Positions 1 to 64,000 of a stretch of DNA of 64,000 nucleotides are shown here, in pieces (within the stretch, counting starts at the first letter, position 1; every line of letters begins with the position of its first letter). The notes under the pieces are model-generated. The model was given only the letters and a program-made list of their open reading frames with translations. It did no database searches and had not been told where the DNA came from. The position numbers were made by a program, and so were the translations under genes. The DNA comes from Octopus vulgaris (lineage: Eukaryota): positions 14,756,001 through 14,820,000 of the forward strand of contig OX597821.1 of NCBI GenBank assembly GCA_951406725.2. The letters run 5' to 3'.

Positions 1-41
<41 letters not shown>

Positions 42-547
42 CGTATGTATACGCATACATACATATAGGCATATGTATCTAACGGTGAATTCTATTAGCG
101 TACTTTTCACATCATGTTTATCATGGAGGTGGACCTGCTGCCGAAATATTTTACCGCATACGAATTTTGGAACCTCATTTTGTATGGGAACTAATATACC
201 TACCAAGTGTCCAATCAATAAATTATATCTTTTCTACTGCTTCATCTTGTGATTTGCCCTCACATGAACATTTTTTTTTTCAAATATATTACTATATCTT
301 GAACGATATGCCAGACAATTCGATTTTTTAAACAACTTCACTTGGAAGAAAAAAATATATATTTTATCTACATACGCAATATGTTCAATCATTTAATATT
401 CTCATCATTATACAACTTCTCGACGTTGTCATTTATTCTTCAGATCTTAGCATCTGTACATATGTTTTACAATGGTATGATATAATTTTACAATTATGCC
501 ATATAAATCAATTTTCACTGAGATATAGTGTTGCTATTGCTGCACAC

Positions 548-593
<46 letters not shown>

Positions 594-704
594 TACATGT
601 ATGTATGTAAAACATTCATTAACAAAATGGCGAGGCTAAAAATATGCTTCATTATGTTTACAAATTCAATTTTATATACTGTTTCGGCGCTTTAGTTAAT
701 CTAA

Positions 705-751
<47 letters not shown>

Positions 752-812
752 CATGCACACATGCATGCATACATACATACATGCATATATATATATATTT
801 TCTCTTATTTTT

Positions 813-1018
813 TTCTCTTTTACTTGTTTCAGTCATTTGACTGCGGCCATGCTGGAGCACCGCCTTTATTCGAGGAAATCGACCCCAGGACTTATTCCTT
901 GGAAGCCTAGTACCTATTCTATCGTTTTCTTTTACCGAACCGCTAAGTTACAGGAACGTAAACACACCAGCATCGGTTGTCAAGCGATGTTGGGGGGGAC
1001 AAACACACACACACACAT

Positions 1019-1081
<63 letters not shown>

Positions 1082-1252
1082 CATATATATGACGGGCTTC
1101 TTTCAGTTTTCGTCTACCAAATCCACTCACAAGGCTTTGGTCGGCTTGAGGCTATGGTAGAAGACACTTGCCCAAGGTGCCACGCAGTGGGACTGAACCC
1201 GGAACCATGTGGTTGGTAAGCAAGCTACTTACCACATAGCCACTCCTGCGCC
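813..1252 (-). mobile_element. tRNA-derived SINE family A (dominant octopus-type SINE), full-length copy with internal (TA)n(CA)n tract
   Basis: Minus strand reads GGCGCAGGAGTGGCTATGTGGTAAGTAGC...GGTTCCGGGTTCAGTCCC (Pol III A/B box-like) and ends GGCGGTGCTCCAGCATGGCCGCAGTCAAATGACTGAAACAAGTAAAAGAG; more than 12 homologous copies in the window. Confidence 0.85.
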
Positions 1253-1333
1253 TGTATGTATATACGTACAGATAATCATATACACCACATGGATACACAC
1301 ACACACACACACACATCTGTTTATGCGTTGTAT

Positions 1334-1680
1334 GGAGTTTGCTTCGCAACCACATGGTTACAGGCTCAGCCCCACTGCGTAGCACTTCGGGCAAATGTCT
1401 TCTCCTATAGCTTCAGACCGACCAAATCCTTGTGAGTGGATATGCTAGATAAAAGCAAGATGAAAGATTCCTGTAAGGTGTGTGTGTGCGTGTGTGTGAC
1501 CACTGCTTGACTGCTTGACGGCGGTTAACGTAGCGGTTCGGCAAAAGGCTCCGATAGAATAATTACCAGGCTTAAAAAGAAAATGATCACAGAGGTCGAT
1601 TAGTTTGACTAGAATTCCTGAAGGTGGTGCCCCAGCATGGCCGCAGTTTAATGACAAAAACGAGTTAAAGATAAAAGATA
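1334..1680 (+). mobile_element. SINE family A, diverged copy
   Basis: AACCACATGGTTACAGGCTCAGCCCCACTGCG...GGTGGTGCCCCAGCATGGCCGCAG tail; colinear with the other family A copies. Confidence 0.75.
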
Positions 1681-1944
1681 GTCACAGCTTTAGTATTCGT
1701 TAGAATTCTTTCCATACCACTCCTTTTCTAACCAAACTCGACGTGAATGTTAAGTCGTACTTCTTTGGATTGAGCGAAAAATGAGTATTTTGTGTTGCTT
1801 TTATCGGGAGGAAATAGGAAAGTGAGTAGAACAAAAAATAATGACAATGAAAAAGGGATAAAAATGCAAGCAATAACAATGCCAACAATAATAAAACTAA
1901 TCTTAGTTGTACAGGAGACATTGATAAAAGACTAGTCAGTCAAA

Positions 1945-2343
1945 TCTTTATATATAAAAGTCAAACTGTGTGTCTGTCTCCTACGATTTAGATTCCTAAC
2001 TACTTCCACATTTTGCGGTGCAGTTTAACCAAAACCGGGTATCTTATAGTCGTGATTCATATCGACCCCTTCTGGGTATTAGCGCGCGTCTACTATGAGT
2101 CTACGATTTAAAAAAAAATTTACCATCATTTTTTTCCATTTTAATGCATTTTTTCGCTATTATATAAGGGAAGTAACTCTCTAAAAGTGTCTACGATGAG
2201 TCAAAGATTTAAAAAAAAAATTACCATCATTTCTTTTTCCATTTTTAATGCATTTTTTTGCTATTTTTTGGCTATAACTCTCTAAAAATGCTTATATAGT
2301 TATTTCCCTTACAAACCCGAGCAACGCCGGGCGATACTGCTAG
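1945..2343 (+). mobile_element. Non-autonomous Helitron (copy 1)
   Basis: Starts TC after A (CAAA|TCTTTATATATAAAAG), ends CTAG before T, with subterminal hairpin CCCGAGCAACGCCGGG; no TSD; homologues at 18875 and 53195. Confidence 0.85.
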
Positions 2344-2814
2344 TCACAAATATAAGTGGTGACTGATTTAGAAATAGTTTATCATCGGGTGAGGATGATG
2401 AAAATAGTGCTAACAGTATTAACGATAGCAATAAGTCTTAAACCAAACCTTACATACCGCATTCTACATGGCATTCTAAATTATGAAAAGAATGATTGAA
2501 TTTCACTTCTATAGATTCATTTGTTTCTTCAACTACTTGGTATCTAAGTTTCTCTATTACTTGAGGATATTGCTGACCCGGCAAATCAAGCAGAACTGAA
2601 ATGTTTCCATCTCTTCATGCATTTGAAATATAAGGCTATTTCTAATGATTCTTTCTTAGTAAGATTTCTATCGTTATGATGCGAATATCTTCTAGATGAG
2701 AGTTTATAAATATTGTTTTTTCCAAATGTTATTCTAAAGCATTTGTCACTTCGACGGAACTAAGATTATTATAAAAGTCATGAATTTGTGTAAGAGTGCA
2801 TATTGCTGTTGTAC

Positions 2815-3187
2815 AACCACATGGTTCCAGGTTCAGTCCCACTGCGTGGCACCTTGGGTAAGTGTCTTCTACTATAGCTTCGGGCCGACCAAAGTCTTGT
2901 GAATGGATTTGGTATTCGGAAGCTGAAAGAATCCCGTAGTATATATGTATATATATTTATGTGTGTGCCTTTGTGTCCGTGTTTGTCCCTCCCCCATCAC
3001 CACTTGACAACCTGTGTTAGTGTGTTTACGTCCCCAAAACTTAGCGGTTCGGCAAAAGACACCAATAGAATAAGTACTAGGCTTTAAAAAGTCCTGGGAT
3101 CGATTCATTCGACTAAAAACCTTTCGAGGTGGTGCTCCAGCATGACCGTAATCAAAATGGCTGAAACAAGTAAAAGAATAAAAGAAT
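2815..3187 (+). mobile_element. SINE family A, 5'-truncated
   Basis: AACCACATGGTTCCAGGTTCAGTCCCACTGCGTGGC through the GGTGGTGCTCCAGCATGACCG...GAAACAAGTAAAAGAATAAAAGAAT tail. Confidence 0.8.
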
Positions 3188-3569
3188 AATACAATCAAAC
3201 CACCTTCAGCTTTGCACTATAAACTGTAGTAACCCTTAATAAAAACAATAGAAAACTTCCTTTATTATTATCTGTTAATACATAAATTTCTAAATGGACA
3301 ATAAAAACGAACACGTTTAGTTTTTCTTCATTTTTATGGCTTTTATATACAATAATATAAATTTCAGTAATAAACTCCTTGATAAATTGTAATTCATTTA
3401 CAGTGGTCGAATCATACTCTCTTGATTGGTTTAGTCTGTCGAAGGATAATTGTTATTATACTTTGTTTTGCTTTGGGCCTTCAACTCGGCGTGTTTTGTG
3501 CAATTTTAGACCTGCTGAAACCCATCCCTCTCCGTGTGGGACTAAAACCGATTTCTTCCAGCAATAGAA

Positions 3570-3572
<3 letters not shown>

Positions 3573-3636
<64 letters not shown>

Positions 3637-3665
3637 CAGACAGACAGAGAGACAGAGAGAGAGAG
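3573..3665. repeat. (GA)n/(GACA)n microsatellite
   Basis: Direct reading of the GAGAGA run. Confidence 0.95.
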
Positions 3666-4036
3666 TTGGGGGTAGACGGGGGAAAGAAAGAATGAGATAG
3701 AATCGATTTCGTACAGGACTGGTATTTTATTAATCGACCCAGAAAGTATATAAGCAAAGTTGGCCTGGGTGGAATTTGAACTCGAATGTAGAGAATTTAT
3801 CCGACGCTCAACCGACGCTGACAACTGGTCGCTTTGATCGCGATCTGTTTGAATATAAGGGAATTTGTATATTACAGATTTGTTTGACTCCTGTACATCC
3901 TACGACATAATATATTGCGCATTCAAGAATAAGACGGGTAAGTTCTGCTATATTTGTGGAGATAAGTTTTTATTACTGTATGGAAAGAAAACATTACACA
4001 CCGTTCTAAGAAGACAGATTCGTGTAATTTTGTATA

Positions 4037-4245
4037 TCTCTTTACTCTTTACTCTTTTACTTGTTTCAGTCATTTGACTGCGGCCATGCTGGAGCACCGC
4101 CTTTAATCGAGCAACTCGACCCCGGTAATTATTCTTTTGTAAGCCCAGTACTTATTCTATCGGTCTCTTTTGCCGAACCGCTATGTGACGGGGACGTAAA
4201 CACACCAGCATCGATTGTTAAGCAATGCTAGGGGGACAAACACAC

Positions 4246-4301
<56 letters not shown>

Positions 4302-4312
4302 TACACACATAC

Positions 4313-4372
<60 letters not shown>

Positions 4373-4529
4373 GACAGGCTTCTTTCAGTTTCCGTCTACC
4401 AAATCCACTCACAAGGCTTTGGTCGGCCCGGGTCTATAGCAGAAGACACTTGCCCAAGATGCCACGCAGTGGGACTGAACCCGGAACCATGTGGTTGGTT
4501 AGCAAGCTACTTACCACACAGCCACTCCT
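4037..4529 (-). mobile_element. SINE family A, near full-length
   Basis: Reverse complement of the family A consensus with an expanded internal (CA)n(TA)n tract. Confidence 0.85.
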
Positions 4530-4539
4530 ATATGTCGTT

Positions 4540-5070
4540 GGTAACGTAAGAGATAGAGGCATGTACCGCTGCAGCACGTTGCTGGACCCACCGTTTGTCG
4601 GCATTTGCTCGGTTTGTTCCGCAGTATCCTAGGCAATGCCCATTATCAAGAGATACTTCCTCATCCACCATGATCATGTGGCATATCGTCAAACAACACG
4701 AGTCATAATCCCAGCAAGATCTTCAGAGAAGGGAAGGAACATGGTACGCAAGATCCAACTTGGAAAATCGACAAACATAACCAACAAGTCTGAGCTGACG
4801 CGTTCTGAGTAACAATACGTTTCTGAGTATAACCGCTGGTTGGATACAAAAGCCAACCAACGGTAACCTATATTCCTGAGAAGCGTCCTAGTTTCAAAGG
4901 AGTTTAAGCGCCCCGCAAAGATCCCAGACAGTGTCCAAGTCTCGCAATCATAGAACAAGACAGGGAGAACGAGAGACCTGAAGATCCGAACCTTCGCTCT
5001 CCTGCTCATTTATAAACTGCACAAGACACCCTTGTCCAGTGAGTTCACAACTGCACTAGCAAGTCCAAAT
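4540..5070 (-). pseudogene. RTE-clade LINE, decayed C-terminal RT region
   Basis: ORF 4689-5009 reads KVRIFRSLVLPVLFYDCETWTL...RLNSFETRTLLRNIGYRW, matching the RTE motif K.R.Y...V.P.LLYG.E.W...LR.I.G..W; frameshifted downstream. Confidence 0.75.
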
Positions 5071-5652
5071 TATGGGCATCGCATGTTTTTTGCTTATATC
5101 GTGCAAACAAACTTAATGTTATCTGCTTTATAGTTGCATATAAAAGGTTGTAGACATCTTAATATTCCTCTAATCAACGAAGTACTGCTGTTTCTTGTGT
5201 AGGGAATTCACAAGCCATTAATGAACATCACGTATGCAAAATGTCATGTCATAGAGCATGGGCTTTATAATGTTAATATCCTTCCCGATACTCAAAGAAA
5301 CACTTATCGTTTAATATATTGCATTGCAAATTCGGTCATTCTATATAAAGCGTCAAGTCTCTAGATAAGGATTCGTCAGCGCTTTCTTTTCTCATTATAA
5401 ACCTCCAAAAATGTCCACTGTTTCTGATGCTGAAATCAAAGAGGAATTCCTCTTTAGTCCAAGGAGACGATAATTCTGGCGACCCGTTTTCTAATGTCAA
5501 GTAGTTTCACTCACATAGTTTTGGTAAGTCCATGGCCAGAATAGAAAACAGTTGCTCAAATTGTCGTTCAGTGAGACCGAACTCGAGACATGATGTTGAG
5601 AAGCGAGCTTCTTCACCACACTGTCATATCTATGTCAGTTTGAAGTTGTTCT

Positions 5653-5687
<35 letters not shown>

Positions 5688-5959
5688 CCTTACATGAACG
5701 CACATTCACAAGCACTCACACACACACATGTATGAATATATATATATATATATGTATGTTATGTATTGTGTTATATAATTCAACAATTAAGAGAAGCTAA
5801 TTCAGGCGAAGCGTGAGGTACTTATGAATGAATGAGTATAACACTGTTATTCATATGCATTCAACCATTGACTACATCTAAGAAGTGGGCCCTAAGTGGG
5901 TCCAATTCTACATTCGTCTGGCCAGTCTAGATTACAGCAGAAAGAAAAAAATTTACACA

Positions 5960-6337
5960 GGTAGGAGTGGCTGTGTGGTAAGTAGCTTGTTTACCAACCA
6001 CATGGTTCCGGGTTCAGTCCCACTGCGTGGCACCTTGGGCAAGCGTCCTCTACTATAGCCTCGGGCCGACCAATGCCTTGTGAGTGGATTTGGTAGACGA
6101 AAACTGAAAGAAGCCCGTCGTATATATGTATATATATGTGTGTGTGTGCGTGTATGTTTGTGTTTGTCCCCTAGTATTGCTTGACAACCGATGCTGGTGT
6201 GTTTATGTCCCCGTTACTTAGCGGTTCGGCAAAAGAGACCGATAGAATAAGTCCCGGGGTCGAGTTGCTCGATTAAAGGCGGTGCTCCAGCATGGCCGCA
6301 GTCAATTGACTGAAACAAGTAAAAGAGTAAAAGAGTA
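5960..6337 (+). mobile_element. SINE family A with small internal deletion
   Basis: GTAGGAGTGGCTGTGTGGTAAGTAGC...GAAACAAGTAAAAGAGTAAAAGAG; the segment between the two GAATAAGT repeats is missing. Confidence 0.85.
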
Positions 6338-6794
6338 GGTCCTATGATGTATTGACTTACTTAAGGTCTGCTACTTACACGAAACCAACAGTACAATTGA
6401 GTATTTTTGTTACAGTCATACGCATACAATACACACACATACGGTACGCGCGGACACTATTCGGGCTAAATAATAGTAACATTCGTCCTTATCAGGACTG
6501 CCACTGTACGTCGATAAATAAACTTTTCTCTAAAGTACTGTTGCAGCATGTTTCTCGTTCAGTGACATATATGTCAGAGGCAGATATAGAAAATAAAAAG
6601 TGGAGATTGTGCGGTCTAGTCACCACTCATTTTAACTCATATTTGCGGTGAATTATCTAGGGAATCCCAAACGACAATGTAACCTTCATTTTATTAAGTT
6701 ATACTCGGCCTGATGAATAGCTTAGCTGAGTTAACTCTCATTGAGTAATTATTATAACAGAGGATTGATTATGACAGTAACTGTATGTTTGATA

Positions 6795-6810
6795 ACAACA
6801 ACAACAACAA

Positions 6811-6901
<91 letters not shown>
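6795..6901. repeat. Compound (ACA)n(CTA)n(ATA)n microsatellite
   Basis: Direct reading. Confidence 0.95.
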
Positions 6902-6904
<3 letters not shown>

Positions 6905-7594
6905 AAGAGCATTGTCGATGTGAGAACTATTACTACCCATGTATTTTAATTTAACTTAAAAAAAAAATGAACGAACTAGTGAGTTTAGTTTAACCACCAA
7001 TGTATACTATGAGTTTCTTTGCCCTAGGAGTCGGGAAGACATTCGGCAAGAAATGGAAGCAAATTTGAAAGAAGAAAAATAAAATAATAATAATATTAAT
7101 GATAAATGAATATTTTGAAATTCACTTTAAATAAATCATTCGAGACCCACAAATTTGAAGAACTAGAAATATTTCACTTCATTAACGGCGATTATGATAA
7201 ACGGGTTGTACACCAATACCGGTAAGCGAGACTAATTTTGACAAACCAGTGTTTCCATTCCGTGCACAAACATTGGATTCTAGCGTCACACTCTAGACAT
7301 CATCAGTATCTGTTCTAGCGACAGCAGCAACAACAGCAGCAGCATACTCCTACCATGTCTGTGTAGCTAGCAAGCTTGTTTTGTGTTTTGTTTTTGATCT
7401 CCGTAGGCAAATTGATTGGCTGTGTTTGCGGTTTTACTTGACAATTTTGGTAGCTGTTTGATACGTGATTGTAAATGAACAGTTTTCACAGTGTGTATAT
7501 GTGTGCGTGTGTGAGCAGAGCATGTGCGTAAGAATGTATGTCCCTATAAGTGTGTATGTGTGTGTGTGCAAGTATGTATATTATGCATATAAAA

Positions 7595-7988
7595 GGCGCA
7601 GGAGTGGCTGTGTGGTAAGTAGCTTGCTTACCAACCACATGGTTCCAGGTTCAGTCCCACTGCGTGGCACCTTGGGCAAGTGCCTTCTACTATAGCCTCG
7701 GGCCGACCAATGCCTTGTGAGTGGATTTGGTAGACGGAAACTGAAAGAAGCCCGTCATATATATGTATATATATGTGTGTGTGTCGTGTGTGTCTGTGTT
7801 TGTCCTCCTAGCATTGCTTGACAACCGACGTTGGTGTGTTTATGTCCCCGTAACTTAGCGGTTCGGCAAAAGAGACCGATAGAATGAGCACTGGGCTTAC
7901 AAAAGAATAAGTCCCGGGGTCGAGTTGCTCGACTAAAGGCGGTGCTCCAGCATGGCCGCAGTCAAATGACTGAAACAAGTAAAAGAGT
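7595..7988 (+). mobile_element. SINE family A, full-length
   Basis: Starts GGCGCAGGAGTGGCTGTGTGG and ends GACTGAAACAAGTAAAAGAG. Confidence 0.88.
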
Positions 7989-8425
7989 TATACAAACATA
8001 CGCACGCACATTAATATGTTGTCTTCACTCAACTTGCCATTGTTTTCTTCGACCCGGTTTTGCAGATCCCCAGCGCGTGCAACTAGTTGCTGATGTCATT
8101 CCGATACTTTTCGTTTGGACACCCAAATTCAAATTAAAAAACAAAAACTCTCATACAATGACAAAAAAAAAAGAAGAAAAACAGCAACAAAAACCGCTGA
8201 TTTACTTAATCAGTTTTCCTTGATTAAAGAATGTAGACCTGTATGCAAATTAATGAAAATAAAAAATAAAAAAAAGAAAGGAAAAGAAGATAAGAATCTC
8301 TTCCACATTTCAAGGAATTTCGGATGTGATTGCAACAGGGACAGTGTTGTTTTTGTGTATATGTAATAGTGTCAACACGAGTTAAGGATCAATAATGCTT
8401 GAAATATAGATTACCCAACATAACA

Positions 8426-8459
<34 letters not shown>

Positions 8460-8620
8460 TAAATAAATGGAGTTTATTTATTTTTTCCGTGTTAATTGTT
8501 AACAAGGTAAAAATACACTCATCTATTTTTATATATATATATATATATACACATACATACATACATACATACATATATACGCAAGGATTTTATGTATGCA
8601 TATGCACAAATATGTGTGTG

Positions 8621-8679
<59 letters not shown>

Positions 8680-9247
8680 TGGGGGGTGCGTGAGAGAAAG
8701 TATTAATATGACCTATGTATGTTTGTATGTATATAGATTATCTGCATACATGTGTTCACACACGAAAAGGCTAAGACACATACAAATATAAACACACACA
8801 CACACACACACATATGTATGTACATACGCACTTTCATATACCCATAAATAATGCAGAAATGCGTGCATTAATTATTCATAATTTCTAAGAACTGAATAAA
8901 TATGGCCAAGTAAATAAATGCAACGAGTAAATTATTTCGTTACACTGAAATAAACATCAGATTAAATCTATGAAACCTATTTGCCCATACAGCACAAGCA
9001 TTACACATAATCACACGTGCACGCGCCTCACACACAGCCACGCGTGAACATAACTACAAACACCAGAAATCATATCACGATTACTATTTCGGGAGTATGA
9101 ATGAAGCTACTCAGTAAATATTTTTACTCTTCAATGATTCTAACGAAGAACACAAGAAAGGAAAAAAATAGTAGAATAGTATAATGCTGTTGCTTATTTC
9201 CTTATAAGGTAATAATATACAATAAACATAACTGTTTCTAATTTAGT

Positions 9248-9617
9248 GGAGGCGCAATGGCCCAGTGGTTAGGGCAGCGGACTCGCGGTCATAGGATCGC
9301 GGTTTCGATTCCCAGACCGGGCGTTGTGAGTGTTTATTGAGCGAAAACACCTAAAGCTCCACGAGGCTCCGGCAGGGGATGGTGGTGATCCCTGCTGTAC
9401 TCTTTCACCACAACTTTCTCTCACTCTTACTTGCTGTTTCTGTTGTACCTGTATTTCAAGGGGCCGGTCGTGTCACTCTCTGTGTCACGCTGAATATCCC
9501 CGAGAACTACTTTAAGGGTGCACGTGTCTGTGGAGTGCTCAGCCACTTACACGTTAATTTCACGAGCAGGCTGTTCCGTTGATTCGGATCAACCGGAACC
9601 CTCATCGTCGTGATCGG
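9248..9617 (+). mobile_element. tRNA-derived SINE family B (tRNA-Arg-like head)
   Basis: GGAGGCGCAATGGCCCAGTGGTTAGGGCAGCGGACTCGCGGTCATAGGATCGCGGTTTCGATTCCC has A box TGGCCCAGTGG and B box GGTTTCGATTCC; near-identical copies at 27044 and 30494. Confidence 0.85.
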
Positions 9618-9704
9618 TTGATCCATGTTTGACGAAGGGGGGAATATATAGTGGACTACACTGACTCCAATACTTGACTGAAACTATTTTATTTGACCCC
9701 TGTG

Positions 9705-9878
9705 CATGCCTGTCGCTGAGGGAGTGGGGTCACTGGACGTCGCTGTCTCTTCACTATTCAATGTTGCACCCTCAGATTAAAAAAAATACCGTTTACAAAA
9801 ATCTTCCCGCAAAATAAATTTGTGCCTCACAAAATATTCTGAAGCCCCTCCGGGCACCTAAATCTGCCGACGGGCCTG
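9705..9878. mobile_element. Possible short MITE (hAT-like termini) inside a family C SINE remnant
   Basis: Left CATGCCTGTCG vs right CGACGGGCCTG match 9/11 as an inverted pair; interrupts the TTTTATTTGACCCC...GGATGAA SINE motif. Confidence 0.35.
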
Positions 9879-10189
9879 TCCTGGAGGGATGAAGAAAGCT
9901 GGCATCCGAGGGATTTTTTACTGAGAATTTAGAGAGCCAGATCAAATACTGCAAGGTATTTTCGAATACCTTAATAATTCTACTATTTCACCGCAACCCG
10001 AAATTGACTCTGCAAGAGTACAAGTTCAGCTGATTGGTTAAGTGAATATCATCGACCCCAGTTCAGGTATTTATTTAAATGGTTTCATTTAAAGGACGGA
10101 AGGTAAAACTGACCTCAGTGGTACCTGAACTTAGAACGTGAAGAAATGTCACATGGTATTTTCTCCTATGCTTTAGCAATTCTGAATAA

Positions 10190-10347
10190 TAGAAGTGGCT
10201 GTGTGGTAAGTAGCTTGCTTACCAACCACATGGTTGCGGGTTCAGTCCCACTGCGTGGCATCTTGGGCAACTGTCTTCTGCTATAGCCCAGGACCGACCA
10301 ATGCCTTGTGAGTGGATTTGGTAGACGGAAACTGAAAGAAACCTGTC

Positions 10348-10396
<49 letters not shown>

Positions 10397-10424
10397 TGTA
10401 TTGTGGGACAAACACAGACACACA

Positions 10425-10464
<40 letters not shown>

Positions 10465-10676
10465 TGTGTGTCTGTGTTTGTCCCCCTAGCATTGCTTGAC
10501 AACCGATGCTGGTGTGTTTACGTCCCCGTCACTTTGCGGTTCGGTAAAAGAGACCGATAGAATAAGTACTGGGCTTACAAAGAATAAGTCCCGGGGTCGA
10601 TTTGTTCGACTAAAGGCGGTGCTCCAGCATGGCCGCAGTCAAATGACTGAAACAAGTAAAAGAGTAAAAGAGAGAG
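10190..10676 (+). mobile_element. SINE family A with rearranged internal microsatellite region
   Basis: Family A head and tail; the internal tract has GGGACAAACACAGACACACAAAC (10405-10428) inverted relative to GTTTGTGTGTCTGTGTTTGTCCC (10462-10484). Confidence 0.85.
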
Positions 10677-10685
10677 TAATAGTAA

Positions 10686-10900
10686 TGGTTTCAAATTTTA
10701 GAACAAGGCCAACAGTTTTGGCGGGCAGGGTTAAGTCAATAACATCGACCCCAGTGTTCAACTGGTACTTATTTTATCGGCCCCGAAAGGATGAAAGGCG
10801 AAGTCGTCTTCTTTGGATTTTAAAATCAACGTAAAGACACGAATGAAATAGCACTAAGCTTTTTGTCCAGTGTGCGAACAATTCTACCAGCTCGCCGCTT
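10686..10900 (-). mobile_element. SINE family C (Meta/MESC-like central domain)
   Basis: Contains the reverse complement of GCCTTTCATCCTTTCGGGG..GATAAAATAAGTACCAGTT and the head GCGGCGAGCTGGTAGAATTGTT. Confidence 0.7.
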
Positions 10901-10902
10901 TT

Positions 10903-10964
<62 letters not shown>

Positions 10965-10965
<1 letters not shown>

Positions 10966-11521
10966 TGCCCTGATGCAGTACTAGGCAGTGGCTCTCATGG
11001 CTTCTGATCTTAACTGATTGGAAGTGTTATCATGTACATTGTTTTGTCTTGGTATAAAAGATGGGCTACAGCAAATATTCTGCTCAATACCACAGATTTG
11101 CTTGTCAGTTGTTTGACCATAACCAGTTGAGCATGTCCCTTAGTGGCTGACGATATGTGCATCTCTGATCAAAAGCAGAAGTAGTGGGGGAGCATCATAG
11201 CCGTGTGTTGAGAGGGATTCTTTGGGGTTTGAATAATTCACCTCTGGAAACATGGGTGGTTCTTTCAACATCCTTAAACAACCCTTATTCAAGGACCTTT
11301 TGAGCGGGATGGGCTACTCAACCTGAAGAAAATTCTAACTGGGCCCCACCTGCAAGGTCATGCGCTGTTTATCTTGTTATGAGATCACCATGTCGTGCAC
11401 ATATGGTTGTGATGCATGTGCCTGGTGTACCCTTATCAGACGGGTAGTCATGATGGGTATACTGGGCTTCGTATATTTGTACCCCAGTGTCACTTTGATG
11501 GCATGAACTGCTCTCTCACCC
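10965..11521. mobile_element. Unclassified 557-bp element embedded in an (AAT)n microsatellite
   Basis: GC-richer unique block with sharp boundaries, flanked on both sides by long (AAT)n runs (10906-10964, 11523-11578). Confidence 0.55.
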
Positions 11522-11524
11522 AAA

Positions 11525-11609
<85 letters not shown>

Positions 11610-12659
11610 ACTATCGCTACGACTGCACTGAACTTGTGAATGGGCCTGCACGCTGCAGTGAATAAAGTATTTTATGTTATCATAAACAACAGTTTGGCAG
11701 AGCAGGACGGGGGTGGGGGGTGATTGGCAGATTATCGAATAGTGAGAGTAGAGTAACGTGGCGTAGAGATCGATAGATGGAGTTATCGTTGGAAGCTGAT
11801 TTTTTTTCTTCTTTATTTTATTATTTCCCCAGATGGAGTTTGGTATGGTTTATCATGTAGTTTAGTATTCTATTGTATTGCTATATTTTGTGACAGTGAG
11901 AGTACAGAGCTCCACATCAATCCTGGACGGAGACCGCTGATCAAAGACATTCCAACTTACGACAATATAAAAATATACAAGACTACATTATGAAATGCAT
12001 TCTTCCTTTGCTGAAAACGGTAGAGGATGATTTGAAGGTTATTTTGCTGCTATTTCTAGCAGGTCAAGTGACTAAGAAAAGGATTCATCATCGACTTGTG
12101 TTTATCGTGTGTTTGTGCATATGTGCAGGTGTGTGTGTGTGTGTGTGTATGTAATTGTGTATGCACTAGGGTAAAGGTCTATTTTTTTTATTTACCAAGG
12201 CCTGTTCCCCATAGGAAAGGTTAGCCACAACAAGACACACACCAGGCAATCCATTCATTTCCCAGGTACAAAATTAAAATCAAGAACCACAGCAAACAGG
12301 AACCGAAATGACTTTGAAATCGTTGCAGTCTTATCTATTCCCCACAATACAGACATATATGCATTTATGTATACATACAAATGTACAGACATATTCACAT
12401 TACATACACAAAGCAAAGGAAAAATAAAGTCAGATAATTAGCCTGAGGGATGAGAACCAATGTCGATGCAGTATACGAGCAGTAGATTTTTGTACATAGT
12501 GCAAGACGAAATTGAATTCTGTAAATAATGCATTTTGCCATAGATGAAAACAGAGGCAAAGGGTACGTTTATACGCATAGAAACAATTTCCAAAAAACAG
12601 ACACTTAAGCAAATATATGTAAAAAAGATTGAAGCCAGTGGAACCTTTACTTCTAGTTT

Positions 12660-13070
12660 ATTACTGTTTTTATTAAAATTGTTTTACTTGTCAGAACGAT
12701 CGGTCTTGTTTGCTCTGGCAGATTCTGTGTGAGCGGACAGCAGCAGCCTGCTGTCAGAGGTCTCACAGGGTCTCTTTCCGCACATTACAAGCTTTGATAC
12801 TCGGTTGTTGTGGGAGAAATTCAACATCCAGGTACCAATCTCAAAATCTTAGCTGTCCCTAGCAGAACAGTTTTTTAAAATCTTTTTTGCTCTGCTCCCA
12901 TGTCAATTCCAATTTCTCTAACATATTTCTCGAACTTGGTTGTTAGTGCTCCGAGTGCTCTACAACTACTAGAATGACAGACACTCTCCTCACAGTCCAC
13001 ATTCTTGCAATTTCCTCTTTTAGTAGTCTGTACTTTTCAATCTTTTCCATTTCTTTGTCACTTTTGCGTG

Positions 13071-13071
<1 letters not shown>
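12660..13071 (-). pseudogene. Dong/R4-type (RLE) non-LTR retrotransposon, 3' end
   Basis: Minus-strand translation KEMEKIEKYRLLKEEIARMWTVRRVSVILVVVRALGAL...KTVLLGTAKILRLV matches the RLE C-terminus (K..KY..L...W....V.P.V.GALG...LLGTA.ILR); the 5'-truncated end abuts a (TAA)n run. Confidence 0.8.
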
Positions 13072-13125
<54 letters not shown>

Positions 13126-13140
13126 GTTGTTGTTGTTGTT

Positions 13141-13580
13141 GTATTTCTCCCGTCGCTACGTTCTGAGTTCAAATTTCGCAGAAGTCGACTTTGCCTTTCA
13201 TCCTTTCGGGGTCGATAAATTAAGTACTAGTTGAGTACTGGGGTCGATGTAATCGACTATCCCGCCCCCCCCCCACATCAAGTTTCAGGCCTTGTGTTTA
13301 TAATAGAAAGAATTAATATTATTATTGTTATTCAGACGAAAACATGAACTGCATTGACAGATATCTTTATGTATACGCCTAAGGCAGCGAGCTGGGAGAA
13401 TCGTTAACGCGTCGGACAAGATGTTTAGGGGCAATTCTTCTGATTTTACTTCCGTGGGCTACAATACCTTTCATCCTTTCGAGCTCGATAAAATACGTAT
13501 CAGTAGATCACTGGAGTCAATGTAATCGATTAGCCATCCCCCAACGAATTTCAGATTCGTGCTTATAATGAAAAGAATTA
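13141..13580 (+). mobile_element. Two tandem SINE family C copies
   Basis: GTTCTGAGTTCAAAT...GTCGACTTTGCCTTTCATCCTTTCGGGGTCGATAAATTAAGTAC, then a second diverged copy starting AAGGCAGCGAGCTGGGAGAATCGTT at 13381. Confidence 0.75.
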
Positions 13581-14175
13581 ATTTTGCATACATTTATGCA
13601 TACGTGCCCGGAAGCGTTACAAGTGTAGGAAGATAACTATGAAGAGTCCACTCGCCCTCAGGTATAAATGTAAAGGTGTAAAAGGTGCATAGTTTCTTGT
13701 TGTTTATCATACCTGTTGATTTAAATGTACATGTATGCGTGTGACAGTGGGTGAGGTGTGAGCGAAATTGTCTTTCTTCTCGAGTAGTGAGAAACTTTGC
13801 TTTGCCACTATACAGCATTAAATTATAGATGTAAGAATATTTGTGAGGTTAATGAGGTGAGAAGATAGTTGTAGAACACGTGGTCGTTTGAGTAAAATGA
13901 TTGCTTAGTTTCACTCGCGGACTAAAGAAGAATAATTATAAACAGCTCATGTTTATTTATGGCGCTCCCACTACACAAGCACGCGCGCGCGCACACTCAC
14001 GCAGAGGTACGCACACACATATTTGTATCATGTGTGTATGTATAGGTAGGTAGGTAGGTAGGTAGGTATATATGCCATTATAAGACAAACATGATCTCCG
14101 TTTCTCCGTAATTCGTTCTCTCTATCGCTAATATACAACAGAGAGAAAGGTAAAAGTAGTGAGAGAAAGGGAGTT

Positions 14176-14207
<32 letters not shown>

Positions 14208-14318
14208 CATTGTTATGAGAAAAATTGAGAAGGGAAACGGTAAGTGCTCCTATACATACGCAGACACACACACACACTCTGACACTGATGTGCATACATA
14301 AATTCATGCAATGTGGTG

Positions 14319-14379
<61 letters not shown>

Positions 14380-14403
14380 CATCCATTCACCTATCTATCT
14401 ATC

Positions 14404-14456
<53 letters not shown>

Positions 14457-14506
14457 GTCTGTCTATCTATTTGTCTGTCTATCTATCTATCTATCCATCC
14501 ATTCAC

Positions 14507-14578
<72 letters not shown>

Positions 14579-14597
14579 ATGTCTGTCTGTCTATCTG
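14319..14597. repeat. (ATCT)n tetranucleotide microsatellite
   Basis: Direct reading; the interruption CCATCCATTCACC occurs twice. Confidence 0.95.
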
Positions 14598-14670
14598 TCC
14601 GATCGATCGATCGATTGATCAGATAGAGAACAGGAAAGATGAAGCGTGAGAAAGAATATAAGAAAGAGAG

Positions 14671-14707
<37 letters not shown>

Positions 14708-15267
14708 CAGACAAACAGACAGACAGGGTAAATGTGCGAGAGAGGTCGAGCGGGAATGAAAAGACAAAATGAAGGATGTGCATGTGCAAGTTTGTGTGTG
14801 CGTGTGGTTGCGTGCACGAGCATGTATGTGTACACGTGTACGAATGAATGCGCTCATAGTCTCCAGCGTCCAACGGAAATGTTTGGAAACGATTTTTTTG
14901 TTTGTTTTTGTTGTTGCAGCTACTTTTATTTTATTTTACATATATTTTTTCCTATTCTGTTCTGTGAATGCTGCTATGGAGCATCTGTAGTTGCAACCAT
15001 CATTATTGTTGCCGCTGCTACTATAAGATTTTATATCGTATATATTTGCTATTTCTTCACGACCGTTGTTATACATACATACATACATACATACATACAT
15101 ACATACACATACATACATACGCACACGCATGCACACACAGACACACACACACACTTTTCCTTTAATAATCTTGTGGTACAACCGTAGCAATTGGACGTAA
15201 TATTTTTTGTTGTCAAAGAAATTATCAAAGAATCATCGCCGTCATCATCGTCATCATCATCATTACA

Positions 15268-15385
15268 ACTCAAACCACCGCCATTCAAACCACCTCCACT
15301 CAAACCACCTCCACTCAAACCACCACCACTCAAACCACCACCACCACTCAAACCACCTCCACTCAAACCACCACCACCACCACCA
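15268..15385. repeat. 15-18 bp minisatellite (CTCAAACCACCTCCA)n
   Basis: About seven tandem units flanked by (CAT)n. Confidence 0.9.
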
Positions 15386-16612
15386 TCATCATCATCGCCA
15401 CCATCAAATATTTTGCGCTATGAGGGTATAAATGATGGCAGGATGAATGCACTTGAAAAGACAGAGGTCATGTGTTGATAACAAAAAAAAAAATTATTAA
15501 TTTCGACAGTAACAAATCGTTAAGAATTTGAGAGAACGCCTATACCCAAAGGAATAATAAAACCAGTGCAAGTTTAAAAGAGTAAAAATGGCCTTATCTT
15601 CCCTTCCGCTTATACATTGAACCAGAAGAGAGGATTTGTCGTGATTTAAAATGGCTTAATCTTTCATGAATACATTGGGGGATAATACATTTGTTATTTA
15701 GTGTATTTACATCGAAATTCTTTGATTCTTTAACTACTTTTCCGTCATTTCACAGTGATCTTACTAGGCCGCTGCCTACATCTGTTTTAGTCGATCTTAT
15801 TGCCCTCCGTTCATTTTGCAGTCTTGCGCTTATATTATTTATATCTATTTACCGATCTGCTGCTTATGTGACATAAAAGGACCCAACACAAGCAACATAA
15901 TTACAGACAAGGACATATATGCATATACATGCACACGCGTGCGTCGAAACTATGATGGCTTTAAATGAGGCAGCTGACGAAGGCATAATTTTTGTGTAAC
16001 TGCTTTTAGCTTTTTCTCATTATAATTTCTGATTTAGGTACAAAGCCAGTAGTTCTGAGTGGAGGGGTTTCACGGAAGCGTTGGCTCCAGTATTTGACTA
16101 TCATTTTATTTTATTGACCTCAAATGAATGAAAGGCAAATTGACCGCAGAAAGATTTGAACTGAGAGAGTAAAGAGTCGGAAAAAATACTGCAAGACATT
16201 TTTCTGACGCTCTGAACAATTTTGCGCGCTTGCATGTTCGTGTGAGCTTGTATGTATGTATGTATGTATGTATGCATGTATGTATGTGTGTGTGTATGGA
16301 TATAGGTACGGGGCGTATGTACACACACGCAGACACACATGCACTCATATAACACATCAAAAGTAATATGGATTAACATAAGACCCGAAAATGCGCAGTG
16401 ACACATATAAGAGTGCTTTCCAGTAAGGACAAAAAACTCGATGAGCCGAAACCATGATTCAGTTTTAATTTTATCTTTAAGAAAGATATGAAGACTTAGC
16501 AAGTTATCTTCCTCTTCTGCAGTTCTAGACTGTGTGCATATGGAAAAAAAATCAACATCTGATAAGATACGTGGCGACAAGTTGAATTAATGAGCTGGTT
16601 TACAATAAACCA

Positions 16613-17000
16613 AAGCGGTGAGCTGGCAGAATCGTTAGCATACCAAGCAAAATGCTTAGCGGCATTTCGTTCGTTCAAATTCCACCGAGGTCGATTTTGC
16701 TTTTCAACCATTCGGGGTCGATGTAATCCACTTAAGCTTTCCCTCGAAATTGTTGGCTTTTTACCAAAGCTTTGAAACCATTATTACAACAAACCGAAAG
16801 GCGGCGAGCAGGCTGAACCGTTAGCACGTCGGACAAAATGCTCAGCGTCATTTTTTCCGGCTTTACGCTCTCATTCTAAATCCTGCCGAAGTTAACTTTG
16901 CCTCTCATCTTTTAGGGAGTCGATAAAATAAGTACCAGTTGAGTACTGGGGTCGATATACTTGACTTAATCCACTTCCTCCTAATATCAGGTCTTGTGTA
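16613..17000 (+). mobile_element. Two tandem SINE family C copies
   Basis: Heads AGCGGTGAGCTGGCAGAATCGTTAGC (16613) and AGGCGGCGAGCAGGCTGAACCGTTAGC (16799), each followed by the central domain. Confidence 0.75.
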
Positions 17001-17469
17001 ACAAACCGAAACGAATGCAGTATGACAATTGGAAATCGTTTAGAAATACATTCTTTACAAATACTCACGCACCCCCTCTCTCTCTCTGTGGTGTGAAGTA
17101 AATTCTATTTTTCTGCCTCTTACTATATGCTTTATAGATAATCTTAAGTATATTTTTCTCCTAGTTGATGATCATTGGCTTATTCACTGAGACCCACAAT
17201 CATTTAATAACAGTAATTAAAAACAAAAACATAACACTTATAAAATTAAATCGTCTTTATTTTTGCATGGAAAAATATTTGTCAACCATTTGGATGCACA
17301 TTCAAATGTTTATAATGCCCTTAGCTTACTGATAAACTCTACATTCAAGAACGGTCATAACATTATTACACACAGCAACGAAGTCAGTTAATATAACATC
17401 AAAATTGTTTATCTCTTACACACGCGCAAAGCACCAGAACATAAGAGAGTAACAACATACACGTATATA

Positions 17470-18036
17470 TTGGGTTGTCCTGAAAGTTCGTGCCAATTTA
17501 TAGCAGCTTACTTTTCGACTTATTTTAGAACATAATTGAGTCCATAGAATAGGGTTTCACTACACCTCCATTTAGAGCACAGTTTAAGCTATCTTTTTCG
17601 TGGGAGAAGGTTTATGTTCCTATAACCTGTGCTAATTCTGTAACCCTTTAAAATGAAAGATAAGAAAGTTCCTTTTCGGCACTTGATGCTTTGGGAACCA
17701 AACAAAAATTTCTGAAGCACGGCTAGGATGTGTTACCCCACCTTCCATATTCACCAGATATTGCTCCTTCGGATTTCCACTTATTCAGGTCTCTGCAGAA
17801 TAGTCTTAATGGTAAAAATTTCAATTCCTTGGATGACATAAAAAGATACCTTGATGAATTCTTTGCCACGAAACCACCTCAATTCTGGGAAGAGGATATT
17901 TTCAAGTTAAAGGAAAGATGGAGACGCATTGTGCAACAAAATGGTTCATATTTGGTTGATTAAAAATGTAATGGCAAGTATTTATTGACCTTTTTCTTTC
18001 CTTTAAAAATCGGCACGAACTTTCCGGACAACCCAA
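17470..18036 (+). mobile_element. Mariner (DD34D) transposon, internally deleted non-autonomous copy
   Basis: 31-bp TIRs TTGGGTTGTCCTGAAAGTTCGTGCCAATTTA / AAAATCGGCACGAACTTTCCGGACAACCCAA with TA on both sides; N-terminal MKDKKVPFRHLMLWE joined to C-terminal LPHLPYSPDIAPSDFHLFRSLQN (YSPDLAP-D motif). Confidence 0.92.
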
Positions 18037-18457
18037 TACTTTGTGCACTTGCAAGTACCACACTTGGCCAACAGAAAGACACAAGTAACACTAATGTTAA
18101 AACAATCCGTTTGATATATCAAAGATTATGCCATGACAACCCCACGTAGATTCCTTCATCTCTCCATTATGAAATCCCAATGGATACAAACATTGCACTT
18201 CACTTCGTCGCAGATTACATTCCACCAGTATCCATGGACCATTTACACAGCAAAGGAAAAAGATGATGACTGAAAAACTGCCTTGACATGCGAGGCAGAG
18301 TTTGTTGCTGCAGAAATTGCCAACCTTTTCAGTCCCTACTTTAATATGCACAATCCCCTAGAAATACATAAAACTTTTCTTGCACACTCTTGGAAATTAC
18401 TAAAAGACCATCCTAAAATCTCCATTTTACTCATTCAGCATGAAGAAGAAGGGAAGC

Positions 18458-18575
18458 AAGAAGAAGAAGAAGAAGAAGAAGAAGAAGAAGAAGAAGAAGA
18501 AGAAGAAGAAGAAGAAGAAGAAAAGGAAGTAGAAAAAAGAAGGAAGAGAAGAAGAAGAAGAACAATAATAATAAC

Positions 18576-18613
<38 letters not shown>
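18458..18613. repeat. (GAA)n followed by (AAT)n microsatellites
   Basis: Direct reading. Confidence 0.95.
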
Positions 18614-18615
<2 letters not shown>

Positions 18616-18874
18616 GTTTTAAATTTTCTACAAGGGCAGCAATTTTGGGGGAGATGGAGATGAGTGGATTATATCGGCCCTAGTTTTCAACTGGTACTTA
18701 TTTTTATCGATCCCGAAAGGTTCAGAGGCAAAGTCGCCCGGCGTGCTAACGATTCTGCCAGTCGCCACCTTAATAATAATGATGATGATGATGATGATGG
18801 AAAAATAAGAAAACAAACAAAATTAACTAAGTAAAACACCAGGTGCTCTACCGTTTCTCATTACCACGGATTAA

Positions 18875-19263
18875 TATATATATATAAAAGTAAGGTTGTG
18901 TGTCTGTCTACTCCGACTTAGATTCCTCACTACTTCCACATTTTGCGGTGCAGTTTAACCAAAACCGGGTATCTTATAGTCGTGATTCATATCAAGCCCT
19001 TCTGGGTATTAGCGCGCGTCTACGATGAGTCTATGATTTTAAAAATAATTTACCATTATTTTTTTCCATTTTAATGCATATTTTTTAAAGAGAAGTAACT
19101 CTCTAAAAATGTCTACGATGAGTCAACGATTTAAAAAAAATTTACCATCATATTTTTTCCATTTTTAATGCATTTTTTTGCTATTTTTTTGCTATAACTC
19201 TCTAAAAATGCTTATATAGTTATTTCCCTTACAAACCCGAGCAACGCCGGGCGATACTGCTAG
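18875..19263 (+). mobile_element. Non-autonomous Helitron (copy 2)
   Basis: Near-identical to 1945-2343, with the same hairpin and CTAG|T 3' end; 5' TC is lost in a TA run. Confidence 0.85.
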
Positions 19264-19660
19264 TAAACGATAAAACTAATCCTGGCTCATTTAATCTGTA
19301 GATTACCTGTCAAATTGAAAGTTGATGTTATTTCGTTTACAATGTATCATGACAGAGTTTAAAACTATTGAATTTGACGTTGGTTCCAACAGGCTTAGAT
19401 TTTGTAATGTTAAAAAAAAAAAAGTAAGGAAATCGTAAAATGAAATCTTGTAGAAACCTAAAAAGACGGGGATTCGCTGAGAAAGAAAAATGGAACTGAG
19501 TGAGTAATCCATCATATCTATACATTTTAAATGTTAGTCGGTAACGTTATAAAACGTATAGATATAATGGATTTACAAGGATTAAAATTTATCATATCTA
19601 TATGCGGTAATATGCAAGTCAAGATAGAAAAAACTCAAGTTAAGAAATAATATTGATATA

Positions 19661-19854
19661 GGCGCAGGAGTGGCTGTGTGGTAAGTAGCTTGCTAACCAA
19701 CCACATGGTTCCGGGTTCAGTCCCACTGCGTGGCATCTTGGGCAAGTGTCTTCTGCTATAGCCCCGGGCCGACCAATGCCTTGTGAGTGGATTCGGTAGA
19801 CGGAAACTGAAAGAAGCCCGTCGTATATATGTATATATATATATATACGTGTGT

Positions 19855-19915
<61 letters not shown>

Positions 19916-20128
19916 TGTGTCTGTGTTTGTCCCCCTAGCATTGCTTGACAACCGATGCTGGTGTGTTTACGTCCCCGTCACTTAGCGGTTCGGCAAAAGA
20001 GACCGATAGAATAAGTACTGGGCTTACAAAGAATAAGTCCCGGGGTCGATTTGCTCGACTAAAAGCGGTGCTCCAGCATGGCCGCAGTCAAATGACTGAA
20101 ACAAGTAAAAGAGTAAAGAGTAAGGAGA
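19661..20128 (+). mobile_element. SINE family A, full-length
   Basis: GGCGCAGGAGTGGC...GAAACAAGTAAAAGAGTAAAGAG. Confidence 0.88.
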
Positions 20129-20539
20129 GTGTTATGGAAAATAAAGAATATATCTGATTCCACTGGAAACCGCGTAATATTATGTCTGGGAGATAACGAC
20201 TGATATCCACAGATAGAGTTTTAATAGAGGTCTAAATGTATTTAGTTTGCCTCGAATAATTTATATCGACATTATTCAATGCTGATTACGTGCTTAAGAT
20301 CGTCTCCTTCACAGTTAAGGAACGATAATGATGAAATATGCAGTTTTGAGGAAAGTTCTGAATAAAACTTTGAACGGTTCAATTGGCCGAAGAAAAATGT
20401 TTGAATGGCATTAAAAATGAAACTCGACTGACCTTTACAGATACTTCAACGTTTGAATGGCTTTAATTGGGAATAAGAACATTTCTTCAGTATTATCAAA
20501 GTACTAATAATAAATGCCACTGCCGCCGCCGCCGCCACC

Positions 20540-20573
<34 letters not shown>

Positions 20574-20994
20574 TCACAATTACATATGCACAAAACCAGA
20601 GAAATTTAATGAAGAAGAAAAAAGTGTTGCGTGCATTTTACAGACACTACCGCCATATTTCCCAATCGTATCGATTGATAATCGATGTCAGTTTAACGAT
20701 TAATCAAAATGTTTTCAGAATTTTGATAAGGATTTTAATTTAATAACATCAGAACTAACAACATTACACATAAACAAAAAATTTGCCTCTTTCATATTTT
20801 TGTTCTTTTCTTCATGTGTTAAGAAATTTTAGCAATTCTATATTTTGAAATATTGGTTTCAAATTTTTGTACAAGGCCAGCAATTTCGGGGGAGGAGACA
20901 AGCTGATTACATCAACCCCACAACTCAGCTGGTACTTATTTTATCGACTCTGAAAAGATGAAAGGCAAATTGACCTCGGCAAAATTTGTATATT

Positions 20995-21386
20995 TCCTTT
21001 TTACTCTTGGCACAAGGCCCAAAATTTTGGGGGAATTAGGCTAGTCGATTAGATCGACCCCAGTGCACAACTGATACTTAATTTATCGACCCGAAAGGAT
21101 GAAAGGCAAAGTTGACCTCGGCGGAATTTGAACTCAGAACGTAACGGCAGACGAAATACCTACTTCTATTTCTTTACTACCCAAAAGGGGCTAAACACAG
21201 AGAGGACAAACAGATTAAGTCGATCACATCGACCCCAGTGCGCAACTGGTAATTATTTAATCGACCCCGAAAGGATGAAAGGCAAAGTCGACCTCGGCGG
21301 AATTTGAACTCAGAACGTAACGGCAGAAGAAATACGGCTACGCATTTCGCCCGGCATGCTAACGATTCTGTCAGCTCGTCGCCTTA
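20995..21386 (-). mobile_element. SINE family C, dimeric form
   Basis: Head AAGGCGACGAGCTGACAGAATCGTTAGC followed by two tandem central domains (GTCGACTTTGCCTTTCATCCTTTCGGG). Confidence 0.85.
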
Positions 21387-21674
21387 GAATTTTTATATTT
21401 TGAAATATTACAATCCCTAGTTAGGTGGTTATCTGGTAGAATCCTTAGCACGCCAGGTGAAATACTTAGCGGCATTCAGTCCATCTTTACGCTTTTGAGT
21501 TCAAATTCTGCAGAGGTCGACTTCAATTTTCATCCTTTCGGGGTCAATGTAATAAGTGTCAGTTGAACACCGGGCGGATGTAATCGGCTTACCCACTTCC
21601 CGGAATTGCGAGGTCGACTTTGCCAGTATTACAATCCCTTGCAGGTAATGTATCTTGTAATATACTTCCATACA

Positions 21675-22077
21675 AAGGCGGCGAGCTGGCAGAAACGTTA
21701 GCACGCCGGGCGAAATGCTTAGCGGTATTTCGTCTGCGTTACGTTGTGAGTTCAAATTCCACCGAGGTCGACTTTGCCTTTCATCCTTTCGGGGTCGATA
21801 AATTAAGTACCAGTTACGCACTGGGGTCGATGTAATCGACTTAATACCTATGTCTGTCCTTGTTTGTCTCCCTCTGTGTTTAGCCCCTTGTGGGTAATAA
21901 AGAAATAGGTATTTCGTCTGTCTTCATGTAATGAGCTCAAATTCCGCCGAGGTCGACTTTGCCTTTCATCCTTTCGGAGTCGATGAATTAAGTACCAGTT
22001 GCGTACTGGAGTCGATCTTATCGACTGGGTTCCTCCCCGCAAAATTTCGGGCCTTGTGCCTAGAGTAGAAAAGAATA
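21675..22077 (+). mobile_element. SINE family C, dimeric form
   Basis: AAGGCGGCGAGCTGGCAGAAACGTTAGC head, two central domains, GGCCTTGTGCCTAGAGTAGAAAAGAA tail; an older partial copy lies at 21422-21600. Confidence 0.85.
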
Positions 22078-22134
22078 TATTTGCATATAGATATATATTG
22101 GTTTTTAAATTGGGGTACTTGTTTGTATTTTTTT

Positions 22135-22277
22135 CTTTACTAGCTTCAGCTTGAGAGTTGCGGCCATACTGGGAGATAACTGACAGTGCCTAGGTTTCCC
22201 AAACGGTCACCCATCTAAGTACTAACTAGGCTCGAAGTTTCTTAACTCCGGTGCTCAGACGAGATTTGGCTGTAAGC
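22135..22277 (-). mobile_element. 5S rRNA-derived retroposon (SINE3-like) with CR1/L2-type tail, copy 1
   Basis: Minus strand GCTTACAGCCA..ATCTCGTCTGAGCACCGGAGTTAAGAAACTTCGAGCCTAGTTAGTACTTAGATGGGTGACCGTTTGGGAAACCTAGGCACTGT is 5S rRNA-like (A and C boxes recognisable), followed by CCCAGTATGGCCGCAACTCTCAAGCTGAAGCTAGTAAAG. Confidence 0.75.
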
Positions 22278-22892
22278 TATATATATTAATAAAAGCTGTA
22301 TATATTAATAGAAAAAATAATAATTCTCTTACTTTAAGAATTCTGAATAATAAATTGCAAAAGATGAAAATAAATCAAATAGTGTTGTCACAGAAATGAT
22401 AAAATCGCAGGTTAAAAGGTTTGAGGTTTTCGTTTATGTCTCTTTACATTCTGAGTTCAAATACTTAGTATCTTGTTTTTGCCTTTCATCATTTCGGTTT
22501 CAATAAAGTAAATATCAGAAATATATTGGGACTAGATTCTGTTGGCTACCTCCAGCTTTAAGAAACTTGTGATCGTATGGGAAGTTAGAAATTATGACTT
22601 CTAGAAATTTAAAATTCATAATTTTTAATTTAGGATCAAGGCCATCAGTTTTGTGCAGTGGAGGTTCGTTGATTAGATCGTCTTCAGTATTTGTTTTATT
22701 GGCTCTGGAAGGACGAAGGGTAAAGCTGACCTCGGCAGGATATTAAATCAGAACGCAAAGATAGTGAAAGCGAGCGAAAGATTAATAAAGGTTGAGAGTG
22801 AGAGAGAGATAGAGCTAAAGCAAGAGAGAGAAAGCGAAAGAAAAGAGAGAGAGAGAGAGAGGAAGAGAGTTAGAGAAAGAGAGAGAGAAAGC

Positions 22893-22951
<59 letters not shown>

Positions 22952-23612
22952 ATCAAAATATGAAGTCAACCAGGTCACCTAAACCTTCTGTTTTACTGTT
23001 ACTATGTTTATATTATATTTCTTATGCACCTTGTCTGCAAAGTTTAAAATAGTACATAAACAACAACAGCAACATCAACACAAACACACACACACACATA
23101 CACAGATTGCTTTACAAATTTGATGAGTCAGCTGTACCTTAATTTTGCCACATTAGAAAGGTATGGGGTTATATATTGAGTTTGTATATATAGAAACGCG
23201 TTAATTATATAGCCTACGTAGTTGATGCTAACACCATACAACCATATTTACTCTTAGTGCTTATATATATATATATGAGCGCAGCAAATATCAACAGTTG
23301 TACTCAAAGAATGCCTTCAGGTTGATAAAAGAATAATTTGAAACTATTTTACCCAGAATCCAAAAGGCAAATACAAGAGGCGTGATTAGTTTTGCAAGCC
23401 TGAATTGAATTTCCTTATCTCCTATACTAACATCCAAGCTAGAAGTATGGCACAGAATTTATTTTATGCATTGCAAAAGCAAGCTTTTTAAATATTCATT
23501 AAAATATCTTTGGTTTTGAGTATACGTCTTTTAAAGTTTAAAACAAGAGTAATCTTTCCATAAAGTTTGAATGAATAAAGAAAAGGTAACAAGAATAAAA
23601 TTCTAGAATGTT

Positions 23613-24060
23613 ATACGAAGTCTGATAAAAAAAATGTATCGGAACTTTTGCTATAGTAACGAAGTTAAAGTACACAGAGTGAAGCCGCTCGGCACAAATT
23701 GACTTTGAACTCTGTCGCGCGTGCACACTTAGTTGTAAAGTTCTCGCTCACTTCCATTGATTATATCAGTGTTTGGAAGCAAAGTGTGTAGAGTATGGTC
23801 GTTTCAAAATGAAAATTGGGTTTAGTCTGTGCAGGGTCTCCTTGATTGTGTCGAAGAAGGCAAAAACTTTTTGTAAACGGTCAAAACAGATGACGAATTG
23901 GGAATCTATAATTGTGAGCCTGAAACCAATGCTCAGTTTTTGCATTGGAATACCCCACAAGGTTTCAAGACACCGAGTAAATCCAAGACAGTACGGAGGC
24001 AGCTATCACCCATCAAAAGAAGTTTCACGAATTCTCCCATCAGTGGAAACGACGCTGTTG
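23613..24060 (+). pseudogene. Decayed mariner transposon (left end plus catalytic-region fragment)
   Basis: TA-CGAAGTCTGATAAAAAAAATGTATCGGAAC left-end-like sequence; translation VQGLLDCVEEGKNFL*TVKTDDELGIYNCEPETNAQFLHWNTP resembles mariner ITGDETW.Y.YDPETK.QS..W..P. Confidence 0.65.
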
Positions 24061-24423
24061 AAAGTGTATGGTTTCAGAAGAGGCCTCTTTCGATGGAGAT
24101 TTAATGCCGAATTGATGTGTTGCCCGGTTGGCTAACGATTCCACCAGTTCGCTGCCTCATTGTTTAATTAATATGGAGCCATCACAAGCAAAAATAGGCT
24201 ATACTGTAATGTTCTAACCTAATTTAAACCTAAGTTTCATATATTTCAGTTGAAGATTCTATACTTTTGATTGGGGAAGGAAATAAAGTGAGTATTCTCT
24301 GAGGAGCGGAGAACTGTACTCGAATTGATAATCGAGAAACGCCTTTCTTTCTTTTTCCGTACATCAAAGGAACAAAATGAATGTGCTTAGTTTCTTCATA
24401 CTCCTTCACACAAAATTGGCTTT

Positions 24424-24471
<48 letters not shown>

Positions 24472-27043
24472 GTCTTCAATCTATTGAAAAATGTATAATT
24501 CACCAGGAAAAACAATATTATGTTGTTTAAAATATAACTCCCAAAATAGTTATTTTATCATGAAGCGGGAATAAATACCACTCATTAACTGAGAAATCTA
24601 GGAAAGCGTAAATTGCTCACTGATTAGTTTTATAAAATGAGTCATGTGATGTTTGGAAACCTCTGCAAGAACAATTAAAATCCTTTATAAGGATTTTTTT
24701 TTAAATCATGAAGGAAGAAAAAGAATATCAAATAAGATTATCCACTGAGACTTTTATTAATCATTGGGTCAATCATACAGATGAGGCAATTTATTTTACA
24801 GCAGAGCAAGAGTGGAGATATTTGGAATTTTAATAAAAATATGAATATTTACATCATGACTTTACAACGTGACGCAAAATGGTGAAGAATAATAACATCA
24901 TTTTAGATTTTGATACAGAATACTATTGGAAAAATTGTTAATTACTGATTATTTAATCTAGAATTATTTCAATCAATATAAAAAATGCTGGTTGAAAGCG
25001 AGAATTGAAATTATACTGTTAGAAGTGGATAATTATTTATTTGAAAATAATAAACAGAGAATAGTTATTTTGGATTATACAGATATTATGAAAAACAAAA
25101 ATGCCGATAGATTAGCAAATGAGAAAGGGAGAGTAGAAGAAATTATAAATATAGAATTACGTATCGAGTTTCTCCAAAGTAAAATCGTTTAGTATAATCA
25201 TAATCAGGAAAAGGTAGGGAAAATATTAGGAAGAATCAATCAGTAGATAAAGTATCAAAGTTTAATCCTCTTTTATCCCTAGTAGGATAATCTTGTGAAT
25301 CTTACCAGTTACTGAACAATAAAAATATAGGTTTTGTTGGCTACATATGGAACACCCTCGATCAGAAACATATTTAGTTGCTTGTGGGCCCAGATGCTAA
25401 TCCGAAGAAGTGCATCCAAGAGCAGCCGCCCAAAAGATTAATATAATCATAGGTTTCCTGGGTTCCGATGTTCGTGTACCATGGCACCTACCTTAAAATA
25501 GCACAGGCCATGAACACGTTGTAAGCAATTACCTTCGTGCTTTTGCAAAGACTATCCAGAAATCTTAAGGAATTATACGAACAAATTATGGCAGTGAGAA
25601 AATATTGGCTTAAAATTTTGGTATAGGGGCATGAGTTTTGGCGGAGGGGTTTAAGTCGATTACATTATCTTATCTTATCGATTCCGAAAGAATGAAAAAC
25701 AAAGACGACCTCAGCGGAATTTGAACTCAGAACATAAAGACAGACGAAAAACCGCTAAGCATTTTGCCAAAATTTGAAACCATTATCAATACTAATACAG
25801 CATGGACTATAAATAAACATACAGTATCATGCTTATATGTATTTAGTTTTGTGCGCAATTAGGCCTACGGTGGACTTTTAGACTGCATAGGATGAGGATG
25901 GAATTGACCGATTTCATTGTTATTTAACATCTCATAAGAATTCGCTTAACTCTACCCACAAAATGATGAAAAGTAACAGACTACAACCGTCAGGCACAGT
26001 CCTTTTTCTTATTGGTGCAAGGTTCTGCGACCCATACATTATAAGATAGATATACAGAAAGTTCCTTTAAACTGATTCACCAATCATGTTAATGATAATT
26101 AGTTAAATTGAGAGACCATTTTTTTTTGTTTTAAGATTTGTTATCTCTGGAACTATAGAAATGAATTCTGTATCCCCAATCTATGTCGTGTAGGGAGACA
26201 GTATATCTAATATAGGCGTTAATATAGGAAAGGGTTAAGTGATTACATCAACTCTAGTAAATGACTGGTACGTTATTTAATCGACTCCAAAAGGATGAAA
26301 GACAAAGTTGATTTTGGTAGAATTTAAGCTCAGAATGAGAAGAACAAGAACAGATAATGCTAAGCATTTTTTTTTCTTGATGGATAGAAATCAACCGACC
26401 TAAAACTATTATTTCGCTATTACACTAGTCGCGTGATAGTTAAGATAGTTAAAATATTTTAAATTCATCACATAACAAGCAGTTAGTATACTGCTTCGTT
26501 CGAGATGAAAACAAATTTTACCAGAGAAGTATCTGAATTTATGCCGTGAGATATATGATTAAATATCATAAAACTTTTAATCAAGTTTTCTTCCATCTGG
26601 AGACTGATAATTGCTTTAATCTAGGCAAAAGACCAGCATTTTTTGAGGTTGAGGATCAGCCGATTAAATCGATCCGAGGACATGACAAGTGCTTTATATT
26701 ATTAATTCCAGATGGATGAAAGGTAAGTTAACGTCCGTGTGATTTGAACTCAGAACAGAACTCAGAACTCAGCTAGAAGAACTGCTGCACCTCATATTTT
26801 CCGACGCTCTAACAAATATAATAACAATTGTTCTTGATTTTGGTACAAGGTAAGTAATTTTTAGGGGATGGGATAAGTCAAAATTACCGACTTTAGTACT
26901 TGTACTTTATTTTATTGAACCTGAATGAAAAGCGAAGTTGCACTAGGCTAGATTTGAAATCAGAACGAAGACAGTCGGAAAAAATGCTACAAAATATTTT
27001 ACCAACACCCTAACGATTCTAAAGAGTAATAATGGAGGAAAGT

Positions 27044-27423
27044 GGAGGCGCAATGGCCCAGTGGTTAGGACAGCGGACTCGCGGTCGTAGGAACGCGGTT
27101 TCGATTCCCAGACCGGGCGTTGTGAGTGTTTATTGAGCGAAAACACCTAAAGCTCCACGAGGCTCCGGCAGGGGGTGGTGGCGAACCCTACTGTACTCTT
27201 TCACCACAACTTTCTCTCACTCTTACTTCCTGTTTCTGTTGTACCTGTATTTCAATGGCCGGCCTTGTCACTCTCTGTGTCACGCTGAATATCCCCGAGA
27301 ACTACGTTAAGGGTGCACGTGTCTGTGGAGTGCTCAGCCACTTACACGTTAATTTCACGAGCAGGCTGTTCCGTTGATCGGATCAACCGGAACCCTCGTC
27401 GTCGTAATCGACGGAGTGCTTCC
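27044..27423 (+). mobile_element. SINE family B, full-length with TSD
   Basis: Same head as 9248; flanked by AATGGAGGAAAGT / AATGGAAGAAAGT, a one-mismatch direct repeat. Confidence 0.88.
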
Positions 27424-28460
27424 TCAATGGAAGAAAGTGGAATGGATGGTCTTTCTAGATGGTGAGATTGCAATCGAAATGCCGCCGAACTTATTTCCAC
27501 TATATTTACAAACATGTAAATTATGTTGCAAAAAAAAAAAAAGAAAAATGTCAGTAGTGACTCAGTGATGTAGAACAAATCTAACTAGATAATTAAATGA
27601 TGAGCAATTAATTAGAAGGCTCACAATTCCGAGATCGAATGTTGTAGCTTTTAATAAACATCAATAGAAGCTGATGGTGCTATCAGACTGTAAAATTATC
27701 AAAGAAACTTCAAATTTAAAATAACTCGAATACATAGAAATCATAGTGGATGTATTATGGACTCTAAGTTCAGTTTATGGTATCTTTTCTTTTCTTTTCT
27801 TTTCTTTTTTTTAGAAAAGATTGTTGAACACTTGGGGATCAATAACATAGCTATCTGAAAAGAAGTTTCTGAAAGAATTCAAACGCCCATATTACTACAA
27901 AAATTAGAATGGTAACCAGCCAAAAGAAACCATAATTAATAGCAAGGTTCAAAATATCTACTGGTATTATATCATATTTTCTTCAAAGACACCGACAGCT
28001 AAAACCCGAGCTGAAATGTTGGTTGGAGGTTTGATATAATTGCTATGTATTTGATATCATACGATTCCTAAAGCTGGAAGCCAATTGTTTAATCACAAAT
28101 AGAGCCGTTTTGGATGTGTTAATAATAGTCGCGAAGGAGGAGAAAGAGTGATACGATTCTTAATGGTTATTTCTACTGCTTGTAAATATAGGAAAGGAGG
28201 ACGAAATTGCTGAGATTAACGAAATCAAGAAAAATATCCTTTATCTTATAATTTTTTTTCCCAGATAGAACACAGAAATGCATGCTTTCATGATGCTGAA
28301 TACATAAGTCTCAAAGAAGGAACGGTTAAAATTCTTGTTTAGAAAGAACACTTCAGAGCATAATTGTTTGAGTATAGTCACTGTACTTACATGTGTGTGT
28401 GGAGTAATAATATATGAGTCCATTGATTTAAATGCAATAATGCAGCAAAGTATTATTTAA

Positions 28461-28697
28461 TCCTTTGCCTGTCTCTTGTATCACATGTGATAACATATGA
28501 ATTATTTCTCTGGCGTACAGGCGTCGTATGATACGCATTTGCCATATTTTTTCAACCGTCAGAGTAACAGGAATTATGAAAGGAAATCTTTATGCTACTG
28601 CTACTCAGAACGTATGAAACAAAGGCTAACTAAAAATCTGAAAACAAGCATGAACGTTTAGGACACAGTTTTGAAAAGGCTTTGAACAGGCAAAGGG
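28461..28697. mobile_element. piggyBac-type MITE
   Basis: TTAA|TCCTTTGCCTGT ... ACAGGCAAAGGG|TTAA: 12-bp TIR with one mismatch and TTAA target duplication. Confidence 0.7.
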
Positions 28698-29028
28698 TTA
28701 AGCTGTGTTATTTATGATCAAACGGTCGTATTAAAATAACAGACGCATGCAGGAGCATTTTGCTTCGGATTAGTATGGGAGTGAAGACAAAACTTGTAAA
28801 GACGATGTTAGTCTTGGCAGCAAAGGGTTGTTAAGAGTTTTACTTTGCAATCACATGGTTTCGGGTTCAGTCCTACAGAGTGCTGCCTTGAGTAAGAATC
28901 TTCTTTTATAGCTTCAGTCTAACCAGGGATTTGTGTATAAAAATGCGAGACAGAAACTGTACAGAAGCCCGTTATGTGTGTGAATGTGTATATGCATGTA
29001 TATATGTATATATATATATATATATATA

Positions 29029-29130
29029 TCACGTGATCACGTGACCGCTGTTGTTACACATCGCTGGTCACAATGCATTCGCATTGTTTTAGCCTTCGAA
29101 TGACGCCACCCCGCTGGCTAAGCGAGCAGG

Positions 29131-29133
<3 letters not shown>
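29029..29133 (-). mobile_element. 3' part of SINE family F inserted in (TA)n
   Basis: Reverse complement TTGGCCTGCTCGCTTAGCCAGCGGGGTGGCGTCATTCGAAGGCTAAAACAATGC matches 50646-50700. Confidence 0.7.
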
Positions 29134-29186
<53 letters not shown>

Positions 29187-29258
29187 GGGAATATTATTCC
29201 AAACTTACAGGGAAAAATTCAATTTAGTAATACTAAATCAAATTTCACAAAATATACT

Positions 29259-29529
29259 ATATGTATATAAATTAGAAAAGAACCACCTTTTATCAATTCA
29301 ACAATGAAATAATAGAATTATACCATATAGAAAAAAATTAAATATAAGATAAAAACATATACCAATCTAGTCATTTTATCAATTATATACTTTTATTTAC
29401 TATTTTGTACATTACTTAATCATTGGTATATGTTTTTATCTTATATTTAATTTTTTTTCTATATGGTTTAATTTAAGGATTTCATTGTTGAATTGATAAA
29501 AGGTGGATTTTTCTAATTTATATACATAT
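29259..29529. repeat. Long inverted repeat (about 108-bp arms, 55-nt loop)
   Basis: 29259-29366 is the reverse complement of 29422-29529 with few mismatches. Confidence 0.9.
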
Positions 29530-29534
29530 GTATG

Positions 29535-29642
<108 letters not shown>

Positions 29643-30493
29643 CATATATATATACACACACACATATATATATATAAATGTGTGTGTGTGTGTGTGTATT
29701 TGTGTTTGTACTTGTGTGTGTATCTGTGTGACGCTCTTTCTGTTTGCGCTCCCCACTGCCGCTTGACAACTGATGTCGTTTTATTTACGTTCCTGAAACT
29801 AGCAATTCGTCAAAAACTGACCGATAGAATAAGTACTAGAGTTGAAAATAAGTATTTAAGTCGATTTGTTCGACTAAACCCGTCAAAACGGTGCTCTAGC
29901 GTGGCCGCAGTCTAAAGACTGAGACAACTAAAATAATTGGTGGAAATATGGTTTGCCAGAAATTACGGATATGCGTCTGATATTTATGATTATAGATAGA
30001 TATACCGAAACGTCTATATAATTAATAATGTACATGATTAATTACAAGGTTTAAATACATATAACTGCAACAATCTTCAGCTATCTGATGTTAAAATTAT
30101 TATTCTCTCTTTCTAGTGAGTTTCCATTACTACTGTCAAAATGAAAGGATTAAAGAAAAATCATTTATCGATCAACAAGATGCTAACTTGACATTTTAGC
30201 CATCAGCCGCTTTATATCGATTTTCTGTCAGTCCAGTCGCTGAATGTCCCGCTCGGAGAACTACTAAAGTGAAAAAATACCGGACAATAATAAATGACCA
30301 CCAGAAATATTGTTATTGCTGTCTGATTTTAAAAGACTTTCATTATCATTGTTGTTATTTTTGCTTTGAGATGAATGTGGTAGAAGTAAATATGCCGACA
30401 GAGGCATGGTTGAAGGGGTAAAGAAGTCCGTTTCCTAATCACGGCATACTGGGTTCGGTTTGACTGGGTTTTGAGCAAGTGTCTTGTTATGGA

Positions 30494-30875
30494 TGGAAGC
30501 ACTCCGTCGGTTCCGACGACGAGGGTTCCGGTTGATCCGAATCAACGGAACAGCCTGCTCGTGAAATTAACGTGTAAGTGGCTGAGCACTCCACAGACAC
30601 GTGTACCCTTAACGTAGTTCTCGGGGATATTCAGCGTGACACAGAGAGTGATAAGGCCGGCCCTTGAAATACAGGTACAACAGAAACAGGAAGTAAGAGA
30701 GAGAGAGTTGTGGTGAAAGAGTACAGCAGGGATCACCACCATCCCCTGCCGGAGCCTCGTGGAGCTTTAGGTGTTTTCGCTCAATAAACACTCACAACGC
30801 CCGGTCTGGGAATCGAAACCGCGATCCTACGACCGCGAGTCCGCTGCCCTAACTACTGGGCCATTGCGCCTCCAC
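30494..30875 (-). mobile_element. SINE family B, full-length with 11-bp TSD
   Basis: Reverse complement of family B; TGTCTTGTTAT at 30480-30490 and 30876-30886; inserted into an old family A-like head. Confidence 0.88.
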
Positions 30876-30988
30876 TGTCTTGTTATAACCTCAACTTTGC
30901 GAGTGGGGCTGATTAGGCGGAAACTGTGGAAGAATGTTAACGTGTACCTGTAATTCAAAAGTCCCTCTTTTCACTAAATGTGTTACAC

Positions 30989-31327
30989 CGGTGGTTGTCA
31001 ACCGGTGTCCATATGATCCTTGAGAGTCCATATAAAACTTTTCGGAGTCTGCACTAGTAAAATAGTAAATTGGGGATCCACTGGAGCATTTTAAGAATCC
31101 CTGAAATGTTTCGATTTAAATGCATGTATTGCAATTAACAAGGTTTCTTTCGCTAACATTTTTGCATATTTCAACCTATACGAGTGAAGGAGGAAATACC
31201 AAAATAGGAATTTTGGAAGAAGGGGCTATAAATTTAGTTCTTAAACATCGAATGGCTAGAGGGGGTCCACCAGAATAAAATAATAATCTAAGGGGTCTAT
31301 AGGTAAAAAAATAGTTGAGAACCACTG
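30989..31327. mobile_element. hAT (Charlie-like) MITE, diverged
   Basis: CGGTGGTTGTCAACC ... AGTTGAGAACCACTG termini, internal GGGGTCC motifs, and TTACAC repeated on both flanks. Confidence 0.65.
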
Positions 31328-31394
31328 TTACACAGATTTGGTCTGATAATTGCATGTCTTAAGGCAGTGGGTAGTAATTTTCTTCACTACTTCA

Positions 31395-31750
31395 GGGAGT
31401 GATGACCCTGCCTGACACGAGTCCCGGGCTCAGCTGGCCCCGGCTGATAGTACCCGGTATGGGCTCCTATCCAGGGCTACGGAAAGGAGACAACCTTCAA
31501 AAAAATCCGGAGTGGAGCCCCGTAGGTGGTTTAGTGTTCGACTGAACACTCTTCTGGCAGCTCCTGCAACCAAGCAGGTGCCAAACGTAATGCTCTGCAC
31601 TCCTTTGGAATACGTCAGCAAGGTCGAGAGAGGAATCCTGACGATTGGGCTACCCAGGATTTTCTTACATCTAGCCCAGGCCTGCTCAAAACTGATTTTA
31701 TACGCAACTCCATTGTCTCCCGAGACGAAAGGATGCAAACAATAACAACT
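31395..31750 (+). mobile_element. Probable RTE-related short retroposon
   Basis: GC-rich block ending in an AAC-like tail; the segment GGTGCCAAACGTAATGCTCTGCACTCCTTTGGAATACGTCAGCAAGGTCGAGAGAGG resembles 49894-49957 in SINE family E. Confidence 0.45.
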
Positions 31751-34700
31751 ATACATGTCTGTGGGATACTCAGCTACTTAATCAAATTTAATTTACTGGT
31801 AGTATAGTAGATTCAACAACTGAATTTTCATCTTGGAAACTGTTTCAATTTCTGGATACTCTCATATGCTTTAATTTCACTACGGTCTTTTCTGCTTGGC
31901 TGTACTGTGGAAAACTTGAAGTTTAGTGAAGATTTTAAAATTTGATATATTGATGTAATTTTCCACGTTGAATCTCAGGGGCTAATTCACTTTTTCCAGA
32001 AAACCTTTTTTTTTAAAGTTAAAGAGGTTTAAAGTTTCATCATTTTTATCCAGTCAGAAAATAGAAGTTGGAAGCTATCATTTTGTGCGTGACTGCACGT
32101 GTTTGTTAACTGTAAACAAACTAAATTTTGGTGGAATTCTGCTTTACGCACGCCATATAACACCTCACAACTTTATTTTCATACCTCATGTGTTTTAATT
32201 AGCAAAAAATGACCAAGTGGGTAAGCAGCTTGGTAACAGATTGGCTTGTTACTATGGAAACAAGCGCCTATATGTTTATCTGGCTTTCGATTGGCTAAAA
32301 TAACCCAAAATTTGCTAAGTTTAAAAGCTATTAACTTTTTATTTATTGATTTATAGTGAAAAACGAATTTCATATCAATGGTTATCATACAAAACTACAC
32401 CAATACACCAAATACGAAATCAACTGGAACAAAAATTGGAGAAATTGAAAAGTGGGAACCAAACAGAAAAGATCTTTTTATTATTATAAATACACTGTAT
32501 GTATGTGTGAATTCACATCACAATTTGTTATTTTACCTCTACTATAAAAAGGAAAACCTGTATATATGTAACTGGTTTTCCTTATGCAACTGTAATGTTT
32601 TCTTCTAATTTATAAACCATTGTTAAGTTGTGGAGAACTGGACAAATTAGATAACCATTTCTAATTTTAGTATCGGTGCACTTTTCATTCGTTAGTCCTG
32701 GACACAAGCAAGAAATCTATATTCCTTCTAACGCTTACTATGACTCAACCATTGTGATGCAGACATGAAAGAGTTGGTTCGTCGCAATATTTCTGGTGGC
32801 GCAACCGATACATTGTTTTATTGAAGTAATCTAATAGGAAGCAAAAGATCGAGGTAGAATTTTGTCAATACAAGACATATTTTTACTTGAGTTTTCTTTT
32901 GTACAAGTGTAATAAAAAAAAATATTCCCAAAAGGAAAATACTTCACAGTATCACTTAGTTAACACATCAATACAATGTGCTAACAATCAATAAGATGAT
33001 GTATATGGTTGATTTTCGAACAAAAAGGAGTGGATAACTGATTAGAAAGTTTAGTATTTTGCTGTAAGTTCAACAACTAACAGGGTGCGGGAAATGGAGC
33101 TGAATATCATTAATATTTGAGACGTGTGTTTGAAATTCTTTTTACACTCGGAATCTATTTACTTCTGGGTTGTTTAATTTACATTAAACTTAGCATGGCG
33201 ACTTTTTTTTTTCATCTTTGTCGCATACTGCAAAGATTACTCGAAGTACAAGATCATCTAAGTACATTTTATGGCTGCAGTATGTTAACAAAAAAGCAAT
33301 AATGGACACTTTTGGCACTTTGGCAAAACGCCAGGAATCTATCATGACATAAAGCTAAAATCAATGTCACACATTCTATCTATACAAACACAAAATACAT
33401 ATACCCACCAAAATAGATATAATCACCCGCTTCAAATAAATCCTCTGAGTCTACTTATGCTTGTTTCTGCAGTTATCACTACAACTTTCGATCATCTATT
33501 ATCAAACTGGACGGTAAAATAAAAGCTTTTGTTGTGAGTCCACTTTCACGTGGTGTTGATAAAATCGTTATCACAGGTCCGTGCTATGAGTGTTTCTATT
33601 ATGGTCCAATAATAAAAAATACTCGTACCACGAAAGTGAGTGTTTCTATTATGCTACATCAATCCTGGTTTTGACTTTAAACTGCATACAATTGTGAGGC
33701 TCTGATTCAAAGGTTCCAGGATTCTGAGGCGTATGGAACCACCTCTTAGCCACTATTGTTTCCAAGTCTACTCAAACTCGGAGTAGTAGCAATTGCCAGG
33801 GTCCCAGCTATGGGGTAATTAGCATATTAGAGCTTACCTACCTATTGCATATAACTCTAGAGAAGAAACCTTAATATTTCAACAGAGGCGAAGGTGAATG
33901 TTGCAACAAATAGTGGGGTGCAGAAAGCAAGATGAAGTAAGATATCTTGGTCATCTACTGCATTCGTCACTTTCCCCAGTCGTCTTGACCTGGTCTTTCC
34001 ATATGATTGAAGATGTCACGAACGAGAGACTGACATTGCCTATGTGCAACTCATCAGTCATCTTTAAGGATGACTAAATGGCCCTCATCGCTCCGACAGA
34101 CGAACATAATTACAGTCCAAAAAATCCGTGGCAAGATTTGATCATATCGCTATATGATAGAGAGATACAAATTAACTAGTGAATATTACTGATTTTGTTT
34201 TGTGATGAACTATATTTATCAATGGTATCTATTAACAATTAGATGGAATGAACTAATGAGAATTACGGGCCTCAACTAAGGGTCTGTTTAACGTCAAGGA
34301 AGAGAAATAAATTATAATCTCTTCAATAGATTGCTTGGCATCCTGTTAAATAGCTTAGCTATAACTCCAGCAGAACAGGCGAAATATTTCCTCTCTGAGA
34401 TTCTGCGATTCATTCAACTAACCTTTACATGAAGGCCAAACTGAAGTGTGAAACATTCAGTGCGCTGAGTTTCCTCTTAAGTGTTAGATCAATCAACTCG
34501 AGTACAAATTTTCCAGGATGATAAGCAATAAGAAATGATCGTGGGTCAAGAAGGTCACTTTGATGTCACGTGGTACCAAGTTCGATTCCTCTACGTGGCG
34601 CGTTGACCATGTATCTTCTACTATATTTTCGAATCACCCCAAGCTTTGTGAATGAAAATAGATTGACAAAAACTGTAGAAGCTTGTCGAAATGTCTTTGT

Positions 34701-35879
34701 TCTTTGGCAGTAGACTCAATTCGTCTCTTAGAATTCTACATTATTGCTTATCCAACCACATCACCTGTTTGAGAACAATGCAGTCTTTTGTTCTGCCTGT
34801 CCTCCCTTACCAGTGTCAGAGGCTCTGCAAAAGGTTATACAACTCGCCTTATATGACTGAAACGTCACAACCTAGATATCGCAAAGAAAAATGAAGTAAA
34901 AAAAATAAAAAAGAAAAAGAAAAAGTTTTGTGTGTTCTACTGATTCTATAAATTCTTTAGTTTCTCTTAAGAAAAATATCGATGTTTATAGAATGATGCC
35001 CACAGAACACAGTAGGAGACGACAATAAAAATAGATGCCAGTAACCTACATAATGGGATAAAGTGGCCACAAGTGGAACCATATCTTGTTGCGAGGGAAT
35101 TCCCCACCTCATTAGTGTTAAATAAGTTGATATTTTCCAGCTTCTATTTCTTCTGCATAGAATTATTCCATCACAATAACAATACCATTTTAATCACCAT
35201 AATTAGCAGCAGCAACACAATTTAAAATCAGCTGCTCATTACTGAGCAATATATCTCTTGGTGGGTTTTTCTAATTACATTTAGGAAATAGAAGGTTTAT
35301 AACATAAATAAATGAATAAAATATTAAGAAATTTTACGACACATTTTCAATCCGATATGACTACGAGAATCTTCAATTACGAATGAGAATTGATAAATGT
35401 GAGATGTCTTATATGCGAAAGTCTCTTTATATTTTTATTTCGTTCTGTTTTAACTGGGGATTAATTCTGTCTTAACCGTTGGGACATTCCTCGTAAATAA
35501 ATCTTCTAGAATGGCGTGATAACCTATGCAATGCAATGAACATATTTAAATTCTCGTTACCTTTATGCACCTGAATAAATGTGTGCACACACGCTCACAC
35601 GCACGCACACACGCACTCACACGATTATGCCTACTCTCATCATTTTGATACAATACAGGTTGTACACATACTTTCTTCCATCTGGATCACATTTCCTACC
35701 TTGTACTCATATTTCACCCGTACGTACACACACGCACACGCACACACACACACACGCACGCACACACACACACGTACGCGCACACGGAGCAGAGACTATG
35801 CACTCTTCGTCCGTCCTTTTCTTCTTTCTCTCTCTCTCTCTTTCTAATACACATTCTCATAAAACACACACACACACAC

Positions 35880-36124
35880 ACACATACATACATACACACA
35901 TATATACATTCATATATTCATACATTCATACATTCATACATACATACAATCATACATACATACATACATACATACATACATACATACATACATACATTCA
36001 TACATACATACATACATACATACATACATACATACATACATACATACATACATACATACATACATACATACATACATACATACATACGGAGCAGAGACTA
36101 TACACTACTTCGTTCGTCCTTTTC

Positions 36125-36155
<31 letters not shown>

Positions 36156-36350
36156 CATACATACATACACATACATACATACATACATACATACAAACAT
36201 ACATACATACATACACATACATACATACATACATACATACATACATACATACACATACATACATACATACATACATACATACATACATACATACATACAT
36301 ACATACATACATACATTCATACATACATACATACATACATATATACATTC

Positions 36351-36389
<39 letters not shown>

Positions 36390-36415
36390 CATTCTTACAT
36401 ACATACATACACATA
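35880..36415. repeat. (ATAC)n microsatellite array
   Basis: Direct reading; source of the spurious 295-aa HTYI ORF. Confidence 0.95.
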
Positions 36416-38118
36416 CGCGCACATATACACACATATACAAACACACAGACACAGAGTGCCGTATGAACATATACATAAACATATATTTAAAAAATTCATA
36501 TGTTTCTCTGCAGTAGACCTGTTTATAAGCGCGACTACAACCACACACGCAACATGTAATATAAGTGCATGGTCATATTCAAACTCATTTCCCAGTATTC
36601 AACAATTATACATTACTTCACACACACGAGAAAGCACAAACACACACTCCTCCCCCTCTCTCTCTCTCGTATACATACAATATCTGTTTTACCATTCCTC
36701 AACGCCTTGGTCTTTTCTTTCTTTCCTATTCACACTGATTGCTCATATTAACAATATATTTTTATGAACAAACAAACAAGCATAAAATAAAATAAGAAAT
36801 TTAAGAAGAAATCATAATTTTCTTGCAGAGAAATTTTTTTATATTAAAAATATTTTGAGTTGGAATTGGTCCAAGAAAAGAAACTAGATGTAAATAAAGG
36901 TAAATGGTGGCAACATAATTCTGAAACAGAAACAGGGAGATAAACATCTAAATAAGCAGAGTAAAAGGAATGGCATCATTTCACCGAGCGGATGAGAAGG
37001 CAAACTGCAAGACTGGCTGACACGAGTTGTTTGCAACAAATAAGAGAAGCAATGTAAGTGTGTAATAAGAAAGAGGAAGGGTGTAAAATGAATTTGCAAA
37101 TATTCAAGACGAATAGAAACAGAAAAAGAAGTAATAATAGAAGAAAGTGGAATGTAGGAATTAGGATAAGAATGAGGGCGGGAGTTGAAATAAATGAGAG
37201 GGAGAATAGAACCATAGAAAAATGAGAAGAAAAATAGGATGTAAAGAAGATACAAGGAAGAAAAAGAAGATACAGTAAAATGGTAAGAGAAGAGGAAAGA
37301 GTACAAAACGAAACAAAAGACATAAATTACAACAATCCTAGGAGTATATCAAAGAAATATTCGTGAGCGGAAAAGTATGAACATGTGAATAATAGAGGTA
37401 AATATTTGAAGCGAGAGCGAATGCGCAAGGAAAGGAGAAGCATTTTTTATGGGGAGGATATGTGGAGAAAAGTGGATTGTGGGTATGAAACCAAAAAGAA
37501 AAAAAAAATATTAAAAATAGAATTAAGGGAACTGGAAATTCAAATGATATGAAGAAGCAGTCAGAAGACGAAGTAGAAGAAAATAAAACTTAAAAATTGG
37601 TAAATTAAAAAGAAAGAAAATGAAGACGAAAGGCAGCGGGTAAAGAGGGCTGCGATAGAGAGAATGGTAGATGATAGAAAGCAATGAGTTCCAGGGAGAA
37701 AAAAGACGAAACTTAAATGAAATAACTGAAAGAAATAATGAAGTGTGCAGTAGTGGATGCAGTTAGTTATTATATACTGAATGCCCACGTTATGTATCAT
37801 GTAGCGGAATCTAGCAGAGCAAGAAATGGTAAACGCGAAGAAGAAAAAGGGTGTGTGTGGCGTCTGTGCAGTTGTAGAACGAACGGCTGCATGTATATAT
37901 ATATATGTATATATATATATGTGTGTGTGTGTGTTTGTTTGAGCATGTGCGTTTCTTCTTTTGTTTACTGTGTATACATGTGTGTATTTTAGTTCTGATT
38001 CTGTGACTATCACACACACACACACACACACACACAACACACATTCTCTTTCTCCCTCTCGGCATGTGTGCACACACACACACACATGTACATACACACG
38101 TAGAAAGGTATACAGTTA

Positions 38119-38354
38119 AAGGCGGCGAGCTGGCAGAAGTGTTAGCACACCGGGCGAAATGCGTAGCCGTATTTCGTTTGCCATTACGTTCTGAGTTCAA
38201 ATTCCGCCGAGGTCGACTTTGCCTTTCATCCTTTCGAGGTCGATAAATTAAGTACCAGTTATGCACTGGGGTCGATGTAATCGACTTAATCCGTTTGTTT
38301 GTCCTTGTTTGTCCCCTCTGTGTTTAGCCCCTTGTGGGTAGTAAAGAAATAGGT
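38119..38354 (+). mobile_element. SINE family C, monomer
   Basis: AAGGCGGCGAGCTGGCAGAAGTGTTAGC...GTCGACTTTGCCTTTCATCCTTTCGAGGTCGATAAATTAAGTACCAG...AAAGAAATAGGT. Confidence 0.85.
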
Positions 38355-38453
38355 ATGTATACATACCCTTGCACGCATGCATACATGTGCACACAGCGCA
38401 CACACACAGACACATTCATACATACATACATACATACAAACATACATACGTAA

Positions 38454-38498
<45 letters not shown>

Positions 38499-38827
38499 CA
38501 AACATTACATATATATATATATATATATGTATATGTAAATGTATATATGTATAAAAAATATATATAAAAATACAAAATGGGACGAGAACGCAAGACACTC
38601 AAAGAGACGACACAAAAAAGACGGACGGGTCATTCGGAGCCTCTAATCTTCAGTCAAGAACCAGATCATCCTCGCAATTTCGGCTGATTAATCTTGAGAT
38701 CGCTCCGATCCGGTCAGCCCCAAGGAAAAACTAAGTTACGAGCATTAGATTTCTTGGGAAAAGGATCGAATGTATACGAAACAAGGACAGAAAAACGGAC
38801 GATGCCACACGAATATAAATACAAAAT

Positions 38828-38891
<64 letters not shown>

Positions 38892-39006
38892 TATATATAT
38901 ATATCACTTTTCAACATTCTAGATATCGAAACACTGCCGGTTCTTTATTAATCATCCATCATATGTATATATATACACACACACACACACAAACACACAA
39001 ACACAA

Positions 39007-39046
<40 letters not shown>

Positions 39047-39408
39047 GTATATATACATATACATACATACATATATATTTACATATATGTATGTGTGTAT
39101 GTATGTATGTTTGTATGTATGTATGTATGTGTGCATGAATGAATGTACATTGACAAAATATTTCGAGTACCCTGTTTCAGGTAAGCACGTTTCACAGAGG
39201 AGGCCCTGCATGACTGAAACATGTTCTTAGTTGTCCCTACAGCTATTAAAGATCAGATTATTTCACTCTAAGTCGCCTGACAACCGGAAACGAGAGACAG
39301 CAAACAAATCAAGTAGACTCGTTTCTGAAAAAGTGTTATTCAACTCAACCTAACTGTATTATTTAATATACTTTTTATTTTTTTGCTTAATTGCAATGTA
39401 AACCAGTA

Positions 39409-43340
<3,932 letters not shown>

Positions 43341-43590
43341 TTCCCGTACGTTTTTGTAAATCCAGTGCCCTAAAGTGATGCTCGTTTCGTACCCTACAAC
43401 CTTTCCTCCATTCACCCTTATAATATTTTGCCAATATCGCATGTCATGTCGAAAAGATTAAACATGTAAGCGTAGGAAATAGATGAGGGGTTACACTTGA
43501 TGTTTTAATTAAAATTTGATAAAATAGCTAAAATGTTAAGAAGTGTACTTTTAAGTTTCTTTCAAAATGAAATGTACAGGAAGATTCTTT

Positions 43591-43651
<61 letters not shown>

Positions 43652-43774
43652 GGAGTACACACAAAAATGTGAAACAAGGTGGAAAAAAGAGTACTCAAAT
43701 ACCAGTGGTAGAGTAATATGCTTTATTTAAAGCAGCAGAAAATTCAACAAAATTTTCTGCTGCTTTAAATAAAG

Positions 43775-43805
<31 letters not shown>

Positions 43806-43989
43806 AATCGAACCTTAATGGCCCTCAATTACAACTTGGGTAACTAGATTATGTCATGGTTTTCTTTTTGTGTTAATTATACTTTCAAAGGAAAAGAAGC
43901 CCAATGCAAATGTGAAAACATAACTCTAATTCCTATTCTTTATAAAATTATCTGATTCACTGTTTCTTTGTGTTTAAATGTGAAAATCA

Positions 43990-44620
43990 ATATAAAAGAA
44001 AAGATTCCTAAGACCGATAGGCAAACACTTCCTAAACAACAAGTGTTATAAAATTATCTCCGTTAGAAACTTCTTGAAAGTGACATATAGTAACACCTAG
44101 AACATTAAAAAGATTTTAGCCAGCCAAAAATTCTAATCGTTGATAAGTGCACTCACAAGAATAAACCCACATGCAAGCTAAACCACGCCTGCAACACAAA
44201 AAGCGATTTCATACGAATCGAAAATCAGTCCCAAAATCAACAACAAAACAACGAACACGAAAAAAATAAAGAATATCCGAATAAATTTTGAAAACAAAAA
44301 AGGGAAAAGATATTGTAACCCATACCACTTCCATACGGCTCTTTAGAGATAAAAACAAAATGATCTCTACTACTTTGTCGAAATACATCTGGCAACTCAG
44401 AGAACAACCAGATTACATGGCTAAGTGGAGAATCAGAGAGAAGAGAAACGAGCCATACATCATCAAAACAAAATGATGCGTTGCATGTACTGATCAGAAA
44501 GCTGTTATATACTACAATTTGCAAAAGCTTCCAAAGAATACGTGAATATCAGCTCACAAGGTTTTTGACTCTACGGACGTTTCTCCAATCTTTTGTCGAC
44601 GTTCCAAAAATCTATTGAAT
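43990..44620 (+). pseudogene. Penelope-like element remnant (linker plus GIY-YIG endonuclease region)
   Basis: Translations IGKHFLNNKCYKII..RNFLKVTYSNT*NIKKILAS and HTTSIRLFRDKNKMISTTLSKYIWQLREQ..KWRI..EPY...C..C match PLE motifs KHF...L.KIFNRN..KVSYSC..N and ST.LSKYIW.LK....I.W.I. Confidence 0.75.
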
Positions 44621-45662
44621 AACTATTAGGATATATATTATATTTATACATATATATTCAATACTTTATTTTCGCGATGTCTACTTTAATTTACGGTTCT
44701 TGATTTTCTCATCAAACCGAGAAGTTAAAATTTTCCTTTAGATTGTTTCAGTCAACTGAGTTACTTCCCTTACATCCAAATTGAATATGATTTCATACGC
44801 TAAATACAATGAAGGGTGCCACTTTCGAAATATTCAAGTGTTATCATTCTTATAGGTCTGTGCGCATGACATACGATTTCATAATTTATAAGGTCATGAA
44901 AAAAAATTTCAAATGCAAAACCGTTCGGTAATGGACGATCAACTAACGCAATTATACTGTATTAATACACTTATTCACTCTAGACTAGCGATGAATCCTC
45001 TCTAGTTTTTCTATATAACCACTCAGTGTTAAATATTACGAAAAACACACACACGCACACACGCGCGTATATTTACAGTATTAATAAAATTGAAAGAGCA
45101 TGTTTGTATTTTAAGTCTTATATAACATACAAATTTTTCAGTACCTTGTGTGCGTGTGTGTCTGTATGTGCGTGTATATTGAATATGCTTTCAGTAATAT
45201 ATGTACGTATATATACATTTACACACACACACATTTATAGTTGAAATTTATAGAAAAGCAAAAGACAAAGGCTGGTGTACGAACAACAAGAAAGAGCATT
45301 AGTTTGACGCTCAGGAAAATGAAAATGTCTTTTATGTTTCAAGCCTACGCTCTTCAGCAGAAAGGTATAAGAGAAAATAAACAGAGAGAGAATGAAAAAA
45401 AAAAAAAAACTAGTAGATTTCAGGGGTCCAGCATGACGAATGTATGAATATATATATATATATATAAATGATGAGGGTAGAAATTGATATTAATCAATTA
45501 AAACCAGTGGGTTAGCATATTTAAAAAATCCGAAGATTAAAAATTATATTACATACAAAATTAAGAGGAATGGCCACTAAAGTGGTCATTCCTCTTAATT
45601 TTTTTTTTGTGTGTGTGTGTATATGTATATATATATGTGTGTGTATATATATATGTATGTAT

Positions 45663-45910
45663 ATCATCATCATCGTTTAACGTCCGTTTTCCGCGCTAGC
45701 ACAGGTTGGACGGTTCGACTGGGGTCTGGGAAGCCAGGGGCTGCACCAGGCTCCAGTCTGATCTGGCAGAGTTTCTACAGCTGGGTGCCCTTCCTAACGC
45801 CAACCACTCCGCGAGTGTAGTGGGTGCTCTTTACGTGCCACCTGCACAGGTGCCAGGGGGGTCCGGCATCGGCCACGATCGGTTGGAGCTTTTAATGTGC
45901 CACCGGCACA
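45663..45910 (-). mobile_element. RTE LINE 3' UTR/tail copy (family D)
   Basis: Reverse complement of GCACCCACTACACTC..GAGTGGTTGGCGTTAGGAAGGGCA...GGAAAACGGACGTTAAACGATGATGATG, the same as the 3' end of the LINE at 50905-51958. Confidence 0.8.
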
Positions 45911-46241
45911 ATATATATATTTAAATATATATATATATAAACATGCATACGTACATACATATATGCATACATACACACATACATACAGACTTAAACACAT
46001 ACATACTGATCATTTTCCTTCCCAATGCAATTTCCACTGTCAGCTGATCTACTAAGATATTCAGACAATGGCATCAAGACCTCCCGAACAGATTCAATAT
46101 TATAGCTAACATTCTGACAGCTTAGCCATCATAGTACCAGAGATATGTGTATATGTAGTTATGCATGTATGCATGCATATAGTATTGCATTTTGCATTAT
46201 ATTAACCATTTGATATATAATACATGATATACATATGCGTA

Positions 46242-46575
46242 TGTATAGTGCCATAGATCCCAGCATCACTATCAAAATACAGGACCAGACACTGCAACAA
46301 CTTGGGTTGCATGGGCCCACAGAACTTCAATATCCTTCCAAAATGCCTGAGAGACCTGCATTGAGTGAATGTAGGTGTCTTCAAAACAAAACTGGATCTT
46401 CTCCTGTCAAGGGTTCCAGATGGGTCTACCACATGTCAGGAAACACAGATAAGGACAGCAGCATCAAACTCCCTCGTTCACCAAATACCACATATGAGAG
46501 GAGGTTTCAAATAATGGTGTAGCACAGCCAATGGTGGTGCCTCAACATGACCACAACTTTAAAGCTGAAACAATT
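46242..46575 (+). pseudogene. CR1/L2-group LINE 3' end (ORF2 C-terminus plus tail)
   Basis: A frame not in the ORF track reads CNNLGCMGPQNFNILPKCLRDLH*VNVGVFKTKLDLLLSRVPD...RTAASNSLVHQ (GP.LFN.LP..LR...FK..LD..L..VPD motif); tail GGTGGTGCCTCAACATGACCACAACTTTAAAGCTGAAAC. Confidence 0.75.
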
Positions 46576-46587
46576 TAAATAATTAAA

Positions 46588-46659
<72 letters not shown>

Positions 46660-46854
46660 TGTATTTGGTTTGCAAGATTCTTTATGTGAATTTGTGCATT
46701 GAAGCATATTTTATTGTGTCTGGGGAGAGTCATTCTCTTTTAGTCATTCTACAATTTTAGAAAAAAATAATAATAAATGAGTGGAAATCAAATCAGTGAG
46801 TATATTAAGTAATAAGGCACTGAAAGAGACTGACTCTCCCCAGACACAATATAC

Positions 46855-46895
<41 letters not shown>

Positions 46896-46954
46896 GACAC
46901 ACACATACATAGACACATAGATATATAATATATGTATACATATATATATATATA

Positions 46955-46985
<31 letters not shown>

Positions 46986-46989
46986 CAAC

Positions 46990-47262
46990 ACCAGTACCCA
47001 ATAACTGACTCCTGTGCTGGTGGCACGTAAAAAGCACCATCCAAACGTGATCGCTGCCAGGCCCACCTAACTGGCTCTTGTGCCATTGGCATGTAGAAAT
47101 CACCCACTGCTCTCGGAGTGGTTGGCATTAGGAAGGGCATCCAGCTGTAGAAACTCTGCCAGACCAGTTGGAGCCTAGTGCAGCTGCTGGCTCTCCAGAC
47201 CTCAGTCAAACCATGCAACCCATGCCAGCATGGAAAACAGACGTTAATCGATGATGATGCTA
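46990..47262 (+). mobile_element. RTE LINE 3' UTR/tail copy (family D)
   Basis: GGCACGTAAAAAGCACC units, GGAGTGGTTGGCATTAGGAAGGGCATCCAGCTGTAGAAAC and a (GAT)n tail. Confidence 0.8.
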
Positions 47263-47529
47263 ATGATAATATATTCATAGTCAACAGGTGAAAACCAGAG
47301 ATGCTCAATATAGAAATCACTTAGTAGTGCTCAACAGATTTGAACTTACACCTCAAAATATTTACTGAGGTCTAAGTTTGCAGGTTAAAGTGTAGCTATA
47401 AGAGGAATCCAGGTTAGCAGATATGAAGATAAAGATGCAGATAAATAAAACTGCTTTGGCTAGATATATAAAATATACTTACATATACAGATGTCTGTAT
47501 ATTGTATATATCCACCCTACTCCATATAC

Positions 47530-47962
47530 CTATCTGAGATGCTTCAGCAAGGTATTAAATAGCCGTGGCCCCATGAATCACCAAGCTATTGCAGTACATG
47601 GTCCTTGCTTTAGAAAGGATTGCTAAGAATTGGGAACAGTACAGTGATGTCCATTTCAGGAGCTGGTGTTGCTCTTGATATTAGCTTGGTGCCAACCCCT
47701 CGAGAATCTTCCATAGGTATATCACTGCATATCTCTCCCATCTTCACTCTAGGGAGTAGAGTCATAGCTCTTTCAGTCTTTCCCAGTAGCTCAGCTGTTC
47801 CATTGATGCAATCTGCCAGGTGTAGCACTGCCAAACTTCTCCCAGTTCCACTAATTTGACACTGTGGGGTGACAACAGTTGAGAGTAGTAGTCCGGATGG
47901 CAAGAGGACAAATGTCCTCTATAGAACCAGCATAGTTTCCTGACCCTTTCTTCTGAAAGTTT
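47530..47962 (-). pseudogene. CR1/L2-group LINE ORF2 fragment, same family as 46242
   Basis: Minus-strand translation with stops and frameshifts: DYYSQLLSPH...SMEQLSYWERLKEL*LYSLE*RWERYAVIYLWKILEGLAP...YCNSL...GPRLFNTLLKHLR. Confidence 0.8.
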
Positions 47963-48147
47963 TTAGAATCTATCTGGCTATTTGCTTGCACATTGCCACC
48001 ATATTGGTGCTATACACGTGAAACAAGGTGTTGTTCATATTTATCTCCATATATATATATAATTGAAAGGTTGAAAGGTGTGACAAATTTGTGTATTATA
48101 TATGAAGTTTTAGAATTCATTCTTGCATGTAATATATATATATACAT

Positions 48148-48181
<34 letters not shown>

Positions 48182-48261
48182 GCATGTATGTATGTATATA
48201 TATATGTATATATATATACATATCATATATAAGACAATGCTTATAATATTTATAATATATA

Positions 48262-48346
<85 letters not shown>

Positions 48347-48398
48347 CATATATATATGTATGTATGTATATCTCTATCTATCTATCTGTCTGTCATAG

Positions 48399-48456
48399 GA
48401 ATTTAGAAAGTGTTCAGGAATATAATAACAGACTCTGCCAGACAACTCTGAGCAGT
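48399..48456 (+). other. Candidate 58-nt internal exon (unverified)
   Basis: Pyrimidine-rich TCTATCTGTCTGTCATAG acceptor, GTAAGT donor at 48457, one open frame NLESVQEYNNRLCQTTLSS; no recognised homologue. Confidence 0.2.
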
Positions 48457-48660
48457 GTAAGTAACAACTGTACACCAATACCAGTTACATATTGAGGGTA
48501 ACCACTTTAAATATATACTTTAAATATATACATGAGAACTGGTCTGTTGTCAAGTGAATGGAAATCCTTGACATATTAGGTTAAATGAATTGTAACACTC
48601 AGTTACAGAAAGAGACCGTGATTAACACTTTACATTTGAATATCTGCAATAATAATGACA

Positions 48661-48669
48661 CCAGTAGTA

Positions 48670-48718
<49 letters not shown>

Positions 48719-48773
48719 CAACGACAATAGCAACATCAGCAGTAGTAGTTGTAGCTGTAGTAATAGTAGTTGC

Positions 48774-48812
<39 letters not shown>

Positions 48813-48846
48813 GGTGGTGGTGGTGGTAGTAGTAGTAGTAGTAGTT

Positions 48847-48943
<97 letters not shown>

Positions 48944-48944
48944 C

Positions 48945-49012
<68 letters not shown>

Positions 49013-49061
49013 TAGTAGCAGTAGTAGTAGTAGTAGTAGCAGCAGCAGTAATAGTAGTTGC

Positions 49062-49100
<39 letters not shown>

Positions 49101-49357
49101 GGTGGTGGTGGTGGTAGTAGTAGTAGTAGCAGTAGTAATAGTAGTAGTAGTAGTAGTTGTAGCAGCAGTAGTAGTAGTAGTAGTTGTAGTAGTAGCAGCA
49201 GTAGTAGTAGTAGTTGTAGCAGCAGGAGCAGCACCAGTAGTAGTAGTAGTAGTAGCAGCAGCAGCAACAGCAGTGGCAGCAGTAGCAGTAGTAATAGCAG
49301 TAGTAATAGTAGTAGTAGTAGTAACAGAAGTAGCAGCAGTAGCAGCAGCAGTAGTAA
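48661..49357. repeat. About 700-bp (AGT)n/(AGC)n/(GGT)n trinucleotide array
   Basis: Direct reading; a block with AATAGTAGTTGC followed by (GGT)n occurs twice. Confidence 0.95.
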
Positions 49358-49736
49358 CCGATGTATGTGAATCGTTATGCATTTATAATATTCCAGCAGA
49401 ATCAGTTCTGTTATCCAAGGCAGAGGATGTTTTACTAGTTATATTCCAGTGTTAGCAGCACTAATTCTTGTAGCTGCAGCATTGAGTTGTCATAGTAGTA
49501 ACATTATCAGAGGCACATGCATAGCCATGTGGTTTATATGTTGACTTCACCACTGTGTGTTTCTAGGTTTTGATCCTAATGCTTGTCATTTTAAACAAGT
49601 GTTTCCCACTGTGTTTTTCACCGTGCTTTCTAATGTAGCCTCAGCTCGTCCAATGCTTTCTGAGAACTTTGTAGATGGAAACTGAGAAGAAGCCCATCAT
49701 ATCCGTATGTCTATAGATATATATGTGTTTGTATGT

Positions 49737-50086
49737 GAAGGCGCGTGGCTCAGTGGTTAGAGCGTCGAGCTTACGATCGTGAGGTTGTGAGCTCGAATCC
49801 CGGACCGGGCTGTGTGTTGTGTTCTTGAGCAAGACACTTTATTTCACGTTGCTCCAGTTCACTCAGCTGTAGAAGTGAGTTGCGACGTCACAGGTGCCAA
49901 GCTGTATCGGCCCTTGCCTTTCCCTTGGACAACATCGGTGACATAGAGAGGGGAGGCCAGTATGCATGGGCGACTGCTGGTCTTCCATAAAAGAATTAAA
50001 AAAAACAACCTTGCCCAGATTTGTGCCTCAGAGGGTAACTCTCTAGGTGCAAACCCATGGTCAGTGTCTGACCGAAGGGGGTCACC
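49737..50086 (+). mobile_element. tRNA-derived SINE family E (CORE-like central segment)
   Basis: GAAGGCGCGTGGCTCAGTGGTTAGAGCG (A box)...GAGCTCGAATCCC (B box), then GTTGTGTTCTTGAGCAAGACACTTTATTTCACGTTGCTCCAGTTCACTCAGCTGTA. Confidence 0.75.
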
Positions 50087-50109
50087 AATCACCAATGTAT
50101 GTGTGTGGG

Positions 50110-50460
50110 ACTCACGGAGGCAATGATGAAGATCTTTGGCATTATGTCATGCTTAAGAAGAACAGACATCAAGCTGAGCAAAATCGCAGTCATGGCAGAT
50201 AACGGTGTGGTGCAAATTGGCACTCGTGCTAGTGACATGTAAACGAACCCTGGTGTCACACAAATGGCACCTGTGCCGGTGGTATGGAAAAGCACTCATT
50301 GCACTCTCAGAGTGGTTGGCATTATGAAGGACATCCAGCCGTAGAAAACCATGCCAAATTAGGCTGGAGTCTGGTGCAGTCTTCCAGTGTGCCAGCCCAG
50401 TGAAACTGTCCAGCCCATGCTAGCATGGACAACAGACATTAAATGAAGATGCTGATGATG
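50110..50460 (+). mobile_element. RTE LINE 3' UTR/tail copy (family D), diverged
   Basis: GAGTGGTTGGCATTATGAAGGACATCCAGCCGTAGAAA...CATGCTAGCATGGACAACAGACATTAAATGAAGATG. Confidence 0.7.
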
Positions 50461-50497
50461 TATATACAAATACCAGTAATATATATATATATATATA

Positions 50498-50755
50498 AAG
50501 GTGCATGCCCTAGTGGTTAGGTTGTTGCACATGCATGACGGTTGGACCGTGGATTCGATTCCCAGATTGGGCTGCAAGTTGTGTTCAGGAGCAAAACACT
50601 TCATTTTTATGTTGCTTCAGTACCTCTTTGATCAAGTGGGTGTGTTGGCCTGCTTGCCTAACCAGCAGGGTGGTGTCATTTGATGGCTAAAATAATGCAA
50701 AGTACATAGTGACCATTGTAACAACATCTGATAGTCTGGTCAGTCCCATGATCCT

Positions 50756-50760
<5 letters not shown>
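50498..50760 (+). mobile_element. tRNA-derived SINE family F, diverged, flanked by (TA)n
   Basis: CCTAGTGGTTAGG (A box-like) and GGATTCGATTCCC (B box); the 3' part is shared with 29029-29133. Confidence 0.65.
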
Positions 50761-50803
<43 letters not shown>

Positions 50804-50859
50804 CATACATATACATATGTATATATATTTGTATGTATGTATATATATGTGTGTGTAAT

Positions 50860-50903
<44 letters not shown>

Positions 50904-50904
50904 C

Positions 50905-51958
50905 AAAGGGCCTCTCGCTCTGAGTAAACGGTAGACTGTATGACACATGTGTACAAACAGCCATGCTACATGGCAGTTAAACACGGGCCGTGACTGCTGA
51001 GGACATGTGTAAGCTCACAAGGAATGAAGCCAGTATGCTCCACTGGATGTGTAATGTCAGTGTGCATACTTGACAGTATGTAAGTACCTTGAGAGAAAAG
51101 ATGGACCTAAGAAGCATCAGATGTGGTGTGCAAGAGAGACGACTGCGCTGGTATGGTCATGTGGCGAGAATGGATGAGGATAGCTGTGTGAAAAACTGCC
51201 ACACCCTAGCAGTTGAGGGAACTTGTGGAAGAGGTAGACCCAGGAACACCTGGGATGAGGTGGTGAAGCATGACCTTCGAACATTAGGCCGCACTGAGGA
51301 AATGACTAGTGACCGAGACTTTTGGAAATGTACTGTGCTTGAGAAGATCCGGCAAGCCAAGTCAGACCATAAACTCATGGCCTATGCCAGGGGTGTAACC
51401 AGCTCACTTATGCATACCTTTCCTTCATTGGACACTGAACTCTGTTTGCAAAGACCTGTTGAGGCAAGTGAAATTGAAATTGAAATCAAATTCGATGACT
51501 GGCATCCATGCTAGTGGAGCGCTAAGAGCACCATCCAAGTGTGGTCTTTGCCAGAGCAGCTAACTGGCTTCCATACCAGTGACACATAAAATGCACCATT
51601 TGAGTGTGATCGTAACTAGCGTCGCCTTACTGGCACTTGTGCTGGTGGCATGTGAAAAAAAACATTTGAGTGAGGTCATTGCCAGTGCCACTGGACTGGC
51701 TCCTGTGCAGGTGGCACGTAAAAAACACCATTTGAGTGTGGCCATCGCCAGTACCACATGACTGGTCCTTGTGCCAGAGGCACGTAAAAGCACCCACTAC
51801 ACTCTCAGAGTGGTTGGTGTTAGGAAGGGCATCCAGCTGTAGAAACTCTGCCAGATCAAATTGGAACCTGGTGCAGCCGTCTGGTTTGCCAGTCCTGAGT
51901 CAAATTGTTCAACCCATGCTGGCATGGAAAGCGGACGTTAAACAATGCTGATGATGAT
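50905..51958 (+). pseudogene. RTE-clade LINE, 5'-truncated (RT C-terminus, tandemly repeated 3' UTR, (GAT)n tail)
   Basis: [24 protein letters not shown]...EASMLHWMC and ORF 51089 RRLRWYGHVARMDEDSCVK...GRGRPRNTWDEVVKHDL are classic RTE C-terminal motifs. Confidence 0.88.
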
Positions 51959-52455
51959 ATATATATGTACAAAAAATGGATCGGATGTCCTTCCTGATCC
52001 ACATGTTCATAAGGCCAGTTTCCAAGATTCTGTGGCATATATATTCCCCTCGTAGATGGGTTGTCAGTCCATTGTAGGATTACTCATTTTTGTTGGCTGA
52101 GTGAACTGGAGTAACACGAGACAAAGTGTTTGCCTCATGAATACAATGCAAGGCCCTGTCCAGGAACCTTATGATCATGAGTGCGACAATTTAGCCGTTG
52201 AGTCATATGCCTCCCCATATATGTATATATGTATACATATACAATCACACACACACATATATATGCAGCACAGAATTTTCTCAGTGAACAGGTCACAGTC
52301 TCAAGGCGACTAAAATATTTTGGCAAATTAAATTTAAATGTTGAAGTGAATCTAACAGTTTTTGTGTGTTTCTTAAATGGCTTATAAACACCTTCCATGC
52401 TGCAATTGCTTTCGTTCCAGCACACGATCTCAGATCAGGTCATCTCTGTTTGTAT

Positions 52456-52806
52456 ACTGCATGACATCTTGGGCAAGTGTCTTCTGCTATAGCCCCGGGC
52501 CGACCAATGCCTTGTGAGTGGATTTGGTAGACGGAAACTGAAAGAAGCCCATCATATATATGTATATATATATATATATATGTGTGTGTATATGTTTGTG
52601 TGTCTGTGTTTGCCCCCCTAGCATTGCTTGACAACCGATGCTGGTGTGTTTACGTCCCTGTCACTTAGCAGTTCGGCAAAAAGAGACCAATAGAATAAGT
52701 ACTGGGCTTACAAAGAATAAGTCCCGGGGTCGATTTGCTCGACTAAAGGCGGTGCTCCAGCATGGCCGCAGTCAAATGACTGAAACAAGTAAAAGAGTAA
52801 AAGAGT
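52456..52806 (+). mobile_element. SINE family A, 5'-truncated
   Basis: Family A body and tail. Confidence 0.85.
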
Positions 52807-53194
52807 ATATATGTAAATTTACATATATTTATACAAATGCCAAAACAGACAGTGAAGCCTGACTCCATCTCCTGCCTAGCCAGCACCTGTCGAAAAGTCC
52901 CACCCATGCCAGAATCGGAAATGGACGTTAAATGATGATGATGATAAATGTACATACACACACGCACATACATATGCACGTACATATATACATATATTAA
53001 TATATATGTGTTGTGTTTATATTCAACAGCTTTTGTTGACTAAATTCACTTACAGGGCATTGGTGGTGTTGGTTGGCCTTGGGCTACAATAGAAGACATT
53101 TGCCCCAGGTGTGACACAGTGTGATTGAATCTGAAACTGCTTGTTTATAAAGCGAACTTCTTTATTCCATAATCATGTCTGTTCTTATGTATAA

Positions 53195-53493
53195 CTAGCA
53201 GTATCACCCGGCGTTGCTCGGGTTTGTAAGGGAAATAACTATATAAGCATTTTTAGAGAGTTACTTCCCTTATATAATAGCAAAAAAATGCATTAAAAAT
53301 GGGGAAAATTGATGGTAAATTTTTTTTGAAATCGTAGACTCATCGTAGACGCGCGCTAATACCCAGAAGGGCTCGATATGAATCACGACTATAAGATACC
53401 CGGTTTTGGTTAAACTGCACCGCAAAATGTGGGAGTAGTTAGGAATCTAAATCATAGGAGACAGACACACAACTTGGCTTTTATATATAAAGA
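53195..53493 (-). mobile_element. Non-autonomous Helitron (copy 3, short form)
   Basis: Reverse complement A|TCTTTATATATAAAAG...CCCGAGCAACGCCGGGTGATACTGCTAG|T; 299 bp. Confidence 0.85.
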
Positions 53494-53665
53494 TGTCACT
53501 AATAAAAAGATACAACAATGCAATAAGAGTAGACTTAGTGTTGCAACTGTGTCAGCAACAGCTTTACTAGCAGCAGCAGCAGCAGCAGCAGTAGTAGTGG
53601 AAGTAAGATTCATTACTAAGAATGATGTACGACCTCAAAATCTATATGAATGGGCTTTTATCATT

Positions 53666-54065
53666 ACTCTTTACTCTTTTACTTGTTTCAGTCATTTGAC
53701 TGCGGCCATGCTGGAGCACCGCCTTTAGTCGGGCAAATCGACCCCCAAGGCTTATTCTTTGTAAGCCCAGTACTTATTCTATCGGTCTCTTTTGCCAAAC
53801 TGCTAAGTGACGGGGACGTAAACACACCAGCATCGGTTGTCAAGCAATGCTAGGGGGACAAACACAGACACACAAACACATACACACACATACATATATA
53901 TATACATATATACGACAGGCTTTTTTCAGTTTCCGTCTACCAAATCCACTCACAAGGCTTTGGTCGGCCCGAGGCTATAGTAGAAGACACTTGCCCAAGG
54001 TGCCATGCAGTGGGACTGAACCTGGAACCATGTGGTTGGTTAGCAAGCCACCTACCACACAGCCA
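53666..54065 (-). mobile_element. SINE family A
   Basis: Reverse complement of the family A consensus. Confidence 0.85.
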
Positions 54066-54709
54066 CACATATGCCTATTTCAATTATTTGAAATAATTTA
54101 CAATGTATAACTGGTACTTCTATATTTTGGCCCTGAAGGGATAATAATCAATGTCTACTTTGACAGCATTTGAATGCAGAAAATGCAGAAAATAATAAAT
54201 AAGTGAAAAAGAAAATAAGTAAATAGTACAGGGCATCAAGTCTGAAACTCCCTTAGTTCAGTCACCACACTATTCTTATAATCTGTTATCCTCTATCTTT
54301 CATGCAGACATGGGTTGAATGGTTGGATGGCTGGATGGCCTAACAGTATCCAACAGGTTGCAGGGACTGTGGTGTGTTTCATTTTCTCTTTGTTGCTGAG
54401 TATACTATAGTGTAGCTCCAGACAGTCATCAGAGATCTTAGTCTTGCAAGCAACATGGCATCCTCATTAGTGCTGGTGCCACAACAAAAGCAAAATAAAA
54501 TATGTAACTTGGAAGATTAACATCTCCTATGACTGAGTGTGATTACAGTTAAGAGGTGGGCAGCTTTATGTTAAGAGTCCAAAGGAGGATCTGGAAATAG
54601 GGTCATTGTGGTAGAGGAAATACCTAGCTTCTTGCATTATACAAGAGTGAGTGAAAGTAAAATGGATAGAGCTAAAAAGGGAGATAAAGCTCTAGTTGTA
54701 ATAATTGTT

Positions 54710-55340
54710 TGTGACTTGGGTATTTGGCCAGAAATTTGGGTGAAGAAGATTAATCAACTGTATTTACCCCAGTACTTGACTGCTAACTTATTTTATCAAC
54801 CCTGAAAGGATGAAAGACAAAGTTGGCTTTAGCAACATTTGAACTCAAAATGGTTCAGCAAAGCCAATGGCCATCCTAGTCAATAATGGTTTTACATTGT
54901 GGCAGCATGAGGTTAGTCATTTTAGAGTAGTGGGGAAATTGATTACAATGATCCCAGTGCTTAACTGGTACTTATATTATCAACCTCAAAAGGATGAAAG
55001 GTAAAGTTGACCTCAGTGGAATTTGAGCTCAGAACATTAAAAGTCAGAAGAAATATCACTAAGTACTTTTTCTGATGCACTAATATGCAAGCTCACCAAC
55101 TCTGTTCTAGTTGTAATAATCCTTTCTACTATAGGCAGAAGGCCTGAAATTTTGTGTAAGGGAGATATTCAATCAGATTGACCCCAGTGCTCAACTAGTA
55201 CTTGTTTTATTGCCCTCAAAATAATGGAAGATCAAAGTTAACCTTGACAGTATTTGAACTCAGAATGTAAGGGGCTGTAAGAAATGCTGCTAATCATTTG
55301 GTGTGAGATCCTAACGATTCTGCCAGCTCACTACCTTATA
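54710..55340 (-). mobile_element. Cluster of three CpG-decayed SINE family C copies
   Basis: Repeated CCCAGT...ACTTA..TTATCAACC..AAAGGATGAAAG...TTTGAACTCA, with consensus CpGs replaced by TG/CA. Confidence 0.7.
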
Positions 55341-55409
55341 GCCAAGCTGTAATACTAATTGCTTTTAATTTGGACACAAAGCCAGCAGTTTTTGAGGGAA
55401 AGGAGTTAG

Positions 55410-55827
55410 CTCTTTTACTCTTTTACTTGTTTCAGTCATTTGACTGTGGCCATGCTGGAGCACCACATTTAGTCGAGCAAATCGACCCCAAGGCTTATTC
55501 TTTGTAAGCCTAAAGTACTTATTCTATTGGTCTCTTTTGCTGAACCGCTAAGTTACAGGGATGTAACCACACCAGCATTGGTTGTCAAGCAATGTTGGGG
55601 GAACAAACACATACACATACATACATATACATATATATCATATATATATATATATATATATATATACGATGGGCTTCTTTCAGTTCCCGTCTACCAAATC
55701 CACTCACAAGGCTTTGATCAGCTTGAGGCTATAGTAGAAGACACTTGCCCAAGGTGCCATGCAGTGGTGGGACTGAACCTGGAACCATGTGGTTTGTAAG
55801 TAAGCTACTGACCACACAGCCATTCCT
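55410..55827 (-). mobile_element. SINE family A
   Basis: Reverse complement of family A with several CpG-to-TpG changes. Confidence 0.85.
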
Positions 55828-56212
55828 ATCTAATTACATTGAACCTAGTTCTTGACTGGTACTTTATTTTAATGATCCTGAAAAGATGAGAAGCTAAGTT
55901 TTTAGGGGCAGGGTTTGAAACCACACCATAAACAGCTCAAAGAAATACAGCTCAAATCCACCAGTTCTAGTGTAGTTTTAATAGTAATATTGATTACCCG
56001 GTGTGGCCTTGGGGAGATTCAAAGTATCAACTCAGTCAGTTTGTTACTGGCATTGTATTATATTGACCTTGGAGTGATGGAAAACAGTCTTGATCATAGT
56101 GGGATTTGAACTCAGAATACATACTCACAAAAAAAAAATTTTTAAAGGGACTAATTTATATCGCAAGGCATTCTAATCAGTATACAATTAGCTCAAACAT
56201 CCAACATGCCCA

Positions 56213-56697
56213 TAGTAGTAGTAGTAGTAGTAGTAGTAATAATAGCAGTAGCAGCAGCAGCAACATTAACCATGGTGGTAGTAACAGTATCTGTGGTGGT
56301 GGTACTGGCGGTATAGTTGCGACAGTAGTAGTAGTAGTATTACTTGTGGTGGCGGCGGTAGTAGTAGTAGTAGTAGCAGTTTAATCTTTCTTTATCCAAT
56401 TATTGTTTAATGATTGCAACAGTACCAACAACACTAACTACTACTACTACTACTACTATTACTGCTGCTGCTACTACAACTACTTTACAATGACGATGAC
56501 GACGACGACCACCACCACCACAGGTGCTACTATTACCACAACCATCATCACCACCACCATTACCATTTCCACCACCATTACTGTCAGCGCTATAGTAACA
56601 CTCTGCCACCACCACTACAACTACAACCACTGTTGCTGCTACTGCTACTATTACTTCTCGTTCTACCACCACCACCACTACTGCCGCTGCTGCAGCA
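56213..56697. repeat. Degenerate trinucleotide arrays, (AGT/GGT)n then (ACT/ACC)n
   Basis: Direct reading. Confidence 0.85.
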
Positions 56698-57267
56698 GAA
56701 TATCAGTTTCAGTAGATACAAAAACTGTGGTAGTTACAGCACTATCTACCACAACCCAACATCATCAATATGTTGATTGTGAATGTCGGAGAATTAATCA
56801 ATGTTTTCTCAATGGTCAATAATTGTTTTTTTTCCTCCAAATTGGCTTCAATGCATTCATTCATGTATATGGGTGTGTGGGTATGTGTGTGCATGCACGC
56901 GCACATGTGTGTGTGTGTGTGTATTGTATGTGCACATGTGTGTATGAAAAAGTGAGGAACAGAAAGTATGAAGGAAACTGCGAGAGTGTATGATCTTGTG
57001 TATGCGCACATGTGTATTAATGTGTACACAGATATACTCATACACACATACAAGGGAATCAGACAGGGGGGAGTTGTTTAGGATGCTTTGCTGTAATCAG
57101 TTTAGTGTTCTCTGCTCTAAGTTCAAATATCATCAAAATCAATTTTGCCATTCATCCTTTAATGAGTTAACAAATAAAGTATCAGTCCTGTACTTGTGGC
57201 TGTCACTGAAGATGATGTGAACTTAGACATGTAGATCAAAGTATCTTATTATCAAAGTATCTTACTG

Positions 57268-57601
57268 TCCATGTGTCCAACGCATGTGGACATGCCTACA
57301 AAGTCAGAAAACAGCACAGCTCCCATGACTTTCGGAAACATTTTTTCACGCTCAGAGTTGCTGAAGCATGGAACAAACTGCCTGCGTCAGTTGTTGACTG
57401 CCATGTCACTGCATCCTTTAAGGCCCTCATGCTTTCCGAAATCCGCCGAAACTACACCTGATTGTCCCCCCTTCCATACTCATACACATATGTGTATGTC
57501 ATGACTCATGCACTGTTCTTTTCCTGACACTTGTACGTTACCCTATGTACTATACATACACTTTAGATGAGTTGTAGTGCACCTGAGCACTGTACACAAT
57601 G

Positions 57602-57646
<45 letters not shown>
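57268..57646 (+). pseudogene. CR1 LINE 3' end with (TTA)n tail (second CR1 family), copy 1
   Basis: GHAYKVRKQHSSHDFRKHFFTLRVAEAWNKLPASVV matches the CR1 motif TRGH..K......R..FFS.RV...WN.LP..VV; short 3' UTR, then (TTA)n. Confidence 0.85.
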
Positions 57647-57647
<1 letters not shown>

Positions 57648-57894
57648 AATATGAAGTAGATGTCATCATCATCATCATCATCATCACCATCATCAATTTG
57701 TTTTCCCATGTTGTGAAGATTTCAAGAAGTTTACCATAGAAATATAATTGATCATGGATTTACAACCACTTGCTGGGCTATTTTACCAGTGGCCTACGTC
57801 AAGAGAATATGAATGAATGAGAGAGGTGTCATAAAAACATATTATTTACAGGATGAAATGTATACATTGTACATACCCTCACAGACATACAAAT

Positions 57895-58064
57895 TTTCTT
57901 GTTTTAGCTTAAGGGTTGCAGCTATGCTGGGGTACTGTACTGCTAATAAAAGTGAGATGTTAACAGTACCTAGGTCACCCATCCAACTGCTAATTAGGCT
58001 TGGCATTGCTTAACTTCAGTGATCAAATGTGGACTGGTGCATTCAATGCAATATGACTGTAAGC
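57895..58064 (-). mobile_element. 5S rRNA-derived retroposon (SINE3-like) with CR1/L2-type tail, copy 2
   Basis: Minus strand GCTTACAGTCATATTGCATTGAATGCACCAGTCCACATTTGATCACTGAAGTTAAGCAATGCCAAGCCTAATTAGCAGTTGGATGGGTGACCTAGGTACTGT (CpG-decayed 5S-like), then GTACCCCAGCATAGCTGCAACCCTTAAGCTAAAACAAG. Confidence 0.7.
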
Positions 58065-58103
58065 TATATATATATATTAGTGACAATTGATATATATATA
58101 TAT

Positions 58104-58313
58104 TACTCTTTTTACTCTTTTACTTGTTTCAGTCATTTGACTGTGGCCATGCTGGAGCACCGCCTTTAGTCGAGCAAATCGACTCCAGGACTTATTCTTT
58201 GTAAGCCTAGTACTTATTCTATCAGTCTTTTTTGCCGAACCGCTAAGTTATGGGGACGTAAACACACCAGCATCGGTTGTGAAGCGATGTTGGGGGGACA
58301 AATACACACACAC

Positions 58314-58360
<47 letters not shown>

Positions 58361-58525
58361 TACGACAGGCTTATTTCAGTTTCCACCTACCAAATCCACT
58401 CACAAGGCTTTGGTCGGCCCGGGGCTATAGCAGAAGGCACTTGCCCAAGATGCCACGCAGTGGGACTGAACCCGGAACCATGTGGTTGGTTAGCAAACTA
58501 CTTACCACACAGCCACTCCTGCACC
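58104..58525 (-). mobile_element. SINE family A, full-length
   Basis: Reverse complement of family A, ending at GGTGCAGGAGTGGC. Confidence 0.85.
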
Positions 58526-59676
58526 TATATATATGTATATATATATATACACACAACTTGTAACCTGGTGTTTAATCTACATGACATGTAGTGGTATATA
58601 ATGTATAATCAGGTGAGGAAGAACCCATATTCAGATATGTTGCATTAATTTACATGTACCTGCCATCATCATTTAATGTCCACTTTTCCATGTTTGCATG
58701 AATCAGATAGAATTTGATGAGGCAAGTTCTCTATGGTTGGATGCTCTTCCTGTCATCAGGTTAATATTTTCCCATGGTTAAACATACTTTCACAGAAGAT
58801 TGGAAATGAATAACCTTACTTGCATGATGAGGTAGTGAATTTACACTAGTCATGTAGTGTTTACACAGACACATGCACATACACATATGTTACATCCTAC
58901 TTTCGGTTTCTGTCTAACAAATCCAATCCACTAGCAAGGCTTTGGTTGGCCTGAAGCTAGAGCAGAAGATACTTGCCTAAGGTGCCATGCTGTGGGACTG
59001 AACCGAAGACCATATGGTTGGGAAGTAATCTTCTCAATCATGTAGTCACATAGGTACACTCACCCATACACATATGCATCTATCCATGCTCGTGTGTATG
59101 TGTGTAAACAAAGAACTTTTCTTTCAAACAAGTTAAGTTAGAAACATGAAAATGTTAAAATTTAAATTGTTTCTCAAATTTTCATATTCACTTATCAATC
59201 CTTTACATAAGGTTTGTCCTAAAGCCATTAGTCTGAGGTTTGAGACATTCACAGTTTCATGTGCAAATTAAAATCGTAATGAAAATTTTTTAATAAAGAT
59301 CTATTTTGAATTTAATCATGTTTTTAATGTCAGTTTGTCTGTCTGCCTGCCTATTTGCATGTGTGTATTTATATATAAATGTATATATATAGACACACAC
59401 ATAGACACACATACACAAACACAGGCACATATGCACACACACACATGCATATACACACACATATATACTTATATAAATATATATACAATCAACTTATGAA
59501 GTAATCATGCAATACAAGATAAATTTATAATGGATTTGCGAAGTGCTCCAATTATATAATCAACTGAAGTTTAACAAATGTTTCCATGCTAACCAGGTTC
59601 CGACACGAAATGCTAACTAGGTGGTAGTTTATATTATAATTATCCCCCACTTTATATATATATATATATATATATA

Positions 59677-59877
59677 CTCTTTTACTCTTTTACTTGTTTC
59701 ATTCATTTGACTGCGGCCATGCTGGAGCACCGCCTTTAGTCGAGCAAATCGACCCCGGGACTTATTCTTTGTAAGCCCAGTACTTATTCTATCGGTTTCT
59801 TTTGCCAAACTGCTAAGTGACGGGGACGTAAACACATCAGCATCGGTTGTCAAACAATGCTAGGGGGACAAACACAG

Positions 59878-59916
<39 letters not shown>

Positions 59917-60021
59917 CATATATACGACGGGCTTCTTTCAGTTTCCGTCTACCAAATCCACTCACAAGGCTTTGGTTGGCCCGAGGCTATAGTAGAAGAC
60001 ACTTGCCCAAGATGCCACGCA
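59677..60021 (-). mobile_element. SINE family A, 5'-truncated
   Basis: Reverse complement of the family A body and tail. Confidence 0.85.
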
Positions 60022-60147
60022 TATATATATTTGTATACTTACACATGCATGTATATGCATGTGTTTAACAGACAGGAAGGCTGTGTAATACTTAAATTTT
60101 ATTTTTTCTGATTGACACCTTGTGGTTATAAAGTAGTTATTGCTTAA

Positions 60148-60685
60148 TAATGAAGAGCAGTTAAAAATACAAATATGCAAATTGGGCTACCCATCATGGT
60201 CCTAGCTTAATTTATAACTATTTTATAATGCAGTTGACCAGAAGGAACCTGGATGTGTCTTCTCTGAAGAGTGATCAACAAACCAATGATCAACAAACAG
60301 TTCATTAAGGGACATCTTCCCAATATTTTCCACACATCAGTAGCATAAGAATGTACTTACATTCTTATTTAAGACACAGTGAAACTTTGTAACTTTTAAA
60401 TTTATTTCAGTTCTTCTGATTTATGCTGTGTTGTGCATAAAACAGTGTTTAATTAATGAAAAGCTGTTAAAAGTATAAATATGCAAATTTGGATAGCCAC
60501 CGTATTACTATTTAAATTTATAAATGTTTTATATGCAAGTGACTCATGTTATTGAATGGGGAAAAAAAGCTGGATATGTTTTCTTCAACAAACCACAAGA
60601 GTCTGTTAGGAGACATCAACAGACTTTTTCTTGCACATAAGTAGCACAGAAAGAATATATTTACATTCTTGTTTGAGACTATGAT
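60148..60685. repeat. Old tandem duplication, unit about 307 bp
   Basis: AATGAAGAGCAGTTAAAAATACAAATATGCAAATTGG (60148) vs AATGAAAAGCTGTTAAAAGTATAAATATGCAAATTTGG (60455), with later colinear matches such as TTACATTCTTATTTAAGAC / TTACATTCTTGTTTGAGAC. Confidence 0.7.
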
Positions 60686-60788
60686 GGTTCAGTATATCTA
60701 AATACATATGAATATCTACCACACATATGTATATCTATCTATCTATCTATCTCTCATACACACACACACACACATACACACACATATA

Positions 60789-60833
<45 letters not shown>

Positions 60834-60883
60834 CATAATATATAAATAATATATATATATATATATATATAGATAGACGTTTT

Positions 60884-61180
60884 GGAGGCACATGTCCGAG
60901 TGGTTAGAGCAGCGGACTCGTGGTCCAGGAATTGTGGGTTCGAATCTCACACCGGGTAACATGTGTGTTTATGAGCAAAACACCTAAGCTCCACACGGCT
61001 CCGGCAGAAGGTAATGACAAAACTTCTGCTGACTCTTTTGCCACAACTTTCTTTCTCTCACTCTTTCCTCCTGCATCATGCAGCTCACCTGCGATGGACC
61101 GACATCCTGCTAAGGAAACTGGGAAACCGGTCCTATGAGCCAGGCATGGCTCGAGAAGGAACAAACAACAACAAAAACAA
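60884..61180 (+). mobile_element. SINE with family B head and a different 3' half, (AAC)n tail
   Basis: GGAGGCACATGTCCGAGTGGTTAGAGCAGCGGACTCG...AAAACACCTAAGCTCCAC..GGCTCCGGCAG is shared with family B, then diverges; ends CCAGGCATGGCTCGAGAAGGAACAAACAACAAC. Confidence 0.75.
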
Positions 61181-61344
61181 CATATAGACGTTGCATTTCA
61201 CAAGGGGGATGAGAGAGGACTGAGACTCCTAATGATCTGCTGTACTTGGAGAGACATGTCAAGCTAAGTATAAATGTGGTTACCCTTGCAAACAGGCTCA
61301 TCCCCAGCAACCCCGCTCTCCAGCTGAGCATCCCTTATCTTGTA

Positions 61345-61764
61345 GGGTCGGCGAGCTGGCAGAATCGTTAGCACGTCAGGCGAAATGCTTTGCAGTATTT
61401 CGTCTGTCGTTACGTTGTGAGTTCAAATTCCGCCGAGGTCAACTTTGCCTTTCATCCTTTTGGGGTTGATAAATTAAGTACCAGTTACACACTGGGGTCG
61501 ATGTAATCGACTTAATCCATTTGTCTGTCCTTGTTTGTGTTCTCTGTGTTTAGCCCCTTGTGGGTATTAAAGAAATAGGTATTTTGTCTGTCGTTACGTT
61601 CTGAGTTCAAATTCCACCGAGGTCGACTTTGCCTTTCATCCTTTCGGGGTCGATAAATTAAGTACCAGTTACGCACTGGGGTCGATGTAATCGACTTAAT
61701 CCCTTTGTCTGTCCTTGCTTGCCCCCTCTGTGTTTAGCCCCTTGTGGGTAATAAAGAAATAGGT
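61345..61764 (+). mobile_element. SINE family C, tandem dimer
   Basis: Head GGCGAGCTGGCAGAATCGTTAGC followed by two about 185-bp units each ending AAAGAAATAGGT. Confidence 0.85.
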
Positions 61765-61859
61765 GCTAGTGTCACTGGTGCCATGTATAAAGCACCCACG
61801 CCCGCATGGAAAACAGACGTTAAATGATGATGATGATTCATGATAGCCACAACCTCTCA

Positions 61860-61947
61860 GAGAACATAGAATGTTATGATATTGGTTATTCTACAAAGAA
61901 TATCCCAGCACCTTCCAATGAGGTCTATTTGAAACTGTTGCTTGAGG
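61860..61947 (+). pseudogene. Possible Penelope-like ORF N-terminal fragment
   Basis: DIGYSTKNIPAPSNEVYLKLLLE resembles the YS.KNIP.PS...YL..L.E N-terminus of PLE ORFs. Confidence 0.5.
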
Positions 61948-62187
61948 TCTTTGGACTTGAATTTGATGTGTTATCCATAAAGCTACAGCCTTCGTGGATG
62001 CGTAACCATTAGTCACTATCACCAGACATTAACTTTATTACTCTGAATATATATACACATACACTCACACATGTGGTATATATGTATGTATGTCTATGCA
62101 TATATGCATGAATATAAGTACACACACACACACATATATATATATATTGATAGACACACACATATACACTTATACATGTATATATAC

Positions 62188-62400
62188 CAGTGGTTTTCAA
62201 CCAGGGTTCCGTGGAACCTTAGGGTTCCGCCAGTACAGTCCAGGAGTTCTGCAAGAAGTTACAAAAATGCTAAAATCGACTAATTTTTAATTCTCCTGTG
62301 CAGATATGTGTGCATAAGACAAATTATTGCACAGGGGTTCCTCGAGCCAGTGGAATGTTTCCTTGGGGTTCCGCTCCAGCAAAAAGGTTGAAAAGCACTG
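62188..62400. mobile_element. hAT (Charlie-like) MITE with perfect 8-bp TSD
   Basis: TIRs CAGTGGTTTTCAACC / GGTTGAAAAGCACTG; ATATATAC on both sides; internal GGGTTCC repeats. Confidence 0.9.
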
Positions 62401-62937
62401 ATATATACAAATATAGATAGCATATAGTCATGTGTCATACACACACATATACATATATGTTTATACATACATACTGTTTACATACATAAATGTGTGTGTT
62501 TGTTGTTTAGCATGAACCTATTACATAACACATGGGACCCCAGCAAAGTATAATATTTTGTTACTTAGGTTTTAAACCTTCTGTAAATGACCATGTGTAA
62601 TGAATTAACAACTCATATAAAACTTATACTCATATGCATTATTGTTATATCATCTCGCTGTAAAATTACGTCGCCCCGTATTTATCAGTTTAAGATGATA
62701 GTACAAAACAAAGCAATCACTATTATGTAATACTTGTATTGCTTCTGATATCATGGAAGTTAGTAACAAAAATGTACACAATTCTAAATGTAAATATTTG
62801 TGACTGACAGATACCTAAGCTAGGGACCCAGCAATAATTACTAGAATACCACAGTGTATTTGAACTCATTTGTTTCATATCTCACGCGATAAGAATTATT
62901 GTGAGGATCACCCCGAGTCATCGGCTTGACATTCATT

Positions 62938-63375
62938 ATAATAATAATAATAATAATAAAACATTGTGTACAGTGCTCAGGTGCACTACAACTCATCTAA
63001 AGTGTATGTATAGTACATAGGGTAACGTACAAGCGTCAGGAAAAGAACAGTGCATGAGTCATGACAGACACATATGTGTATGAGTATGGAAGGGGGACAA
63101 TCAGGTGTAGTTTCGGCGGATTTCGGAAAGCATGAGGGCCTTAAAGGATGCAGTGACATGGCAGTCAACAACTGACGCAGGCAGTTTGTTCCATGCTTCA
63201 GCAACTCTGAGCGTGAAAAAATGTTTCCGAAAGTCATGGGAGCTGTGCTGTTTTCTGACTTTGTAGGCATGTCCACGTGTGTTGGACACATGGAGATCAA
63301 AAAGGTGTTCAGTGTTGTTGTTGGTGAGGTGGTTGATAACTTTGTGGGTGTTTACCAAGTCCATCGCCAGACGCC
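62938..63375 (-). pseudogene. CR1 LINE 3' end, copy 2 (inverted relative to 57268)
   Basis: ORF 63101-63364 DLVNTHKVIN...HLFDLHVSNTRGHAYKVRKQ...WNKLPASVV; nearly identical to 57268-57646. Confidence 0.88.
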
Positions 63376-64000
63376 TTTATTATTAACGGGTCTTCTTTGA
63401 TGATGACTTCTCTTAAGGCTCAACGTATACTCTCTTCGTCTGTTACTGTTAGTTAATTATTAATGCAGGTGCTCTCGCCAAATTAAATAAATAAACTCAA
63501 ATAAAATTATGGGCTACGAGGTTATAAAGTTTCGGTCTTATTAGGGAAATTGTTGTTGATAATAGAAAAGAAATTCCTCACAGAATACCGTTCTGGATTA
63601 TAAGAGAATGTCTAATTTAATTTATACTTCTTTATTATCGTTCTACAACTTTCTGTTAACGAAATTATCTGAAACTATTCTAAATGCAAATTATTTTGGA
63701 AGGGAAGTAACTTCATTATTACTATAGGTTGTTTAAGTTACGTCCCTTTATACATTCATTAAACTTGTAATTAACTTTTAAAATTCACGTATGCCTGGAT
63801 ATTTTGTAGCCTTCTGTTATTTTGAAAAAAATTTAATTTAGAATGAGAAAATTTCCCGAGTGAAAAACGAATTTATTACGTTGCTCATCGCGTTCTTCGC
63901 TGCTGATATGTATTTTCAAAATTCACAGAAATTTGAATTCTCAGCACGCTTCCAGTACTTGACCGATTGAGATGTTTTCTCTAACTGTATAACGATATTT

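Follow-up and report, generated by a model that had tools for sequence, protein, structure and literature searches.

Two decayed 5S rRNA-headed retroposons of Octopus vulgaris very probably belong to a large set of independent chimeric retrocopies

Two stretches in a window of 64,000 nucleotides of the Octopus vulgaris genome (GenBank assembly GCA_951406725.2, contig OX597821.1, positions 14,756,001 to 14,820,000 of the forward strand) read as 5S rRNA that continues into a tail of different origin. Are these copies members of a SINE3 family, as the original prediction had put in its title, or did they arise as recurrent chimeras of 5S rRNA and LINE sequence, which it gave as the alternative? 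We find it highly probable that the two copies belong to hundreds of independent chimeric 5S retrocopies that likely arose by template jumping onto nascent RNA polymerase III (Pol III) RNAs.

Both stretches match the Rfam model RF00001 over model positions 1-120 and score above its gathering score of 38; copy 1 lies at window positions 22178-22277 (-) with 51.9 bits and copy 2 at 57958-58064 (-) with 67.1 bits. This confirms that both are 5S rRNA. The original prediction had located both 5S parts, but its 3' limits were 4-5 nt too short when compared to the RF00001 match. The 5S start, the A-box-like and C-box-like words and the upstream TA run that it quoted can all be read in both copies, and a tail that is not 5S is seen behind the 5S part of each. 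Both copies have a 5S-derived head with internal promoter boxes, based on RF00001 and the sequence. The internal deletions differ, as had been described, and none is common to the two copies. Aligned to a 5S gene from the array of this genome, copy 1 is identical at 85/99 positions (86%) with a deletion of 19 nt near its 5' end (between 22265 and 22264), and copy 2 is identical at 82/107 positions (77%) with a deletion of 12 nt in its 3' part (between 57975 and 57974). With a divergence of 14-23%, the two copies are old and dead, and likely functionless.

In copy 1, the alignment to the younger chimeras L017 and L064 suggests a remnant of the pre-5S trailer at 22174..22177 (-), which is followed by a decayed LINE-type 3' tail with an A-rich end at 22128..22173 (-; alignment and motif match at 22173). 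Judging from this alignment, the remaining trailer and the first tail bases were probably lost in a deletion of about 19 nt. In copy 2, the region at 57944..57957 (-) contains an older-type pre-5S trailer with a four-T run and then a 4-nt linker (alignment to L064 and trailer classes). Its decayed LINE-type 3' tail at 57894..57943 (-; motif match at 57931) begins at the usual hairpin foot and includes an internal duplication of 5 nt. The TA run at the 5' junction spans 22278..22286 (-) in copy 1, where it is target sequence outside the element, and 58065..58077 (-) in copy 2. No target-site duplication was visible by eye at either copy. The tail of both copies is a decayed form of a tail that is matched 18 times in the window (15-nt motif, at most 3 mismatches). 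A related insert at 40156..40238 (-; motif matches at 40230 and 40204) consists of the LINE tail alone, partly repeated and without 5S, and sits inside a TA microsatellite. Directly upstream of the insert, the 5S start or the 5' junction is partly repeated over a short stretch at window 22287-22310 and at the loci L060, L071, L073 and L206. Rfam matches to microRNAs in the window were rejected as microsatellite noise below their own cut-offs.

The 5' part of copy 1 (22207-22210 to 22700, deletion included) was recovered in a single contig in each of four public runs, and these contigs carry four organism labels and differ by 1-2 letters. Because of this recovery in one contig in four runs, we conclude that copy 1 is no assembly artefact. 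The Poisson chance of two copies in 64 kb is 2e-4 at 929 copies and 6e-3 at 5000 copies, and a window with two copies is expected in some of the roughly 44,000 windows of the genome. A profile search for old copies found 0 in 182 kb that were not chosen for 5S and 1 extra 5S piece in 383 kb of 5S loci. Thus, the pair in the window is not typical and a high density of old copies is rejected.

Genome-wide, the exact 22-mer of the 5S 3' end occurs 224 times in the 2.8-Gb assembly and an inner 5S 27-mer with up to 2 mismatches occurs 929 times, array genes at C4 included; the reversed control found 0 in both cases. For an unbiased set of 87 dispersed copies, we took the first 100 listed places of the 22-mer minus 3 in the array, 7 already sampled and 3 not retrieved. 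A recognised retroposon start lies 5-24 nt past 5S position 117 and on the same strand in 77 of these 87 copies, compared to a background of 0.9-1.2% at that distance and 0/115 in antisense. Among the other ten copies, nine begin a repeat within 14 nt according to BLAST, where two rest on a single match, and the remaining one (L036) continues into a TA array. The full tally of partners includes 115 loci, one of them counted twice (114 copies). The partner is the tail only at 42 loci, the head of SINE a at 38 and the head of SINE b at 11; rarer partners are the heads of SINE c (4) and SINE d (1) and six tails that we take to be RTE-like, and 13 loci are unclassified. The SINE partners are full-length and come from several families; SINE a to d are labels coined in this analysis, and these elements may correspond to OR1, OR2 and OK, which Ohshima and Okada 1994 described from octopus. 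In a second sample based on the inner 27-mer, which contained 12 known and 18 new loci, a partner was recognised by eye in 17 of the 18 new ones. The 5S part is near full length, with 81/114 copies starting within 5 nt of the 5S start, and a TA run lies upstream of 5S in 17/114 copies compared to 4% in the background. These samples favour young copies.

Several loci deviate from the simple layout. At L024 and L066, the 5' part of SINE c is joined at the same place to a tail of the SINE-a type, possibly a hybrid SINE subfamily, and L024 consists of three parts (5S, SINE c and tail). L079 and L036 have a common upstream flank whose last letters agree with the beginning of 5S, and the downstream flank of L079 is an inverted copy of its upstream flank. 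The 5S gene cluster itself (C4:35.20-35.34 Mb; L030, L118-L120, L261, L280, L281) contains units of about 0.5 kb and about 5 kb in both orientations and with many trailer variants.

The LINE origin that had been assigned to the tail holds, as the element whose 3' end forms the tail encodes APE endonuclease and reverse transcriptase domains. At 9 of 30 sampled tail loci, the tail runs on into the 3' UTR and ORF2. Longer copies of this LINE are about 95% alike; they encode the domains Exo_endo_phos_2 and RVT_1 and also contain the last part of an upstream ORF. The partner is thus a young LINE with two ORFs, of which ORF1 is seen as its last ~90 codons and named by position, and with a short 3' UTR that ends in short repeats. 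From its motifs, we presume that it belongs to the CR1 group. The best named homologue of ORF2 comes from Argonauta hians (61-62%) and the structural matches to L1 and R2 are remote (E about 1e-15); no LINE clade was obtained from these matches or from the names of homologues, which were unnamed or 'hypothetical'. SINE a ends in a related tail, and the fold is similar in four tail types and consists of two adjacent hairpins.

The partners begin at defined positions. At 21 of the 30 tail loci, two of which form one inverted pair, the insert ends from 4 nt inside to 6 nt before the first hairpin. Extra LINE sequence was found in 0/23 chimeras of 5S or U6 with tail A compared to 9/27 other inserts (Fisher p about 0.002); for a related tail, L078 is an exception by eye that carries more LINE. 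The SINE heads that are joined to 5S begin where unjoined heads do, with the same A at position -1. We infer two kinds of template end, a natural and a trimmed one. Microhomology between the AT-rich leader and TA-rich targets could add to the hot spot of plain inserts, but it leaves the tails with C-rich leaders unexplained. Most sampled inserts of the young LINE tail (L121-L150, and 40156-40238 (-) in the window) are tail-only pieces of about 50 nt, often in TA microsatellites. Beside inserts at L134, L125/L126 and L245, inverted LINE tail pieces lie tail-to-tail or head-to-head. A self-cleaving ribozyme of the HDV or hammerhead type was rejected for the tail, as spacing and core letters misfit by eye, and Rfam gave no ribozyme match across 11 tail loci. 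Two supplement files of PMC4824008 gave no match to a tail motif.

The linkers between 5S and partner are informative about the RNA that was captured. The 5S array genes have several short trailers before the T-run, and the linker matches such a trailer over at least 8 nt, counting the last 2 nt of 5S, in 22/114 copies compared to 1.3 in shuffles (maximum 6). A four-T run is present in 35/101 linkers and nine linkers are A-rich, some with scattered G. Tailing of small RNAs can involve mixed A and G. The T-run and A-rich linkers would be terminator and oligo-A decay ends, respectively, and the four-T runs are expected to stop Pol III. A second trailer type, which is the commonest in the sample, is found on older copies (5.1% compared to 2.5% private divergence, p 1.7e-6). 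None of its 7 exact matches is an array gene and all are dispersed chimeras; a pair of matches on C11 was considered as an array and rejected since it is a duplicated chimera. The second trailer type probably records a 5S gene type that has been replaced; alternatively, it may come from an unassembled or diverged array. Copy 2 of the window carries this older type, and copy 1 keeps its first letters only.

Other small RNAs are found in the same position. For U6, 19/23 dispersed copies are joined to the same partners as 5S. In two cases (L170 and L174), a second U6 lies directly behind the first, which repeated jumps would be expected to produce. At L132:1556-1668 (-), an intron-bearing pre-tRNA with 3' trailer and T-run is joined to the LINE tail. 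With chimeras of U6 and of a pre-tRNA, the capture is therefore not specific to 5S. L142, L145 and L136 have GC-richer or tRNA-like stretches directly 5' of the tail, two of them ending in T-runs; these gave no Rfam match at gathering score and may be other captured small RNAs. A tandem U6 array at C1:139.42 Mb (L160-L166) has a spacing of about 1.1-1.4 kb, and its variant 5' sequence recurs in dispersed U6 chimeras.

Did the 5S part and its partner enter the genome together? Duplications of 10-16 nt enclose the whole unit, from directly before 5S to directly after the SINE end, in 6/11 SINE-b chimeras and at L038. Overall, whole-unit duplications were found at 8/35 scored loci compared to 1.7 in shuffles (maximum 5), although one of the eight (L083) is spurious, and a duplication of the partner only was found at 1/35, where it is not at the element end. 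At L045, a 5S and SINE-b chimera lies inside another SINE-b copy with a 13-nt duplication. For the tail and SINE-a partners, the class to which the window copies belong, duplications of at least 8 nt are not above chance (5/71 loci compared to a shuffle mean of 1.9 and a maximum of 7; 8 loci with no tail located were left out). The L2 chimeras in the parts of PMC4476161 that we cite have short duplications, and our result for tail and SINE-a partners is in line with this but no proof. No empty site was seen at the young locus L017 in four runs, and all flank contigs that reach the site enter the element. In summary, 5S and partner were inserted as one event where the partners have long duplications, and they presumably were for the window-type tail.

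One chimera is present twice. L183:1490-2075 (+) at C3:39.775 Mb and L184 (-) at C19:43.681 Mb are the same chimera of 5S and SINE b, with two common changes in 5S and a common 16-nt linker (one difference) without a four-T run. The likeness starts at the 5S start, and each copy has its own duplication of 15-16 nt. A search with the junction pattern and 1 mismatch finds these two loci and no third copy; the diagnostic 5S variant is found at 3 loci, the third with another trailer. The simplest reading is that one chimera was read through and copied again, and hence is a nascent SINE3. The two copies are 89% alike over the unit, yet the 5S part has only 2 changes and the SINE part is more diverged, and the number of internal SINE-b repeats differs. 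The excess divergence of the SINE part is not accounted for by re-copying alone.

In the mechanism that we propose, the reverse transcriptase of the LINE would copy the RNA of a LINE tail or SINE, the observed 3' part, reach the 5' end of this template and jump to an unprocessed 5S RNA at its free 3' end. The partners start at an ordinary SINE 5' end or 0-5 nt before the first tail hairpin; these starts would be RNA 5' ends, where the end at the hairpin foot may be trimmed to a protein-bound structure of about 50 nt. The 5S part is in sense, near full length and followed by a trailer, a T-run or A-rich letters, which suggests capture of a Pol III transcript that was nascent or in decay, with no base-pair homology involved. 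Both parts would enter together, as is seen for the partners with long duplications and assumed for the window-type tail. Nearly all chimeras are single, and the one that is present twice may have been transcribed from the internal promoter of 5S and copied again.

The original prediction had proposed the junctions as a test, where a common junction would indicate a SINE3 family and variable junctions chimeric retrocopies. The junctions are variable: we found 100 distinct combinations of linker and partner among 101 classified copies, with at least seven kinds of partner, which supports its alternative of 5S-LINE chimeras and not the SINE3 family of its title. Two rare non-CpG changes in 5S are common to only 2 pairs among 114 copies, and the linkers of these pairs differ. 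For neither window copy was a relative with the same deletion or junction found among the 40 scored of 1203 and 162 candidates, respectively, in DNA searches. Among these 40 scored matches for each copy, the best non-self match covers 85 nt of 5S at 92% for copy 1 and 92 nt at 82% for copy 2, and the few full-length matches are 71-76% identical. Furthermore, an exact 32-mer of the tail has 2771 copies, mostly without 5S, and among the 30 sampled tail loci 5S precedes the tail at none, U6 at one and a pre-tRNA at one. The criterion of Kojima 2015 for independent chimeras is a tail that is widespread without the head (PMC4494074), and this is thus what we find. One could still read the window copies as old members of a true SINE3 family, in which one master with 5S head and LINE tail spread and then died: the two copies have one layout, trailers that open with identical letters and tails with two similar G-to-A changes, and 42/115 sampled copies are 5S plus tail, which looks like a family at first sight. 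Because our samples are biased towards young copies and the window copies are 14-23% diverged, an old decayed family keeps some room. Nevertheless, with nearly all junctions distinct, at least four tail types, no close relative of either copy among the scored matches and many tails without 5S as in the criterion of PMC4494074, we regard such a family as very unlikely.

The order of events could also be reversed, with 5S pseudogenes formed first and retroposons inserted later into the T-rich trailer behind them. The partner elements do prefer T/A-rich sites, and Tx1 families that target 5S are known (PMC4494074). However, the duplications enclose 5S and partner and not the partner alone, dispersed copies without a partner are rare, the orientation is always identical and several unrelated machineries would need one target, while the C4 array genes examined are uninterrupted by these partners; we hardly give any credence to later insertion. 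Less easily set aside is that the hybrids were first made as RNA by ligation of the RtcB type, as in human U6/L1, and then reverse transcribed. An endonuclease that cuts at the hairpin foot and leaves a 5'-OH could produce the fixed donor end, and U6 chimeras with the same partners do exist. Yet at 38/115 loci the partner begins at the usual 5' end of SINE a and is preceded by the -1 A that unjoined copies also have, the 5S parts end in trailers, T-runs or A-rich tails, and the linkers contain extra letters. Such SINE-a and 5S ends are presumably a triphosphate and a 3'-OH, respectively. Ligation has been demonstrated for human U6/L1, where it is strongly reduced if U6 carries a 3'-OH or the partner a 5' triphosphate, according to the sections of PMC6789731 that we use. 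On these grounds we think ligation unlikely. DNA alone gives the same picture for jumping and ligation, and we prefer template jumping over RtcB ligation because of the natural SINE 5' ends and the trailer or tail at the 5S ends. End-to-end jumping by R2 was reportedly described by Bibillo and Eickbush in 2004.

If template jumping is taken further, a wider scenario can be tentatively drawn, for which we see a real but less than even chance. LINE and SINE RNAs would be cut to a mini-template of about 50 nt with two hairpins, the form in which the LINE tail is most often inserted. From the end of this mini-template, the reverse transcriptase would routinely jump to U- or A-tailed Pol III precursors. 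The genome would thus hold hundreds of datable, independent attempts at a 5S-headed SINE, with an extinct 5S gene type in the trailers and one attempt caught after its first re-copying.

The birth of SINEs is usually inferred from finished families, and the octopus genome offers raw intermediates in countable form. These are 5S-headed hybrids in the hundreds, of which almost every one was dead from the start and a single one reached two copies. What makes a hybrid a family thus becomes testable, for instance a linker without T-run. The fixed donor end hints at a minimal RNA element that is recognised by a stringent LINE protein, and the trailers date the turnover of 5S genes. The process itself is already known from vertebrate U6 chimeras.

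In the literature searched (including the accessible parts of PMC8967140, PMC11481361 and PMC10294476, and outside subscription papers and repeat databases), we found no octopus SINE3 or set of 5S chimeras. This literature also gave no precedent for sense, near-full-length pre-5S at such a scale, for a fixed donor end at the foot of a tail with two hairpins, or for one chimera present twice with its own duplications.

The closest known case, as far as the parts consulted go, are the U6/L2 and U6/Mon-1 chimeras of platypus, which were described together with the U6/L1, L2, RTEX and AnolisSINE2 chimeras of anole (Doucet et al. 2015, PMC4476161). As in octopus, a small Pol III RNA precedes a SINE or a short LINE end, the LINE is stringent, duplications are short or absent and several LINE clades are involved per genome; in platypus, 40/47 U6 copies are joined to a repeat (PMC4476161). 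These chimeras differ in that they involve only U6, in vertebrates, with U6 mostly 5'-truncated, and the main text is without the phrase '5S rRNA', whereas octopus has near-full-length 5S with precursor trailer, hundreds of copies and a fixed donor end. Human 5S/LINE-1 chimeras (Law and Burns 2025, 10.1101/2025.02.02.635956) are likewise one inserted unit with duplications; however, in the portion of that work used here, they are often in antisense, with truncations at positions 46 and 90, whereas the octopus copies are in sense (antisense 0/115) with 3' end and trailer intact. In RtcB-ligated U6/L1 RNA (Moldovan et al. 2019, PMC6789731), a full-length small RNA with T-run also precedes a retroposon. 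There, a cyclic phosphate and a 5'-OH are required and the L1 junctions are variable, whereas in octopus the donor ends have fixed positions, many of them at natural SINE starts.

The crocodilian SINEU-2 5' extensions, ascribed to a template jump (Kojima 2015, PMC4494074), are similar in the repeated and independent addition of small RNAs to full-length SINE 5' ends. They differ, in the excerpts available to us, in having U1/SINEU heads on one SINE family, whereas octopus has 5S, U6 and pre-tRNA on many partners. Lastly, the SINE3 families SINE3-1 of zebrafish, AmnSINE1, OS-SINE1 and HaSE3 have a 5S head before a LINE tail or a tRNA-headed SINE, as judged from parts of PMC4824008, PMC4758252 and PMC10886601, and the layout of L183/L184, with 5S added 5' of a tRNA-headed SINE, is that of some of these families. 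SINE3 families have masters and one junction, whereas the octopus chimeras each have their own junction and include a single re-copied unit with two copies.
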